A DNA stretch of 64,000 bases from Eubacteriales bacterium (GCA_045595165.1 JAZNZY010000017.1:6689-70688); one strand, 5' to 3'. Counted from the stretch's first letter, positions 1 to 64,000 are shown. Made by a program: numbers and translations. Notes: generated from the sequence alone by a model not told the origin.

Positions 1-1
1 T

Positions 2-190
2 TTGATGCACGGCGCCGTGGAAGCTTCCACTCCTGAAGTGCACTCTGCATTTTCCCGCGCATTTAATGATACACTTAAAATGCAAAACGAAGTATATTCC
101 GCAATGGCAAGCAAGGGATGGTATCCTCCCACAAAGGCTGAACAGCAGCAGATAGATACCTTAAAGCAAAAGTACAGCTCCGGATGTTGA
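2..190 (+). CDS. Coat F (CotF-like) spore coat family protein, C-terminal fragment; 5' end lies outside the window
   Basis: The frame is open to the window edge. The tail AVEASTPEVHSAF..LKMQNEVYSAMASKGWYPPTKA resembles the Coat_F helical domain. A terminator follows. Confidence 0.5.
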   Translation: MMHGAVEASTPEVHSAFSRAFNDTLKMQNEVYSAMASKGWYPPTKAEQQQIDTLKQKYSSGC

Positions 191-205
191 TCAACCCAAA
201 AAGAT

Positions 206-232
206 GAAGCCGTTTTTCCGGCTTCTTTTTTT
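206..232 (+). terminator. Rho-independent terminator
   Basis: Stem GAAGCCG(206-212)/CGGCTTC(219-225), 6-nt loop, then a T7 run. Confidence 0.8.
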
Positions 233-252
233 ATAAAACTTCGAATAAGTAC

Positions 253-281
253 TTGAATTTTATCGAAAAATGTTTATTATA
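253..281 (+). promoter_or_regulatory. Candidate sigma-A promoter for the riboswitch-folT-folC transcript
   Basis: TTGAAT(253-258), 16-17 nt spacer, TATTAT/ATTATA around 275-281, about 25 nt upstream of the riboswitch P1. Confidence 0.35.
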
Positions 282-303
282 TAGTTGTAAATAATATATG
301 CGA

Positions 304-410
304 AAAGCTTGAGTAGAATACAGTGCGTTAAGTATCGGCAGGATGGGAGTGAGGCCGCCGGGCGAAGGAGTTATCTCCGCGGTACTGTATTCGCATCCGC
401 ATTAGGCTTT
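304..410 (+). promoter_or_regulatory. THF (tetrahydrofolate, folT-motif) riboswitch aptamer
   Basis: Ordered conserved blocks GAGUAG..GCGUUAAGU..GGAUGGGA..CGAAG..GCGGU..GCAUCCGC. P1 is AAGCUU(305-310)/AGGCUU(404-409). It lies directly upstream of folT. Confidence 0.85.
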
Positions 411-415
411 TCGGT

Positions 416-453
416 TTTCCTCCCTCCTCTCATTTTGAAAAGGAGGCTTTTTT
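416..453 (+). terminator. Riboswitch expression platform: anti-SD/terminator hairpin
   Basis: CCTCCT(423-428) pairs with AGGAGG(441-446), the folT SD, followed by CTTTTTT immediately before ATG 454. A second CCUCC copy sits at 419-423. Confidence 0.5.
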
Positions 454-1023
454 ATGCCAAAATCCAAAAAAAACACGCTGTTTTCCTTGCGCACCATGGT
501 TTGTTGTGCAATGATGGTAGCCATTGCCGTTGTATTGGCACGGCTTATGTCTGTTATTCCCGATGAATCCAGTCGATTCTCCCTTGAATCGGTTCCGATA
601 TTCATTTCGGGAATGTTATTCGGCCCTCTTGCGGGAGGTTTGGTCGGCTTTACCTCAGACCTTATCGGCTGTCTGTTTTCACCCTTCGGATACAATCCGC
701 TGTTTTGTCTGCCTCCCGTGATATGCGGTGTTTGCGCGGGCTTGTTCAGGAAATACCTGTTCAAAAAAACCAACGTTTTCCGTATCGCCGTTGCTTTTTT
801 GCCATATATTCTCATCGCCTGCATTCTGTGGCAAAGTCTTGCTCTTGCCCTTGTATACGGCGGTGATGCAAAGTTAGAATTCTTTTTAATAAAATTGGGA
901 ACACGTACAGTTCAGTACGGTATAACTTACATTATTGACGTTTTTCTTGTATGGTTATTATATAAATCAAAGGTTTTCGCCGCGGCAAAGCTTTGGCCTC
1001 CCGCAGACCTCGTTTCAAAATAA
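454..1023 (+). CDS. folT: Folate-family ECF transporter S component (FolT)
   Basis: 189-aa polytopic membrane protein with a FolT-like N-terminus. GGAGG lies 7 nt upstream. It sits downstream of the THF riboswitch and upstream of folC. Confidence 0.8.
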   Translation: MPKSKKNTLFSLRTMVCCAMMVAIAVVLARLMSVIPDESSRFSLESVPIFISGMLFGPLAGGLVGFTSDLIGCLFSPFGYNPLFCLPPVICGVCAGLFRKYLFKKTNVFRIAVAFLPYILIACILWQSLALALVYGGDAKLEFFLIKLGTRTVQYGITYIIDVFLVWLLYKSKVFAAAKLWPPADLVSK

Positions 1024-1035
1024 AGGAAATAAGTA

Positions 1036-2307
1036 ATGAATTACAACGAAGCTCTTGAATATATCCATTCCGTAAGCTGGAAGGGAAGCATGCCCGGACT
1101 TTCACGTATCACGGAATTGCTTTCCCGCATAGAAAATCCCGAAAAAAAGCTTAAATACGTTCATATTGTCGGAACAAACGGCAAAGGCTCAACTGCCGCT
1201 TTAATAACTTCGGTGCTCAAGACCGCAGGATACAAGGCGGGAATGTATACATCTCCCTTTATAATCTCTTTTAACGAGCGTATACAGATAAACGGTGAAA
1301 TGATCTCCGATACTGACCTTGCCGAAATTACCGAATATATAAAGCCATTTGCAGATTCGATGGAGGACCGCCCCACCGAATTTGAACTGGTTACCGCGGT
1401 TGCATTTGAGTATTTTTACAGAAGCAAGTGCGATATCGTCGTTTTGGAGGCGGGAATGGGAGGCGAGTTTGATGCAACAAACGCTATCCCCGCACCCGAG
1501 GTTGCTGTATTTACAAATATCGGTCTTGACCATACCGATTATCTTGGAGATACGGTGGAAAAGATCGCCGCAACCAAGGCTGGTATTTTGAAAGAAGGAT
1601 GCGATTGCGTGATCTACCCTTCATCACCTGAGGCTGTTGAAGTTATCGGTAAAAAATGCAAAGACCTGAACGTACCTTTCACTGTTGTAGATTTCGATTC
1701 TATCGTTCCCGTATCTGCATCCATAGAAGGACAGACCTTTAATTGGGGTAAATATAAAGCCCTTGAAATGACTCTTTTGGGCGGACATCAACGTTTTAAC
1801 GCCGCCACGGCGCTTACGGCAATAGAAAAGCTTTCCGAAAGGGGATTTTCTGTTTCCGAAGAAAACATCCGTAAAGGCGTTTTAAACGCCGTGTGGCAGG
1901 GCAGATTTGAAGTCTTGCGCCATAACCCGCTTTTCATTGTTGACGGAGGCCATAATCCCCAATGTATGGAAGCCTTGGCAGACAATATCCGTTCCTATTT
2001 TCCGGATACAGCCTTGACAGTTCTTACGGGAGTTCTGGGTGATAAGGATTACACTGCTATGTATGATCTTATTGCTCCCTACGTTAAGGAGTTTTATCTT
2101 GTTACACCGCCATCTCCCCGTGCGCTATCCGCAAGTGTTCTTGCGCAAAAGCTTTCCGTGTACGGCAAGCCTGCGACTGTATGTAATACAGTAGATGAAG
2201 GAGTTATAAAAGCTGTCGGCGCCGCAGGCGGGGACGGAGTCGTTCTTGCTTTCGGTTCCTTATATATGGTTGGCGATATAAAAAACGCCGTAAATAACTT
2301 AAAATAA
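1036..2307 (+). CDS. folC: Bifunctional folylpolyglutamate synthase / dihydrofolate synthase
   Basis: P-loop VGTNGKGST, Mur-ligase-like EAGMGGEFDATN and the DGGHNP motif; 423 aa. Confidence 0.9.
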   Translation: MNYNEALEYIHSVSWKGSMPGLSRITELLSRIENPEKKLKYVHIVGTNGKGSTAALITSVLKTAGYKAGMYTSPFIISFNERIQINGEMISDTDLAEITEYIKPFADSMEDRPTEFELVTAVAFEYFYRSKCDIVVLEAGMGGEFDATNAIPAPEVAVFTNIGLDHTDYLGDTVEKIAATKAGILKEGCDCVIYPSSPEAVEVIGKKCKDLNVPFTVVDFDSIVPVSASIEGQTFNWGKYKALEMTLLGGHQRFNAATALTAIEKLSERGFSVSEENIRKGVLNAVWQGRFEVLRHNPLFIVDGGHNPQCMEALADNIRSYFPDTALTVLTGVLGDKDYTAMYDLIAPYVKEFYLVTPPSPRALSASVLAQKLSVYGKPATVCNTVDEGVIKAVGAAGGDGVVLAFGSLYMVGDIKNAVNNLK

Positions 2308-2313
2308 TTAATT

Positions 2314-2345
2314 CGGGCATAATTTTTGCCCGTTTTTGTTTTTTA
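2314..2345 (+). terminator. Rho-independent terminator after folC
   Basis: CGGGCA(2314-2319)/TGCCCG(2327-2332), then TTTTTGTTTTTT. Confidence 0.75.
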
Positions 2346-2372
2346 CCGAACCTTTTCTGTTTTTTTGACGAC
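2345..2372 (+). promoter_or_regulatory. Candidate ECF-type promoter (AAC-N17-CGAC) with the shared ACCGAACCTTTT box
   Basis: ACCGAACCTTTT at 2345-2356 is identical to 9549-9560. CGAC lies at 2369-2372. The site is about 50 nt upstream of the sigma gene ATG. Confidence 0.45.
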
Positions 2373-2421
2373 TATATTTACGAAAACCGGTTTTCATATT
2401 TTATTTGAAAGGAGGGGTGAT

Positions 2422-3708
2422 ATGGATAACATATTTGAAAGTCTGTATGCCGAAAACAAAAATGCTATAGAACGTTATGTGCATTTTATGGTATCAAATA
2501 AATTTGATGCTGATGATATTCTGCAGGAAATTCACATAGCCGCATATCGCAGTTTTCCTTCATTAAAAAATAACGATGCATTCAAAGGCTGGCTTGTAAG
2601 TATAGCACGCAATAAGTTGAACGATTACCTTCGTGAAAAGGCGCGCCGTATGGATATACCGGTCGAAAATATAACCGATTTATCGGTGGGTGCATCTTTA
2701 TCGGGCAGAACGGTAATGCCCGCTGTATCCGATACGCTTGAAAAACTGGGCGAAAAGGATAAACAGATATTGTATCTTTATTTTTGGAAGGATTATCCGC
2801 AGTCAGAGATCGCCAAAAAGCTCGGCATTCCGCTGGGAACGGTAAAAAGCCGTTTATCAGCCGCAAAAGCACATTTTAAAGAAAAATATCCTTATCATCC
2901 GAAACAGAAAGGAAAAACAGATATGAAAACTTTACCTAAGATTTTACCCGAATTTAAAATAGTTAAAACCGAAAAGCCGCCTTTTCCCGTAAAATGGGAA
3001 GAGATTATGGGTTGGTTTTTGATTCCGAGAGAGGGAGAAGTGCTTTCTTGGGCAATGTACGATATGCCCCATAAATCCATTGGCGAAATATGCGAAATGA
3101 AAGTTATCGGCAAGGCCGAGGTTCACGGAATCGAGGGAGTTGAGATTCAAGCGGTAGAAACAAATCCTATGGGATGCAACAGCGCAGGAGGACAGACCAA
3201 AGTTGAGCGTTGCTTTGTGGCACAGCTTACCGATACGCATTGCCGACTTCTTGCCGAAAGCCACTTAGAAGACGGCGTAAAAAGATATTACACTTTTCTT
3301 GATGGTGACGCCTTTTTGTCTAACTGGGGATTCGGTGAGGACAATTGCGGAAACGAAACAAACATCGTTCATAAAGGCGATATCGTTTTGAATGACGGTG
3401 AATACATCACCAAAGACAAAGAATTTCTCTTGGATGTTGTCGGACGCTATGACGTAACTGTTAACGGAAGGACCTACGATACGATTTGCGTAATGGATTG
3501 CTATACGTATATTGACGGTGCCGCATCTCTTCAGTATATTGATAAAAACGGAAAAACCGTTCTTTGGCGCAGATTTAACAGAAACGATTGGGCGTTTAGT
3601 CGCTACAATAAGCTCTGGACAGAGATGCTTCCCGAAAGCGATAGAATCATAGTCAACGATCAGACCTACGTAAATTGGTACGATTGTATAACAAGCTATA
3701 TTTTATAA
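2422..3708 (+). CDS. ECF-like sigma-70 family RNA polymerase sigma factor with a ~250-aa fused C-terminal domain of unknown function
   Basis: Region 2 (DDILQEIHIAAYRSF, WLVSIARNKLNDYLR) and region 4 (EIAKKLGIPLGTVKSRL). Start chosen at ATG 2422 after GGAGGGG. The ORF-track N-extension from 2326 overlaps the terminator and T-run. Confidence 0.85.
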   Translation: MDNIFESLYAENKNAIERYVHFMVSNKFDADDILQEIHIAAYRSFPSLKNNDAFKGWLVSIARNKLNDYLREKARRMDIPVENITDLSVGASLSGRTVMPAVSDTLEKLGEKDKQILYLYFWKDYPQSEIAKKLGIPLGTVKSRLSAAKAHFKEKYPYHPKQKGKTDMKTLPKILPEFKIVKTEKPPFPVKWEEIMGWFLIPREGEVLSWAMYDMPHKSIGEICEMKVIGKAEVHGIEGVEIQAVETNPMGCNSAGGQTKVERCFVAQLTDTHCRLLAESHLEDGVKRYYTFLDGDAFLSNWGFGEDNCGNETNIVHKGDIVLNDGEYITKDKEFLLDVVGRYDVTVNGRTYDTICVMDCYTYIDGAASLQYIDKNGKTVLWRRFNRNDWAFSRYNKLWTEMLPESDRIIVNDQTYVNWYDCITSYIL

Positions 3709-3716
3709 TTGTTTTT

Positions 3717-3748
3717 GACACCGGCTTTTTAAGTCGGTGTCTTTTTTC
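3717..3748 (+). terminator. Rho-independent terminator
   Basis: GACACCGGCT/AGTCGGTGTC stem, then a T6 run. Confidence 0.8.
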
Positions 3749-3825
3749 TTTTTTGTATTATGATTTTTATAAAAATGGGAATAACTTAAATATAAGCGTG
3801 AAATCTTATACAAAAGAGGTAAAAA

Positions 3826-5097
3826 ATGAAAAATTATTTAAAAACCGTTGTACTGCTTTTAGTGTGTATTATGACGGTAAGTATGTTAAGCGGTTGTTTC
3901 GGAAGAGGTAACGAAGAATCTGAAGTTTCAAAATCCGGCTCAAAGCAAGAGATCCGAGTATGGGTACCGGAGGAAGTTGTAAAACTGACTCGCAGTGCAG
4001 TCGATGAATGGTACAAGACCGCAGGCAAGCACTATGCGGGAAAGTATACAGTTACGGTAACCGCAATGAGCGAGGATAACGCCGCTACCCAAATGCTGAC
4101 CGACGTAGACGCCGGTGCGGATATTTTCGGCTTTGCACAGGATCAGCTTGCCCGACTTGTAGCAGCAGGTGCGCTTTCTCCCCTTGGCGGTGATTTTCTT
4201 ACGTCGGCAAGCAAAGAAAATGACGAAGGCTCCGTAAAAGCCGCATCTCTTCAGGATAAGTTGTATGCATATCCACAAACTTCGGATAACGGATACTTTA
4301 TGTATTACGATAAATCTGTCATAAAGGATCCGAGTAAGCTGGAAAATATCCTTGCAGATTGCAAAACCGCTGGCAAGAAATTTTATATGAATATGCAAAG
4401 CGGATGGTATAATATCACCTTTTTCTTCGGTGCGGAGGCGTATGTAACCTATGACGTGGATAAAAGCGGAAATATCACCCAATGTAACAGCTCACTTGCT
4501 ACCGAGAACGGCGTTACGGCACTAAAGGGAATGGTCGCTTTAACTTCCCATCCGGCATATGCACAAAGCGAAAACGCCGCTTCAAAGTTTAATCCCAAAG
4601 GTGGCGATGCGGCGGCGCTGATCTCCGGTGTGTGGGATTCTGCGGTTGTTTCAGAATTTTTGGGTGAAAATTACGGAGCAGTCAAGCTGCCCACTTATAC
4701 TGTAGGTAACAAAGAATATCAGATGGGCAGTTTTGGCGGATATAAGATGATCGGTGTTAAGCCGCAAAATGATTCCGAAAAGCTTGTGTTCTGCCACACG
4801 CTCGCTGCTTTCCTTGCCGGAGAAGAAATGCAGACAATCAGATTTAAAGAAAAAGGCTGGGGGCCCTCCAACAAAAATGCGCAGGCTTTACAGGCTGTTA
4901 AAGAAAACATCGCTCTTTCCGCATTGAGCTCTCAGCTTGAGCATTCCGTTCCTCAAGGACAGTATCCCAACGGTTTCTGGAGCATTATGGAAGCGTTCGG
5001 AACGGATCTCAACAGCGGAAAACTTGCCGGCAAAACAGATGAACAATTATTACAAGCACTGAAGTCGTTGGAAAACGATCTTAAAAGCGCGAAGTAA
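3826..5097 (+). CDS. Sugar ABC transporter substrate-binding lipoprotein (family 1, MalE/CycB-like)
   Basis: Signal peptide plus lipobox LSGC, SBP family 1 length and pattern, first gene of an ABC operon, good RBS. Confidence 0.85.
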   Translation: MKNYLKTVVLLLVCIMTVSMLSGCFGRGNEESEVSKSGSKQEIRVWVPEEVVKLTRSAVDEWYKTAGKHYAGKYTVTVTAMSEDNAATQMLTDVDAGADIFGFAQDQLARLVAAGALSPLGGDFLTSASKENDEGSVKAASLQDKLYAYPQTSDNGYFMYYDKSVIKDPSKLENILADCKTAGKKFYMNMQSGWYNITFFFGAEAYVTYDVDKSGNITQCNSSLATENGVTALKGMVALTSHPAYAQSENAASKFNPKGGDAAALISGVWDSAVVSEFLGENYGAVKLPTYTVGNKEYQMGSFGGYKMIGVKPQNDSEKLVFCHTLAAFLAGEEMQTIRFKEKGWGPSNKNAQALQAVKENIALSALSSQLEHSVPQGQYPNGFWSIMEAFGTDLNSGKLAGKTDEQLLQALKSLENDLKSAK

Positions 5098-5107
5098 CTT
5101 ATATTTG

Positions 5108-5133
5108 CGGACAGCCGTGTGTGCGGCTGTCCG
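5108..5133 (+). other. Intercistronic stem-loop without a U-tract (probable mRNA-stabilising or partial-termination hairpin)
   Basis: Perfect 10-bp stem CGGACAGCCG/CGGCTGTCCG with loop TGTGTG, between the SBP stop and the permease RBS. Confidence 0.6.
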
Positions 5134-5153
5134 TATCGGAAGGAATACATTAT

Positions 5154-6665
5154 ATGCCAAGCCGTGATTCCATTGAATTTTATAAGCTTAACGGTTTACA
5201 AAAAACCGCTTACAAATTGTGGTGGTTTTTGCTTTCAATACCGAAAGCAATACTGAATTTGTTTAAAAAATCCTGCCGTATTATAAGAAACGCCTTTTCA
5301 AAAACGGTGTCTTTAATAAAAGAAACTATACGGATTTTTAAAAAAGGTGATATTTATACCCGAATATCCTATTTCATTATGGGTTTCGGACATTTTTTTC
5401 GCGGACAGCCGTTGCGCGGTGTCCTGTTTTTGCTATTTGAAATCGTATTTGTATTATATATGGTGTTTTTCGGCATAAATTTCATCGGTAAGCTGGATAA
5501 CCTTGGCGATGTTGCCGCAGTAACTGTTATAAACGAATACGGTCTTGAGGTAATCGAATACAGAGATAACAGTCTTAAAATATTGCTGTACGGCGTACTG
5601 ACTTTATTTTTTTGCTTGGGTTTTATCTATACTTGGTATATAAATATAAAGCAAAACGGTATTGCTCAATCTCTTATAAAAAAGGGGATACGTTCCAAGA
5701 ATGCATCCGATGATATCCGCTCTCTTGCAGATACGCAATATTACAAAACCTTGCTTGCTCTGCCGCTAACCGGAATTCTTGTTTTTACGGTCATTCCCTT
5801 GTTTTTTATGGTTTTGGTGGCGTTTACCAATTATGATTACACCCATCTTCCTCCAGGCAAGCTTTTCACCTGGGTGGGACTTGATAACTTTAAAAGTCTT
5901 TTGGGTGTGCAGGTTGCCGACGGAAAATTTGCCTTTACCTTTGGTGAAATATTGATCTGGACACTTGTCTGGGCTTTTTTTGCTACCTTTACCAATTACT
6001 TTTTGGGCATACTCACTGCAATGCTTATTAACAAAAAAGGACTAAAATTTAAAAAGCTGTTTCGTACCTTGCTTGTTTTCACCATTGCGGTACCTCAATT
6101 CGTATCACTGCTGTTAATTTCCAAAATGCTTGCGGATGACGGTGCGATCAACGGCTTGCTTTTGCAATTGGGTGTAATACGGGAAAATATAAAATGGCTT
6201 ACAGATCCTGTTCTCGCAAGAATCAGCGTAATAATCGTCAACGTGTGGCTGGGCATTCCGTATACAATGCTTATAGCCACTGGAATTATCATAAATATTC
6301 CCGCTGATCTTTATGAATCAGCCCGGATAGACGGCGCAAGCGGAATAAAACGTTTTACGAAGATAACAATGCCGTATATGCTTTTCGTAACCGGTCCGTA
6401 CCTTCTCACCACATTTGTAGGTAATATAAATAATTTTAACGTTATTTATCTTCTCACGGGAGGCGCGCCCAAAACCACCGATTTCACGGGAGGCGCAGGA
6501 TATACCGATCTGCTTATAACCTGGCTGTATAAATTGACCCTTACGGATAACGATTACAAAATGGCTGCTGTAATAGGCATAATGACTTTTGTTGTCGTTG
6601 CGGGTATCTCTCTTGTGGTGTATAATCTTTCGCCGTCTGTTAAAAATGAGGAAAACTTCCAATGA
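5154..6665 (+). CDS. Sugar ABC transporter permease (MalF/GanP-like, long N-terminal membrane extension)
   Basis: Polytopic protein with an EAA-like loop ESARIDGASGIKRFTKITMP. ATG 5154 follows GGAAGGA. The stop overlaps the next gene (ATGA). Confidence 0.85.
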   Translation: MPSRDSIEFYKLNGLQKTAYKLWWFLLSIPKAILNLFKKSCRIIRNAFSKTVSLIKETIRIFKKGDIYTRISYFIMGFGHFFRGQPLRGVLFLLFEIVFVLYMVFFGINFIGKLDNLGDVAAVTVINEYGLEVIEYRDNSLKILLYGVLTLFFCLGFIYTWYINIKQNGIAQSLIKKGIRSKNASDDIRSLADTQYYKTLLALPLTGILVFTVIPLFFMVLVAFTNYDYTHLPPGKLFTWVGLDNFKSLLGVQVADGKFAFTFGEILIWTLVWAFFATFTNYFLGILTAMLINKKGLKFKKLFRTLLVFTIAVPQFVSLLLISKMLADDGAINGLLLQLGVIRENIKWLTDPVLARISVIIVNVWLGIPYTMLIATGIIINIPADLYESARIDGASGIKRFTKITMPYMLFVTGPYLLTTFVGNINNFNVIYLLTGGAPKTTDFTGGAGYTDLLITWLYKLTLTDNDYKMAAVIGIMTFVVVAGISLVVYNLSPSVKNEENFQ

Positions 6666-7522
6666 AAAAAGCTGTTTCCAATACCGTCAAAAGACGCAAT
6701 ATCTCAAACGCATTCGCATATATCGCTCTTACGGTGATATGCGTGGTATGGCTATTACCTTTTGTATATCTTATTTTTCAGGCATTCAGAGGCGAATCCC
6801 GCGGGATGGTCAGCTATATACTTCCACAGGAATGGTCGTTTGAAAATTTTAAAATTCTGTTTACCCAGACCAATTTTCTGAACTGGTATCTGAATACCCT
6901 TATTATCGCACTTTTTACTTCGGCATTACAAACGGCAATCGTGCTTTCGGTGAGCTATGCGCTTTCAAGACTCCGTTTCAGAGGCAGACGTCTTCTTATG
7001 AACGTTATTCTGGTTCTCGGAATGTTTCCCGGTTTTTTGTCGATGATCGCCGTATACTTTATTTTAAAGCTTGTTGGCTTTACGGGACCGGGTTCTGTTC
7101 CGGGACTTATACTTGTATACGTAGGAAGCTCGGGAATGGGATATTATGTTGCAAAGGGATTTTTTGATACGATCCCACGCTCGCTTGACGAAGCCGCCCG
7201 AATAGACGGAGCCAGCAGGGCAAGGGTATTTTATAAAATAATTCTTCCCATGGCAAAGCCTATAATTATTTATACTGTAATGATGGCTTTTATCGCTCCT
7301 TGGGGAGATTATATGTTTGCATCCCTGATTACCTTTGGGTACGAGGAAGCATACAACGTTGCCGTGGGACTTTTTACTTTTCTTGACAGAGAGCATATAA
7401 ACAATTATTTTACCGTGTTTTGCGCAGGAGGGCTTTTGGTAGCACTGCCTATAACAGCCTTGTTTATGATGCTTCAAAAATATTACGTTGAGGGCATAAC
7501 CGGCGGTGCGGTAAAGGGATGA
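6662..7522 (+). CDS. Sugar ABC transporter permease (MalG/GanQ-like)
   Basis: EAA loop DEAARIDGASRARVFYKIILP; six predicted TM segments; translationally coupled to the upstream permease. Confidence 0.9.
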   Translation: MKKAVSNTVKRRNISNAFAYIALTVICVVWLLPFVYLIFQAFRGESRGMVSYILPQEWSFENFKILFTQTNFLNWYLNTLIIALFTSALQTAIVLSVSYALSRLRFRGRRLLMNVILVLGMFPGFLSMIAVYFILKLVGFTGPGSVPGLILVYVGSSGMGYYVAKGFFDTIPRSLDEAARIDGASRARVFYKIILPMAKPIIIYTVMMAFIAPWGDYMFASLITFGYEEAYNVAVGLFTFLDREHINNYFTVFCAGGLLVALPITALFMMLQKYYVEGITGGAVKG

Positions 7523-7544
7523 TCATTTTTAGGAGGCGTGTTTT

Positions 7545-8669
7545 TTGGCAAGCGTAGTTTTAAGCGGAGTAAAAAAGGTATATAAAGGCGGATTTACCGC
7601 TGTTAAAAAATTCGACCTTGAGATCAAGGACAAGGAATTCGTAGTTTTTGTCGGTCCTTCGGGGTGCGGAAAAAGCACCACTCTGCGTATGATCGCCGGG
7701 TTGGAGGATATTACCGACGGAAAGATTTATATTGATGGCAAGTGTGTCAACGGTGCAGAGCCTAAAGACCGTGATATAGCGATGGTGTTTCAGAATTACG
7801 CTTTGTATCCTCATATGTCCGTTTACGAAAATATGGCGTTCGGCTTAACACTTCGCCGTCTTCCTCGGGACGAGATACACCGCCGTGTGGTGGAAGCGGC
7901 GGAAATATTGGGAATATCCGATCTTTTGGGAAGAACTCCTCGTGCTTTGTCGGGCGGACAGCGCCAACGTGTTGCCATAGGACGAGCCATAGTCCGCGTT
8001 CCGCGTGTTTTTTTAATGGATGAGCCCCTTTCCAATCTTGATGCAAAGCTTCGTAATCAGATGCGTACGGAGATAATGCTGCTGCGTGAAAAAATTGACA
8101 CCACCTTTGTTTACGTTACCCACGACCAGACCGAGGCAATGACCTTGGGTGACCGTATAGTAATAATGCGGGACGGCTTTATTCAGCAGGTAGGAACACC
8201 CCAGCAGGTGTTCGATCATCCCGCAAATACCTTTGTGGCGGGATTTATCGGCTCACCTCCGATGAACTTTTTTAATGCGCAAATAACGGGAAGCAAAGAA
8301 AAACCGTATCTGTTTGTGTGCGGAAGCGAAATCCCCATCTCCAAAAGAATAATAGATACAGTTAATCTGCCCGAGGATAGAAAGGTACTTTTGGGAATTC
8401 GTCCGGAACACATTTATATTTCTTCGGGAGATGGGATAAGCGGAGATGTAACCGTATCGGAAATGATGGGAAGCGAGCTTCACGTTCACCTCGTTACTGA
8501 AGACGGTACAAAAGTGGTAGTCCGTGTTCCCACACTTGAGCTTTCCGAAAAAGATAAATCCCTTCTTTCGCCTCACAATACCGTTAATTTCGGTCTGCGC
8601 GAGCAAGCCCTTCACTTTTTTGACGTTAATACGGGTGTGAATTTAAAAAATATGAGCAGTTCCGAATAG
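7545..8669 (+). CDS. Sugar ABC transporter ATP-binding protein (MsmX/MalK/UgpC-like)
   Basis: Walker A GPSGCGKST, signature LSGGQRQR, Walker B VFLMDEPLS, C-terminal TOBE-like domain. TTG start lies 8 nt after AGGAGG. Confidence 0.9.
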   Translation: MASVVLSGVKKVYKGGFTAVKKFDLEIKDKEFVVFVGPSGCGKSTTLRMIAGLEDITDGKIYIDGKCVNGAEPKDRDIAMVFQNYALYPHMSVYENMAFGLTLRRLPRDEIHRRVVEAAEILGISDLLGRTPRALSGGQRQRVAIGRAIVRVPRVFLMDEPLSNLDAKLRNQMRTEIMLLREKIDTTFVYVTHDQTEAMTLGDRIVIMRDGFIQQVGTPQQVFDHPANTFVAGFIGSPPMNFFNAQITGSKEKPYLFVCGSEIPISKRIIDTVNLPEDRKVLLGIRPEHIYISSGDGISGDVTVSEMMGSELHVHLVTEDGTKVVVRVPTLELSEKDKSLLSPHNTVNFGLREQALHFFDVNTGVNLKNMSSSE

Positions 8670-8690
8670 TGGAACTGCTCATTCTTTTTA
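8654..8690. terminator. Bidirectional terminator between convergent genes
   Basis: GAGCAGTTCC/GGAACTGCTC 10-bp stem flanked by A-rich and T-rich runs; overlaps both stop codons. Confidence 0.75.
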
Positions 8691-9251
8691 TTTGTTCTCC
8701 TCGATCTTCTTTATTGTGTCCTTGTTTATCTCTGCCTTCAACTCCTTGGTCCATTCCGACCACGCCACGTTTTCTTCGCCGTATGTCAGATTAAGAGAAT
8801 ATTCCAGTGGAAGCCAGGTGCTTATGTCCGATTCGTTATGGGCAATGACCGCTTCCATATTATCCAGGGATTTCCACAGCCGCGCTTCGGGAGTTTTAAG
8901 TTCTTCCATTTCATCAAAGAGTGCGGACAATTCCTTTTCCGTGTCGGTGGGGAGCCGTTTTAACAGTTTGTCAATGGCTTTTTCCTCGGTTTCCTCGTGT
9001 TCTTCCGTTTTGTTAAAGGCAGGAATATCTCCCGTAACCGCTTCACCGAAATCGTGGATAAGGCACATTTTTATAACCTTGTTTATATCAACTTCGGGAA
9101 ATTCATCCTTGCACAGCATTGCCATAAGTGCTATCCGCCAGGAATGGTCTGCCACGCTTTCACGGCGGTTTTCCTCGGTATAGCAATGTCTGTATGTGGT
9201 TTTAAGCTTTCCAATATAGGTTGTAAAATCAATAAGCTCTCTCGGTGTCAT
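8688..9251 (-). CDS. HD domain-containing phosphohydrolase (YfbR-like 5'-nucleotidase family)
   Basis: VADHSWR ... LIHDFGEAVTGD metal-binding motifs; 187 aa. Confidence 0.8.
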   Translation of the reverse strand: MTPRELIDFTTYIGKLKTTYRHCYTEENRRESVADHSWRIALMAMLCKDEFPEVDINKVIKMCLIHDFGEAVTGDIPAFNKTEEHEETEEKAIDKLLKRLPTDTEKELSALFDEMEELKTPEARLWKSLDNMEAVIAHNESDISTWLPLEYSLNLTYGEENVAWSEWTKELKAEINKDTIKKIEENK

Positions 9252-9371
9252 TGTTTTGCTCCTGTTGAATTTAATATTACTCTATTAATTATATCATAAA
9301 TCTACGTATTTGTCAGCAAAAAATACAAATTATTTCTGCATAACGTATATAAAAGCAATTCGTTTTTTCCC

Positions 9372-9400
9372 TTGACAATTTCTCATATTTATATTATACT
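9372..9400 (+). promoter_or_regulatory. Sigma-A promoter for tRNA-Pro
   Basis: TTGACA(9372-9377), 17-nt spacer, TATACT(9395-9400), about 30 nt upstream of the tRNA 5' end. Confidence 0.75.
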
Positions 9401-9431
9401 ATGTCCCGTTGCAGGAAAACTAAATATATAA

Positions 9432-9508
9432 CGGGGTGTGGCTCAGTTTGGTAGAGCGCTTGGTTCGGGACCAAGAGGCCGGAGGTTCAAATCCTCTCAC
9501 TCCGACCA
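9432..9508 (+). tRNA. tRNA-Pro (anticodon CGG), CCA encoded
   Basis: Hand-folded cloverleaf. Acceptor CGGGGTG/CACTCCG, D arm GCTC/GAGC, anticodon stem CTTGG/CCAAG with loop TTCGGGA, T arm GGAGG-TTCAAAT-CCTCT, discriminator A plus CCA. Confidence 0.9.
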
Positions 9509-9511
9509 AAA

Positions 9512-9541
9512 AAGCAGGTCTAATGACTTGCTTTTTATTTT
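9512..9541 (+). terminator. Rho-independent terminator after the tRNA
   Basis: AAGCAGGTC/GACTTGCTT stem with loop TAAT, then TTTATTTTT. Confidence 0.7.
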
Positions 9542-9548
9542 TAAAAAC

Positions 9549-9574
9549 ACCGAACCTTTTTCAAAATCTGCGAC
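9549..9574 (+). promoter_or_regulatory. Candidate ECF-type promoter (AAC-N15-CGAC) with the shared ACCGAACCTTTT box
   Basis: ACCGAACCTTTT at 9549-9560 is identical to 2345-2356. CGAC lies at 9571-9574. The site is about 36 nt upstream of the sigma gene ATG. Confidence 0.4.
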
Positions 9575-9609
9575 CTTGTATACGAAAGCTTTCAAAAGAG
9601 GTACCGATA

Positions 9610-11292
9610 ATGCAAAACAAATTAATTGAAGAACAAACAGAATTTTTGCTGTCGGCAGCTTTAAAAAAGTCCGGGAATATGATCGACGCAGAAGACCTTG
9701 CGCAGGAAACCTTGCTGTGCGCTTTGTCTTATACGGCAAAGGGCGGAGTAATTAACGATATGCGCGGATGGCTTCTTACCGTTTTAAGCAACAAGTGGAA
9801 CAATATGCTTCGTAAAAAATACCGTCAGCCCGTTATCGGAATAGGTGAAGGGTTTGATATTGTTGACGAAAGCGCTTGTTTTCCCGAAGAAGAGGAATGC
9901 GATAAAGCCGAGATTGTGCGTAAAACCGTGGCGCACCTGGCAAAAACATACCGAGAGGTAATCGTGCGCCATTATATGAACGGTGAAAGCGTTGCTGAAA
10001 TATCCAAATCAATGGGAATTCCCGAAGGGACAGTTAAAAGCAGACTGCACAGCGGAAGAAACCGTATGAAAGAGGAAATGAAATTTATGGAAAATTATTC
10101 TAACCAAAGCTTCAGTCCCGTTACGTTATGGATAGCGAACAGCGGAAATAACGGAATAAATAACGAACCCGGTTCCCTTGTGAATGATAATTTGCTTGCG
10201 CAAAACATACTTTGGGCTGCATACGAAAAGCCGTTTACTGCAGAAGCTATCGCAAAAAGCATAGGTGTCCCCACAGCCTACGTCGAGCCTATTCTCGAAA
10301 AGCTTACAGAAGGAGAATTAATGGTCAAAACCGGTAATAAATACTATACCGATTTTATCATTTATACGGTAGAGGACAAAGAAAGACATATTCCCGCACA
10401 GAAAGAATACATAAAAGATAATTTTTCACTTATCTGGAAGTATATCGAAAACGGTCTGGTGGAGCTGAAGCAGCAGGATTTTTACCAAAAGCTTAATTTT
10501 GACCAAAAGAATTCTTTGGAAATGTACTTTGCCTTTAATTGCCTCGATTACGGGATTTATCGTATCATAAGTAATATTCTGGGTGAAGATCAACAGTTTC
10601 CTTACAGAAAAGACGGCGGACGGTGGATCGCCTTTGCGACGGTCAATTTCAAAGAATTTAATCCTATGGATCATCTTGATCTGATGATGCACGCCTACAG
10701 CGGTGAACGGCACACATATTTTGAAAAATTCACAAACCGTATGGTGTGCCAGCACGTATATTCCGCAGACGGATTTCCCAACTATTCCTATTACGCTTCG
10801 CCCGATTACGATTTTATAAAAGACGGTGAAAACGTTGATGAGATCATTACAAAGCTTTTATTCATACTTCACATGGGTATTCCCGCAGAACACGTAGGCT
10901 TTAACGAAGAATACCTGAAGATGATCCCTCATCTTGTAAAATGCAAGATATTACGTGAAGAAAACGGAAATATCTGCGTAAATATTCCTGTTATTGATAA
11001 AAAGGAATCCGATATTCTTTATGCTATTCTTACCGAAGCAAAGTGCGGTATGGAAGCAGACGAAGAATTAAGAAAGATTTTTGCGGAATTTATAAACGGC
11101 AAAGAAACACCTTGTCCGTCCCATATAGAAAGCGTTCCCGTTTTCAAACGCTATATGTGTCCCGTAAACGCTATGCTGTTTTCCTGCCTGCGGGAGGCTA
11201 TGAAGAGAAACAAGCTTTACGACGGCGATTACGATAATGACGAAGAAAAAGTAAACCAGCATCCTTGTCCGATGATTTTGGTGATTGAATAG
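9610..11292 (+). CDS. ECF-like sigma-70 family sigma factor with a ~390-aa fused C-terminal extension
   Basis: Region 2 (EDLAQETLLCAL, WLLTVLSNKWNNMLRKK) and region 4 (EISKSMGIPEGTVKSRLHSGR). Start set at ATG 9610 because the ORF-track start 9436 reads through the tRNA. Confidence 0.85.
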   Translation: MQNKLIEEQTEFLLSAALKKSGNMIDAEDLAQETLLCALSYTAKGGVINDMRGWLLTVLSNKWNNMLRKKYRQPVIGIGEGFDIVDESACFPEEEECDKAEIVRKTVAHLAKTYREVIVRHYMNGESVAEISKSMGIPEGTVKSRLHSGRNRMKEEMKFMENYSNQSFSPVTLWIANSGNNGINNEPGSLVNDNLLAQNILWAAYEKPFTAEAIAKSIGVPTAYVEPILEKLTEGELMVKTGNKYYTDFIIYTVEDKERHIPAQKEYIKDNFSLIWKYIENGLVELKQQDFYQKLNFDQKNSLEMYFAFNCLDYGIYRIISNILGEDQQFPYRKDGGRWIAFATVNFKEFNPMDHLDLMMHAYSGERHTYFEKFTNRMVCQHVYSADGFPNYSYYASPDYDFIKDGENVDEIITKLLFILHMGIPAEHVGFNEEYLKMIPHLVKCKILREENGNICVNIPVIDKKESDILYAILTEAKCGMEADEELRKIFAEFINGKETPCPSHIESVPVFKRYMCPVNAMLFSCLREAMKRNKLYDGDYDNDEEKVNQHPCPMILVIE

Positions 11293-11296
11293 CAGA

Positions 11297-11331
11297 ACAA
11301 AAAATCCTCCGAAAACATCGGAGGATTTTTA
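11297..11331. terminator. Bidirectional terminator
   Basis: ATCCTCCGA/TCGGAGGAT stem flanked by an A-run and a T-run, between convergent genes. Confidence 0.8.
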
Positions 11332-11332
11332 A

Positions 11333-11746
11333 TCATTTCTTCCTGCTGTCCAGCCAGCTTTGCAAAATGATCTGAGCGGAAAGAGTGTCAATAACGTTTT
11401 TGCGTTTTTTACCGTTGAATTCCGTTGCGTTGAGATATCGGTAAGCTTCCATTGTGGAAAGACGCTCGTCCATAAACTCGTATTCCAGCCCCGTTGCTTC
11501 CTTCATCATATCCGCAAAGCGCTGTGTCCGCTCAGCTCGGAAGGATAGCGATCCGTCCATATTCTTCGGAAGACCGATAACCAGCTTTTCCGCACCAAGC
11601 TCTTTTGCTTTTTCGCTTATCTTTTTAACCGCATCGTTAATTCCGTTTACCTTTACCGTTCCTTGCGCCGTTGCAAGAGATTCGCCGTAATCGGAGGTTG
11701 CCAAGCCGATGCGCGCATCACCGAAGTCGATTCCTAAAATTCTCAT
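11333..11746 (-). CDS. ruvX: Holliday junction resolvase-like protein RuvX (YqgF)
   Basis: MRILGIDFGDARIGLATSD N-terminus and YqgF length (137 aa). Confidence 0.9.
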   Translation of the reverse strand: MRILGIDFGDARIGLATSDYGESLATAQGTVKVNGINDAVKKISEKAKELGAEKLVIGLPKNMDGSLSFRAERTQRFADMMKEATGLEYEFMDERLSTMEAYRYLNATEFNGKKRKNVIDTLSAQIILQSWLDSRKK

Positions 11747-11844
11747 AAATCAAACCTTTTTTACAATTTTTTCTCTTTGCTTTTTAGTCATAATTTTTTC
11801 ATATTCGGCAATAATACTATTGCCCCCGAAAAAGGAGCGAAAAA

Positions 11845-12084
11845 ATGAATGATAAAAAGCAATCAAAACAAAACGGCAGACAAAGGTATCTTTTCGGTGA
11901 AAACCGTTTCAGATATCCAAATATGCCGGAGATAGAAGTCCCCAATATATTATATCCCATCGGTTATCCGGACCCGCTGATAGGAATGGATATGCTTTCA
12001 AGCGATACCGACCCTAACGGAAGTTATACCGGTACACCGATAGATAAAAGTGAACAACCGGTTCAGGACGCAGACGATCTATAA
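11845..12084 (+). CDS. Hypothetical small protein (79 aa, basic N-terminus, acidic C-terminal tail ...PVQDADDL)
   Basis: Strong RBS AAGGAG 7 nt upstream; a hairpin lies downstream; no family recognised. Confidence 0.55.
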   Translation: MNDKKQSKQNGRQRYLFGENRFRYPNMPEIEVPNILYPIGYPDPLIGMDMLSSDTDPNGSYTGTPIDKSEQPVQDADDL

Positions 12085-12132
12085 AGACTGCGTCCCGACC
12101 GTTTCAAACGGCTGTCATATGGCAGCCGCTAC

Positions 12133-13152
12133 TTATTTGTTTAAAATTTTTTCGATATTTTCGATCATTTTCTTTGCCATAAAGTACATTCCCAGATCAT
12201 TGGGATGTAAATAGTCAACAAAGCAAAGATCGCTCATCTCTGCGGGGAAGTATTCTCTTCCGTCAAGGAAATAAACGTTTTTATCACCCTCTGCCAAGGC
12301 GCGCTCGTAGGTGGTCTTAACGATCTCGATTCGCTTAAGATCGTTTTCGGACGTAGGCCAGCAATAGGGATGGGTGCACATAAGCACGGGGGTATCGGGA
12401 TGAGCGTCCCTGAAGGTCTTGTAAAAGGGGTAGTGGGTTGTTTCAAGCTCTTCCAAAGAGCGTGCGTTGAAAACGTAGTCCATTACGAACAAGCCGATAT
12501 CATCTCTTGTTGCCATATATTCCGCAACGGATTGCTCACCGAAAGCAGAACCGGAAAATCCGAGATTGATACAATCCGCGTCAAAATGACGGCACACGAT
12601 ATTTGCAAAAGCTGTTCCCGCGCGGGATGCACAGCCGCCCTGTGTAATGGAAGAACCGTAGAACGCGATAGGCGCGGTAGTTCTTTCGGCAGGCGCTTTA
12701 AGAGTCGCTCCTTCGGGAATACCAACCTCAATATCCTCGATACCTGCGTAAAGAGGCATATAAATAAGCACTTCGTTTTCGCCTGCGGGGAGGTCAACCT
12801 CGTTTTCGTTTTGCTCGGTGCTGTCTGCAAAGGTCTGCATCATTTTTCCGCAGTACTCTCTGTTTTCACCGCTTCCCACGAGAATATCAAGTCCCCATAC
12901 GCCTCTGTGGGTAAAATGGTTCATACCAACGGTTACAACGCGAAGCTTGTTGCGGATACAAATAGTGTCCGCATCGGTTACAAAGCGCACCGTGCCGCCG
13001 GAGGTCTGGTGAGCAAGTCCGCTGTTTGCGCCGGAATAACTATCCTTTTTGCTTGCGTCAAGACGGTAATATTCGCCGTGGTTTTTATCGGGGTGGAGAA
13101 TACCGCCGATAACAAAGGGATCGTTTTTTACATTTGTAAAGATGTATTCCAT
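12133..13152 (-). CDS. SGNH/GDSL hydrolase family protein (carbohydrate esterase-like, N-terminal beta-sandwich plus SGNH domain)
   Basis: Block I FYGSSITQGG with the catalytic Ser; C-terminal DYLHPND (Asp/His block V); 339 aa. Confidence 0.8.
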   Translation of the reverse strand: MEYIFTNVKNDPFVIGGILHPDKNHGEYYRLDASKKDSYSGANSGLAHQTSGGTVRFVTDADTICIRNKLRVVTVGMNHFTHRGVWGLDILVGSGENREYCGKMMQTFADSTEQNENEVDLPAGENEVLIYMPLYAGIEDIEVGIPEGATLKAPAERTTAPIAFYGSSITQGGCASRAGTAFANIVCRHFDADCINLGFSGSAFGEQSVAEYMATRDDIGLFVMDYVFNARSLEELETTHYPFYKTFRDAHPDTPVLMCTHPYCWPTSENDLKRIEIVKTTYERALAEGDKNVYFLDGREYFPAEMSDLCFVDYLHPNDLGMYFMAKKMIENIEKILNK

Positions 13153-13161
13153 ATATATACC

Positions 13162-13338
13162 TCAATTCTGTTTTCGAACTGTTTTATATTCATCGTAAGG
13201 GTTGTAATAAGGACATCCGTTTTTTGAGCTTAGCAGGGCTACCATTTCGTCCTCGTCAAAATCCGCATCGCAAACGTATGTGTCCGTATATTCGTCGTAT
13301 GCGTAATACATACAGTTTTCGCAAAGATTATCCGGCAT
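13162..13338 (-). CDS. Small Cys-rich protein (58 aa; CxxC plus 2 Cys, Tyr/Asp/Glu-rich), below the ORF-track cutoff
   Basis: ATG at 13338 preceded by AAGGAGA. Translates MPDNLCENCMYYAYDEYTDTYVCDADFDEDEMVALLSSKNGCPYYNPYDEYKTVRKQN. The stop lies 10 nt before the SGNH start. Confidence 0.6.
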   Translation of the reverse strand: MPDNLCENCMYYAYDEYTDTYVCDADFDEDEMVALLSSKNGCPYYNPYDEYKTVRKQN

Positions 13339-13427
13339 TGTGATATCTCCTTAAAATTTGACTTGCTTTTTCTGATGAAAAGGCTTATAATTTATAAAAA
13401 ATAAGTTTGTAAAAGAGGAATTGTAAA

Positions 13428-13919
13428 ATGAAAGCACTTATAAAAGTTAAAGACCTCGGTGTTATGACTGCCGAACTTTATCCCGAAAAAGCGCCCAAAA
13501 CCGTAGAAAACTTCGTATCTCTCGCAAAAAGCGGTTTTTACAAAGGACTTATCTTCCACCGCGTTATTGAAGGCTTTATGATCCAGGGCGGCGGATTTGA
13601 TTCTTCCTTTGCCCACAAGGACGCAAAGGCGATAAAAGGTGAATTTGCAGGAAACGGATTTGCAGGCAACGATATTGCCCATACCCGCGGCGTGCTGTCA
13701 ATGGCTCGCACCATGGATCCCAACTCCGCATCCTCCCAGTTTTTTGTAATGCACAAAAACGCACCTCATCTTGACGGTCAGTACGCGGCGTTCGGCTGCC
13801 TTACCGATGGCTTTGATGTGCTTGACACAATTGCAAGTACAGATACCGGTAGATACGGCTATTATTCTGACGTGCCCAAAACCGCAATAGTTATTGAAGA
13901 TATTGAAATAGTTGATTAA
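13428..13919 (+). CDS. ppiB: Peptidyl-prolyl cis-trans isomerase, cyclophilin type
   Basis: FHRVIEGFMIQGGG and SMARTMDPNSASSQFF cyclophilin signatures. Confidence 0.92.
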   Translation: MKALIKVKDLGVMTAELYPEKAPKTVENFVSLAKSGFYKGLIFHRVIEGFMIQGGGFDSSFAHKDAKAIKGEFAGNGFAGNDIAHTRGVLSMARTMDPNSASSQFFVMHKNAPHLDGQYAAFGCLTDGFDVLDTIASTDTGRYGYYSDVPKTAIVIEDIEIVD

Positions 13920-13926
13920 TCCTTTT

Positions 13927-13957
13927 GCCCGACATTACGTCGGGCTTTCTTTTTTTA
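13927..13957. terminator. Bidirectional terminator
   Basis: GCCCGAC/GTCGGGC stem, then TTTCTTTTTTT; shared by convergent ppiB and the MBL hydrolase gene. Confidence 0.8.
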
Positions 13958-14554
13958 AAATAATCCTCTTTTTTCACGGTTTAGTGTGGTTTTCGGTCCG
14001 TGTCCGGGATAAACGGTATAATCTTTTTCCAAGCGGAAAAGCTTGCGTATAGATTCGTATTCAGTAGCGGTATCTCCGCCGTAAAGGTCCGTCCTGCCGA
14101 TGCCGTTTTTAAACAGCGTGTCACCGGAAATCAGAATATCTCCGCATATAAAGCAACTGCTTCCTTTTGTGTGACCGGGTGTGTGAAGCACTTTGAGGTG
14201 AATATCACCAAAGTACATTTCATTATCACCGTCAAAAAACAAAGGCGTTGTAGTACATACTATATCGCTTCCGGGAAGCAGGAATGAAGCGTTTTTGCGG
14301 GGATCATCAAGCATTTCCGCATCCAACACGTTTATATATAAATTTGCGCCTGTTTCGCGGCAGATATCGTCTACCGCACCTATATGGTCAAAATGACCGT
14401 GTGTAAGTATTACGGCGCGGAGATCGTATCCTTCAAGGAGTGAATATATTTTTTCTTTTTCTCCGTCGGGATCGAATACGACCGCATCCGTACCCTCGGT
14501 AAGTATGTAGCAGTTTGTTCCGAGCAGACCGCAATTAATCGTTTTTATTTCCAT
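13955..14554 (-). CDS. MBL-fold metallo-hydrolase (glyoxalase II-like)
   Basis: THGHFDHIG (HxHxDH) motif. Start taken at MEIKTINCG (14554). An alternative TTG lies at 14572. The start overlaps the upstream gene's 3' end. Confidence 0.85.
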   Translation of the reverse strand: MEIKTINCGLLGTNCYILTEGTDAVVFDPDGEKEKIYSLLEGYDLRAVILTHGHFDHIGAVDDICRETGANLYINVLDAEMLDDPRKNASFLLPGSDIVCTTTPLFFDGDNEMYFGDIHLKVLHTPGHTKGSSCFICGDILISGDTLFKNGIGRTDLYGGDTATEYESIRKLFRLEKDYTVYPGHGPKTTLNREKRGLF

Positions 14555-15704
14555 TCTCGTGAATCCTGTCAAGTAAAGTTACCCATTTGACCGCCGTTCT
14601 CATATCGGGCAGGGGATGGATATAGACCAGTTTATTTTTATAATATACGTCAAATGCTGAACCGACGGTGATAGGGAATCCGCCCAGCTTGTCTATGGGA
14701 TAAAAGGCTTCAAATTCTTCACCGAAAATTTCACCCTTCATATAAAATCCCGTTTTATCAAGCTTTACAAAGCCTTTGCCCGCTTGGTGGTCGATGTTTC
14801 CTTTTTCGTTTTTTGTACCGAATATCGCTTCGCTTTCAAGAACTTCGTTTTCGGGGTCAAGACATTGCTTTTGCCATTCCATCCATTCGTTTATTCTTGA
14901 AAATCTTGAACCGTGCAAAACGTATTTGTTGTCCAGCATCGCATCCGCACCGCACTCATCACAGGTAATGTGACCGTTTTTCGCGGTCATTTTAAATTCG
15001 CTCATACATTCGGGGCATTTGTAAACGATACCGTCAAGTCCTTCTGTCATATCCTTGCAACGGTATTCGGTCCCCGCCATCGCCAACTCATCATCGTGAA
15101 GAATAGCTTTGTCAATACGTGCGCTTATTTCCTCAAGAGAAAGCTTTTTGATTTCTTCTGCGGCAAACAGCTTTGCTGTGGTAATATTGATCTTGCCTTT
15201 GCGGTTTTTCTTTCTCCATTTGGGAAATGTAAGATATGCGCCGTTACCGGTAACCGAATAAACGTCAACACCGCAGCTCTTGACAAGCTCTGCCGTGCCT
15301 GCCGTTACGGCAAGAGAATGACCGTACCAGGTAAGTCTGCCTTCGGGAAACAAAACGATGGTGTTTCCGCATTTTAAAGCGCGGCGTATATTCATAATAG
15401 TTCCCACATCGGCGCAGAACATCTTTTTCGTTATCACGCGCATCATCTTCATAACGGGGCGCAAAATAGGGAAGCCCGCAAAATGCTCGCTCATAACGAA
15501 TGTGGGACGGTGGGGAAACAGACCGAATGCGGTCAAAAAATGGTCGCTGTTGGAAAGGTGGGGACAAAGAACTATTGCCGCGCCCTTCATATCCTTGATA
15601 CCGCTTCTGTCAACGGTAACGCCGTATGCGAGTCTGTAGTATACGCGCATTATAAAATACGCAGGGTAATATATTATTGCAGGTGGCTTTTTAAATTTTT
15701 TCAT
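14535..15704 (-). CDS. Lysophospholipid (PlsC-family) acyltransferase with an internal zinc-ribbon and extra C-terminal domain
   Basis: HLSNSD (HX4D) and FPEGR acyltransferase blocks; CPEC..x14..CDEC ribbon; RBS GAGGAG. Confidence 0.8.
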   Translation of the reverse strand: MKKFKKPPAIIYYPAYFIMRVYYRLAYGVTVDRSGIKDMKGAAIVLCPHLSNSDHFLTAFGLFPHRPTFVMSEHFAGFPILRPVMKMMRVITKKMFCADVGTIMNIRRALKCGNTIVLFPEGRLTWYGHSLAVTAGTAELVKSCGVDVYSVTGNGAYLTFPKWRKKNRKGKINITTAKLFAAEEIKKLSLEEISARIDKAILHDDELAMAGTEYRCKDMTEGLDGIVYKCPECMSEFKMTAKNGHITCDECGADAMLDNKYVLHGSRFSRINEWMEWQKQCLDPENEVLESEAIFGTKNEKGNIDHQAGKGFVKLDKTGFYMKGEIFGEEFEAFYPIDKLGGFPITVGSAFDVYYKNKLVYIHPLPDMRTAVKWVTLLDRIHENGNKND

Positions 15705-15773
15705 ATATAATCAACTCCTCTCAAATTATACCATATATTTGTTTTTTGTCAATGCGAAGCGAATCTTTTATAC

Positions 15774-15802
15774 TTGACAAAATCTCTGTCGGTATATATA
15801 AT
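15774..15802 (+). promoter_or_regulatory. Consensus sigma-A promoter
   Basis: TTGACA(15774-15779), 17 nt, TATAAT(15797-15802), upstream of the GH20 gene. Confidence 0.8.
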
Positions 15803-15838
15803 CTATATAGAAATTTATGTTATTTCAGGAGGAAAAGT

Positions 15839-17614
15839 ATGAACGTAATACCTTGCCCTAAAATGATTGAAACAGATGAGTCTACCGTTTATATAGGCGG
15901 TTGGAACATCGTAATGAACCCCTTTTGCGACAGCCGTATTTTCAAGGCTTGTCAGACTCTTAAAGCAGAGCTTGAAAAAGAAACCTCCGTTGCTTCCAAG
16001 ATCAATAAAGCCTTTGGCGCAGAAAATATGCAAAAATGCATAACCGTATGTGCAGGAGATCAGGAAAACAGCGAAAAATACACTCTCGTTTGCACCGAGG
16101 AGGCTATCAGAATTTCCGCACCTTCTCTTGCGGGCGCATTCTACGGAATACAGACACTCCGCCAGCTTCTCCGCGCTTCTGACGGACGCATTCCTCTTTG
16201 CAATATAGAAGACGAGCCGGATATGGCTCACAGAGGCTTTTATCACGACGTTTCCCGCGGCAGAGTTCCTACCGTTGAAGGCGTTAAAAAACTTATAGAT
16301 TTCATCGCTTATTACAAGATGAACTCTCTCCAGCTATATATTGAGCACGCATTCGATTTCAACGAATACCGCTGCTTCCTTGAACCTCACGGCTATCTCA
16401 CCGCAGAGGAGATTCTGGAACTCGATGATTACTGCTACGAAAACTTTATTGATTTTATTCCTTCGCTTTCCACCTTTGGCCATCTTTACAGACTGCTGGA
16501 AACCAAGGAATACAAGCATCTCTGCGAGCTTGATGAGTTTACTCCCGATCCAAATCTGTGGCTCAACCGTATGCTCCATCATACCATCGATGCTTCCAAT
16601 CCCGAATCCTTTGAGCTTATAAAGTCTATTATAGACCAGTACATACCTTTGTTCAGAAGCAAATATTTCAACATTTGCTGCGATGAAACCTTCGACCTTT
16701 GCAACGGCAGAAACAAGGGCAAGGATAAGGGCGCTTTATATCTTGAATTTACCACTAAGCTGATAAACCACGTATCCTCTCGCGGAAAGACGGTTATGAT
16801 GTGGGGCGATATTGCGTTGCATCATCCCGAAATTCTCGATTCCTTCCCCAAGGATATGATAATGCTTTGCTGGGATTATGCCAATACTCCTAATATCGGT
16901 AATATCGAGAAATTCGCACAGAGCGGACTTCCTCAGATCGTTTGTCCCGGCACTTCCTGCTGGAACCACTTCTGTGAAGTTATCAACTATGCAAAGCCCA
17001 ATATTATCGGTATGATCGACGGCGGCGTAAAGAACGGCGCACTTGGTCTTCTCAACACCTCCTGGGGCGATTACGGTCACGTTTGCTCCCTTAACTGCAC
17101 GCTGTACGGTATAGTTCTCGGTGCGGCAAAGGCTTGGAACAACGCAACAGATGCATATTCCAAGGATTTTGATTGTGACGTAAGCAATCTCCTTTATGAC
17201 GATCACACCGGAGTTACTCTCTCTATGGTAAAATCCCTCGGCGATTGCGAAATGAAGATGAGCTGGGGTCTGTTCGTTCAGTGGTATCACGGTACGCGCA
17301 ACTACTGGGGTAAAATGCCCGAAGCCGAGGATGCGCCCGAGTTTGTTGAAAACGCTGAGCGTTGCTTTGCCATTGCTGATTCCTTCCGAAAGCTGGGAAG
17401 CGGCGAAATACTGCACGATCTTTCTCTTGCCGCAGAAGCTACCGCATACATCAATCTCGCCTTTGCACGTCTGCTTGACGGCAGAGAACTTGGTGAGTAC
17501 AGAAGCAACTTCCTCCGTTGGAGCGAGGAGTACGAAACCGCTTGGAGAAGAGAAAACAAGACCAGCGAGCTTGCACTCATCGTTGACCTTATGAAGAGAG
17601 CAATGTTTGAATAA
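15839..17614 (+). CDS. Glycoside hydrolase family 20 protein (beta-N-acetylhexosaminidase-like)
   Basis: HRGFYHDVSRGRVPT TIM-barrel entry motif and a CCDE catalytic-pair-like motif. ATG 15839 follows AGGAGG. Confidence 0.75.
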   Translation: MNVIPCPKMIETDESTVYIGGWNIVMNPFCDSRIFKACQTLKAELEKETSVASKINKAFGAENMQKCITVCAGDQENSEKYTLVCTEEAIRISAPSLAGAFYGIQTLRQLLRASDGRIPLCNIEDEPDMAHRGFYHDVSRGRVPTVEGVKKLIDFIAYYKMNSLQLYIEHAFDFNEYRCFLEPHGYLTAEEILELDDYCYENFIDFIPSLSTFGHLYRLLETKEYKHLCELDEFTPDPNLWLNRMLHHTIDASNPESFELIKSIIDQYIPLFRSKYFNICCDETFDLCNGRNKGKDKGALYLEFTTKLINHVSSRGKTVMMWGDIALHHPEILDSFPKDMIMLCWDYANTPNIGNIEKFAQSGLPQIVCPGTSCWNHFCEVINYAKPNIIGMIDGGVKNGALGLLNTSWGDYGHVCSLNCTLYGIVLGAAKAWNNATDAYSKDFDCDVSNLLYDDHTGVTLSMVKSLGDCEMKMSWGLFVQWYHGTRNYWGKMPEAEDAPEFVENAERCFAIADSFRKLGSGEILHDLSLAAEATAYINLAFARLLDGRELGEYRSNFLRWSEEYETAWRRENKTSELALIVDLMKRAMFE

Positions 17615-17633
17615 TTGAATTAAACACAAAAGA

Positions 17634-17667
17634 ACGGACGGCGCAAAAGCCGTCCGTGATTTTTTTG
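17634..17667. terminator. Rho-independent terminator (between convergent genes)
   Basis: ACGGACGGC/GCCGTCCGT stem, then GATTTTTTT. Confidence 0.85.
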
Positions 17668-17681
17668 ATTGATTTTGTGTA

Positions 17682-19118
17682 TTATATCTTGATCTTAGCC
17701 CATTTTTCGCCTTTGAACCTCATCCAGCAGATAAGCAATCTGAAATAATGGTCCACCAGCAACGCGCCGTATGCGCCTATTACGCCGAATCCCAAAGGAT
17801 ATGCGAAAATATAGGTGAATAAAGGACGAACAATAGCTATTGAAAGCAGCGAACTGATAGCTACAAAGAAGGTATCTCCCGCACCGCGCAGACAGCCGGT
17901 GTAGACTACCATTGATATCTGTGCAGGCATTGTAAGGGCAAGGAGTATCATAATGTATTCGGCGGCGTGCATAATAAACTCGCCGTTGGGATCGTCCGCA
18001 GGAACAAACCATGAAACCATATCGGTTCCGAATAGGAAGAATATGGCCATAAACATTGCCGAGCAAATTGCGCCGACCCGCTGTCCCAGACTTCCGTACA
18101 GCAGGGAAAGATCTTTTCTATTCTTTCCCAGGTTCATTCCCACCAAAGCCGATGTGCCTACGCCCAATCCGTCGCCCAGGCAGAAGGAAAGAGTAAGTAT
18201 ACTCATACATATGGTGTTTGTTGAAATGGAAGGCGTGCCCAGCTCATTAACCATTAAAGCTGTGAGAAAGAAACCTATTCTTAAAAAGATCTGCTCGATT
18301 GCCGCATTTCTGCTGACGCTTGCGTGTAGCTTAAGAATGTCCTTTCGTATTACGAAGCACTCTTTTAATTTGATATATAATACCGATTTTTTATCACAAA
18401 ATACTGTCCATATCGACATAAGACAGGAAACCACGTTACCTATAAGAGTAGCAATGGCAGCGCCTTTGATACCGATAGGAGTAATATTCAAAGCACCGTT
18501 CAAAAAGTTTTCACTTATAAGTATGTAGTTAAGCAGACAGTTTACAAGGTTTGCCGTGATATTTGTCACCATAGAGATTCGGGTTCTTCCTGTTCCTCTG
18601 TGGGCGGCGTTTATGGTCATACCGATACTTGTGAACAGCATGCCCGCCATGGTAATTCTGAAATATGCTGCCGAATCCGCAAGAATGTCGGTGTCAGCGC
18701 CCGCCAGACTGACGAGGGGCTCTGCAAACGCAATCGCTATGGAGCACAAAACTACTCCGAGAATTGCCGTCAAGGATACGGATTGTGCAAGACAGTCCCT
18801 TGCGCCCTTCATGTCGTTTTGTCCGGTTCTTCGGCTTACAATGGCGGTAACGCCTATGTTTATTGCAAAGAACACGGCATAAAAAATCATTCTCGGCTGT
18901 CCCGTTACGCCAACGGCGGCAATCGCATCCGTTCCGATTACGGATACCATCTGAGTATCAATAAAAGAAACAAAACTTATAAGGATACTCTCCAGCATGG
19001 ATGGCCATGCAACTTTAAAAAACTGCGCAAGGGCGATTTTTGTATCGGGCAGATCGCCTAAAACTTCCTTTTTGCGCAGTATGTATTTCGGGTTAAAATA
19101 GCCTGTCAAAAAATTCAT
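17682..19118 (-). CDS. MATE family efflux transporter
   Basis: 12-TM pattern with a typical MATE N-terminus (FFKVAWPSMLESIL). Start at the internal ATG (MNFLTGY) with a GGTGA RBS. Confidence 0.85.
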   Translation of the reverse strand: MNFLTGYFNPKYILRKKEVLGDLPDTKIALAQFFKVAWPSMLESILISFVSFIDTQMVSVIGTDAIAAVGVTGQPRMIFYAVFFAINIGVTAIVSRRTGQNDMKGARDCLAQSVSLTAILGVVLCSIAIAFAEPLVSLAGADTDILADSAAYFRITMAGMLFTSIGMTINAAHRGTGRTRISMVTNITANLVNCLLNYILISENFLNGALNITPIGIKGAAIATLIGNVVSCLMSIWTVFCDKKSVLYIKLKECFVIRKDILKLHASVSRNAAIEQIFLRIGFFLTALMVNELGTPSISTNTICMSILTLSFCLGDGLGVGTSALVGMNLGKNRKDLSLLYGSLGQRVGAICSAMFMAIFFLFGTDMVSWFVPADDPNGEFIMHAAEYIMILLALTMPAQISMVVYTGCLRGAGDTFFVAISSLLSIAIVRPLFTYIFAYPLGFGVIGAYGALLVDHYFRLLICWMRFKGEKWAKIKI

Positions 19119-19183
19119 ATAATTCACCGCTTTTCTGTATGGCAAGTATTCTATCACTAATTTGTTATTAAATCAATATTTTA

Positions 19184-19212
19184 TTGACAAATTCCGTATC
19201 TTTTGTTATACT
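19184..19212 (+). promoter_or_regulatory. Sigma-A promoter
   Basis: TTGACA(19184-19189), 17 nt, TATACT(19207-19212). Confidence 0.75.
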
Positions 19213-19273
19213 TACACAAACAAATGTCGATGCTTTGTTGTTAAGTTCGTCAAATAATGCAGGAGGTGTAATT

Positions 19274-20749
19274 ATGCTGAAATACAAAAAAACAATATGT
19301 CTTTTTACTGTTCTCATCTTGCTGTTGACCTGTCTTTTTTCTTGTGATCCGGACGAAACCTCCAAAGAAGATAAAATAGATAAAATAAATACAGAGATGA
19401 TATATAACAGAGCGCTCGTCCGCATTAATAACGCTTCTTCTTATGTTCGCACTGATACATATCGTACAGAGATCTCTCAGGACGGCGTAACCACCGTCAA
19501 CGATCAAAGCTTTATTGATAAATATTCCTTTAACGGTATCGGAAACAATGCGGTTTCGTATACGTTTCCCGATGCCGAATACGGCGAATTCACCCTTTCC
19601 TTTTGCGAAAACATTGCTTATGTAGAAACTGAATCAAACGCTTTTTCCTTTGATTGCACGCTTGAACAATTTTATTTCTTTGTACAGCGTCATATGTATG
19701 TTATGGGGTTCGTAACGAACATAAACGTGTTTTCAATGTTCAGCTATGATGCTGTGTGTGAAAAGAACGAGCAAGGTTATTATTTCATAACTATTTCAAG
19801 AATCATTTTTGATGAAAATACAAAAGAGATACTTTTAGGAAGCGGTTATGAGTTTTATTCGGAAATCAGCAAGTTGAATCTGGAAGCGACGATCATTATC
19901 AATCCCTCGCTGTGTATTGAGGAAATCCTTACAGATATAGCTTTTTCCGCAAACACCGAAACCGGCAGAGCCGATTTTGTGATTCACAATAAAGTTGCTT
20001 TCAGCGAAATAGACAGCAAAACGGTTTACGTTGATATCCCTACCTACAACTGCGAGCATATAGGCGATGCAGATATTCTTACGGGATTGGATGCATACAG
20101 TAATCTTAACCGCATATCCGGATATTCCGCAAGCCTTACGGGTGAATACACAATTTCGGGTGATGAAGTCTTACATAACGACGTTTTGAAGACGGAATTC
20201 AGAATTGAAAACGGTGAAAAACAAAAATTCTCCCAAAAAACTTTTTATGATTGCGATGGCACCGAAGCAACTCACTATCTGTATTTTGAGGATGGTACGT
20301 TATATTCCAAATATAACGATGATCTCAGTTATACCGATTACGGCGATAAGATCGGCAGATACGAATCACTCGGTTTGTGGACTGTACCGTGGTTTGATAT
20401 AAATACGGGAAAATCTTTCTCCCTTACCGAAAACGAAGACGGAACGGCAACACTTTCTTATGAATACGATCACAGACTGGTAAGACAAATTATACTTGAT
20501 TATTTCTATATGTTCAATGGAGAGGAGTACACTCCCTCGGTAGAAATCGTTTCAGTGAAAAAAGCAGTTGCGGCCGTCAACTATGATAGCAATAAGTGTA
20601 TCGTTATCGGGCAAACCTATGAAATTGAAGCAACCGTTGAAATTGACGGAACCACTTTTTCTTACAAAGAAAAACGGCAAATTACCGTTGATACCGTGAA
20701 CTTTACCGTTCCTGAAAAAGACGTATTTTTGGGAACGTCCGATCTTTAA
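19274..20749 (+). CDS. Lipoprotein of unknown function (paralog 1)
   Basis: AGGAGG RBS; signal peptide plus lipobox LFSC; shares blocks with the next gene. Confidence 0.75.
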   Translation: MLKYKKTICLFTVLILLLTCLFSCDPDETSKEDKIDKINTEMIYNRALVRINNASSYVRTDTYRTEISQDGVTTVNDQSFIDKYSFNGIGNNAVSYTFPDAEYGEFTLSFCENIAYVETESNAFSFDCTLEQFYFFVQRHMYVMGFVTNINVFSMFSYDAVCEKNEQGYYFITISRIIFDENTKEILLGSGYEFYSEISKLNLEATIIINPSLCIEEILTDIAFSANTETGRADFVIHNKVAFSEIDSKTVYVDIPTYNCEHIGDADILTGLDAYSNLNRISGYSASLTGEYTISGDEVLHNDVLKTEFRIENGEKQKFSQKTFYDCDGTEATHYLYFEDGTLYSKYNDDLSYTDYGDKIGRYESLGLWTVPWFDINTGKSFSLTENEDGTATLSYEYDHRLVRQIILDYFYMFNGEEYTPSVEIVSVKKAVAAVNYDSNKCIVIGQTYEIEATVEIDGTTFSYKEKRQITVDTVNFTVPEKDVFLGTSDL

Positions 20750-20770
20750 TTATTCGAAAGGAGCAATACC

Positions 20771-22342
20771 ATGAAACACTTTAAATTGTTGGCACTCGTT
20801 CTTTTGGTAGCCGTTTTGGCAACCTCTTGCATTACTAAAATTCCCGAATCAAGCATTCCCTCCGAAGACGTAAGCGGAGCAGTATCGGAGTCTTCGCCCG
20901 AAGAATCCTTGAAAGATACTTCTGTCCCCGAAGAAAGCGACGTGTTGGATCTTTCTTCTCTTTCTGCTAAAGAATTGTACGAATATTCGGAAAAGCTTGC
21001 CGATGAATACGTAAATTATACCTACGATATGGATGCTGATATGCTTTCGGAGGCGCAGGGTGAGCAAGTTTCTTATTCATCAACTTATACCGCTAAGGTA
21101 AAGGACGCGGGCAGCGATGAAGAAAAAATAAGTGTTGCTATCACCGATACCTCCGACGGTACCAATCTTATGATGTATTATTACAAAAACGTGGGATATT
21201 ACAGTGATAGCGCCAGCCGTCTTTCCTTCTCTTGCACGCCCGAGCAATTTGAAGAAGTAACTTCATTTATAAGAGACGGCAGGGAAGACAACGAGGTAAA
21301 TGATGAGTATCTTCTGGAAAACTCTGCTGTTTCCGTTGCGGAAAACGGAGATCTGGTTATCGGTTTGCAGATCGTTATAACTGATACAGAGCTTATAAAA
21401 GAAATATTTGCTTTTGATGACGATGAGGCTGCTACCATTGACAAAATGGATATTGATTGGACCTTCACTATGGATGCTGAGGGCCACCCCAAATCCGATG
21501 TTGCTATCTTCAAATTTGAAATGTTATACGAAATCCCGGGCGCGGACAGTATAGTTGCAACATCTACTATGACTACATCTTGTACTTACAGCGTAACCGA
21601 TAATATAAATATCGTTATACCCGATGTCAAGTATAACGATCTTGGTGATTATAAGGCTCTTTACGTTACGGATTGTATCGATGTTATCGAAAATATCGAT
21701 TATTATTCCGCGGCTACCACCATTGATTACGAATGTAAGGCAAACGGAACTACCGATAAACTTAAGGTTACTCTTGATTTTTATTACGATAACACCGATT
21801 CTCTTAAGTTTGCAATGAAGGAACAATATTTTGTGGATACGCAGAAAATTGCTTATACTTCGTATTTTGAAAACGGTATATATTCCTTTACAGACGGCAA
21901 CGAGCTTTCCGAGCAGGAAATTGACCCTATGTATTTTGATACCGCAGCGCTGGTCGATTCTTGTTTCCCCATAGGTTTTGATTGGACCTACGGAGAGGAA
22001 TTTGCATATGCCGATAATGGCGACGGCACCGCGACACTTACGTTTAATTTCAGAAAGCTACACATTACAGAATTTGCGGATGCATTCGCAGCTACGTTGT
22101 ACGGTCAGGCGTATTCCGGATTTTTCAGTAATGCCTCTTCCTACAACGTTAATACTGCGTCTGCAACGTTAACTGTTGATGCGGAAACCGGATTAGTGCT
22201 CAAATACAGCTTCAGTGTTGATGCGGATTTTGTCATTGACGGTACTACTATAAACTTCAAAGAAACAGCCGTTACTGTGGTCAATACCGATACCTTCACG
22301 TTCCCTGTAAAAGGCTCTTTCCTTGGTTCCTCTTCTATGTAA
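20771..22342 (+). CDS. Lipoprotein of unknown function (paralog 2)
   Basis: Lipobox LATSC. Shares FSFDCTLEQF/LSFSCTPEQF, DGTATLSYEY/DGTATLTFNF and IDGTTFSYKE..TVDTVNFTVP/IDGTTINFKE..VVNTDTFTFP blocks with paralog 1. Confidence 0.75.
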   Translation: MKHFKLLALVLLVAVLATSCITKIPESSIPSEDVSGAVSESSPEESLKDTSVPEESDVLDLSSLSAKELYEYSEKLADEYVNYTYDMDADMLSEAQGEQVSYSSTYTAKVKDAGSDEEKISVAITDTSDGTNLMMYYYKNVGYYSDSASRLSFSCTPEQFEEVTSFIRDGREDNEVNDEYLLENSAVSVAENGDLVIGLQIVITDTELIKEIFAFDDDEAATIDKMDIDWTFTMDAEGHPKSDVAIFKFEMLYEIPGADSIVATSTMTTSCTYSVTDNINIVIPDVKYNDLGDYKALYVTDCIDVIENIDYYSAATTIDYECKANGTTDKLKVTLDFYYDNTDSLKFAMKEQYFVDTQKIAYTSYFENGIYSFTDGNELSEQEIDPMYFDTAALVDSCFPIGFDWTYGEEFAYADNGDGTATLTFNFRKLHITEFADAFAATLYGQAYSGFFSNASSYNVNTASATLTVDAETGLVLKYSFSVDADFVIDGTTINFKETAVTVVNTDTFTFPVKGSFLGSSSM

Positions 22343-22349
22343 GTAATTT

Positions 22350-22380
22350 AAAAACGGCACCTTTCGGTGCCGTTTTTTTG
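22350..22380. terminator. Bidirectional terminator
   Basis: ACGGCACC/GGTGCCGT stem with loop TTTC, flanked by A5 and T7 runs. Confidence 0.85.
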
Positions 22381-22414
22381 TGTCTTAAATGAGCCGTAAA
22401 GTTTTTTGAGATGT

Positions 22415-24199
22415 TTATCCCAGATCGTAAGTATCGGTGAACTCGATCACACAGTCGCTTACGGAATCGGTTTCAAAAACAACGATCTCGTTTTTGCCCT
22501 TTTTAAGGAAAGGAGCAGGGATGTACAAAGTCTTTTGCGGTCCTCTTTCGTTGTAATATCTTCCGATATTCTTTCCATTTACGGTAATAAAGCCGTGAGA
22601 AAATCCGCTTGGCTTAAGGAAGGTATCGCAGGGCTCGTCATCAATAACAAGCTCGCCCTTGAAAAACGCAGGTAAAGAAGTTCCGTTGTTCTCAAGATTA
22701 TTAAGATCTCGCATATCGAGAGGGTATATTTCCCAATCGAACAAATGCTGAAGATCCAGCATAACCTTATTAAGACCCTTTTTGTCGCCAACGTTCATTC
22801 CGTAATTAACTCTGCCCATATTCTCGGTAATAATATCGAGCGTATGCAACCCGTTTGAATGATCGTCAAGACGGATATCATCGGAAACATATCCGTTTTC
22901 AACCGTGCCGAGACGCTTTCTGTCCAAATATACTATCGCTCTGTCCCGCATGGCGGGCATTGTGAGAGGCTGGTTGTAAAACGGACCTTTAATTACCGTA
23001 CGATAAAGCGTGTATCCGTAATCCTGACCTATATCTTCCATATATTTCGGTGATGCGGAGGGAATTTTGCGGGAAATGGTATCAAGATTATTCCAAAGGT
23101 CGCCGCAAGAGTGCATCTCCAACGCGCCGTAAGCTTTTTTAACGGTATTTTTGACCGTTAGGGGAGGCAGAGTGCCGAAGTGTTTTTCATTTACCGTACG
23201 AAGCTTATAGTAGCATTCCGTTAAATCACCGGCTTCGGAAAGGGGCGCGTAATAATCGTAACTCGTAACTGTAGGCTCGTATTTTTCCTGATGGTTAGCG
23301 CCGTTCATAAATCCGAAATTAGTGCCGCCATGGAACATATAAAAGTTTATACTGCCGCCTTGCTTTAACAGCCTGTCGTAGTTATCAGCCACATCATCTG
23401 CGCTTCTGGCGTGTCTTTGATCTCCCCAATGTTCGAACCAGCCGCACCAGAATTCACTGCACATAGGAGGCTGTTCGGAACGAAACTCTTTAAGAGTATC
23501 GAAAGCTCCTTCGGGATTTGAACCGAAGTTGACGGTGGCAAGCACGTTATCTACCGCGCCGCCCTTGAGCATCCAATAAGAAGGTCCGTCGGAAGTGCAA
23601 AGAAGACAGGTTGCGCCGTATTCGATATATTTTTCTTTTACCCAATTCAAGTATTTTTTATCATTACCGTATGATCCGTATTCGTTTTCTATCTGCATCA
23701 TTATAATATTGCCGCCGTTTTCAGCCATTCTCGGGCGGGCAATATCAAATACTTTTTCAAGATAAGGTGTGACCTTTTCGAGATAAAGTTTATCGTAACA
23801 GCGCAAAGACATATTCGGATATTTATGAAGCCAGTAGGGAAGTCCTCCGAATTCCCATTCTGCGCATATGTAAGGTCCCGGGCGGAGATATACGTCCAGC
23901 CCGACTTCCTTGGCGACGTCTATGTATGCGCCGAGATCAAGATTTCCCGTAAAGTCAAAAACGCCTTCTTCAGGTTCGTGAAGGTTCCAACACACATAGG
24001 TTTCAACGGTATTGAAACCGCATTGACGCAGCTTTTCAAGTCTGTCTTTCCAGTATTCTCGCGGTATGCGAAAATAGTGCATTGCGCCTGATAATATACG
24101 GTGCTTAATGCCGTTTTTATAAAAAGATGTGCTGTCAAAAGTTAAAACGCTCATACTTCTCTCTGCCTTTTTGTTAAAATTACGAACAGAGTCTAACAT
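22415..24199 (-). CDS. Glycoside hydrolase family 35 beta-galactosidase
   Basis: HYFRIPREYW, NTVETYVCWNLHEP and the QIENEYG catalytic acid/base motif. Start at ATG 24199 after AAGGTGA. Confidence 0.88.
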   Translation of the reverse strand: MLDSVRNFNKKAERSMSVLTFDSTSFYKNGIKHRILSGAMHYFRIPREYWKDRLEKLRQCGFNTVETYVCWNLHEPEEGVFDFTGNLDLGAYIDVAKEVGLDVYLRPGPYICAEWEFGGLPYWLHKYPNMSLRCYDKLYLEKVTPYLEKVFDIARPRMAENGGNIIMMQIENEYGSYGNDKKYLNWVKEKYIEYGATCLLCTSDGPSYWMLKGGAVDNVLATVNFGSNPEGAFDTLKEFRSEQPPMCSEFWCGWFEHWGDQRHARSADDVADNYDRLLKQGGSINFYMFHGGTNFGFMNGANHQEKYEPTVTSYDYYAPLSEAGDLTECYYKLRTVNEKHFGTLPPLTVKNTVKKAYGALEMHSCGDLWNNLDTISRKIPSASPKYMEDIGQDYGYTLYRTVIKGPFYNQPLTMPAMRDRAIVYLDRKRLGTVENGYVSDDIRLDDHSNGLHTLDIITENMGRVNYGMNVGDKKGLNKVMLDLQHLFDWEIYPLDMRDLNNLENNGTSLPAFFKGELVIDDEPCDTFLKPSGFSHGFITVNGKNIGRYYNERGPQKTLYIPAPFLKKGKNEIVVFETDSVSDCVIEFTDTYDLG

Positions 24200-24280
24200 A
24201 TTTTTCACCTTTTTGTCAAGGTATTGAAAAAAGCAATATTTTGTTGTATAATGAACTATAAATCTTTTAAGGACAGTTAT

Positions 24281-25357
24281 ATGAAAAAAAGTTTTTTTGA
24301 TAATCCTGCGTTTTCGGCTGTCATAAAAAAGCTTAAGCTGATTTGGAGCATACCCATCGTACGGATACTGTCGGCTGTGCTTGTTGCAGTAATTGTTATT
24401 TCAACACTGATAAACGTTTTCAAAAAGGATACCTTTAATGATACAGTGAGCTTGCCTCAGAAATCACTTTCGGAAGAATCCGAAGCGGATATTGTCAGCA
24501 AAGATGTCGAAGAATCCGAAGCGCCGGTTATCGCTCTTCCCACACCTTGGATATACGGCAAGGTTGATAATCTGTCAAGCGTTATAAGCTCGGATTACGG
24601 TATTATTGTAAATGCTACAACACGTCAGGTGCTTGGTGGGAAAAATCATCTTCAGCGCATTTATCCCGCTTCCATGACGAAGATAATGACACTTATCGTC
24701 GCTGTCCAGAGTGGTGTGGATGTTGATTTCGAGTACGTAATGGATTACCGTCTTATAAATAAATACTATTTGGCGGGAGCGAGTATGTCCGGCATTTCCG
24801 CAGGAGATGCCGTTACTTTCAAGGATCTGCTGTACGGTGCGATTTTACTTTCGGCTGCAGATGCAACTGCCGCAATAGCAGATATAGTTGCCGGCGGCGA
24901 AGAAGATTACGTTAAGCTTATGAACGAAACTGCCAAAGAAATCGGTTGTGTTGATTCTCATTTTACCAACACAAGCGGCTTGTATGATGTTTCAAATTAC
25001 TCCACCTTGGGCGATATTGCTCTTATGCTGGATTATGCTATGTCAATTCCTCTTGCGCGTGAGATATTGTCTACGGCAGAGTATACTACGCTTCCCACTC
25101 CGAAGAATTCAGAAGGTTATTATTTTTTCAGTACTATGTTTACAAGAATCGATAATGATTCTGTTCCCAATATGACAGTCCTCGGCGGAAAGACCGGTTA
25201 TCTTGTAGAAACAAGGCATTGCCTTGCAAGTATGGCTATGGGACAAAACGGTGAAAAGTTCATCGTGGTAACCGTCGGCGGCGCAAAATATGACCCCATT
25301 AACGACTGTATCAAACTATATTCAAATTATTACGGAGTAACAAATGAAACAGAATGA
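24281..25357 (+). CDS. D-alanyl-D-alanine carboxypeptidase (serine peptidase S11), membrane anchored
   Basis: SMTK (SxxK) active-site motif, N-terminal TM helix and an acidic linker. ATG 24281 follows AAGGA. Confidence 0.8.
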   Translation: MKKSFFDNPAFSAVIKKLKLIWSIPIVRILSAVLVAVIVISTLINVFKKDTFNDTVSLPQKSLSEESEADIVSKDVEESEAPVIALPTPWIYGKVDNLSSVISSDYGIIVNATTRQVLGGKNHLQRIYPASMTKIMTLIVAVQSGVDVDFEYVMDYRLINKYYLAGASMSGISAGDAVTFKDLLYGAILLSAADATAAIADIVAGGEEDYVKLMNETAKEIGCVDSHFTNTSGLYDVSNYSTLGDIALMLDYAMSIPLAREILSTAEYTTLPTPKNSEGYYFFSTMFTRIDNDSVPNMTVLGGKTGYLVETRHCLASMAMGQNGEKFIVVTVGGAKYDPINDCIKLYSNYYGVTNETE

Positions 25358-26378
25358 TCCTTCATCACAAAGTAGTAATTTTACCGATTTTGTCAAATTT
25401 ATAATGAGTATATTCGTTGTAGCTATCCACGCTCATTTTATGCACGGAAACGCTGTAGCTGATATGCTTATTTCCGATGTTATCGGCCGTATCGCAGTTC
25501 CTTTTTTCTTTACTGCCGCGGCGTTCTTTTTGTTCAGACATTCGACCGATAACAACTTTGGTAAGCGTGTTGCGAAATACACTACCAGAATGACACTTCT
25601 GTACGCCGCTTGCACGTTAATATACATACCTGCAATCATTAACTGGAACAAAGGCAAAATATCTCTCACGAAGTGGATCAAACTTATATTCTTTGAAGGA
25701 AGCTACCGTCAGCTTTGGTTTTTGCCTGCTTTGGTTTTTGCGGTTTTGCTCGTGTACGGTCTTTACCGTGCGGGAATGTCCACAAAACTTATCTTTGCTA
25801 TCTCCGTACCCTTGTATATTATCGGCTGTGCGTTCCATTCATTCTATAAGCCGCTTATTAATTTTGAATTCATTTCCGAATACGCAAAGGATTATTATAC
25901 AGTATTCGGCACGACCCGTAACGGTATCTTCTTCGGATTTATCTATGTTGCCTTGGGTGCCTTGCTGGCAACTCATTCATTAAAGCTTAAACAGCCGGTT
26001 GCTTGGCTGGGATTTGCTCTTTCTTCCCTTGGCGTGGTGGCGGAAGTACTTATAATAGAAGAATTTGCGATCACATCAAAGGGAATGGGAATGTATATAT
26101 CCGTATTCTTTGCGGCTCTTTTCCTGTTCTGGATATCGGTTAATACCAAGATTTTGTCCCGTTTGCCGAGCAAGCCTTTTAAGATACTGCGCAAATTATC
26201 CACATATATTTACTTTTCACATACGTTTTTCCTGTATCTCTTTTCCGAATTAAGCTATAACGAAGAGTTTTTCGCTGCAACGGCTGCTTCCATCGTTTTC
26301 GGATTGGCGATTATCGGTATAACGGAGCTTATAACCCGTGTCAAGGAGAAATCATCTCGGTTAGTACCGCATGAATAA
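25344..26378 (+). CDS. Acyltransferase family 3 (membrane O-acyltransferase) protein
   Basis: About 10 TM helices and an N-terminal FVVAIHAHF-type motif; the start overlaps the previous gene by 14 nt. Confidence 0.75.
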   Translation: MKQNDPSSQSSNFTDFVKFIMSIFVVAIHAHFMHGNAVADMLISDVIGRIAVPFFFTAAAFFLFRHSTDNNFGKRVAKYTTRMTLLYAACTLIYIPAIINWNKGKISLTKWIKLIFFEGSYRQLWFLPALVFAVLLVYGLYRAGMSTKLIFAISVPLYIIGCAFHSFYKPLINFEFISEYAKDYYTVFGTTRNGIFFGFIYVALGALLATHSLKLKQPVAWLGFALSSLGVVAEVLIIEEFAITSKGMGMYISVFFAALFLFWISVNTKILSRLPSKPFKILRKLSTYIYFSHTFFLYLFSELSYNEEFFAATAASIVFGLAIIGITELITRVKEKSSRLVPHE

Positions 26379-27057
26379 CTATTCTCTTATCTCCCAGACC
26401 GAAATTGCTTTCACAGGTTATCATCGTTAGCAGATAAGGCGATTCTCCGGGCGTAACGCCGAAATCTATCATTGATTTACTTTTTCCCGTTTCAACGTAG
26501 CCGGTCAGCTCGTCTTCGCTGTGAAAAACGGTTTTTATAAATTCGTTTCCACCTTCGATATACGCAGAATACGGCTTGTATATTGCCAGTTTACCGTTTG
26601 AATATATTTCTATCTCCGCATTTATAAACCTTTCGGGGTTTGCAAGGTATGCAAACATGTTTCCCGATGCCATGTTATGACCGTACAGAATTATATTTCT
26701 GTTTTCGGTAAGATCGCTTTTCAGACGGTAATCAACTATTATCGAACCATTTTTATCATAGGAGCCGTCATAAGCTTTCCTGACGTAATATTCATTATCG
26801 GTAGTTAACAGCAAAGGATAACTTATCTTCGTTTTTTCGACGTTTATCCAACCGCATATATCGGGATATTTACTTGCCAGATTTTCCATCATTCCGCCGT
26901 AGATCTCATAGCTTTTACCTGATGCGTTGTTGATATTCACCGTATATCGATATTCTTCTCCTTTTGCGCTGTCTCGCTTGTTAACTACGGCGGTTGTTGT
27001 AAAGCAGATTGCGGCTGCGGTAAAGCCGATTAAACTTATTAAAGTATATTTTTTCAA
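26341..27057 (-). CDS. Class B sortase
   Basis: N-terminal TM helix; DICGWINVEKTKISYPLLLTTDNEYY; catalytic LYGHNM His and LTMITC Cys. TTG start with a GGGTGA RBS. Confidence 0.8.
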   Translation of the reverse strand: MKKYTLISLIGFTAAAICFTTTAVVNKRDSAKGEEYRYTVNINNASGKSYEIYGGMMENLASKYPDICGWINVEKTKISYPLLLTTDNEYYVRKAYDGSYDKNGSIIVDYRLKSDLTENRNIILYGHNMASGNMFAYLANPERFINAEIEIYSNGKLAIYKPYSAYIEGGNEFIKTVFHSEDELTGYVETGKSKSMIDFGVTPGESPYLLTMITCESNFGLGDKRIVIHAVLTEMISP

Positions 27058-27108
27058 TTATAATCACCCGGATATATTATCTCCGGAAAAAGGGAAGTGA
27101 TACTCAAT

Positions 27109-27303
27109 ATGAGCAGACTTGTCGGTCCTCTTGTTCTCGATGGGGGCGAAACCGTGATCATCCGTTGGTCGGACGGCACCGAAACCGAAGCAAAATACGT
27201 TGAAACCTACGGATATACCAATCTTTTCGATGCAGGCGGTAAAGAAATACGGTTATCCAACCACTTTATGCGCCTTAAAGGAATTAAAATTTCTTTAAAA
27301 TGA
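27109..27303 (+). CDS. Hypothetical small protein (64 aa)
   Basis: The ORF is followed by a strong terminator. The RBS is weak, the start is ambiguous (GTG 27097 or ATG 27109) and no family was recognised. Confidence 0.35.
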   Translation: MSRLVGPLVLDGGETVIIRWSDGTETEAKYVETYGYTNLFDAGGKEIRLSNHFMRLKGIKISLK

Positions 27304-27316
27304 GAATATAATATTG

Positions 27317-27348
27317 AAAAAAGAGTGGAAAAATCCACTCTTTTTTTT
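27317..27348. terminator. Bidirectional terminator
   Basis: AGAGTGGA/TCCACTCT stem flanked by A6 and T8 runs. Confidence 0.85.
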
Positions 27349-27362
27349 GGTGAAGTTAAATA

Positions 27363-29765
27363 TTATTTGGTGTTTTTCTTTTTCTTGTCTACAATAACAA
27401 TAACTGCGCCGATAATTGAAAGCGCGATCACTCCGCATACCGCATAGCCCCATGTTGGGAAACCGCTTACTGCAGCGTTATTGTTGTCTGATCCGGAGTT
27501 TTCGTTGTTAACCGTAAAGGTGCGGTAATTGTCCTTGTTATTTAAAACGATCTTTTTCAGCGTTTTAAGATCGCTCTTAAGCACCGAGGCGGCGGTTATA
27601 TCGGAAGGCTCGGGGAAGTTATCGCAGAGCGCGATGATCTCATCGGCGTTTTCGGAAAGCTTTTCACTTTCAAGCGCGTTAAGAAGCCCGCTGATTTTAT
27701 CTGTATAAGCTTTTAATTCCGTGGCGTCAACAACGTCCTTCATTAACTCAAGTCTTGAAATAACGGTGTTTAACTGCGCTGCCGCGGCGGCTTTGCAGTT
27801 GTATGTGGGAGAAAGCGCGGATTTACTCAAAATCGTCGAAGCGATCTTGCTTGCGTAGTTGCCGGAAACGTATTGAGAATATGCGAAAAATGCGAAGCCG
27901 TCAGCTTCCGCTTTTCTGCTTTGACGGATTTGTTCTATAAAGATATCCGCCCCGTAATCTCCCACACCTATATAAGCAAACACTTTATCCCCACAGGCTT
28001 CGACGGTATAACCTGCGTACATCTCAACAACGTTTGTGCCGTACGCCATAGGATATGCAACGTTTATCAAGCCCTCGTTCATCCAAAGCTTTGCGTTTTG
28101 CAGATGAGAGGTTGCGCTGTCGGTAAGATTGGGAGCAACGTCGCAGGAAACGGTGGTCATAGGGGAAAGATCGTTTACCGTTGCGACTATCTTTTTCACG
28201 AATGTAGTAACGTGTCCGTTTCGGTAATCCACCCATTCCGCCCACAGCTTTCCGTCAACGGGAATGTCAATAGGGTCAGTACCGTATTGTTTTTTGAATT
28301 CGTTTCTTGCCGTTTCTGTATAGCCGAAATCCTCTCCCGTGGCGATAGGATAGCGTATATAATCAAGTTGCAAGCCGTCAAGGCAGTATGTTTTAAGTAA
28401 ATATTCGTACACAGACAACAAATAATCGGTTGCTTCCTGGTTGGCAGGATCTACAAAATATCCGTTACCGTATTCGTTGTATACAAAATTTTCCCCTTTT
28501 TTGCTCATACACAACCATTCGGGCTTTTTGTAAGCAAGGCTTTGCTCGTAATAAGTACTGGAGGAATAGCTGACACGGTAAACGGGAAGCCATCCCTGCA
28601 GTTCCATACCTTGCTTTGCACATTCGTCAATGAACGCCTTCAAAAGATCGAATCCTTTAAGCGAGGGATTTTGTATAAAATATCCATCCTCGGGCATGGG
28701 GCATATGAAGGTACTGTCATAAAACAGTTCAAGACAAATTATATTAAAGCCCATAGCCTTGATCTGCGTAACCCGCTCAGCTACCGCGTCTTTATCGGTA
28801 AGTCCCGACGGACGAATCCATAATGCTCTGCCCTCAACGGTAGGGGATTCTTCCAATAAAAGATACAACGTATCATAATATTTATCAAAATTGTTTGCCG
28901 ATACAATTGCTTTTGCGGTTTCGTTATTTTCAATGCTTGTGCAAACGTCGTTATAGTACTTTTTTAATGCTTCAATACGCTCTTCAGCGGCTTTGTAATC
29001 AATAAGACGGTACTCTCGGTCAGCGGCTTCAAGCTGCAGTACAGCGTAATCCAATTTTATCTTTACCGCGGCTTTTACACTTTCGGGATTGTATGCAAAG
29101 GTGATCGTCTTTTTGCCGTCATCGATCTTTACCTGTAATCCTATTTCAGCCGCATCGTTAAGCTCTGCGATACGGTCGGCACCTACTGCGCTGATAACAA
29201 ATCCGCCCTCGGGAATTTTGTTGTCATTACCGCCGATAGAGGTAACGTATCCGTTGGCATCAACGCATACCTCGTTACCCCAGATATTGGTTTCGGTGGT
29301 TTCACCCTTGTTATATATCACAATAGTATTTGCGGTACGGATAGAATTATATTTATCGAAAGAAACGGTCTTTTCATAGAAGGGATCATAATTTTCTCCG
29401 ATAATCAGAATTACGGATGCTTCATGATCAACAATACAATAATCGCCGGTAATAATTTCAGCGAGCTTGTTTTTGTATCTTTCGCCTTTTGCGGCTATAA
29501 CGAAGCCGTTTTCTGGAATTTCACTATCGTTACAGCCAACGGACGTAACCGCTCCGTCGGCAACGACAACTTCATAATAATTTCCGTCTGTTCCCGTGTT
29601 TTTCGCTCCGTAGGAAGAATCGAATACAGATATTCCTGTAGAAGAAAGCAATGCGTTGTATTCATTGAATTTAATTTCGGTTCCGCCGTTTTCGGCAAGT
29701 GTAACGGTGTTTATTCCCATTAAAATTATAGTGATGGCTAAAAAGATAATCAGTGTTTTTTTCAT
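27363..29765 (-). CDS. Surface-anchored glycoside hydrolase-like family 10 (GHL10/DUF187, YngK-like) protein with a duplicated N-terminal module and a C-terminal TM anchor
   Basis: Signal peptide after ATG 29765 (GGAGG RBS); two ~100-aa repeats; central TIM-like region (RALWIRPSG..MGFNIICLELFYDS); C-terminal hydrophobic helix plus KKKKNTK. Confidence 0.7.
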   Translation of the reverse strand: MKKTLIIFLAITIILMGINTVTLAENGGTEIKFNEYNALLSSTGISVFDSSYGAKNTGTDGNYYEVVVADGAVTSVGCNDSEIPENGFVIAAKGERYKNKLAEIITGDYCIVDHEASVILIIGENYDPFYEKTVSFDKYNSIRTANTIVIYNKGETTETNIWGNEVCVDANGYVTSIGGNDNKIPEGGFVISAVGADRIAELNDAAEIGLQVKIDDGKKTITFAYNPESVKAAVKIKLDYAVLQLEAADREYRLIDYKAAEERIEALKKYYNDVCTSIENNETAKAIVSANNFDKYYDTLYLLLEESPTVEGRALWIRPSGLTDKDAVAERVTQIKAMGFNIICLELFYDSTFICPMPEDGYFIQNPSLKGFDLLKAFIDECAKQGMELQGWLPVYRVSYSSSTYYEQSLAYKKPEWLCMSKKGENFVYNEYGNGYFVDPANQEATDYLLSVYEYLLKTYCLDGLQLDYIRYPIATGEDFGYTETARNEFKKQYGTDPIDIPVDGKLWAEWVDYRNGHVTTFVKKIVATVNDLSPMTTVSCDVAPNLTDSATSHLQNAKLWMNEGLINVAYPMAYGTNVVEMYAGYTVEACGDKVFAYIGVGDYGADIFIEQIRQSRKAEADGFAFFAYSQYVSGNYASKIASTILSKSALSPTYNCKAAAAAQLNTVISRLELMKDVVDATELKAYTDKISGLLNALESEKLSENADEIIALCDNFPEPSDITAASVLKSDLKTLKKIVLNNKDNYRTFTVNNENSGSDNNNAAVSGFPTWGYAVCGVIALSIIGAVIVIVDKKKKNTK

Positions 29766-29809
29766 AATGACCTCCGTTTGCTTCAATTATAACATAACAG
29801 CCGATATTG

Positions 29810-30616
29810 TCAAGTTTTATCCACACGGCGGATTCTTTCGAGAGTCACGTTAATTTCTCCGCCCAAAAGTATTATATACATACAGATATACAACCACAGC
29901 ATTGTCAGCATTACCGCGCTTAACGAGCCGTAAATATCCGTATTCGATATTGAAACGTATATAGAATAAAGCTCGGTAAAGATTACCCATCCGCAGGCAG
30001 ACATTACAGCACCGGGCAGGTGGGAGGCAAGGGACGTTTTTTCAGCAGGGAAGTAGTAATAGATAACCGAAAACAAAACTGAAAGCACAGCAGCCTGTGT
30101 TATCATTTTCACGCCGATAAGCAGCGCCTTAAAACCAAATTTAACAACGATTTCTTCAATAAACCATTCTCCCAACAGCATAAGACCGATCGTTAACACA
30201 AGTGCAGTAATAAATACTATCGTATAAAAAACCGCATAACACCGTTTTTTAATATAGCTTCTTTTTTCGGTACAGCCGTAAACCTCGTTTAATCCGCGCA
30301 TGAGAGAATATATCCCTTTCGACGAAGACCACAAAGCCGCAATTGCGGTAATGGGAATAAGTTTGTTTTGTCTTGCATAAAGCTCGTTTATGATATTCTC
30401 CACTGTATCTCCCAAAGATGACGGTGTTATCGTGAGTATTAAAGATAAAAACTCTTCTTTGGAAAATGGGAGATATTTAAGTGTTTCCAGTACGAGCATA
30501 CTGAAGGGGAAAAACGCAAGCAGTACGAAAAACGCAGTTTGTGCCGCATAGGCAGACAAGTTGTGTTTTCCCACGCGGGAAACAAAATGGTTTATTCGTC
30601 TTATAAAACCATTCAT
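29810..30616 (-). CDS. YihY/BrkB (virulence factor BrkB) family membrane protein
   Basis: Typical N-terminus (NLSAYAAQTAFFVLLAFFPF) and 6 TM helices; 268 aa. Confidence 0.8.
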   Translation of the reverse strand: MNGFIRRINHFVSRVGKHNLSAYAAQTAFFVLLAFFPFSMLVLETLKYLPFSKEEFLSLILTITPSSLGDTVENIINELYARQNKLIPITAIAALWSSSKGIYSLMRGLNEVYGCTEKRSYIKKRCYAVFYTIVFITALVLTIGLMLLGEWFIEEIVVKFGFKALLIGVKMITQAAVLSVLFSVIYYYFPAEKTSLASHLPGAVMSACGWVIFTELYSIYVSISNTDIYGSLSAVMLTMLWLYICMYIILLGGEINVTLERIRRVDKT

Positions 30617-30741
30617 TTTTTCTCCTTATTTGTATAATTTTTTCATTGACTTAAAGTATCCTCTTATGTTATTATATATCAAATACAAGCATTTATCGAT
30701 TTTTGTTTGATTCGGTAGATTTTCAACGTAGTTTTAATTAA

Positions 30742-32247
<1,506 letters not shown>

Positions 32248-32273
32248 GTTTCTCTTTTCCCGCGGAGGTTAAA

Positions 32274-33518
32274 ATGTATAGCAAAACAGATCTTAATTAT
32301 CTTTCAAGCGTAACTGAAACCGTTGCTGCTTCCTCTCCCGAGGTTGCCGCAATCATAAATAAAGAACTTGAACGTCAACGCGATAACGTTTGTCTTATCG
32401 CCAGTGAAAACTTTACCAGCGCGGCTGTTATGGCTGCTACCGGAAGCTGCCTTACTAACAAATATTCCGAGGGAATGGTTGGCAAGCGTTACTACAGCGG
32501 TTGCACCGTAGTAGACGAAATGGAGCTTTTCTGCCGTGAAAAGTGGCTCGAGGTATTTGGTGTAACCGATACTTATCACGTCAACGTACAGCCTCATAGC
32601 GGTTCTCAGGCAAACTTTACCGCATATACCGCATTCCTTACCAAAGGTGATACCGTTCTCAGTATGTCCCTCGCTAACGGCGGACATCTTACCCACGGTT
32701 CTCCCGTAAACAACAGCGGTAAACTTTACAACTTCGTTCATTACGAGGTTGATGAAAACGGCTTCATTATGTATGAAGATATTGCCGCAAAGCTTCGTGA
32801 GCATAATCCCAAGCTGGTTGTTGCAGGCGCAAGCTCATATTCCCGTATTATTGATTTTGCCCGTATCAGAAGCATTATTGATGAATATACTGCAGAAACC
32901 GGAAACCCCGTATTCTTTATGGCTGATATTGCTCATATCGCAGGTCTTGTTGTTGCAGGTGTTCATCCCACACCCTTCGGTGTTTGCGACGTTGTTACTC
33001 TTACTACCCATAAAACTCTTCGCGGCGCACGCGGCGGTCTTACCTTTGCAAAGAAGGAATATGCCAAGAAGATCGACAGCGCGGCATTCCCCGGAACTCA
33101 GGGCGGTCCTTTGCAGCACGTTATCGCAGGTAAGGCTGTAAGCGCCGTTGAATGTCTTAAGCCCGAGTATAAGACTTATATTGAAAACGTAGTTGTAAAC
33201 TGCAAGGCAATGTGCGATGAGTTTATCAAGATGGGTTACAAGGTGGTTACCGGCGGAACTGATAACCATTTGTTCCTTGTTGACCTTACTCCCAACAATG
33301 TATCCGGTCTTGCTGTTCAGAACGAGCTTGAAAGACGCGGTATAATCCTTAACCGCAACTGTGTTCCCGGTGAAAAGCGTTCCGCTTATGAAACCAGTGG
33401 TATCCGTATCGGTACTGCTCCCGAAACCACCCGCGGCTTTACCGCAGAAGATTTCGTAAAGGTTGCTCACAGAATTGACGAAGCCATTAAGTACCTTATG
33501 GCACAGAACGAGCAGTAA
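32274..33518 (+). CDS. glyA: Serine hydroxymethyltransferase
   Basis: PLP-Lys motif TTHKTLRGARGG; ENFTSAAVMAA; 414 aa. Confidence 0.95.
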   Translation: MYSKTDLNYLSSVTETVAASSPEVAAIINKELERQRDNVCLIASENFTSAAVMAATGSCLTNKYSEGMVGKRYYSGCTVVDEMELFCREKWLEVFGVTDTYHVNVQPHSGSQANFTAYTAFLTKGDTVLSMSLANGGHLTHGSPVNNSGKLYNFVHYEVDENGFIMYEDIAAKLREHNPKLVVAGASSYSRIIDFARIRSIIDEYTAETGNPVFFMADIAHIAGLVVAGVHPTPFGVCDVVTLTTHKTLRGARGGLTFAKKEYAKKIDSAAFPGTQGGPLQHVIAGKAVSAVECLKPEYKTYIENVVVNCKAMCDEFIKMGYKVVTGGTDNHLFLVDLTPNNVSGLAVQNELERRGIILNRNCVPGEKRSAYETSGIRIGTAPETTRGFTAEDFVKVAHRIDEAIKYLMAQNEQ

Positions 33519-33531
33519 TTTAAACATAAAA

Positions 33532-33562
33532 AGAGAGAAAACATCGCGTTTTCTCTCTTTCT
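33532..33562 (+). terminator. Rho-independent terminator after glyA
   Basis: AGAGAGAAAAC/GTTTTCTCTCT 11-bp stem with loop ATCGC. Confidence 0.7.
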
Positions 33563-33564
33563 GT

Positions 33565-33605
33565 TGTCGGGGTCCCCAAGAAGTCGCAGACTTCTTGGAT
33601 TGATT
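33565..33605. repeat. REP-like palindromic repeat unit, copy 1
   Basis: TGTCGGGGTCCCCAAGAAGTCGCAGACTTCTTGGATTGATT. The first 34 nt are identical to 54001-54034. It has a 10-bp hairpin. Confidence 0.8.
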
Positions 33606-33610
33606 TTTTG

Positions 33611-35299
33611 TTATTCTTCTATTGCCGCCTTTTTATTTAAAGCGTTTTTAAACAATTCGGGATCAGCCTTCGGCTGTCTGTCATAGGTAAACAGACCGTT
33701 TCTTTCTTGCTCGATATCATAAAGTTGGGTATAGCAAAGTCCGCATATACGCTTGTTGCGAAGCAATACGTCAGCAAGGGAAGTGAACCTTTCAACCAGA
33801 TCATCAGAGCTTACAGCACAGTTACCGTATCCCCAAGCGCCTTCTTCGGGGTTAACGGCAGTTCCGCCGTATTCGCTCATAAACACGGGAAGCGTACCGT
33901 CATAATTTTGCCTGCCGGTATAAACGTCGTAAAGAGGAGCATTTTCAGCAAACGCATCGTATCTTTCGCCATATACCTCGGGATTCTGCTCGTAATCGTG
34001 AAGATCGTAGCAATCGGTTTCATAATGTATTCCTCCGCTTGCATCGATGCAGGGACGGGTAGGATCGTATGTTTTTGTAAAGCGGTATATTTCCTTTGTA
34101 TTTTCCGCTTGTTTTTCTTTTGCGTTCTGATCATTCAGGGGATCATACATAGTTTCGTTAAGAGGACACCAGCCGATAATGGAAGGGTGGTTAAAATCTC
34201 TGTCTATGATCTGTTTCCATTCATTAAGGAGAACATCTTTTCCTTTATCGTCGGCAACGCTTATGCCCCAGCTGGGATATTCTCCCCAGACGATATATCC
34301 TTGCATATCGCAGATATAGAGGAATAAGGGCTCAAACACTTTTTGGTGCAATCGTGCGCCGTTAAATCCGCACTTTTTGGATACGAGTATATCATTTTCC
34401 AAAGCTTCGCGGGTAGGAGCTGTGTATATTCCGTCGGGATAAAAGCCCTGGTCAAGCACAAGACGCTGGAACACGCTCTCGCCGTTGAACAGATACTTTC
34501 CGTCCCTGAATTCGGTACTGCGGAGTCCGAAATAAGAAAGCACCTTATCTTTTCCGCATCTTATGGTTGCGTAATAAACGCCGCCTTTGCCGATCTCCCA
34601 GAAATGTACTTCGGTTAGTTTGATTTCGAAAGTATCTTTTCCCTTGCCGTAGCCGCAAAGTCTTCCATGCCAATAAAGTTGAACCTCAACTTCGTCGTCT
34701 GCAACCACTTCAACACGTACTTTTCCGTTTACCGCATCGGGATAAAATTTAAAGGAGTGCAGATATTTTTCGGGAACAAACTCCATCCAAACAGTCTGCC
34801 AGATACCTGTGGTGCGTGTATAGTAGCATCCGTGGGAGCGGGGAAGCATGGATTGCTTTCCGCTGGGCTGTAACTGTGAGCAAGTATCATCGTCTGCACA
34901 GACGGTGATAACGTTTTCTCCATCCTTTAAATAATCGGTTATATCGTATGTAAAAGAGGATTGTCCGCCATAGTGCTTTTCAAGCTGTATATCGTTTATC
35001 CATACCGTGGCTTCGTAATCACACGCACCGAAATGCAAAAGTGAACGCATATTGTGGTCAAGATTTATATTAAGCTTGCGGCGGTACCAAATTCTTTTTA
35101 TAAAATCTGTAATTCCTATTCCCGAAAGCGAGCTCTCAGGCGCAAAGGGAACATTTATTTTAAGAGGAAAAACGCTGTTCTTATCAAGCGCTTTTTCATT
35201 ATCTACTGCACATTCCCAAACACCGTTAAGGTTGTGCCAGCTATCTCTCACACACATAGGATTGGGATGCTCTGCTCTGGGTATCTTGTTAATAACCAT
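33611..35299 (-). CDS. Glycoside hydrolase family 2 protein
   Basis: Sugar-binding domain (WINDIQLEKHYGGQSSFTYDITDYL), NHPSIIGWCPLNE acid/base motif and a MSEYGG nucleophile-like motif. Confidence 0.8.
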   Translation of the reverse strand: MVINKIPRAEHPNPMCVRDSWHNLNGVWECAVDNEKALDKNSVFPLKINVPFAPESSLSGIGITDFIKRIWYRRKLNINLDHNMRSLLHFGACDYEATVWINDIQLEKHYGGQSSFTYDITDYLKDGENVITVCADDDTCSQLQPSGKQSMLPRSHGCYYTRTTGIWQTVWMEFVPEKYLHSFKFYPDAVNGKVRVEVVADDEVEVQLYWHGRLCGYGKGKDTFEIKLTEVHFWEIGKGGVYYATIRCGKDKVLSYFGLRSTEFRDGKYLFNGESVFQRLVLDQGFYPDGIYTAPTREALENDILVSKKCGFNGARLHQKVFEPLFLYICDMQGYIVWGEYPSWGISVADDKGKDVLLNEWKQIIDRDFNHPSIIGWCPLNETMYDPLNDQNAKEKQAENTKEIYRFTKTYDPTRPCIDASGGIHYETDCYDLHDYEQNPEVYGERYDAFAENAPLYDVYTGRQNYDGTLPVFMSEYGGTAVNPEEGAWGYGNCAVSSDDLVERFTSLADVLLRNKRICGLCYTQLYDIEQERNGLFTYDRQPKADPELFKNALNKKAAIEE

Positions 35300-35350
35300 A
35301 AAACATTTCTCCTTTGTTTTGTGTTTTTATTTTATATCCTTTTCCGGGGG

Positions 35351-35379
35351 TTGTCAATAACAAATTTAAGTGTTATAAT
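35351..35379 (+). promoter_or_regulatory. Sigma-A promoter (extended -10)
   Basis: TTGTCA(35351-35356), 17 nt ending in TGT, TATAAT(35374-35379). Confidence 0.7.
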
Positions 35380-35402
35380 ATGCTTGAAAAGAGGTTTTCG
35401 CT

Positions 35403-35870
35403 ATGGTATACAGAAAAGCTTTAAAATCAGATTGCTTATTTATTTCCGAATGTTTAAAGGATATTCTTTCTCTTCATGCAAAAGGCAGGGCAGACATATT
35501 TAAAAATTGCGGCGGAAAATATACAGCAGATGATATAGAAAAAATGCTGAATGAAAAGGATATTCATATCTTTGTTGCAGAAGAGTCCGGCGAAAAACTC
35601 GGCTATGCAATTTGTTATTATAAAGAGATCAAAAACGATCCGGTTTTAAAGGATCGCGTTATCTTTTATCTTGACGATCTGTACGTTCTTCCCGCCACCC
35701 GCGGAAAAGGCGCAGGAAACGGATTTATGGAATATCTGTTTGCTTATGCCAAAGATCTGGGTTGCGATTCCTTTGAACTCAACGTCTGGAATTTTGACGG
35801 CAGCGCCACCGGCTTTTACAAAAAATGCGGTATGACCACTCAAAAGCAAATAATGGAAAAGAAATTGTAA
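35403..35870 (+). CDS. GNAT family N-acetyltransferase
   Basis: Acetyl-CoA motif LYVLPATRGKGAGNGFMEY; 155 aa. Confidence 0.85.
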   Translation: MVYRKALKSDCLFISECLKDILSLHAKGRADIFKNCGGKYTADDIEKMLNEKDIHIFVAEESGEKLGYAICYYKEIKNDPVLKDRVIFYLDDLYVLPATRGKGAGNGFMEYLFAYAKDLGCDSFELNVWNFDGSATGFYKKCGMTTQKQIMEKKL

Positions 35871-35883
35871 TACAAACATTAAA

Positions 35884-35910
35884 GCTCGGGCATTTGTCCG
35901 AGCCTTTGTT
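35884..35910. terminator. Hairpin terminator between convergent genes
   Basis: GCTCGG/CCGAGC stem with an 8-nt loop, then CTTTGTTCTT. Confidence 0.5.
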
Positions 35911-35911
35911 C

Positions 35912-37024
35912 TTATTGCGTGAATGTTTCGATTATATATAAAAACTGAACTGCCCAGAAAGTTAACTCGCACCAAATTGAAGTATCTTTTTTGTGGTCCG
36001 GTTCCAATCCAATTTCTACATAAGGATGCGCGCTTCTAAAATTGTCTTTGAAACGACTTTTTTGATACGATGATTCAAAGGTGGTTCTTAATACCCCGTC
36101 ATACGAAAGCATCTCTTTTAATGTTATTACTGAATCTTTAACGACTTTTGATTTATCGCCGCACACCATTGCAAGTGCAGTCAAAGTCTTGCGTTGATTC
36201 GGTGCTTTTTGAGGGAATGATAAAGGCAAAAATGGTTGCATATATGCCCAACCCGGACCGACTTGTTTACCGTTTATCTTTACAGCAAAACCGACCCAAT
36301 CTTTAGTTATACGATCATGATGATCAATAGCTGCGGCAAGACGGTTTATCTTCTCCTTGGTACGCCAACTTTGTGTGTTAGCCAAGGTTTCCAAATGATA
36401 CTGACACGGAAAATAGGTATCAGGTGAAATCGTAGGATAGTTGTATTTTCGCTTTAAGTCTGGATTATAGGTCGTAATCTCATTTGGAGCCTCATAATCA
36501 AGTAAACTCACAAAAGCGTTATACGAAGCATCAACAAAATGTTTCATTTCAGGGTCGTCTCCACAGCCAAGTAACGCTTGACAAGCATACAACACAACAT
36601 CAAGCGTTGAACCGCTGTTAATGCCGAGGCTTCTTGTTGCATAACGAACCTTTTCCGGGTTGTAATATGAAAACTCTTTTTCCAAAACTTTATCATCGCG
36701 CATAGCTTTGACAAAATTTTTAACAATAGGAGTGTCTTTGGGAATCGCATAGTTGTGCAGAAGCCTTGCAGCGTTTTCGCCGTCATCTAAATGGGAGGAC
36801 TTGAATTTCTCCCAAGAATGCATACCAATACCGATATAACCGTTAGGTTTAACATGCGTCAAAAGAAGTTGATAATCTGGAGTTTGTTTTACTCTTTCAA
36901 GAAGTTTTTCTTCTTCGTTTTCAGACAAATCCCGAAGAATTTCCTTGTGTAAACGGTATTGTATAACATCTCTGCCGTTTTCGAGCAGAAAATTAATTGA
37001 TTTAGAATACTTATCTCTGAACAT
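35912..37024 (-). CDS. Unknown-function protein, paralog B of the cassette (370 aa, predicted all-helical)
   Basis: AAGGAGA RBS. Shares N-terminal (INFLLENGRDVIQYRLHKEIL), central (LANTQSWRTKEK) and C-terminal blocks with the upstream gene. Confidence 0.75.
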   Translation of the reverse strand: MFRDKYSKSINFLLENGRDVIQYRLHKEILRDLSENEEEKLLERVKQTPDYQLLLTHVKPNGYIGIGMHSWEKFKSSHLDDGENAARLLHNYAIPKDTPIVKNFVKAMRDDKVLEKEFSYYNPEKVRYATRSLGINSGSTLDVVLYACQALLGCGDDPEMKHFVDASYNAFVSLLDYEAPNEITTYNPDLKRKYNYPTISPDTYFPCQYHLETLANTQSWRTKEKINRLAAAIDHHDRITKDWVGFAVKINGKQVGPGWAYMQPFLPLSFPQKAPNQRKTLTALAMVCGDKSKVVKDSVITLKEMLSYDGVLRTTFESSYQKSRFKDNFRSAHPYVEIGLEPDHKKDTSIWCELTFWAVQFLYIIETFTQ

Positions 37025-37033
37025 TTTTTCTCC

Positions 37034-38080
37034 TTAATCAACCACATTCCAAACAGCCCGTAACAAAGCATAAGTCAGGTCGCATTTTGCGGCTGAACGT
37101 TTTCTGTAATTAGGTTCTTTACCTGATACTTTCCGAAATGCATTGAAAACTCTGTCGGGGATAACATCGACGTTATCCTCTTTTTCGAGAAAGTCTGCCA
37201 AGACAAAATATGTTTCATCCGATTGGCGAACCCAATCGGGAACGCCTGATACAGCGCCAAGCCAAAAAGCAAATTGGAAGTTGTACGGATCGTTAATTAT
37301 TTGATATAGCTTCTCCTCGTCAATTGGCTTCAACGCTTTCCAGTTGTAATTGAACGGACCGACACAACTGCCGCCGAATTCTTTCGGTTTCTTGAAGGTG
37401 ATGAACTCGTCAAAATCTTTCATCATTTCATAGGCGTGTTTCATTGCAACTTTTGCAATCTTCATCCGTTCCTCGCTTCGCCAGCTATGCGTTGCATTTA
37501 GCAGACCGATATGATTAGCGCCGGGGAAGCGGGCAAATGGTTTATAATATCTCTCGTTTTTTCCTTTCTTTGTAAAATCATCAACAGATTTGTAACCGGA
37601 AACGGCTTCAACGTGTTCCCAAGAAAGTGCTATTTGTTCAGCCAGAATCGGATAGCTTTCATCATAGCCAACCCAAGAAAGAATAGAAGCGATGATAGCA
37701 TTGTTTCCACCACGCCCTTCCGCATCCAATCCGTCGCCGCCATGAAACCAATTTTTATGTTTTGAAGCAATTTCCGGCGTTATAAGTGCGTGTATTCCTT
37801 TTTGAATAGCCGTATGCTCTTTCTCGATACCTGCGTTCAAAAGCGTGCCTATAGATCGCTCCATACCGTATTCACCGCCGTGCAACTCTTCGCCGAACCA
37901 GCCGTCGGGATGTTGGCAAGCAAGGTGTTTTTTAATATTTTCTTGTTCCAATATCTCGCTTCGCATTTTTTGCATGAACGGTTCTGATAAAGGTGTTTTA
38001 ATAAAATCGCGATGGACAAGAAATTTAATGCTTGTGCAAGCGTTTTCGGTAAGAAAGTCTATATGCTTTTGAAACTTCAT
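37034..38080 (-). CDS. Unknown-function protein, paralog A of the cassette (348 aa, QxxDGW-type repeat hint of an alpha/alpha-toroid fold)
   Basis: Start at ATG 38080 (GGAGA RBS, 2 nt after the upstream stop). CQHPDGWFGEE motif. IDFLTENACTSIKFLVHRDFI is similar to paralog B. Confidence 0.75.
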   Translation of the reverse strand: MKFQKHIDFLTENACTSIKFLVHRDFIKTPLSEPFMQKMRSEILEQENIKKHLACQHPDGWFGEELHGGEYGMERSIGTLLNAGIEKEHTAIQKGIHALITPEIASKHKNWFHGGDGLDAEGRGGNNAIIASILSWVGYDESYPILAEQIALSWEHVEAVSGYKSVDDFTKKGKNERYYKPFARFPGANHIGLLNATHSWRSEERMKIAKVAMKHAYEMMKDFDEFITFKKPKEFGGSCVGPFNYNWKALKPIDEEKLYQIINDPYNFQFAFWLGAVSGVPDWVRQSDETYFVLADFLEKEDNVDVIPDRVFNAFRKVSGKEPNYRKRSAAKCDLTYALLRAVWNVVD

Positions 38081-38082
38081 TT

Positions 38083-38586
38083 TTATTTCTCCACAAAATA
38101 GCAATAATCCAGAATAATTTTTCCGTTTTCGTCCGGGGTAGTGTATCTCGGGCAGAGGCAGTTTTCGAATGACCAAGTTCCTCCGTTTTTATCTTTCCAA
38201 ATCACCATACCGTTTTTAACCAATTCAGGTTTGCACGCCGAGGTATCGTGAATATCAGCTTCATAACCGTATATCCAACAAGTGCCTAAAGATAATCCGT
38301 CGAAATCCTTATGTTCAAAACCGTCTGGAACAGGAGTTTCGGCAGGTGTAAACATACCGATCCAATATTCAAATTCGGATTCCGGAGACCGATGCTCAAG
38401 ACCAACATATCCACCGCCGTTTTCCCAAATGTTAAGTATAGCATCTGTTCCGCCCATCGTTTTTTCAAGAATTCCAAACCAATCGTTAGCCCAGAATTCA
38501 TCCCAATGACCAAACTCTCCGTACTTCTTGCCTATAAAGCGCATATTCGGGATTTTTTCTTTGAATACTTTTTTGATCTCTGCCAT
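38083..38586 (-). CDS. Stand-alone GyrI-like / effector-binding domain protein
   Basis: 167 aa. The pattern MRFIGKKY..WDEFW..FEYWIGMF..VPDGFE is typical of AraC-type effector-binding (GyrI/Cass2-like) domains. Confidence 0.65.
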   Translation of the reverse strand: MAEIKKVFKEKIPNMRFIGKKYGEFGHWDEFWANDWFGILEKTMGGTDAILNIWENGGGYVGLEHRSPESEFEYWIGMFTPAETPVPDGFEHKDFDGLSLGTCWIYGYEADIHDTSACKPELVKNGMVIWKDKNGGTWSFENCLCPRYTTPDENGKIILDYCYFVEK

Positions 38587-38588
38587 TT

Positions 38589-39419
38589 TTAATTCTCCTT
38601 AATTAACGGAACGTAGATATGCTCCGAATATTCTTTGCTTGATTCCATATATGATTCGAGTTCATAAGCGTCTTTTCGTTTATAACCGCTTGTTGGAAGC
38701 CAAACGGTGTTTATCCATTCCCAGGTTTTACGTATAGTATCTACGAAATCATATTGGTTAGCAGGAACGGTTTGAAAAACAGCATAGAGCCCGCCCTCTA
38801 TCTCGATTTCTATGGTAGTGTCGACGTCTCCTTTTGCGAGTTCTGTTGGAATCCCGATATAGTATTCAAGACAATTTTTGTTTTTGTTCCATCTCATTAC
38901 ACCGAAATCTTCGGTTAAAATGCCTCCGGAAAGTGTCAGCGAACGTTTTTCAGTATTATACTTGTTCCAGCAATTCGGCGGAAAAGTATCACCGAAATTA
39001 TATGCTGTCAAGACAAAACCTTCAATAAATTTCATAGCAACTACAGGAACGGGGTAAGTCTTCTCAAATTCAAATGGCTCAAACAGACGTAAACTGCAGT
39101 TTGCTTTTTTAAATTCGGTCGGCAGTATATTGTGTTCGGATTTAAATGCCCGCGTAAAGTTTTCCTTGGAATTGAAGCCGTATTCAAAAGCTATATCTGA
39201 AACCGGTCTGTTACCGCCAATACGTTTAACTATTTCGGAAATTCGCCGTTTTCGTATGTAATCAGCGGGAGTTAAACCAACGAACTCTTTAAAAACTCGC
39301 AAAAAATGAAATTCAGAATAACCTGCAATTTTCGATAAAGAAGTAATATTAAGTTTTGTGTCGTCTTTCAAATGATTTTCAATATAATCTAAAACCCTTG
39401 AAATATTACTTTTCTTCAT
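38589..39419 (-). CDS. AraC family transcriptional regulator with a C-terminal GyrI-like effector-binding domain
   Basis: Two HTH units (SLSKIAGYSEFHFLRVFKEFVGLTPADYIRKRR; IAFEYGFNSKENFTRAFKSEHNILPTEF) plus a ~150-aa C-terminal domain. Confidence 0.88.
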   Translation of the reverse strand: MKKSNISRVLDYIENHLKDDTKLNITSLSKIAGYSEFHFLRVFKEFVGLTPADYIRKRRISEIVKRIGGNRPVSDIAFEYGFNSKENFTRAFKSEHNILPTEFKKANCSLRLFEPFEFEKTYPVPVVAMKFIEGFVLTAYNFGDTFPPNCWNKYNTEKRSLTLSGGILTEDFGVMRWNKNKNCLEYYIGIPTELAKGDVDTTIEIEIEGGLYAVFQTVPANQYDFVDTIRKTWEWINTVWLPTSGYKRKDAYELESYMESSKEYSEHIYVPLIKEN

Positions 39420-39503
39420 TTCCGCTCCATCGATAATTTATGAATGTCATTATAACACAAGAAAAAAGAATAGTATTGATAAAAATTGCGTTTATAAACA
39501 AAC

Positions 39504-39539
39504 AGCCTATGAATCATAAGAAATTCATAGGCTATTTTA
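39504..39539. terminator. Bidirectional hairpin terminator
   Basis: AGCCTATGAAT/ATTCATAGGCT 11-bp stem, T-rich on both sides. Confidence 0.75.
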
Positions 39540-39550
39540 TGTTTAATTAA

Positions 39551-40273
39551 TTAACCGTTGTAAGCGTCTTTATCGCAGATAAGTACAACGTCGGGGTGAA
39601 CCTTGAGCAGGGTAGCGGGGCACTGGGTAGTGATGCGGTCATCCTGCATCTTAACGATAACGTTGTGCTTGCCCTTGCCGCTTGCAAGAACGATGATCTT
39701 CTTTGCCTGCATAATGGAGCCGATACCCATTGTAACTGCCTGGGTGGGAACGTCTGCCTTAGAAGCAAAGAAACGGGAGTTAGCTTCGATAGTGCTGTCG
39801 GTAAGACCGGTGAGGTGGGTACCAACGTAAAGCTCTTCTTCGGGTTCGTTAAAGGCGATATGTCCGTTGGGGCCGAGACCGAGAACCTGAAGGTCGATAC
39901 CGCCTGCAGCCTTAATAGCTTCGTCATAAGCCTTACCCATAGCCGCGGGATCTTCTGCAAGACCGTCGGGCACGTTGGTGTTAGCCTTGTCGATATCTAT
40001 GTGATCGAACAGATTGTGGTTCATAAAGTAACGGTAGCTCTGATCGTGATCGGGAGCCAGGGGATAATATTCGTCAAGGTTATAAGAAGTAACGTCCTTA
40101 AAGGTGATTTCGCCTGCTTTGTTCATAGCAGAAAGGCACTTGTACATACCTACGGGAGTAGAACCGGTAGCAAGACCGAGTACGCAGGAAGGGTTAGCCT
40201 TTACGGTTTCCGCAATTATCTCTGCGCCCGCTTTGGACATTTCTTCGTAGTTTTCGCAAACAATAATTTTCAT
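39551..40273 (-). CDS. nagB: Glucosamine-6-phosphate deaminase
   Basis: LGLATGSTP, NLDEY and GLGPNGHIAFNEP motifs; 240 aa. Confidence 0.93.
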   Translation of the reverse strand: MKIIVCENYEEMSKAGAEIIAETVKANPSCVLGLATGSTPVGMYKCLSAMNKAGEITFKDVTSYNLDEYYPLAPDHDQSYRYFMNHNLFDHIDIDKANTNVPDGLAEDPAAMGKAYDEAIKAAGGIDLQVLGLGPNGHIAFNEPEEELYVGTHLTGLTDSTIEANSRFFASKADVPTQAVTMGIGSIMQAKKIIVLASGKGKHNVIVKMQDDRITTQCPATLLKVHPDVVLICDKDAYNG

Positions 40274-40360
40274 AACAAAAGTTTCCTCCGTTTATGTTTG
40301 AATTTACAAATTGGATTTTAACACATTCTTTTATGTTTTTCAAGATATATGGGCAAATTT

Positions 40361-40400
40361 TGTAAAAATAATGCCGATACGTTTTAAAACGTATCGGCAT
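40361..40400 (-). terminator. Rho-independent terminator of the decarboxylase-pump operon
   Basis: Perfect 30-nt palindrome ATGCCGATACGTTTTAAAACGTATCGGCAT, then TATTTTTAC on the minus strand. Confidence 0.85.
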
Positions 40401-40405
40401 AGGTT

Positions 40406-40720
40406 TTATTCTTTCTTATCCTTGAAGAGGGTAAGCAGATACATAAAGCAAACGATAATCGCAGTTACCAAAAAGATACCAACCATACCGAATCCCATAA
40501 TCAGGAGGGATTGCTTGGTATTCGCAAACTTGTCGTCATTTTTATCGTCGTCTTCGGATTCATCGGAAACTTCAGTGCTGTTGTTTTCATCAACCCAAAC
40601 GTCGCTTTCCTCATTCACAGAAACGTCTGCGCTGCCTTCGGCAAAAACGGGAACGTTGACTGCGGTAAGGATAGAGAAGAGGAATACGGTAATAAGTAAA
40701 ACAGAAATAATCTTTTTCAT
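40406..40720 (-). CDS. Small membrane protein with an OadG-like C-terminal TM segment, an N-terminal signal peptide and an acidic ectodomain
   Basis: Signal peptide ...VPVFA/EG, a D/E-rich stretch, then LLIMGFGMVGIFLVTAIIVCF resembling the decarboxylase gamma-subunit helix. Strong RBS. Lies 15 nt after oadB. Confidence 0.6.
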   Translation of the reverse strand: MKKIISVLLITVFLFSILTAVNVPVFAEGSADVSVNEESDVWVDENNSTEVSDESEDDDKNDDKFANTKQSLLIMGFGMVGIFLVTAIIVCFMYLLTLFKDKKE

Positions 40721-40735
40721 TATAAATCCCCCTCT

Positions 40736-41881
40736 TTAACCTAAAATGCTGAGTATAATACCGCCTGCAATAACGGATGCAACCTGACCGGAAACGTTAA
40801 CACCGATAGAGTGCATAAGCAGGAAGTTATGAGGATCTTCTTTAAGACCGAGCTTGTGAACAACACGTGCAGACATAGGGAATGCGGAAATACCTGCTGC
40901 GCCGATCATGGGGTTAACCTTCTTCTTGGTGAAGAGGTTGAGGAACTTAGCGAATAATACGCCGCCTGCGGTATCAAAGATAAACGCAAACAGACCAAGA
41001 CCGATAACGATAAGAGTATCCCAACGGAGGAAGTCAGATGCTTTCATAGTGAATGCAACGGTAATACCGAGAAGCAGAGTTACCAGATTTGCAAGCACCT
41101 TCTGTGCGGTATCGGAAAGAGAATCAAGTCTGCCGCACTCACGAATAAGGTTACCGAACATAAGGAAGCCTATGAGGGAAACACACTCGGGAGCGATAAG
41201 ACCAACAACTATAGTTACGATGATGGGGAAGAGGATACGAGTCTTTTTGGAAACGCCCTTGGGGGAGTATTCCATACGTATAAGTCTTTCCTTCTTGGTG
41301 GTGAGAAGCTTGATAACGGGAGGCTGTACGATAGGAACGAGAGCCATATAAGAGTATGCGGCAACTATTATAGCACCGATATACTTTGTTTCGAACTGTC
41401 CCGCAACAAAAATACTTGTAGGACCGTCAGCAGCGCCGATAATTGCAATGGAAGCGGCGTCTTTAATAAGGAATCCTTCGCCAAACAGACCAAGGTCGCC
41501 GAGCAGAGCAGCAAGGAAAAGGGTTATAAATATACCGAACTGTGCGGATGCACCGAACAGCATAAGCTTTGGGTTGGAAAGCAGAGGACCAAAGTCGATC
41601 ATTGCGCCGATACCGATAAACAGAAGCAAGGGCAACAATTCGTTTTCAATGGTTGCTCCGTAAAGCATCTCAATAACTTCAGGTGCTCCTGCGATGGGCA
41701 GGTTAACCAATATAGCGCCAAAGCCCATGGGAAGAAGCAGGGTAGGCTCCATATCAAACTTAATAGCAAGGAAGATCAAGAAACCGCCGATCACCCACAT
41801 GGCTATCATACCGGGCTGTTCTTTTACGATGCTAACTGCATTTTCGTAAATGAACTTCATGTTTTCAAAAAAGAATTCCAA
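40736..41881 (-). CDS. Sodium ion-translocating decarboxylase subunit beta (OadB/GcdB/MmdB family)
   Basis: 381-aa polytopic protein with family blocks EPTLLLPMGFGAILVNLP and GIGAMIDFGPLL. Putative TTG start. An internal ATG (MKFIY) is the alternative. Confidence 0.88.
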   Translation of the reverse strand: MEFFFENMKFIYENAVSIVKEQPGMIAMWVIGGFLIFLAIKFDMEPTLLLPMGFGAILVNLPIAGAPEVIEMLYGATIENELLPLLLFIGIGAMIDFGPLLSNPKLMLFGASAQFGIFITLFLAALLGDLGLFGEGFLIKDAASIAIIGAADGPTSIFVAGQFETKYIGAIIVAAYSYMALVPIVQPPVIKLLTTKKERLIRMEYSPKGVSKKTRILFPIIVTIVVGLIAPECVSLIGFLMFGNLIRECGRLDSLSDTAQKVLANLVTLLLGITVAFTMKASDFLRWDTLIVIGLGLFAFIFDTAGGVLFAKFLNLFTKKKVNPMIGAAGISAFPMSARVVHKLGLKEDPHNFLLMHSIGVNVSGQVASVIAGGIILSILG

Positions 41882-41899
41882 AAGTAATCACATCTCCTT

Positions 41900-41945
41900 A
41901 AAACAAAAATAGACCCTTACCGCCTTTGTAATGGCGATAAAAGTC
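41900..41945 (-). terminator. Leader (attenuator) terminator upstream of the oadB-like gene
   Basis: Minus strand: GACUUUUAUCGCC/GGCGGUAAGGGUC 13-bp stem (with G-U pairs), loop AUUACAAA, then UAUUUUUGUUUU just before the RBS. Confidence 0.6.
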
Positions 41946-42030
41946 TTGCAATTTAATGACTGCGCGGACTGTAAAGTCGTATTGACGCAACAGACAACGG
42001 ATTTCACCGCTTGCTACTCCCTTTTATTAC
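41946..42030 (-). promoter_or_regulatory. Structured 5' leader (candidate riboswitch aptamer, ligand unknown; ion-sensing suspected)
   Basis: The long-range helix GUCUGUUGC/GCAAGAC has a 3' strand that overlaps the terminator 5' arm. Internal hairpins are AGCGG-UGAAAU-CCGUU and GACU-UUAC-AGUC. Confidence 0.4.
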
Positions 42031-42035
42031 TGTCA

Positions 42036-42064
42036 ATAATAGCATATTGTTTTAAATTTGTAAA
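42036..42064 (-). promoter_or_regulatory. Sigma-A promoter for the oadB leader
   Basis: Minus strand: TTTACA (42064-42059), 17 nt, TATTAT (42041-42036). Confidence 0.6.
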
Positions 42065-42136
42065 GTCTTTGGCTGAAAAATATTTACTTAGTTTACCTTT
42101 TGTGCTATAATAAAGTAATATACTGTTAAGGAGCAT

Positions 42137-43183
42137 ATGATGAAGGATAGCCAACAGAAAAAACCGTCCTCAAAGCTTACCGCTTTTTACATTGCGATAA
42201 TAGCAGTCATCATTATTGGTGTCGCTGTTTATATTGCAGTGCAATATGATGCGGTCGAGGTTTTGTCAACTATACGAAATATCGATCCTCTCTTCGTGTT
42301 TTGCGGAGTAGCTATGGTCTTCCTTCAGCTTTATTGCGAAGCGGGCTGCTTTAAGATACTTTTCAGACTATTGGGACGAAAAATCTCCTTCTCTTCCGCT
42401 TCCGGGTATGCGGGCACCGACCTTTTGTATTCAAACATCTCTCCCGCACAGCTTGCCGGCCTTCCTGCGGCGGGTTATTCTATGTATAAAGACGGCATCG
42501 ATACTGCCTCATCCTGCAATATACTTGCCATTTATTCTATGTGTAACCGTATAGCTGTAGTTATAGTTGCAACCGCAGCGGTATGCGTGTTTCCTGTTCT
42601 ACTGAATACAGGCTCTGCACTGTTTATCACTCTGTTTATTTACGGTGCTATCGTTAATTTGTGCATTGTCGCCTTGTTTGCACTGACTTTATTCGCCCCT
42701 TCTTTTGCTCGGCGTCTTATTCCCGGTGTTGTCCGCTTTCTTTCCCGTTTTAAGTTTTTGCATATAAAAGAAACAGCCGTTGAAAAATCCGTTAAAAGTG
42801 CCGAGGATTACATTTCCGCATCAAAGATAATGCGGTCTTCTCCTTTTACGGTGCTGGCTGTATTGTTTATATGTATCGTAAAACGAATTATCAATTTTTC
42901 AATCGTCTATTTTGCGTATCTTGCTTTCGGTTTAAGGCACGAAAGTTTTGTATATATTGTTGCCGTACAATCTGTCCTGGCGGTTTCTTCCGAGTCGGTG
43001 CCGATACCGGGCTCCGCAGGTGTTGCAGAGAACGTTTTCACTATTCTTTACAGCGGTGTTTTCGGCCCCAGGCTTTATATTCCCGCTATGATCGTTACAA
43101 GAGCTTTGAACTTTTTTGCTTTGCTCGTTGTAAGCGGTTTTCATTCTCTTGTTTATAATTTTTTCGGAAGAAAGGTAAAATGA
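42137..43183 (+). CDS. Flippase-like / lysylphosphatidylglycerol-synthase TM-region family (UPF0104) membrane protein
   Basis: 8-TM protein with basic loops and family-like architecture. ATGATG start; the second ATG (42140) has the better SD spacing. Confidence 0.65.
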   Translation: MMKDSQQKKPSSKLTAFYIAIIAVIIIGVAVYIAVQYDAVEVLSTIRNIDPLFVFCGVAMVFLQLYCEAGCFKILFRLLGRKISFSSASGYAGTDLLYSNISPAQLAGLPAAGYSMYKDGIDTASSCNILAIYSMCNRIAVVIVATAAVCVFPVLLNTGSALFITLFIYGAIVNLCIVALFALTLFAPSFARRLIPGVVRFLSRFKFLHIKETAVEKSVKSAEDYISASKIMRSSPFTVLAVLFICIVKRIINFSIVYFAYLAFGLRHESFVYIVAVQSVLAVSSESVPIPGSAGVAENVFTILYSGVFGPRLYIPAMIVTRALNFFALLVVSGFHSLVYNFFGRKVK

Positions 43184-43184
43184 T

Positions 43185-45578
43185 ATGAGAAAATCGATTT
43201 TTTCTTTTATACTTGCCGCTATATTCGTTTTATCTTGTACTGGAATTACAGTTTATGCGGATAATGAAATTTTCGTAAATATCAACGAAGGCGATACCGT
43301 TTCAGGCGAGTTCGAATTTATGGCACACGGAATGAATAATCTTCAGATAAACATCGACGGAGTTTCTGTGGGTGCAGGTATAGGCAAGCCGTATTTTTCC
43401 TTTAATTCCGTTGGACTTGATTACGGCGGAGGAAACGTATATTATGGAGATAAAACTCTTACACAGCTTCCTTCTACATCCGGTTCGTTCACGATGGTTT
43501 TTGACGAGAGTATACTCGATGACGGCGACGCTGTTATTACATATATCGCGGCATCCGATGGATTTTCTTATCCCGATTTACCTGTTTACGGCACTTATAA
43601 TCTTGATGACCAGACGCTTTCTGAGATTTCTGTAATACTGCCCAACGGAAAGCCCGTTTTGCCTTCATCCGTTAATCTCTATTATCCCATTGAGGGTACA
43701 AACGAAGTTACGGTTGTTACCGAAAGCTATGATCCTGCAAAAACTTACATTTTGGGCGACGGATGGAATGCCGAAACCAATCTCGGCGGTAGCACTCCCA
43801 CAACACCTATTTATATTTCTTTTGTATTTGAAGAGCTTTTGAATACTATCAAAGAAGAAACCGGTTCTGTTGCCGTATTTGATACCGCTTCTCTCGAAGA
43901 CGGAGAACATATTTTATCCGTTCTCTCAGACGGAAAAACGGTAAAAGAAATTAAGTTTTTTACCGATAACACAGGACCTTCTATAGATTTTGAATTTGAA
44001 TTCGGAACTGCAATTTTCAAAGATTCCGTATTGGAATTTTCGGCAACCGATTCTTCCGGTGAAGCCAAAATAAAAGCTGATATCAACGGTGAATTTTATC
44101 ATTCGGGACGTTCTCTCGTCTGGGTTTCCGAAGGCAGACATCTCCTTACTCTTACCGCTACCGATGCATACGGAAACACTACTACCGTTTGCACCGAATT
44201 CGTTATGTGTGACCGCAAGGACAGCGTTATAACGGAGGATATGGAATCAGGGGACGGAATTGTGAGCATAACCGGAAACGGTGAAGAGTATCGCTTTTAT
44301 ATCGACACATCCAAAGGCTTTGTGTTTGAATATCAGGGCGGTACCACGGAAAAGGGCAGGGTGGCTGTTTACGGTTATGATTGGCAGAATAAATGCTACG
44401 AACTGCTCGGCACCGCGCAAAACGGAGTAAAAACCGAATTTGCCGTTAACGATACCCGTTTCATTTCTGCGGGCGAGGTAATGATAACCGTAAAGCCCGA
44501 TATTTACGTTTCCGCTTCCGATACCGTTGTATGGATAACAGATACCCAGTATTATTCCAATTTTGATGATCTTAATCACGTTTATGAACTGATACTCAAC
44601 TACAGTGTCGATCTTTATAAGAACGGCAAAGCGGGATATCTTATACATACCGGTGATATCGTCGATACCTACATTCCTGCCGATAAAGCGCAGTCTGAAT
44701 GGAAATTTGCAGATAAGGTTCACGAAATTCTTGATAACGCAAATATGCCCAACGGTGTTCTCGCGGGTAACCACGATACTTATAACACACCTGCAGACCT
44801 TTCGTATTTTAACCGTTATTTTGGAAAGGGACGGTTTTTTAATAATAATTGGTACGGCGGAAGCCTTGATAATAACTCCTGCCACTATGACCTAATAACT
44901 ATTTCCGGCACGGATTATCTGTTTTTATACCTCAGCAACGGTATTGAGGCAACCGAGCGCACCATCGCTTGGGCAAACGCTGTCTGTAAGGCTTATCCCG
45001 AAAGATCGGTTATTGTATGTACGCATTCTTATCTTGATGTTACGGGAAAATACGTAAGCAACCTTCAGGATGTGAACGCTTATAACCACTCCCGCGCGGC
45101 AGAAATTATGGAAAATATTATTGTTCCCAATAAAAACGTTGTCGCTGTCTTGTGCGGACACGTTCACGGCGCTTGCCGCGTTCAGCGTGATCTCGGTAAC
45201 GGACGCTACGTATGGGAGATACTTTCCGATTACCAGTATGCGGAAACGGGGAATGCTCCCACTCATACCGCAAACGGCTGTTCTCTTGACGGAGAGGGAT
45301 ATATACGCCTTATCACCTTCGGCGAAAACGGTAAAATGCATCAAACCACTTATTCACCCCTTTATGATGAATATAACTTCTTCGAGGAAGAGAAAGATAC
45401 CTTTGACATCAGGCTTCAGACTGTAAACGAAAGAGTAAAGGTCAACACAGATGTTGCTGTAATTCATTTCACTCCCGAAACAAGTATTAATATCCCGTTG
45501 ATAGTAATAATATTGTCGGTAATATTGATCATATCAGTGGTTTCAGCCCGTGTTGCACGCAAAATAAGAAAGGAGTAA
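43185..45578 (+). CDS. Surface-exposed calcineurin-like metallophosphoesterase with N-terminal Ig-like domains and a C-terminal TM anchor
   Basis: Signal peptide; motifs WITDTQ, HTGDIVD, GNHDT, CTHSY and CGHVHG; C-terminal hydrophobic helix plus RVARKIRKE. Confidence 0.8.
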   Translation: MRKSIFSFILAAIFVLSCTGITVYADNEIFVNINEGDTVSGEFEFMAHGMNNLQINIDGVSVGAGIGKPYFSFNSVGLDYGGGNVYYGDKTLTQLPSTSGSFTMVFDESILDDGDAVITYIAASDGFSYPDLPVYGTYNLDDQTLSEISVILPNGKPVLPSSVNLYYPIEGTNEVTVVTESYDPAKTYILGDGWNAETNLGGSTPTTPIYISFVFEELLNTIKEETGSVAVFDTASLEDGEHILSVLSDGKTVKEIKFFTDNTGPSIDFEFEFGTAIFKDSVLEFSATDSSGEAKIKADINGEFYHSGRSLVWVSEGRHLLTLTATDAYGNTTTVCTEFVMCDRKDSVITEDMESGDGIVSITGNGEEYRFYIDTSKGFVFEYQGGTTEKGRVAVYGYDWQNKCYELLGTAQNGVKTEFAVNDTRFISAGEVMITVKPDIYVSASDTVVWITDTQYYSNFDDLNHVYELILNYSVDLYKNGKAGYLIHTGDIVDTYIPADKAQSEWKFADKVHEILDNANMPNGVLAGNHDTYNTPADLSYFNRYFGKGRFFNNNWYGGSLDNNSCHYDLITISGTDYLFLYLSNGIEATERTIAWANAVCKAYPERSVIVCTHSYLDVTGKYVSNLQDVNAYNHSRAAEIMENIIVPNKNVVAVLCGHVHGACRVQRDLGNGRYVWEILSDYQYAETGNAPTHTANGCSLDGEGYIRLITFGENGKMHQTTYSPLYDEYNFFEEEKDTFDIRLQTVNERVKVNTDVAVIHFTPETSINIPLIVIILSVILIISVVSARVARKIRKE

Positions 45579-45581
45579 TTA

Positions 45582-46907
45582 ATGCTCAATCACAATGAAA
45601 TACATAACATCGTAAATAAATATACAGACCTCTGTGTTTCCAACACCACCACAGAGCTATCATTATACGAAAAGTATGACGTAAAACGCGGATTAAGAGA
45701 TTTGAACGGCGTAGGCGTTCTTACGGGACTTACCGGAATTTCAGACGTACAAAACGAAGGCCGTCTGTTGTACCGAGGTATTGATGTTAAGGATATGGTT
45801 GCGGGCTTTTCCAATGAAAAGCGTTACGGCTTCGAAGAAGTAATATATCTTTTACTTATGGGCAAACAGCCTACTGCAGATGAATTAAAGGAATTTAAGA
45901 AATTATTAAGCGAATACCGAGTTTTGCCCCGTAACTTTGTGCGGGACGTAGTACTTAAAGCGCCTACCGCTGACATTATGAACGCACTTGCAAGAGAAGT
46001 GCTCACCCTTTATTCCTACGATAAAGCACAAGAGGACATATCTTTGCCTAACGTAATGCGTCAATGCTTACAGCTTATCTCTGTATTTCCTCAGCTTGCG
46101 GTATATTCATATCACTCTTATAACTACAAGAAAAAGGGAAAGAGTCTTATAATCCATATTACCGACCCCAACCGTTCCATCGCTGAGGACATACTTGCCT
46201 TACTTCGTAACGATGAACAATATTCTCCGCTGGAAGCGCAGGTGCTTGATACGGCGTTGGTGCTCCACGCAGAGCACGGCGGCGGTAACAACTCTACCTT
46301 TACTACGAGAGTGGTTACGTCCACGGGCACAGATACCTATTCAGCAATGGCTTCATCCTTGTGTTCTCTCAAGGGTCCCAAGCACGGCGGAGCATCTCTC
46401 AAAGTTATGGAAATGTTTGAGAATATCCGCAAAAACGTAGAGAATTGGAATGATGAAGAGGAGATACGCAGTTATCTCTCCAAGATGCTTGATAAGCAGG
46501 TATTTGACCATACCGGTCTGATATACGGCGTGGGTCACGCAGTATATTCAAAAGCCGATCCCCGTGCGGAGGTGTTCCGCTCCTGTGTTGAATCTCTCGC
46601 CCGTGAAAAAGGCAAGATCAAGGACTATAAGCTGTACCGAAACGTGGAAAAGCACGCCATCGATCTCATTTCACAAAAACGCCGTATTTATAAGGGTGTT
46701 GTAACCAATGTGGATTTCTACAGCGGGTTCGCATACAGTATGTTGGGCTTACCCAAGGAGCTTTATATTCCTATATTTGCCACCTCTCGTCTGGCTGGCT
46801 GGTCTGCTCACCGTATGGAGGAGCTTATAAATGCAAGTAAGATCATCCGTCCCGCATACCATACCACCTGCGAGGAACAGAGCTACGTTCCTCTTGCGGA
46901 AAGATAA
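45582..46907 (+). CDS. Citrate synthase (citrate/2-methylcitrate synthase family)
   Basis: LHAEHGGGNNSTF, GVGHAVYSKADPRA and DFYSG motifs; AAGGAG RBS; 441 aa. Confidence 0.9.
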   Translation: MLNHNEIHNIVNKYTDLCVSNTTTELSLYEKYDVKRGLRDLNGVGVLTGLTGISDVQNEGRLLYRGIDVKDMVAGFSNEKRYGFEEVIYLLLMGKQPTADELKEFKKLLSEYRVLPRNFVRDVVLKAPTADIMNALAREVLTLYSYDKAQEDISLPNVMRQCLQLISVFPQLAVYSYHSYNYKKKGKSLIIHITDPNRSIAEDILALLRNDEQYSPLEAQVLDTALVLHAEHGGGNNSTFTTRVVTSTGTDTYSAMASSLCSLKGPKHGGASLKVMEMFENIRKNVENWNDEEEIRSYLSKMLDKQVFDHTGLIYGVGHAVYSKADPRAEVFRSCVESLAREKGKIKDYKLYRNVEKHAIDLISQKRRIYKGVVTNVDFYSGFAYSMLGLPKELYIPIFATSRLAGWSAHRMEELINASKIIRPAYHTTCEEQSYVPLAER

Positions 46908-46911
46908 TCTC

Positions 46912-46940
46912 TTGACAAAATCAAAATTTTATGTTACACT
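46912..46940 (+). promoter_or_regulatory. Sigma-A promoter
   Basis: TTGACA(46912-46917), 17 nt, TACACT(46935-46940), immediately after the citrate synthase stop. Confidence 0.75.
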
Positions 46941-46970
46941 TTGCAAAATTTTCGGAAATGAGGATTTATT

Positions 46971-47081
46971 ATGTTTTTAAACGTATTAACGTTTACCGCA
47001 AATAATTCCGCACAGCGCGCTTTTGCAGCCAGACGTTGGCAGCAAACCGTGCTTATATCGTTATACTCATTTTCGGAATAG
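46971..47081 (+). CDS. 36-codon small ORF (candidate leader peptide or small protein)
   Basis: ATG is 7 nt after GAGGA. Translates MFLNVLTFTANNSAQRAFAARRWQQTVLISLYSFSE. Below the ORF-track cutoff. Confidence 0.35.
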   Translation: MFLNVLTFTANNSAQRAFAARRWQQTVLISLYSFSE

Positions 47082-47107
47082 TGTATTTTATTTTCTGATA
47101 TGAAAAC

Positions 47108-47154
47108 AGCGGTGTAAGCTTTTTGTAAATGCTTACACCGCTATTATTTTTTTT
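47108..47154 (+). terminator. Strong rho-independent terminator or attenuator abutting the methyltransferase RBS
   Basis: AGCGGTGTAAGC/GCTTACACCGCT 12-bp stem, 11-nt loop, ATTATTTTTTTT, then GGAGG (47155). Confidence 0.85.
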
Positions 47155-47164
47155 GGAGGTCTTT

Positions 47165-47956
47165 ATGAATACTTTTGAATCACTTACTAATTACTATAAC
47201 GCCAAAGATGAGCATCTGCGCTTGTCATCACGCCATGGCAGTGTGGAATTCTTCACAACAATAAGATACGTTGAAAAATATCTGTTTGAAAATGCACGTA
47301 TTTTGGAAATAGGAGCCGCAACCGGCAGGTATTCTCATTACTTTGCTAAAAAAGGATATACCGTTGATGCTGTCGAGCTTATACAGCACAATATTGATGT
47401 GTTCAATTCTCTTACCGAACCCGATGAAAAAATTACGGTACGGCTGGGGAATGCTCTAGATCTTTCTTTCATACCTGACGAAACCTACGATATTACTCTG
47501 CTTTTGGGACCGATGTATCATTTATACACAGTAGAAGAACAGTTAAAAGCTCTGTCGGAAGCTATACGAGTAACAAAAACCAAAGGCAAAATTTTTATAG
47601 CATACTGTAATACCGATATGACAATGTATCAGTATTGCTTTAAGCGGAATATGATTAAACACGAAATGGGCAGAGGTATGATCGATCCGGAAACCTTCAA
47701 GCTTTACTCAACACCGGAAGAAGTGTTTCAAATGCACCGCAAATTTGAAATTGATGCGTTAATGCAAAATTTCACCACAAAACGTTTGCATTTTGTTGGT
47801 ACCGATATGTTAACAAGAATGATGGATGAAACAGTCGATGTAATGGATGACGAAACCTTCGATATATATTTGCGCTATCACTTCAGCATATGCGAAAGGG
47901 AAGATATGGTAGGCGTAACCAACCATATGCTCGATGTTATCGAGAAAATTAGTTAA
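47165..47956 (+). CDS. Class I SAM-dependent methyltransferase (substrate unknown)
   Basis: Motif I ILEIGAATGRYS plus acidic VDAVE; 263 aa. ATG 47165 follows GGAGG. GC is low relative to the neighbours. Confidence 0.8.
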   Translation: MNTFESLTNYYNAKDEHLRLSSRHGSVEFFTTIRYVEKYLFENARILEIGAATGRYSHYFAKKGYTVDAVELIQHNIDVFNSLTEPDEKITVRLGNALDLSFIPDETYDITLLLGPMYHLYTVEEQLKALSEAIRVTKTKGKIFIAYCNTDMTMYQYCFKRNMIKHEMGRGMIDPETFKLYSTPEEVFQMHRKFEIDALMQNFTTKRLHFVGTDMLTRMMDETVDVMDDETFDIYLRYHFSICEREDMVGVTNHMLDVIEKIS

Positions 47957-48423
47957 ATATTGTTTTCGCTTATATATTCGTCAAGAATATCGGCAGCAGT
48001 GCGGATACAGTCGATACAGCACCGCCTTTTACTGTAATATTCTTCCGTCCGTTCTGCGGGAACGGGGGAAATTGATTTTCCCTGTGAGCCCAATATCTCT
48101 CGGCAGGTGTAGCTTCCGTTTAATTCAGCAAACCGCTTTACAAGCATTTGTATCGTAGCATAGTGCTGTGCCTTTGCGCTATGATCGCCAATATCATCAT
48201 AGCCGAATATAGTACCTGCGGCAAGACACATTCCAAGGCATGCTCCGCAGGTTTCACGCAGTCTGCTGATGCCGCCACCAAAGGATGACGCTATTCTGAA
48301 GGAAGTCTTTTGATCGATACCCGTTATATCGCCAAAGGCTGCAAAAACCGCTTGTGAGCAGTTTGCGCCGTTTAAAAACAGATTTACGGCAAGTTCGGAA
48401 CGTTTCACAATATAACCTCGCAT
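47953..48423 (-). CDS. C_GCAxxG_C_C family protein
   Basis: NCSQAVF and ETCGACLG motifs of the family; 156 aa; weak RBS. Confidence 0.75.
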   Translation of the reverse strand: MRGYIVKRSELAVNLFLNGANCSQAVFAAFGDITGIDQKTSFRIASSFGGGISRLRETCGACLGMCLAAGTIFGYDDIGDHSAKAQHYATIQMLVKRFAELNGSYTCREILGSQGKSISPVPAERTEEYYSKRRCCIDCIRTAADILDEYISENNI

Positions 48424-48475
48424 TTGATTAATATAAATATATTATACATAAAAGAAAAAATAAGTCAAATATATG

Positions 48476-48504
48476 TTGAAAATAGTAATAATTTATGTTA
48501 TACT
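48476..48504 (+). promoter_or_regulatory. Sigma-A promoter (extended -10) for purA
   Basis: TTGAAA(48476-48481), 17 nt ending in TGT, TATACT(48499-48504). Confidence 0.7.
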
Positions 48505-48576
48505 CTAAAGTCGAGGTGTTATGTGCATCTTATTGATCAGGTTAATAAAATTTATCATATTTTCAGAGGTGTTATT

Positions 48577-49851
48577 ATGCTTACAGCAATTGCAGGTATC
48601 AACTGGGGAGACGAAGGAAAGGGAAGAATGGTTGACCTTCTCAGCGAAGACTATGATATAGTCGTTCGTTATCAGGGCGGTAACAACGCAGGACATACCG
48701 TTGTTAACGAAAGAGGTAAATTTATACTCAATCTTTTGCCTTCCGGAATTCTCCGTACCACCACCGTTAACGTTATGGGTAACGGAATGGTTATCGACAT
48801 CAAGCATCTTTGCGAAGAGATCGGCCGTCTTCGTGAGGGCGGTATCGAGATCACTCCTGATAATCTTAAAATCAGCGACCGTGCAGTTATCTGTATGCCG
48901 TACCATGTACGCATGGACTGCCTTGAGGAAGAGCGTCTTGCAGACAAGAAGTTCGGCTCTACCCGCCGCGGTATAGCACCTGTTTACGCAGATAAATATT
49001 ATAAAAAGGCTTTTCGTATGGGCGACCTCAGAAATATTGACGCTATCGTTTCTAAGGCTGAATCCATTGCAGAATGGAAAAACCTTACCGTTGCTTCCGG
49101 TTACGGCGATACTCCCGTAAAGGGCGAAGATATCATTGCCTACCTCAAGGAATACGGCACTCCTTTGCTTCCTCACATTTGTGATACCGGCTTGTATCTC
49201 CACAACGCAAATGAGCAGGGCAAGAAGATTATGTTTGAAGCACAGCTCGGTGCTCTCCGCGATATCGATTTCGGTATATATCCTTACACTTCTTCCTCCA
49301 ATACCATCGCAGGCTATGCTCCCGTCGGTGCAGGCGTACCCGGTCTTAAGCTTGACTGCGTTATAGGCATCATGAAGGCGTATTCTTCCTGCGTAGGCGA
49401 AGGTCCCTTTACCTGCGAAATGTTCGGCGAAGAAGCTCACAAGCTTCGTGAAGCGGGCGGAGAATACGGCGCCGCTACCGGACGTCCCAGACGTGTCGGT
49501 GGCTTTGACGCTGTTGCTTCCCGTTACGGTGTAAGAATGCAGGGCGCAGACGTACTCGCTCTTACCAAGATGGACGTTCTCTCTTGCTTTGATCAGATTC
49601 CCGTTTGCGTTGCATATAAGGTCGATGGCGAGCTCGTTTACGATTTCCCTGTAGGCGAAGCACTTGATAAAGCTGAACCCGTATATGAATATTATCAGGG
49701 CTGGCGATGTGATATCAGTGAGTGCCGCAAATTTGATGAACTTCCCGAAGCCGCTCAGGCATATGTTCGTAAAATAGAAGAACTCTCCGGTTGCCGCATC
49801 GGTTACGTTTCTGTCGGTGCAGGTAGAGAACAGTATATCGTTTGCGAATAA
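48577..49851 (+). CDS. purA: Adenylosuccinate synthase
   Basis: GINWGDEGKGR P-loop, GGNNAGHT and TTRGIGP-like STRRGIAP. Start at ATG 48577 (MLTAIAG). Confidence 0.95.
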   Translation: MLTAIAGINWGDEGKGRMVDLLSEDYDIVVRYQGGNNAGHTVVNERGKFILNLLPSGILRTTTVNVMGNGMVIDIKHLCEEIGRLREGGIEITPDNLKISDRAVICMPYHVRMDCLEEERLADKKFGSTRRGIAPVYADKYYKKAFRMGDLRNIDAIVSKAESIAEWKNLTVASGYGDTPVKGEDIIAYLKEYGTPLLPHICDTGLYLHNANEQGKKIMFEAQLGALRDIDFGIYPYTSSSNTIAGYAPVGAGVPGLKLDCVIGIMKAYSSCVGEGPFTCEMFGEEAHKLREAGGEYGAATGRPRRVGGFDAVASRYGVRMQGADVLALTKMDVLSCFDQIPVCVAYKVDGELVYDFPVGEALDKAEPVYEYYQGWRCDISECRKFDELPEAAQAYVRKIEELSGCRIGYVSVGAGREQYIVCE

Positions 49852-49868
49852 TTCTACGGAGTCAAAAA

Positions 49869-51353
49869 ATGTATAAAATTGGATTTGATAATCAAAAATA
49901 TATCACTCTCCAATCCCAGCAGATACGCGACCGTATAAATCACTTCGGCGGAAAGCTTTACCTTGAATTCGGCGGAAAGCTTTTCGATGATTACCACGCG
50001 GCGCGCGTCCTTCCCGGATTTGAACCCGATAGTAAGCTTCAGATGCTTCTTTCCTTAAAGGATGAAGCAGAAGTTGTTATCGTCATTTCTGCGGAAGATA
50101 TAGAAAAAAACAAAGTACGCGGCGATCTCGGAATTACCTACGATGCCGAAGTACTCCGTTTGATCGACGCTTTTCGTCTTTGCGGTCTTTACGTCGGCAG
50201 TGTGGTTTTTACTCAGTATTCTCTTCAGCCGTCTGTAGTTGCATTTGAAAAACGCCTTGAACGCCTCGGAATAAAAACTTACCGTCACTACCGTATTGAG
50301 GGATATCCATCCAATACCGCCCTCATCGTAAGCGATGATGGTTACGGACGAAACGATTATATAGAAACCTCCCGTTCTCTCGTTGTTATAACGGCTCCCG
50401 GTCCGGGAAGCGGAAAGATGGCAGTTTGTCTTTCCCAACTTTACCACGAGCACCGTCACGGTGTAAAAGCAGGATATGCAAAGTTTGAAACTTTCCCCGT
50501 GTGGAATCTTCCCTTGCGCCATCCTGTAAACATCGCGTATGAAGCCGCAACCACTGATCTTGACGACGTAAATATGATCGACCCCTTCCATCTTGAAGCG
50601 TACGGAAAGACCTGTGTCAATTACAACCGTGATATCGAGATTTTCCCCGTGCTTCACGCTATTTTCCAAAAGATCTATGGGGAATGTCCTTATAAATCTC
50701 CCACAGATATGGGTGTAAATATGGCAGGACATTGTATTTTTGACGAAGCTGCCGTATGTGAAGCATCACGTCAAGAGGTTATCCGCCGTTATTTTGCGGC
50801 TATGTGTCAGCAAAAGAAAGCTATGTGCGATAACGACGCCGTATATAAGAATGAGCTTTTGATGAACAGATGCGATCTTCGTGTCAGTGACAGAAAAGTT
50901 GTAACTGTAGCCCGTGCAAAGGCAGACGCAACAGGAATGCCTGCCGCTGCACTCGAATTACCGGACGGCAAGATTGTTACAGGCAAAACTTCCGATCTTC
51001 TCGGTGCATCCAGCGCGATGCTTCTCAACGCACTTAAGTATCTCGCAGGACTTGACGACGACCTTTTGCTTATTTCCCGGGAAATTATTGAACCCATTGC
51101 AGAATTAAAGGTCGGCCACTTGGGCAACAGAAATCCCAGACTTCACACAGACGAGGTTTTGATTGCTCTTTCCATATGCGCTGTTACAGATGAAAATGCG
51201 AAAAAAGCGCTTGATATGCTTTCAAAATTAAAAAATTCCGATATGCACTCATCTGTAATACTCTCGCAGGTTGATGAAGGTTTGCTGAAAAAGCTTGGTA
51301 TTAACCTTACTTGCGAACCCGTGTATCAGACAAAAAAGCTTTACCATAAATAA
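49869..51353 (+). CDS. DUF1846 (UPF0371) family protein
   Basis: About 495 aa. N-terminus MYKIGFDNQKYITLQSQQI..FGGKLYLEFGGKLFDD is typical of UPF0371. RBS ACGGAG. Confidence 0.75.
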   Translation: MYKIGFDNQKYITLQSQQIRDRINHFGGKLYLEFGGKLFDDYHAARVLPGFEPDSKLQMLLSLKDEAEVVIVISAEDIEKNKVRGDLGITYDAEVLRLIDAFRLCGLYVGSVVFTQYSLQPSVVAFEKRLERLGIKTYRHYRIEGYPSNTALIVSDDGYGRNDYIETSRSLVVITAPGPGSGKMAVCLSQLYHEHRHGVKAGYAKFETFPVWNLPLRHPVNIAYEAATTDLDDVNMIDPFHLEAYGKTCVNYNRDIEIFPVLHAIFQKIYGECPYKSPTDMGVNMAGHCIFDEAAVCEASRQEVIRRYFAAMCQQKKAMCDNDAVYKNELLMNRCDLRVSDRKVVTVARAKADATGMPAAALELPDGKIVTGKTSDLLGASSAMLLNALKYLAGLDDDLLLISREIIEPIAELKVGHLGNRNPRLHTDEVLIALSICAVTDENAKKALDMLSKLKNSDMHSSVILSQVDEGLLKKLGINLTCEPVYQTKKLYHK

Positions 51354-51365
51354 GGAGCTGTCTTT

Positions 51366-53441
51366 ATGAATAAGATTTCCGAATATTTCGGCACAATGGT
51401 ATTTAACGATAACGTACGCAAAGAAATGCTTCCACCCGAAGCATACAAGAGTCTGCAGGAAACTATCGAGAACGGCAGAAATCTTGATATTTCTTTAGCA
51501 AATGTCGTCGCTTCCGCAATGAAAGAGTGGGCTATAGAGAAAGGTGCTACTCATTATACACATTGGTTCCAGCCGATGACGGGGATTACCGCAGAAAAGC
51601 ACGATTCTTTCTTTTCTCTTGAAAAGGGAACTGGCAAGATCATCGTTGGTTTTTCCGGTAAAGATCTTATCACCAGTGAGCCCGACGCTTCTTCTTTTCC
51701 TTCCGGTGGTCTCCGTGCTACCTTTGAGGCACGCGGCTGTACCGCTTGGGACCCTACGTCAGATGCATTTGTTAAAGACGATACTCTTTATATTCCTTCT
51801 GCTTTCTGTTCTTATGGCGGCGAATGTCTTGACAGAAAGACACCGTTACTCCGCTCCATACAGGCATTGGACGTTCAGGCTAAGCGATTGTTAAAGTATT
51901 TCGATATCAATCCTCGTCGCGTAGCTCCGATGGTTGGCGGTGAGCAGGAATATTTCCTTGTGGACGAAGACGTTTACCACAAGCGCGAAGATCTTAAAAT
52001 CACAGGCAAGACTCTGTTCGGTGCTCCCGCACCCAAAGGTCAAGAACTTGACGATCACTATTTCGGTATAATTCCCTTTAAAGTAAAGAACTTTATGACA
52101 ACTCTCGACAGAGAGCTTTGGATGAGAGGAATCCCCGCAAAAACGGAGCACAATGAAGCAGCTCCCTGTCAATACGAGCTTGCTCCCATATTTACGGATT
52201 GTAACCGCGCTACTGACCAAAACCAGCTTACAATGGATATTATGAAAAAGGCTGCGAAAGAAAACGGATTACGTTGTCTGCTTGCGGAAAAACCTTTTAA
52301 TTCCATTAACGGAAGCGGTAAACACAATAACTGGTCATTATCTGCCGACGGAAAGAATCTTCTCGATCCGGGGGACGATATGCCTTCCAATAAGCTTTTC
52401 CTGCTTATGGTTTGCGCAGTTCTCAAGGGTGTAGATAATTATCAGGATCTTATTAGAATTTCCGTAGCTACTGCCGGTAATGACAAACGTCTTGGCGGCT
52501 ACGAGGCGCCCCCTGCTATAATTTCTGTTTTTCTCGGCAAGCGTATTACCGATACCTTAAAATCCTTTGTAAACGGCTCACAGATCGTTACCGATGAAAG
52601 CCAGCAGCTTCCCTTGGGCGTAAACGTTTTGCCTCAGTTTGCAAATGATGGGGAAGACAGAAACAGAACTTCTCCCTTTGCTTTTACGGGTAATAAATTT
52701 GAATTCAGAATGCCCGGTTCTTCTATGTCCATCGCAATGTGCAACACGGTGATCAATACCGTTGTTGCCGATGCTCTTTGCGAATTTGCCGATATTCTCG
52801 ATAATTCCGATGATATTTCCAAAACCGTGGATTCGATTATTGCAGACACTTATTACAACCACAAGCGTATCATTTTTAACGGCAATAACTATTCCGAAGA
52901 ATGGGTAAGAGAAGCACAACGCCGCGGATTACTCAATCTCGCTAATACTGCTCAGGCTCTCCCGCATTATATTTCCGAGAAAAATATCCGCATTTTCGGA
53001 AAGCACGGAATTCTTACCGAGAAAGAAATGCTTTCCCGTTACGATGTAATGCTGGACGAGTATTCCAAAACAGTTAACGTCGATGGTGCTACAATGGTAC
53101 ATATGGCACGCCGCCAAATATTACCTGCGGTATCGTCTTATGTAGCTTGTGTTTGTGATAACGCCGAAAAGAAAAAGAAACTTGTTTTGTCGGATAAAGT
53201 CGAATACGAGCTTGCTTTAAAGCTTAACGATTGCGCCGTTTCCATTTATAATGAGTGTGAATCACTTTCCGTTTTGTTGGATAAGGCAAAGGCTGTTTCC
53301 GATAAACTTGAAAAAGCGCGTTTGTTTGCTACACAGATCATTCCTTGTATGGATAGGTTGCGCGAAGCGGCAGATACCGCTGAGTTATACGTCCCCAAGG
53401 ATGTGTGGCCGTTCCCCACATATACAGAAATTCTTCTTTAA
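51366..53441 (+). CDS. glnN: Glutamine synthetase type III
   Basis: 691 aa. N-terminal FGTMVFND.., HYTHWFQP and the central GS catalytic region (NGSGKHNNWS). Confidence 0.9.
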   Translation: MNKISEYFGTMVFNDNVRKEMLPPEAYKSLQETIENGRNLDISLANVVASAMKEWAIEKGATHYTHWFQPMTGITAEKHDSFFSLEKGTGKIIVGFSGKDLITSEPDASSFPSGGLRATFEARGCTAWDPTSDAFVKDDTLYIPSAFCSYGGECLDRKTPLLRSIQALDVQAKRLLKYFDINPRRVAPMVGGEQEYFLVDEDVYHKREDLKITGKTLFGAPAPKGQELDDHYFGIIPFKVKNFMTTLDRELWMRGIPAKTEHNEAAPCQYELAPIFTDCNRATDQNQLTMDIMKKAAKENGLRCLLAEKPFNSINGSGKHNNWSLSADGKNLLDPGDDMPSNKLFLLMVCAVLKGVDNYQDLIRISVATAGNDKRLGGYEAPPAIISVFLGKRITDTLKSFVNGSQIVTDESQQLPLGVNVLPQFANDGEDRNRTSPFAFTGNKFEFRMPGSSMSIAMCNTVINTVVADALCEFADILDNSDDISKTVDSIIADTYYNHKRIIFNGNNYSEEWVREAQRRGLLNLANTAQALPHYISEKNIRIFGKHGILTEKEMLSRYDVMLDEYSKTVNVDGATMVHMARRQILPAVSSYVACVCDNAEKKKKLVLSDKVEYELALKLNDCAVSIYNECESLSVLLDKAKAVSDKLEKARLFATQIIPCMDRLREAADTAELYVPKDVWPFPTYTEILL

Positions 53442-53451
53442 TATAATTTAA

Positions 53452-53485
53452 AGCTCCGACAAACAAATGTCGGAGTTTTTGTTTG
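53452..53485 (+). terminator. Rho-independent terminator after glnN
   Basis: CTCCGAC/GTCGGAG stem with loop AAACAAAT, then TTTTTGTTT. Confidence 0.8.
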
Positions 53486-53552
53486 GTTTATTCATATTGT
53501 GCTTGAAATGTTCATAATTAAATGGTACAATATAAATACAGGAGGGAGAAAT

Positions 53553-53960
53553 ATGAATATTTTCCAGTTCCTTACGCCAAAAAGCAATGTTGCGTATGTA
53601 GAAATCAACTGCACACTCCGCCAAGCACTTGAAAAAATGCGATTTCACGGTTATACGGCACTTCCCGTTATCGACAGTGAGGGAAAATATGTCGGCACGG
53701 TGAACGAGGGCGATTTTTTGTGGGATATTGTAAACCGAAACGAGTCAGATTTGAAAAGTCAGGAAAAACGCACTGTCAGAGAGATTATGCGTACCGATTG
53801 GAATCCGCCTATCGATATTACTGCGTCACCCGAGGAGTTGCTTCACAAGGTTCAAGCACAAAACTTTTTGCCGGTTATTGATGCACGTGGCGTATTCGTC
53901 GGTATAATTACAAGAGGCAGAATTATTAAATACTTTACAGGCACATACCTTACCGTATAA
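53553..53960 (+). CDS. Stand-alone CBS domain pair protein
   Basis: 135 aa with two CBS repeats (HGYTALPVIDSEGKYVGTV; NFLPVIDARGVFVGIIT). AGGAGGGA RBS. Confidence 0.85.
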   Translation: MNIFQFLTPKSNVAYVEINCTLRQALEKMRFHGYTALPVIDSEGKYVGTVNEGDFLWDIVNRNESDLKSQEKRTVREIMRTDWNPPIDITASPEELLHKVQAQNFLPVIDARGVFVGIITRGRIIKYFTGTYLTV

Positions 53961-53966
53961 AATCTT

Positions 53967-54000
53967 AAACCGTTCCGCGTATCACGCAGAACGGTTTAAT
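53967..54000 (+). terminator. Rho-independent terminator
   Basis: AAACCGTTC/GAACGGTTT outer stem with an inner CGCG..CGC helix, then TTTAATT. Confidence 0.6.
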
Positions 54001-54041
54001 TGTCGGGGTCCCCAAGAAGTCGCAGACTTCTTGGGGTGATT
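54001..54041. repeat. REP-like palindromic repeat unit, copy 2
   Basis: TGTCGGGGTCCCCAAGAAGTCGCAGACTTCTTGGGGTGATT; 12-bp hairpin CCCCAAGAAGTC/GACTTCTTGGGG. Confidence 0.8.
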
Positions 54042-54082
54042 GTAGGGGTCCCCAAGAAGCGGTTAAACTTCTTGGGATGATT
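54042..54082. repeat. REP-like palindromic repeat unit, copy 3 (tandem; divergent loop)
   Basis: GTAGGGGTCCCCAAGAAGCGGTTAAACTTCTTGGGATGATT. The stem arms are conserved and the loop is replaced. Confidence 0.75.
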
Positions 54083-54102
54083 AGTTAAGAAAGATATTTG
54101 TT

Positions 54103-54507
54103 ATGATATTTTTAAGTAATGAAAATGAAATCGTGACCGTTGATGAACTTACCGAGCTCGTACGGGAAAAGATATCGTCGCTTTCGTATGAAGTTGCGTG
54201 TGCGGCCTTTATCGATGCCAAAAACAACCTCATAAGTTTGGCACAGCTGAGCAGCGGTGTTTTTTATACTGTTGATTACGATGCGAAAAGTCTTATAGAA
54301 TACGCAATAAGCATTTCCTGCAAAAGAGTAGTGCTGTATCACAACCATCCGTCAGGTTCTGCAGAACCGTCGGAAAGTGATATTGTCGCAACAAAGTACT
54401 TATTAAAGCTGTTGTATGTCAACGGAATAAAGCTGATCGATCATATAATAGTAACCAAAAACGGATCTCAATCCTTATTCGCTTCCGCTCCGGAAATTAC
54501 CTTGTGA
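54103..54507 (+). CDS. JAB/MPN domain protein (RadC-like C-terminal domain only)
   Basis: HNHPSGSAEPSESD JAMM motif; 134 aa; lacks the RadC N-terminal HhH part; weak RBS. Confidence 0.75.
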   Translation: MIFLSNENEIVTVDELTELVREKISSLSYEVACAAFIDAKNNLISLAQLSSGVFYTVDYDAKSLIEYAISISCKRVVLYHNHPSGSAEPSESDIVATKYLLKLLYVNGIKLIDHIIVTKNGSQSLFASAPEITL

Positions 54508-54977
54508 TACGCGATACGTTCATCCCCATTTTCCAAATATATAATACCGCATTCCGAAAATCCGTGCTTTTTAAGAAAGCTTCTCATGGGCTTGTTGTCT
54601 TCGTGAGTGTCGATGCGAAGGTTTTTATAGCGCTTTTCGCCGAATTTTATACATTCGGACGCAACACCGCGACGGTTGCTGTTAACTGCTATACGGTGTA
54701 TAACGCCGTACTCTTCATCATTAAGCCATCCGCTTCCCAGGATATACGAATACGTTTTGTCAGGTCCTTTTAACAGAGAAAACACACCGATAATCTCGCC
54801 ATTTTCCACACAAACGTAACAAACCTGCGCATTTATATCAGCAAGTATTGTTTTTGTGTACGGATAACCGTCTGCCCATTGTTTAAAATTTCCGTTCGCA
54901 CGCATATATTTACGGGCATTTTCAAAAATGCTTTCTATTGTGTTCAAATCCTCGTGTCTTGCTATTCTGATTTCCAT
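54468..54977 (-). CDS. GNAT family N-acetyltransferase
   Basis: HRIAVNSNRRGVASECIKF acetyl-CoA motif; 169 aa; GGTGG RBS. Confidence 0.85.
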   Translation of the reverse strand: MEIRIARHEDLNTIESIFENARKYMRANGNFKQWADGYPYTKTILADINAQVCYVCVENGEIIGVFSLLKGPDKTYSYILGSGWLNDEEYGVIHRIAVNSNRRGVASECIKFGEKRYKNLRIDTHEDNKPMRSFLKKHGFSECGIIYLENGDERIAYHKVISGAEANKD

Positions 54978-55019
54978 TTTACCACCGCTTTAATTATTTT
55001 GTACTTATAAAGGAATTGT

Positions 55020-55703
55020 ATGAAATACGATAAAATCACCCACGGTATTTTTCACGAACGACATAACAGATTTGTGGGAACTGTTATTATTGACGGAACA
55101 CCCCAAACCGTACATATTAAAAATACCGGAAGATGCAAAGAGCTTCTCGTTTCGGGAAACCGAGTAATACTCTCTGTTTCCGATAATCCAAACAGAAAAA
55201 CAAAATACGATCTTATCGCCGTATACAAGCAGGGCAGTACCTTAATAAATATGGACTCACAGCTTCCCAACGATCTTGTGTTTGAGTGGCTTCCTAAAAG
55301 CGGTATGTTTACCGATAAAGCAATCTTCAGCAGGGAAGTTACCTACGGAAAATCAAGATTTGACATTAAAGCCGTCGACGGAGAAAAGACCGCATTTATC
55401 GAGGTAAAAGGAGTTACGCTGGAAGACAACGGCGTATGTCGCTTTCCTGATGCGCCTACCGAACGGGGACTTAAGCATATTAACGAGCTTAGAGATTGTG
55501 TGAAAAGCGGATATGACGCATATATAGTCTTTGTTGCTCAGTTCAGCGGCGCGGTGTCTGTTTCACCAAATTACGATACCCATCCGGAATTCGGATACAC
55601 ACTTCGTTCGGCAGTCGATGATGGCGTAAAAGTATTTGCCGTGGATTGCATCGTATTGCCTGATGAAGTAACGATAAATAAAATAATACAGTTTAAATTT
55701 TAA
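55020..55703 (+). CDS. sfsA: DNA/RNA nuclease SfsA (sugar fermentation stimulation protein A)
   Basis: RFVGTV..HIKNTGRCKELL N-terminal OB-like part and FIEVKGVTL..FPDAPTERG..H nuclease core; 227 aa. Confidence 0.9.
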   Translation: MKYDKITHGIFHERHNRFVGTVIIDGTPQTVHIKNTGRCKELLVSGNRVILSVSDNPNRKTKYDLIAVYKQGSTLINMDSQLPNDLVFEWLPKSGMFTDKAIFSREVTYGKSRFDIKAVDGEKTAFIEVKGVTLEDNGVCRFPDAPTERGLKHINELRDCVKSGYDAYIVFVAQFSGAVSVSPNYDTHPEFGYTLRSAVDDGVKVFAVDCIVLPDEVTINKIIQFKF

Positions 55704-55713
55704 GGAACCTATT

Positions 55714-56880
55714 ATGTACTCACTTTTACTTGCTTTAATATACGTTGCATTTGTAAGCTTGGGATTGCCTGATTCCTTGTTGGGTGCAGGTTGGCCGGTT
55801 ATGCACGCTGATCTCGGCGTTCCTATACCGTATATGGGAATCGTAACTATGATAATATCGGGCTGTACCATTATTTCAAGCCTTTTGTCCGATAAGCTTA
55901 CAAGAAAGTTGGGAACAGCTTTGGTTACCACCGCCAGCGTATTTCTCACCGCAGTTGCGCTGTTGGGATTTTCATTTTCAACAAAGTATTGGATGATATT
56001 GGTCTTTGCAATTCCTTACGGTCTTGGTGCGGGCGCGATCGATGCCGCGCTAAACAACTATGTAGCTTTGCACTATACTTCAAAGCATATGAGCTGGCTT
56101 CATTGTTTTTGGGGCGTGGGAACTATCATCAGTCCTTTTGTAATGAGTCACGCACTCTCAAGCTCAACATGGCATAACGGTTACCGAACGGTAGCTGTCA
56201 TACAGATAGTTATTGGGCTTATCTTGCTGTTCACGTTGCGAGTCTGGAAAGTTAACGAAAGCAAAACCAATGTTGCCGAAGACGAAAAAAGTGTTGGTAT
56301 AATCGAAGCGTTCAAGATCAAAGGCGTACCGCTTATACTCATTGGCTTTTTCGCGTACTGTGCCGCTGAATCTACGGCTATGGGGTGGGCAAGCACCTAC
56401 TTTGCGCAAGTGAAAGGTATTGACAGTGAAACTGCCGCCGCATATGCCTCCCTTGTTTTCATCGGTTTGACCGTCGGAAGATTTCTCGGTGGATTTTTAA
56501 TGGACAAGATCGGTGACCGTAAAATGATATTTCTTGGCACTGTAATAACGGTGTGCGGAATTGCTTGTCTTTTTATCCCCGTAAACAGCAATTATTTATC
56601 CGTTGCGGCATTTATTATTATCGGTTTTGGCTATGCACCTATCTATCCCTGCATTATTCATTCCACCCCCGCAAACTTCGGAGCAAAAAACTCCGGCGCT
56701 ATCATCGGCATACAAATGGCAGGCGCGTACCTTGGCTCGACATTTATGCCGCCACTTTACGGTGTGCTCGGAAAATGGATTGGATATTGGTTTATGCCCG
56801 TATATCTCCTTGTGTTTATGGCGCTTATGGTCATTATGACAGAACTAACCTTTAGAATCACTGCAAAGAATAAAGCATAA
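55714..56880 (+). CDS. MFS transporter
   Basis: 12-TM pattern; 388 aa; MFS loop motif around LSDKLTRKLG. Confidence 0.8.
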   Translation: MYSLLLALIYVAFVSLGLPDSLLGAGWPVMHADLGVPIPYMGIVTMIISGCTIISSLLSDKLTRKLGTALVTTASVFLTAVALLGFSFSTKYWMILVFAIPYGLGAGAIDAALNNYVALHYTSKHMSWLHCFWGVGTIISPFVMSHALSSSTWHNGYRTVAVIQIVIGLILLFTLRVWKVNESKTNVAEDEKSVGIIEAFKIKGVPLILIGFFAYCAAESTAMGWASTYFAQVKGIDSETAAAYASLVFIGLTVGRFLGGFLMDKIGDRKMIFLGTVITVCGIACLFIPVNSNYLSVAAFIIIGFGYAPIYPCIIHSTPANFGAKNSGAIIGIQMAGAYLGSTFMPPLYGVLGKWIGYWFMPVYLLVFMALMVIMTELTFRITAKNKA

Positions 56881-56883
56881 AAC

Positions 56884-57750
56884 CTATTTTATTAATTTTT
56901 CAAGCCGTCTTACCGACTCCGCAAGCGCGCAAACGCACTTGTATACCTCATCTTCGGTGCGTGCGCCGCAGTTAGCAATATATCTGTCCGCTTCGAGGGT
57001 GAGATAACCGCTGTATCCTATCTTTTTAAGTGAAGCGGCTACGGCATCGAAATCTATCTGCATAGAAAAGGGTATGTTGTGTGAATCATACTTTTTGTCG
57101 TTATCGTGTATGTGGAGCGCCTGAAGATGATGTCCCAGCGCTTCTATCATAAGCGGCGCAGTGGTATCTTCACCCATCATTTCAGCGTGTCCGATATCAA
57201 GACAAGCTACAAAGTATTCGTCATTTACTGCATTAAGATGTGCAAGAAAGCTTTCGGCAGAAGAACACGCGGCGTGAGCGGCGCAGTTCTTTTCATCCGA
57301 CCAGTTCCACATATTTTCTGTGGCAATCTTAATTCCGTGCTCCTTTGCAAAAGGAAGTAATTCAAAATACATCTCTGCGTTCTCTTCGGGAGTTTTGTAG
57401 TTATCGGGATGGATAATACAAATGCTGCCTCCTGCTTCTGCAGTGCATTCTAAGGCTCTTTTACACAGATCGCGTATCTCTTTGCAGTATACGGGAAAAG
57501 GCGCGTGGGACTGATTACAATGGATACCGTAATCCTCGCCAATACGCTTAAGCTTCCGCGCGAAATCCAGATATTCGTTACCGCAAAGTGGGTGAGATGA
57601 AGGCTTTAGGCATTTGTTTTGCCAATCATAAGGTCCCATTTTGAACATAGAAAAATCCCAGGCATCAAAGCCTGCCTTTGCCACAAGCTCGACAGCCTTT
57701 TCTTCACCTACAACGTTGGCAATAGAAGCAATCTCGGTAGATATAAGCAT
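56884..57750 (-). CDS. Sugar phosphate isomerase/epimerase (xylose isomerase-like TIM barrel) family protein
   Basis: AP endonuclease 2/TIM-barrel pattern (IHPD.., CLDIGHA, LHIHDND). Start at ATG 57750, 7 nt after GAGG. Confidence 0.8.
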   Translation of the reverse strand: MLISTEIASIANVVGEEKAVELVAKAGFDAWDFSMFKMGPYDWQNKCLKPSSHPLCGNEYLDFARKLKRIGEDYGIHCNQSHAPFPVYCKEIRDLCKRALECTAEAGGSICIIHPDNYKTPEENAEMYFELLPFAKEHGIKIATENMWNWSDEKNCAAHAACSSAESFLAHLNAVNDEYFVACLDIGHAEMMGEDTTAPLMIEALGHHLQALHIHDNDKKYDSHNIPFSMQIDFDAVAASLKKIGYSGYLTLEADRYIANCGARTEDEVYKCVCALAESVRRLEKLIK

Positions 57751-57828
57751 ATGCACACCTCGTTTAATTGTTTTTTATAATTTTACCAAAACAATATATT
57801 TAAGTCAAGAATATAAAGGAGAATTTAT

Positions 57829-58287
57829 ATGTTAACCGTTGGTTCAAAAGCACCCTATTTTCAATTATACGATAAAGAGGGTAATCTTTTTTCTTTATCC
57901 GAACATTTCGGAAAAAAGATAGTTTTGTATTTTTATCCCAAAGACAACACACCCGGCTGCACCAAGCAGGCTTGTGCCTTTGCCGAAGCTTATGAAGGCT
58001 TTAAGGCAAATGATATTATCGTTATCGGCATAAGCAAGGACAGCGTTGCATCCCACAAAAAGTTTGCGGAAAAGTATGCGCTTCCTTTTATACTGCTTTC
58101 TGATCCCGATCTTAACGCCATTAAAGCGTATGACGTATGGCAGGAAAAGAAAATGTGCGGTAAAGTCGGTATGGGTGTAGTAAGAACGACCTTTATCATT
58201 GACGAAAACGGTTGTATCGAAAAAATAATGCCCAAAGTAAAACCCGATACAAATGCTTCTGAAATTCTTGAATATTTTGGAAAATAA
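57829..58287 (+). CDS. bcp: Thioredoxin-dependent thiol peroxidase (Bcp/PrxQ)
   Basis: FYPKDNTPGCTKQAC peroxidatic and resolving Cys motif; 152 aa. Confidence 0.92.
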   Translation: MLTVGSKAPYFQLYDKEGNLFSLSEHFGKKIVLYFYPKDNTPGCTKQACAFAEAYEGFKANDIIVIGISKDSVASHKKFAEKYALPFILLSDPDLNAIKAYDVWQEKKMCGKVGMGVVRTTFIIDENGCIEKIMPKVKPDTNASEILEYFGK

Positions 58288-58292
58288 TAAAA

Positions 58293-58311
58293 CGGCGCTT
58301 TTACGGCGCCG
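58293..58311. terminator. Short GC hairpin between convergent genes
   Basis: CGGCGC/GCGCCG stem with a 7-nt loop; weak T-tract. Confidence 0.4.
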
Positions 58312-58323
58312 CTATTTATTTAA

Positions 58324-58572
58324 CTAAAATATAAACCAGAGTATTAAAAACAGTACGCATATAAAGCCCATAACAACCAGCATCGGTAAAAACATCATTT
58401 TACAAGCGTTGATATAGGTTTGAAACTGCTCCTTCAATGAAGCTCTGGGACGGTAGGACGAGCCCGAGAAAAAATTAATTTTCCGCTTTGGAACGCCCGA
58501 CATATCCGCAAAGGAAGAGCCGTCATCTATATACGTGATCTTTTCTTTTTTGTTCTTTTTTTCTTTACTCAT
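58324..58572 (-). CDS. Small membrane protein (82 aa; basic N-terminus, single C-terminal TM) coupled to the peptide ABC operon
   Basis: ATG 58572 overlaps the upstream ATPase stop by 8 nt. Sequence MSKEKKNKKEK...FLPMLVVMGFICVLFLILWFIF. Confidence 0.6.
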   Translation of the reverse strand: MSKEKKNKKEKITYIDDGSSFADMSGVPKRKINFFSGSSYRPRASLKEQFQTYINACKMMFLPMLVVMGFICVLFLILWFIF

Positions 58573-59674
58573 TTGTACTATTCTCTTTTTCAAGCAGGTG
58601 GCAAGCCGCAAAATGACCGGGTTCGTATTCCCTGAATACCGGATAAACGTGTTTGCATTTTTCGGTGGCGTAGGGACAACGGGTGTGGAATCGGCATCCT
58701 TTAGGGGGATTTGCAGGCGAGGGAATATCGCCGCTCAACACCATACGGTTCATTTTTACATCGGGATTGGGGGTAGGGATGGCTGAAAACAATGCTTTGG
58801 TATAAGGATGCAGGGGATTTTCAAAAATATCCTTTTTGCTTCCGAATTCCATCATTGCGCCAAGATACATTACCATAATCTTATCCGAAATAAACTTTAC
58901 GACCGAAAGATCGTGAGAAATAAACAGATAAGTAAGTCCCATAGACTTTTGCAGGCTTTTAAGCAGATTTATAACCTGCGCCTGAATAGAAACGTCCAGT
59001 GCTGAAACGGGCTCGTCGCACACCACCAATTCGGGTTTTACGGAAAGCGCGCGTGCGATACATATTCTCTGTCTTTGTCCGCCGGAAAACTCATGAGGAT
59101 ATCTTTCGTAATAATAATCACGCAAGCCGCACTTGTCCATAAGCTCAAGCACGTAATCACGGACGTTTTCCTTTGGAACGATATTGTGAACCTTTACGGG
59201 CTCGGACAAGATATCACCAACGGTACTTCTGGGGGGAAGTGAGGAATAGGGGTCCTGAAAAATAATCTGCATCTGAGTGCGTATGGGACGCATCTGCGCT
59301 TTGGAATAGGATGAAATATCCTTGCCTTTAAAGAAGATCTGACCGCCGCTGGGCTGAGTAAGTTTGAGTATGGTTCTGCCCATAGTAGTTTTACCGCAAC
59401 CCGATTCGCCAACTATGCCCAATGTTTCACCGGGCATAAGCTTGAAAGACACATCATCTACTGCGACAAGCTCTTTCTGGACCTTTCCGAACAAGCTCTT
59501 TTTTATAGGGAAGCACTTACGCAGATGGCGAACTTCCAAAAGAGCATCGGGATCGGGCGGTAATGCAGAATCAGCTTCTATCTTCGCCTTTCTTCTTTCG
59601 GCTTCTTCCAAAGCCAAAGCTTCGTCATTATATTCAGAGGGGATATTGATTTGATTATTATCAGACATTTTCAT
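58565..59674 (-). CDS. Peptide ABC transporter ATP-binding protein (OppF/DppF-type)
   Basis: Walker A GESGCGKTT, signature FSGGQRQR, Walker B VVCDEPVSALD and a C-terminal oligopeptide TOBE-like Cys motif. Confidence 0.9.
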   Translation of the reverse strand: MKMSDNNQINIPSEYNDEALALEEAERRKAKIEADSALPPDPDALLEVRHLRKCFPIKKSLFGKVQKELVAVDDVSFKLMPGETLGIVGESGCGKTTMGRTILKLTQPSGGQIFFKGKDISSYSKAQMRPIRTQMQIIFQDPYSSLPPRSTVGDILSEPVKVHNIVPKENVRDYVLELMDKCGLRDYYYERYPHEFSGGQRQRICIARALSVKPELVVCDEPVSALDVSIQAQVINLLKSLQKSMGLTYLFISHDLSVVKFISDKIMVMYLGAMMEFGSKKDIFENPLHPYTKALFSAIPTPNPDVKMNRMVLSGDIPSPANPPKGCRFHTRCPYATEKCKHVYPVFREYEPGHFAACHLLEKENSTNE

Positions 59675-60887
59675 TCTCCTCTCCGTACAGATGACAAGCC
59701 ACGAAATGAGTGGGGCTCACCTGAATCATTTCGGGATAATCTCCGCTGCACTTTTTGTTACAACGGGAGCATCTTTCTTTAAAATAGCAATGGGAAGGCA
59801 TATTTACGGGGTTGGGAACATTACCGGGAATATTGAACAGCTCGTCATCGTTCGAATCCAGCGTGGGCTTGGATTTCTGAAGTCCCACGGTATAAGGATG
59901 AAGAGGATTGTGGAATATTTCCGCAACTGTTCCTTTTTCAATAACTCTTCCCGCATACATTACCACAACGTAATCTGCCATTTCGGCAATAATGCCCAGA
60001 TCGTGGGTTATAAGCAGAATGGAACCGTCCATTTTCTGTTTAAGATCACGAAGCAGATCAAGTATCTGTGCTTGAATGGTAACGTCCAGCGCCGTAGTAG
60101 GCTCGTCTGCTATAATAAGACGGGGATTGCAAGCCAACGCCATAGAAATCATCACACGCTGACGCATACCGCCGGAAAGCTCGTGAGGGTAAGATTTATA
60201 AACGTGCTCGGGCATAGCTATGCCAACCATACTCAGCATTTCCAAAGAACGTTTTTTGGCAGATTCTTTGGTAGCACCGGGAACGTGGATAAAAGTAACC
60301 TCGTCAAGCTGATTACCGATGGTAAAAACGGGATTAAGGGAAGTCATAGGCTCCTGAAAGATCATAGCTATCTGTCTGCCGCGGATACGATGTATCTCGC
60401 TTATAGGCATATTAGCTATATCAAGCACCTTATCTTCCATTTCGTAAATTGGGGTACCGTTATCGTCCTTTTCACCTGTGGGAATCGTTCTTCCACGATT
60501 ATCAAGCTTATATTCGTGGGACAAAAAGCGGATATTTCCGCTGTAGATCTGTCCTTGCGGTCCTTGGAGCAGTTGCATTATAGACATACTCGTAACGGAC
60601 TTTCCGCAGCCTGATTCTCCGACAACGCCTACAGTAGAGTTTTTCGGAATATCGAAAGACACGCCGTTAACCGCTTTTACCACGCCCTGATCGGTAAAAA
60701 AGTATGTATGCAGGTCTTCGATCTCTAAAATATTATCCTTGTTTTTCATTTCGGTAAGGAATTCTTTTTCGTCCGCCTTGCGGTGCTTTCGATTTTCAAG
60801 AGTACGCATTATCTTTGCGTTTTCTTTTGCAATACGGCGTATTTCCTTACCGGACAGGTATCTTGAATTATTTTCTTTAGCTGCCAT
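59661..60887 (-). CDS. Peptide ABC transporter ATP-binding protein (OppD/DppD-type)
   Basis: Walker A GESGCGKSV, signature LSGGMRQR, Walker B IIADEPTTALD; GAGGAGG RBS. Confidence 0.9.
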   Translation of the reverse strand: MAAKENNSRYLSGKEIRRIAKENAKIMRTLENRKHRKADEKEFLTEMKNKDNILEIEDLHTYFFTDQGVVKAVNGVSFDIPKNSTVGVVGESGCGKSVTSMSIMQLLQGPQGQIYSGNIRFLSHEYKLDNRGRTIPTGEKDDNGTPIYEMEDKVLDIANMPISEIHRIRGRQIAMIFQEPMTSLNPVFTIGNQLDEVTFIHVPGATKESAKKRSLEMLSMVGIAMPEHVYKSYPHELSGGMRQRVMISMALACNPRLIIADEPTTALDVTIQAQILDLLRDLKQKMDGSILLITHDLGIIAEMADYVVVMYAGRVIEKGTVAEIFHNPLHPYTVGLQKSKPTLDSNDDELFNIPGNVPNPVNMPSHCYFKERCSRCNKKCSGDYPEMIQVSPTHFVACHLYGEENENV

Positions 60888-60889
60888 AA

Positions 60890-61936
60890 TTACCTCCTCA
60901 TCTTGGGGTCAAGCGCATCACGCAAGCCGTCGCCCACGAAGTTGAAGCCGAGAACTGCAAGAATTATACAAATACCGGGAGGACCCCATACGTTGAAATA
61001 ATTCTGAAGTATATTCTGGTCTTCGGCAACTATGTTTATCATCGTACCCCAAGCGGCGTATTCCTCAGGTGCGCCCAAGCCAAGATAGGAAAGGGAAGCC
61101 TCATAAAGAATCATACTACCCAAGCTTAACGTCATAGCGACGATAAGCTGAGGAATTACGTTGGGAATAAGATGCTTGAATATTTTTCTGACAGTGGAAT
61201 ATCCCATTGCTTCTGCGGCAATCATATATTCCTGCTCACGAAGCGACAGTATTTGTCCTCTTACCAAGCGGGCAGTTCCCGGCCAGGAAATAATCGTAAG
61301 GAACGCCATCAGGTAATATATCTTGAATTTAAGGTCTATTCCTGCGGCATCTATCAAAGTACCGACAATCAGCAGTATAGGAAATCCCGGCAAGCATATT
61401 AGTATATCGCAGATACGCATTATTGCATTATCTATTACTCCGCCGAAATAGCCTGCAATTCCGCCGAATATAATTCCGAAGAATGTGGTTATGAATACGG
61501 CAAGAAAGCTTACGGTAAGGGAAATTCTTCCGCCGTACATAAGACGTATCAGTACGTCGCGTGCGCTTTTATCGGTACCGAGGGGATGCTCGGAACTGGG
61601 AGGTGCAAGATTATTAAGGCTCTTCTTTACCTCCACAACCTGATGGAACGTATAAGTCTTTCCGTCCTTTTCAAAGGTTACGGCGTGTTCCGTATATTCT
61701 GTTTTGCCCGTGGTATCGGATTCAGCCTGTCCCCAGGCATCATATACCAAAGGACCGATCCAACAAAACAAAAACAGAGCAATTATCATAATAAGACCGA
61801 CAATACTCAGCTTTGAACGGAAAAATCTGCGAACAACCATACGGGTAGGCGACATAAGCCGCACGTTTTTATCAAAAGATTCTTCCTCGTGATCGGAGTT
61901 ATCAACGATAGGTTCGTTTATTTTCTTTTCTTCCAT
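60890..61936 (-). CDS. Peptide ABC transporter permease (OppC/DppC-type)
   Basis: N-terminal OppC-type extension and an EAA-like loop REQEYMIAAEAMGYSTVRKIFKHLIPN. Confidence 0.9.
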   Translation of the reverse strand: MEEKKINEPIVDNSDHEEESFDKNVRLMSPTRMVVRRFFRSKLSIVGLIMIIALFLFCWIGPLVYDAWGQAESDTTGKTEYTEHAVTFEKDGKTYTFHQVVEVKKSLNNLAPPSSEHPLGTDKSARDVLIRLMYGGRISLTVSFLAVFITTFFGIIFGGIAGYFGGVIDNAIMRICDILICLPGFPILLIVGTLIDAAGIDLKFKIYYLMAFLTIISWPGTARLVRGQILSLREQEYMIAAEAMGYSTVRKIFKHLIPNVIPQLIVAMTLSLGSMILYEASLSYLGLGAPEEYAAWGTMINIVAEDQNILQNYFNVWGPPGICIILAVLGFNFVGDGLRDALDPKMRR

Positions 61937-61948
61937 ATCGTCTCTCCT

Positions 61949-62947
61949 TTACTCAAGCTTAACTCTGGGGTCTACTATGGCGTACATAAGGTCCGCAAGA
62001 AGAACTCCTATTACGCTGAGCAACGCCAGAAACATATTGTAGCCCATAATAAACGGTATATCTCCGTCTGCCATAGCCTGGAATGCAATATTACCAATAC
62101 CGGGAAGACTGAATACCTGCTCGGTAATGATAGCACCGGAAAACAGCGAAGGCAGTAATCCCGCAAGGCTGGTAACCAACGGAATGAGCGTATTTCGAAA
62201 TGCGTGCTTATAAATTACCACACGCTCCTTTAATCCCTTCGCGCGGGCTGTGCGGATATAATCGGAATTAAGTACCTCCAACATGTTGGTACGTGTCATA
62301 CGCATTCTGCCGCCGATACTGAGTATTACAACAGTGAGTATGGGGATAAACAGGTGGCGTACATAGTCAAGTAGCAGCGGAAATCCCGAAAGTGATTGAG
62401 ATGCGTCTGTCAGCAGAGAAGGATAGAACCAGTCAAAGGGCAGCTTCATAGCCAACAGATCCTTAAGCACCTGACCAAAAAAGAAGGAGGGCAAAGAAAT
62501 ACCGATCATAACCAATATAGTAACGGCATAATCCCGTATGGAATATTGGTGTGTTGCCGCGGTTATTCCCAAAGGAACGGCGATCATAAACTCAAAAAAC
62601 GTGGCTATCAACGCGATAATGAATGAGAGCCCCATATTTTGTTTTATGACGTCAATAACGGGAATGCTGTATTTGAAGGAAATCCCGAAATCAAATCTGC
62701 ACAACGCACCCAGCCAATTAAGATATCCCTTGATAATACCGCCGAAGGAATTATCACCCAGACCGTAGAGAGCTTTCATACTCTCTACGGTTTCTTCGGG
62801 TATAGTAGCACCGTTCATACTCATTTCTGCAATTTTAGTGTCGATAAAGCTTACCGGCATACAGCGAATGAGCACGTAAATTATAAGAGATACGCCCAGC
62901 AATATAAGGACGGAAAGAGCAAGTCTTTTCAGTATGTATTTTAACAT
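61949..62947 (-). CDS. Peptide ABC transporter permease (OppB/DppB-type)
   Basis: MLKYILKRL N-terminus and EAA loop SDYIRTARAKGLKERVVIYKHAFRN. Confidence 0.9.
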   Translation of the reverse strand: MLKYILKRLALSVLILLGVSLIIYVLIRCMPVSFIDTKIAEMSMNGATIPEETVESMKALYGLGDNSFGGIIKGYLNWLGALCRFDFGISFKYSIPVIDVIKQNMGLSFIIALIATFFEFMIAVPLGITAATHQYSIRDYAVTILVMIGISLPSFFFGQVLKDLLAMKLPFDWFYPSLLTDASQSLSGFPLLLDYVRHLFIPILTVVILSIGGRMRMTRTNMLEVLNSDYIRTARAKGLKERVVIYKHAFRNTLIPLVTSLAGLLPSLFSGAIITEQVFSLPGIGNIAFQAMADGDIPFIMGYNMFLALLSVIGVLLADLMYAIVDPRVKLE

Positions 62948-62970
62948 ATATCTCTCCGAAAAAAGTTAAT

Positions 62971-64000
62971 TTATTTTGCGAATTCAATCTCCCAAAGGTG
63001 ATCAAGAGGTGAAGAATAGGGATTGATCTCGGAAGGCAGGGAAGCGGGATCGATCACGTTGCTGTTGTAAGCGTACAATACCATTCTCTGGTATACGGGA
63101 AGTTCAACTGCGAGATCGAGAATATAACCCATAGCTTCTTCGTAAAGCTCGGTACGAACTTCTCTGTCATCGGTTTCGCGGGCATCGTCGATAACTTCAC
63201 TCAGTTTATTGAGTATGGAGTTCTCAACGGGATAACTTGCGGGATTCGCAAGTATCGCATCATAACCCCAGGAAAGAACGCTGGTAGCGGTAGAGTTCTT
63301 GTGATATACCTGATAAAGGTCAGGGTCAACGGTAGAGCCCCAAGCAGCTGCCCATACGGAAAGAGAACCGGTGCTCAGCTTGGTAAGTGCGTTGGAGTCT
63401 GCTACAACCTCAACGTCCCAGCCGCACTCGTTCAGAAGCGCTGCAGCGGCACGGAAGGTCTGGTAAGTGGGGTGATCGGTAAGGTTTGCGCCTGCAATGG
63501 TAAAGCGGATGGAAAGCTTGGGATCGTTTGCGGAAACGCCTGCAGCCGCCATATAATCCTGGATAGATGTCTTTGCGTCCTCTGCGTTAAAGCTTATAGC
63601 GGGGTAATCGTGACCGTTATCACGGCTGTTCTTTCCGGAATCATCCTTGGGATATGCCCAGCTTACGGTGGACATAGGCCAATAGATAGTTTCAGCCATG
63701 CCTGCACTGTAGTAGCTGAGTGCAAGGCTGGTATCCATAGCACACATAATTGCTTTACGAAGATTGATATCGGGAATTTTCTTGGCATTGATACCGATAT
63801 AACCGTAACCGAGCTGCTGTGTCCAGGTCTTCTTAATGCCCTTGCTTTCAAGAGAATTAAGCTTATCTATATTATTCTGAGTAAACTGAGGAGTTACAAA
63901 GTGAACAGAGCCGTTTTCAAGAGTGTTAAGAGCATCGGTAGAGCTTACTACCTGATAACGTACCTTATCTATCTTGGGAGCGCCGAGAAGGAAGGTTTCA
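62971..64000 (-). CDS. Peptide ABC transporter substrate-binding protein (family 5), partial; N-terminus lies outside the window
   Basis: I translated the frame by hand from 63747 to the window edge and it stays open (..ETFLLGAPKIDKVRYQVVSSTDALNTLENGSVHF..). SBP family 5 pattern. First gene of the operon. Confidence 0.85.
   Translation of the reverse strand, partial: ETFLLGAPKIDKVRYQVVSSTDALNTLENGSVHFVTPQFTQNNIDKLNSLESKGIKKTWTQQLGYGYIGINAKKIPDINLRKAIMCAMDTSLALSYYSAGMAETIYWPMSTVSWAYPKDDSGKNSRDNGHDYPAISFNAEDAKTSIQDYMAAAGVSANDPKLSIRFTIAGANLTDHPTYQTFRAAAALLNECGWDVEVVADSNALTKLSTGSLSVWAAAWGSTVDPDLYQVYHKNSTATSVLSWGYDAILANPASYPVENSILNKLSEVIDDARETDDREVRTELYEEAMGYILDLAVELPVYQRMVLYAYNSNVIDPASLPSEINPYSSPLDHLWEIEFAK

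Follow-up and report, generated by a model that had tools for sequence, protein, structure and literature searches.

An accessory four-gene operon with a Rob-like regulator and a putative marbox-like operator: a candidate xenobiotic-response module in a ruminant-gut Clostridia bacterium

What is the role of four small genes that are tightly packed on the minus strand of a 64,000-nucleotide stretch of DNA (the window) from an uncultured ruminant-gut Clostridia bacterium? The ORFs are gene 1 (38589..39419, minus strand; 276 aa, an AraC regulator), gene 2 (38083..38586, minus strand; 167 aa), gene 3 (37034..38080, minus strand; 348 aa) and gene 4 (35912..37024, minus strand; 370 aa). The spacers between genes 1-2, 2-3 and 3-4 are 2, 2 and 9 nt, and the RBSs, in the order listed for genes 1-4, are GGAG, AAGGAG, GGAG and AAGGAG, so that the ORF coordinates and the RBS reading agree with the original prediction of a compact cassette with a GGAG-type RBS for each gene. 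The start of gene 3 was fixed at the ATG at 38080, because all of its homologs begin at an MKFQK-type N-terminus. Two hairpins had been predicted to bound the genes, and terminator scans found both; the first (35881..35906, minus strand, from a scan of both strands) is bidirectional and common to the operon and the convergent GNAT gene, whereas the second (39504..39533, minus strand) belongs to nagB, the gene upstream of the operon, and marks the left edge of the insert, outside the operon itself. The slot, i.e., from the nagB terminator to the GNAT gene, is a variable site. The cassette is most likely an accessory, self-contained, autoregulated operon of ~3.6 kb, occupying roughly 35880-39503.

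Gene 1 had been predicted to encode an AraC regulator with its own GyrI-like effector domain, and matches above the Pfam cut-offs bear this out. The N-terminal double HTH matched HTH_18 (2.4e-19; 69.8 bits, cut-off 33.6) and HTH_AraC (1.4e-13), while residues 147-272 matched both Cass2 (PF14526; 6.2e-13, 49.7 bits, cut-off 27) and GyrI-like (PF06445; 5.4e-12, 46.7 bits, cut-off 26). When compared with the PDB by sequence, gene 1 matched MarA (1e-15), STM3175 (7r3w; 5e-14 over residues 5-268) and Rob (8e-14), the structures of MarA, Rob and SoxS matching at 1e-15 to 4e-12. Judged by its sequence, gene 1 is a Rob-like AraC/XylS activator whose C-terminal part is a GyrI-like/Cass2 effector domain. 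E. coli Rob is not its ortholog, since the NCBIfam RobA equivalog models gave scores of only 86 and 74 bits, their cut-offs being 380 and 426.

Upstream of gene 1 lies a putative, marbox-like operator of 14 bp, GCAATTTTTATCAA (39476..39489, minus strand), which abuts the -35 position of a promoter. An extended -10 element, TGTTATAAT, was read from the sequence at 39449..39457 (minus strand), and the same reading revealed no good -35 hexamer at the operon promoter. The operator agrees with the marbox consensus AYnGCACnnWnnRYYAAAY (PMC3709825) at 10 of the 12 specified positions. Its only exact copy in the 64-kb window is the one described here. In 3.14 Mb of fetched loci there were 52 copies with no more than one mismatch, and 45 of these immediately precede an AraC/GyrI gene (43 by a script count, with L175 and L176 added by position). 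In orthologous loci, too, a TGnTATAAT or TATAAT-like element follows the operator at constant spacing. Of 40 orthologous promoters, 33 have exactly 21 nt between the operator and the -10 element, with a spacer whose sequence is not conserved. An independent scan of 185,579 species genomes for operator-N21-TATAAT returned 90 stretches; in ~53 of the 80 that were read, the gene that comes first after the operator is of the AraC/GyrI type, and the 167-aa gene is the second gene past the operator in 24 loci. The new feature is a marbox-like putative operator that keeps a constant distance (21 nt) to the -10 element in most orthologous promoters, and to which the double HTH of gene 1 would bind.

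The proposal that gene 2 encodes a GyrI-like protein failed by sequence and held by structure prediction. There was nothing in Pfam or NCBIfam (E<=0.1-1) or in a profile search of the PDB, and hhalign gave a probability of 0.3% when gene 2 was compared with the GyrI domain of the regulator. However, the AlphaFold (AF2) model (pLDDT 93.6) consists of two beta-beta-alpha-alpha-beta-beta halves, and in a Foldseek search of the PDB it gave 26 matches at E<1e-3, with ranks 1-46 all GyrI-like/SOUL proteins. The best was BrlR-C (1.9e-6), and CTR107, SAV2435, BmrR, SbmC, CtaZ, lin2189 and Rob were also matched (TM 0.45-0.55). The duplicated beta-alpha-beta-beta (SHS2) fold, with its pseudo-symmetric ligand cleft, is present in the predicted model. 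Gene 2 is therefore predicted to have a GyrI-like fold, at a model TM of ~0.5 and with no sequence signal. Its invariant residues include C143, C145, C162, H113, E109, E141 and R147, together with many Trp, Tyr and Phe. The invariant cysteine set also includes C103 and C118, and to our knowledge this set is not found in described GyrI-like proteins. Compared with the stand-alone GyrI-like proteins (SbmC/GyrI, CTR107, SAV2435, CtaZ and lin2189/YtkR7), gene 2 is of similar size (150-200 aa) and its model aligns over the whole length (E 1e-4 to 3e-3), but similarity in sequence is undetectable, even profile-profile. For antibiotic sequestration, CtaZ is an existing example among anaerobic Clostridia (PMC9545259).

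Genes 3 and 4 are paralogs, as originally proposed: BLASTP aligned them across their full length (E 9e-13, 20% identity), and the motifs that they were said to share (INFLLEN/IDFLTEN, T(Q/H)SWR and QHPDGW) were all found. That they belong to no recognised characterised family also stood, with a Pfam domain in none of the 195 homologs of gene 3 and none of the 566 homologs of gene 4, and no significant profile match. The family profile gave 458 representatives (50% identity clusters) among 1.84 billion, and by these sequence criteria the two proteins belong to a small orphan family. Both are predicted to be all-helical, with ~14-16 helices plus short beta-hairpins (~16 helices in the AF2 model of gene 4, pLDDT 94.1). 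The likeness to QW repeats and alpha/alpha-toroids that had been noted is present but weak. The top Foldseek matches of gene 4 were (alpha/alpha)6 proteins, the best with E 8.6e-3, TM 0.37 and rmsd 10-12 A, with armadillo solenoids scoring alike. Searching the PDB with the family profile gave as best match a squalene-hopene cyclase (SHC) repeat at E 0.35, the Q-x-x-DG(W/Y)-x-G motif of genes 3 and 4 aligning with its QW-type repeat. They thus resemble the alpha/alpha-toroids (squalene-hopene cyclase, prenyltransferase repeats, GH88/GH8-type six-hairpin enzymes) in being all-helical with a toroid as top structural match, but differ in the lack of any significant sequence or profile match and in their low TM. 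No internal repeat was significant in the protein sequence, and 53 diverse family members had no common Pfam family at E<=1, the single match being to SQHop_cyclase_N (0.18) in one member. We refer to genes 3 and 4 as toroid genes, although the models only weakly suggest an alpha/alpha-toroid-like fold. Sequence gave no support for membership of the Prenyltrans, SQHop_cyclase, GH88, GH8/9, LanC-like or other known families, there being no family match and a best PDB profile match at E 0.35. The DxDD and DDxxD motifs and known catalytic residues are all absent from genes 3 and 4, and nothing bears out the earlier description of the paralogs as putative enzymes.

That the cassette is accessory follows from an empty site in a close relative (L177): there the nagB hairpin is followed directly by the 3' end of the GNAT gene, the operon terminator hairpin is absent, and the order nagB-GNAT-GH2 is kept. 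In another genome (L180) a different, unrelated gene occupies the same nagB-GNAT slot. The empty site is a better sign of accessory status than the base composition from which horizontal acquisition had originally been argued. The GC contents then given (35-37%, against 48-55% in the flanking genes) were overstated: the cassette has 39.6% (single genes 36.8-42.5%), against 44.0% for GH2, 49.2% for nagB and a window mean of 42.8%. This places it at the 0.7th percentile among 3.5-kb windows of the 64-kb sequence; the deviation is small, and the GC argument for acquisition is weak. The presence/absence polymorphism exists despite a lack of mobile-element marks. We found no direct or inverted repeats at the insert flanks and no recombinase within the insert, plasmids and phages yielded no homolog of gene 2 or gene 4, and on these grounds a classical mobile element (transposon, integron, prophage or plasmid cargo) was rejected. 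None of the four proteins matched the anti-phage defence models of PADLOC. Purifying selection acts on all four genes, with dN/dS values of 0.02-0.14 (0.08-0.14 for gene 1, 0.02-0.04 for gene 3).

The full four-gene order, which had been expected to be conserved across genomes, is kept in only ~five closely related species-level genomes, the genes being found alone or in rearranged combinations elsewhere. What is conserved as a unit is the regulator, the operator and a variable first cargo gene, either of the 167-aa family or another orphan of ~300 aa; the toroid genes are a lineage-specific addition to the regulator/operator/167-aa unit, joined in several lineages. In one locus (L104) the regulator and the 167-aa protein are fused in frame.

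These distributions raise the question of whether the regulator and the 167-aa gene alone form the functional pair, genes 3 and 4 being unrelated passengers behind a convenient promoter, with a function apart from the regulator's ligand. In 37 of 78 species-level loci the 167-aa gene is directly preceded by an AraC/GyrI gene of the same orientation, whereas a toroid gene adjoins the 167-aa gene in nine and the remaining 69 have no toroid neighbour. Most members of the toroid family stand alone as monocistronic genes or occur in varied, unrelated contexts. Because most toroid genes occur in such contexts, and most 167-aa genes without a toroid gene, co-transcription here need not mean a common substrate. 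When the window was compared with L175, genes 1-2 and nagB showed a synonymous divergence of 0.28-0.34, whereas that of gene 3 was 1.39 and that of gene 4 was saturated, so that the toroid pair has a separate recombination history. Against this, toroid genes have repeatedly been recruited behind the regulator or beside the 167-aa gene, in differing orders, in an Oscillospirales-like clade, Lachnospiraceae, Eubacterium and Defluviitaleaceae. Behind this regulator they occur in five loci of the window's clade (L012, L017, L018, L025 and L051) and, in other lineages, in L164/L312 (Lachnospiraceae), L056 (Eubacterium), L297 (Defluviitaleaceae) and L309. Such recurrence seems far above expectation for two families that are single-copy in genomes of only a few Mb, and the spacers of 2-9 nt argue for co-translation in one transcript. 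Of the alternatives, the passenger explanation survives best, but we consider it unlikely.

A further alternative is a more specific defence against DNA-alkylating or crosslinking natural products, in which gene 2 would serve as a hydrolase of the cyclopropanoid type, with the toroid proteins acting alongside AlkZ-like DNA glycosylases and nucleotide-sanitising enzymes. Some GyrI-like proteins do hydrolyse yatakemycin and CC-1065; among these cyclopropyl hydrolases (YtkR7, lin2189), lin2189, itself one of the structural matches of gene 2, has E157 and E185 together with an aromatic cage of Y46, W85, W99, F154 and Y187 (PMC5684135). Toroid paralogs share operons with an AlkZ-like glycosylase (PF06224, 5.9e-31), NUDIX, cytidine deaminase-like, HD and P-loop kinase genes in L011, L024 and L030 and in the independent L095. 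The AlkZ-like matches are confined to gene-4-anchored loci (L024, L030 and L095, plus L011), with 0 of 78 in the 167-anchored and 0 of 74 in the other GH2-anchored loci. However, the association involves few loci, mostly of one clade, there is no AlkZ-like gene in or near this cassette, and the pI of the toroid proteins (6.4-7.6) gives no sign of DNA binding. A dedicated genotoxin defence therefore appears improbable.

Least probable of all is a role in carbohydrate processing, with genes 3 and 4 as cytoplasmic (alpha/alpha)6 enzymes of a new kind, similar to glycoside hydrolases or lyases, and a sugar-responsive AraC regulator, because its structural support (an endoglucanase-related (alpha/alpha)6 protein (3h7l), GH88, glucuronate dehydratase and GH9 as best Foldseek matches) is weak (E >= 8.6e-3, TM <= 0.37), with terpene cyclases, prenyltransferase and thioester domains scoring alike. 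The cassette is flanked by GH2 and nagB, a gene-3 homolog adjoins GH2 in L004/L005, and in L008 and L001 homologs of gene 4 have GH78 or sugar ABC transporters in their vicinity; yet the GH2/nagB adjacency is incidental, given the relative that keeps nagB-GNAT-GH2 without the cassette and the one with an unrelated gene in the slot. Moreover, the regulator carries a GyrI-like effector domain rather than the AraC sugar-binding cupin, the operon contains no transporter, kinase or isomerase, and the recurrent partners elsewhere are GNAT, GrpB, NUDIX and AlkZ-like proteins, not CAZymes.

On balance, and with moderate confidence, we favour a ligand-induced, autoregulated xenobiotic-response module, so that the original idea of a ligand-induced modification or resistance module, although we infer it, is still the best reading. 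In keeping with it, the genes found next to family members in other loci have products typical of detoxification or repair (AlkZ-like glycosylase, NUDIX, cytidine deaminase-like, HD, GNAT, GrpB and alpha/beta hydrolase). The operon shares with the Rob/MarA systems an AraC double HTH that precedes a GyrI-like ligand domain, and an asymmetric putative operator (~14-19 bp, with GCA...YCAA elements) beside the -35 position of a promoter without a good -35 hexamer. It differs in its host, a Gram-positive anaerobe, in that the regulator heads its own target operon and is not a Rob ortholog, and in its cargo, with three orphan cytoplasmic proteins in place of efflux, porin or redox genes. Unlike the classical mar/rob regulons it contains no transporter or efflux pump, which counts against a xenobiotic response. 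The logic proposed may be analogous to that of TipAL/TipAS in Streptomyces, where an autoregulated, drug-activated regulator is expressed from a promoter that also yields a free ligand-binding protein sequestering the inducer. TipA is of the MerR type with a different ligand domain, and TipAS arises from the same gene by an internal start, whereas the binder here is a separate gene, unrelated in sequence. The best full-length solved relative of gene 1 is STM3175/YgiV, a regulator of albicidin and cystobactamid resistance in which an HTH is combined with a GyrI-like domain, to which the antibiotic itself binds (PMC10414762). The protection that STM3175 gives comes from its own copy number and from drug binding, whereas here a separate GyrI-fold protein and two others are co-transcribed.

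In the xenobiotic-response module that we favour, gene 1 would act as a Rob/MarA-type AraC activator, its double HTH sitting on GCAATTTTTATCAA, which abuts the -35 position of a promoter with an extended -10 element and no good -35 hexamer. The C-terminal GyrI-like domain would sense a small foreign molecule, probably hydrophobic or planar, and the ligand would induce the regulator's own transcript, including the three cargo genes. Gene 2, as a divergent stand-alone GyrI-fold protein, may sequester or hydrolyse the same compound, which would both protect the cell and damp induction, and the two cytoplasmic, helical, toroid-like paralogs may bind or enzymatically convert that compound or a related one. 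The most likely role of this Rob/MarA-type switch and its three cargo proteins would then be a response to a foreign small molecule.

The cassette was found to be a minus-strand operon of four ORFs arranged head to tail, i.e., gene 1 (38589-39419, 276 aa), gene 2 (38083-38586, 167 aa), gene 3 (37034-38080, 348 aa) and gene 4 (35912-37024, 370 aa), separated by gaps of 2, 2 and 9 nt. The ORF listing offers a longer, TTG-started version of gene 3; because its homologs all begin at an equivalent MKFQK-type N terminus, we placed the start at the ATG at 38080. GGAG or AAGGAG precedes all four start codons. The original prediction had the operon bounded by two hairpin terminators. One of these, 3' of gene 4 (35881-35906, both strands), does terminate the operon and is shared with a convergent GNAT gene (35403-35870), whereas the other (39504-39533, minus strand) belongs to nagB (39551-40273). 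An extended -10 (TGTTATAAT, 39449-39457, minus strand), without a good -35, comes after the nagB hairpin. Compared with three related genomes, all four genes gave dN/dS values of 0.02-0.14, i.e., they are under purifying selection. Given the ORFs, spacers, ribosome-binding sites, terminators, promoter and purifying selection, we regard the predicted four-gene operon as real.

Gene 1 encodes, as proposed, an AraC-type regulator with a GyrI-like effector domain: its double HTH (HTH_18, 2.4e-19) and its C-terminal GyrI-like/Cass2 domain both scored over the Pfam cut-offs. By sequence, its nearest solved relatives were MarA (HTH region only), STM3175 (residues 5-268) and Rob. It shares the architecture of Rob but is not an ortholog, scoring 86 bits against the RobA model, for which the cut-off is 380.

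When regions upstream of regulator genes were aligned, a 14-mer, i.e., the putative operator GCAATTTTTATCAA (39476-39489, minus strand, in the window, which has a single good site), was almost invariant. With up to one mismatch, 45 of its 52 occurrences in 3.14 Mb of fetched loci from other species-level genomes (L-numbers) lay just upstream of an AraC/GyrI gene, 43 of them tallied by script and two (L175 and L176) added from position. The 14-mer ended exactly 21 nt ahead of a TATAAT-like hexamer in 33 of 40 promoters; this -10 usually carried a TGn extension, and the spacer sequence was free. The putative operator lies next to the -35 position of a promoter without a -35, an arrangement that we take to resemble an overlapping (class II-type) activator site. 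It fits the marbox consensus AYnGCACnnWnnRYYAAAY (PMC3709825) at 10 of the 12 specified positions.

When 185,579 species genomes were scanned for the pattern operator-N21-TATAAT, 90 stretches matched, and 80 of them were read. The first downstream gene was of the AraC/GyrI type in about 53 of these, and the gene after the regulator belonged to the family of gene 2 (the 167-aa family) in 24, and to another orphan family of ~300 aa in 14; a gene of the toroid family (genes 3 and 4 and their homologs) followed in several. The ~300-aa family (MKKLNITWDG..TGYLFSFAKSL..SGFAFRMW) had no Pfam or PDB match; it supplies the first cargo gene behind operator and regulator in L261 (853-1749 relative to the promoter match), L259, L281, L282, L284, L290, L291, L297, L299, L303, L310, L314, L322 and L325. 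At L152:5970, a near-exact operator (GCAATTTTTATCAG) directly precedes a 167-aa gene with no regulator gene adjoining, pointing to regulation in trans in some genomes.

The product of gene 2 had been described as a stand-alone GyrI-like protein. At the sequence level this was not borne out: there was no match in Pfam, NCBIfam, PADLOC or the PDB, even with a 42-sequence profile, and hhalign found no profile-profile similarity between the 167-aa family and the GyrI domain of the regulator. At the fold level the description was upheld, because in a Foldseek search of the PDB with the confident AlphaFold model (pLDDT 93.6, pTM 0.88), ranks 1-46 were all GyrI-like/SOUL structures (TM ~0.45-0.55), including BrlR-C (1.9e-6), CTR107, SAV2435, BmrR, SbmC, CtaZ, STM3175, lin2189 and Rob. 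Conservation within the family is high, with a mean column identity of 73%, and C143, C145, C162, H113, E109, E141 and R147 are invariant. Within residues 103-162 of the window protein (38083-38586), C103 and C118 are nearly invariant besides the three invariant cysteines, and one relative, P0284, carries a Cys-rich DUF3795 domain at its C terminus. To our knowledge, a metal or redox site inside a GyrI-like fold would be unusual.

Genes 3 and 4 are genuine paralogs, as had been proposed, aligning across their full length with an E value of 9e-13 and 20% identity. Each has hundreds of homologs, all named "hypothetical" and with zero Pfam domains among them. The family is small, since a joint profile retrieved no more than 458 clusters (50% identity) from 1.84 billion representatives. 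Searched as single sequences and as profiles, neither gene gave anything significant in Pfam, NCBIfam, PADLOC or the PDB; 53 divergent members scanned singly against Pfam revealed no recurring weak family, and known-family membership was not found. The suggested likeness to QW-repeat toroid enzymes persisted as a weak signal. The gene 4 model is confident and all-helical (pLDDT 94.1), and its nearest structures in Foldseek were, as weak matches, proteins of the (alpha/alpha)6 type, i.e., the endoglucanase-related 3h7l, GH88, a glucuronate dehydratase, GH9, farnesyltransferase, drimenyl diphosphate synthase and macroglobulin thioester domains (all E ≥ 8.6e-3, TM ≤ 0.37). The best PDB profile match of the family was to a squalene-hopene cyclase repeat (E 0.35), aligned on a Q-x-x-DGW-x-G motif. 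Aligning the family profile with itself in hhalign gave no significant internal repeats (E 0.075), and the gene 4 model found nothing among viral structures in Foldseek. We therefore regard the products of genes 3 and 4 as orphan helical proteins that are probably alpha/alpha-toroid-like. Across the superfamily H69, L214 and W220 (gene 4 numbering) are invariant and G62, P206, E341, D353 and F356 nearly so. A role for the toroid proteins as DNA binders was disfavored by their pI of 6.4-7.6 and by the absence of AlkD-type HEAT glycosylases from the top 50 Foldseek matches. A relationship to LanC had been considered on the grounds of what we took to be a loose H...W...C motif resemblance; the same top 50 contained no LanC structure.

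On balance, and with moderate confidence, we consider the most likely mechanism to be an autoregulated small-molecule-response operon encoding a binder or hydrolase with two toroid-like partners. A Rob-like activator would sense a small molecule via its GyrI-like domain and activate its own promoter from the putative marbox-like site; the same transcript would yield a GyrI-fold protein that binds or hydrolyzes the compound, and two toroid-like proteins whose target would be that compound or a related one. What is observed is the regulatory architecture and the linkage of the genes; we infer that a ligand is sensed, that it is sequestered or hydrolyzed, and what genes 3 and 4 do. There are precedents for antibiotic sequestration in anaerobes (CtaZ; PMC9545259), for drug binding (the albicidin-binding regulator STM3175; PMC10414762) and for hydrolysis (YtkR7/lin2189; PMC5684135).

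Gene associations were examined in 80 species-level loci anchored on gene 4 and 78 anchored on the 167-aa family. In the latter, an AraC/GyrI gene lay immediately upstream on the same strand in 37/78 loci, whereas a toroid gene adjoined the 167-aa gene in only 9/78, indicating that regulator and 167-aa gene form the conserved core, with the toroid genes as an add-on. In one MAG (L104:4290-5663) the two core genes are fused in frame into a 458-codon ORF (...LPIRSHN-MAEIIKTFKE...); this is either a Rosetta-stone fusion, which would support a functional link between them, or the loss of a stop codon in this one MAG. The add-on has arisen in several lineages, i.e., in the clade of the window, in Lachnospiraceae (L164/L312), in a Eubacterium MAG (L056), in Defluviitaleaceae (L297) and in L309. 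With the 9/78 adjacency on one side and this recurrence on the other, we think it unlikely that genes 3 and 4 are unrelated passengers.

In the gene-4-anchored sample, conservation of the four-gene order was partial. The order regulator-167-348-370 was complete in L017, L018, L025 and L051, and in L012 as far as the contig end, but related genomes had shuffled sets comprising the 167-aa gene, the regulator and extra paralogs (a 354-aa "p3" plus a fourth type), and gene 4 homologs below ~65% identity were mostly alone or adjoined GNAT, GrpB, alpha/beta hydrolase or DUF6273 genes. The sets in L011, L024 and L030 add AlkZ-like DNA glycosylase, NUDIX, cytidine deaminase-like, HD, P-loop kinase and PurN-like proteins. 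A narrower form of the preferred mechanism, i.e., a genotoxin-specific defense tied to AlkZ-like glycosylases, seems rather improbable. L024:386-10830 is a 13-gene same-strand operon encoding, in order, a regulator, a toroid paralog, HD, P-loop kinase, AlkZ-like glycosylase, a second toroid paralog, a 126-aa ORF, PurN-like formyltransferase, the gene-4 ortholog, the 167-aa protein, DUF3737, TauE and a xylose-isomerase-like TIM barrel; its content has a nucleotide- and DNA-repair flavor. DUF6273 genes adjoined distant gene-4 homologs in 6/80 loci (L060, L062, L074, L078 and two others); the titles of papers on this domain mostly concern phages and targets of diversity-generating retroelements. 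In the literature searched for the cassette gene combination or DUF6273, the present families are not described. Beside gene-4 homologs there were also two other families of orphan helical proteins, of ~306 and ~330 aa, that bear Q/N-x-x-GG(F/W)G motifs (L011:12452-13372, L074, L078 and L067; L079:6912-7901, L084 and L094). The ~330-aa family aligned weakly to the N-terminal motif of the toroid profile, so that the superfamily may exceed its HMMER-detected extent.

The cassette had also been proposed to be horizontally acquired on the basis of a GC contrast of 12-18 points. Its measured GC was 39.6% (single genes 36.8-42.5%; GC3 36%), compared with 42.8% for the window mean, 44.0% for GH2 and 49.2% for nagB, and it falls at the 0.7th percentile among 3.5-kb windows of the sequence. 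Since the deviation from the window mean was only about 3 points, GC was downgraded as evidence of transfer and an empty-site comparison used in its place. In three species-level relatives the flanks were 89-98% identical at the protein level. The order of the window, i.e., nagB - cassette - GNAT - GH2 - glyA, recurred in L175 and L176, while in L177 the nagB terminator was followed by a 67-bp intergenic region and then the GNAT 3' end, i.e., an empty site. The cassette is accessory. In L180 (7346-8473, minus strand) the slot between nagB and GNAT held an unrelated 375-aa ORF with a HELMHG (HExxH-like) motif and no Pfam match, making the slot look like a hotspot of gene gain and loss. From these comparisons, the insert comes with a promoter and a terminator of its own, and that it lies beside GH2 and nagB is incidental; a sugar-processing role, with which the weak GH88 and GH9 likenesses of gene 4 might agree, is quite improbable. 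A classical mobile element was disfavored, because the insert had neither terminal repeats nor a recombinase, and searches with genes 2 and 4 gave no homologs on plasmids or phages. By eye, a possible imperfect direct repeat (TGTTTGT..TA..CAATTT) was noted at the two junctions; it is AT-rich and the empty site does not match it.

Between the window and L175, dS was 0.28 for nagB, 0.34 for gene 1 and 0.28 for gene 2, but 1.39 for gene 3 and saturated for gene 4. Values for genes 3 and 4 (window 35912-38080 versus L175:6214-8366) thus greatly exceeded the 0.28-0.87 measured for the flanks and for genes 1 and 2, indicating that the toroid segment was replaced by recombination. In L017 the pattern was reversed, with genes 3 and 4 at 86-89% identity to those of the window and genes 1 and 2 at only 62-75%. 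These opposite patterns show that the regulator/167 and toroid modules recombine independently.

The cassette follows the same regulatory logic as mar/rob-type and TipA-like drug-response circuits. It overturns no concept, and would be conceptually surprising only if the toroid family has new chemistry. New features are an operator/promoter architecture that is conserved among gut Clostridia, an autoregulated operon in which the regulator comes first, and cargo from three families that lack a characterized member. More tentatively, the regulator and its GCAATTTTTATCAA operator might define an undescribed small-molecule stress regulon widespread in gut Clostridia, with interchangeable cargo drawn from these families (the Cys-rich GyrI-fold 167-aa, the ~300-aa and the helical toroid-like), the toroid proteins being a new class of enzyme or binder that inactivates a gut xenobiotic or, given their co-operonic AlkZ-like glycosylases, a genotoxin. 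Plant, host and microbial small molecules reach gut Clostridia constantly, and how they are sensed and neutralized is almost uncharted in uncultured lineages. The locus offers a concrete handle, i.e., a defined regulator, an operator and promoter, and three cargo families, and its promoter is a possible biosensor for the inducing compound. Several hundred "hypothetical" proteins would gain their first functional context if the cargo binds or modifies that compound, and, should the toroid family be enzymatic, a fold associated with terpene, glycan and thioether chemistry would acquire a new branch.
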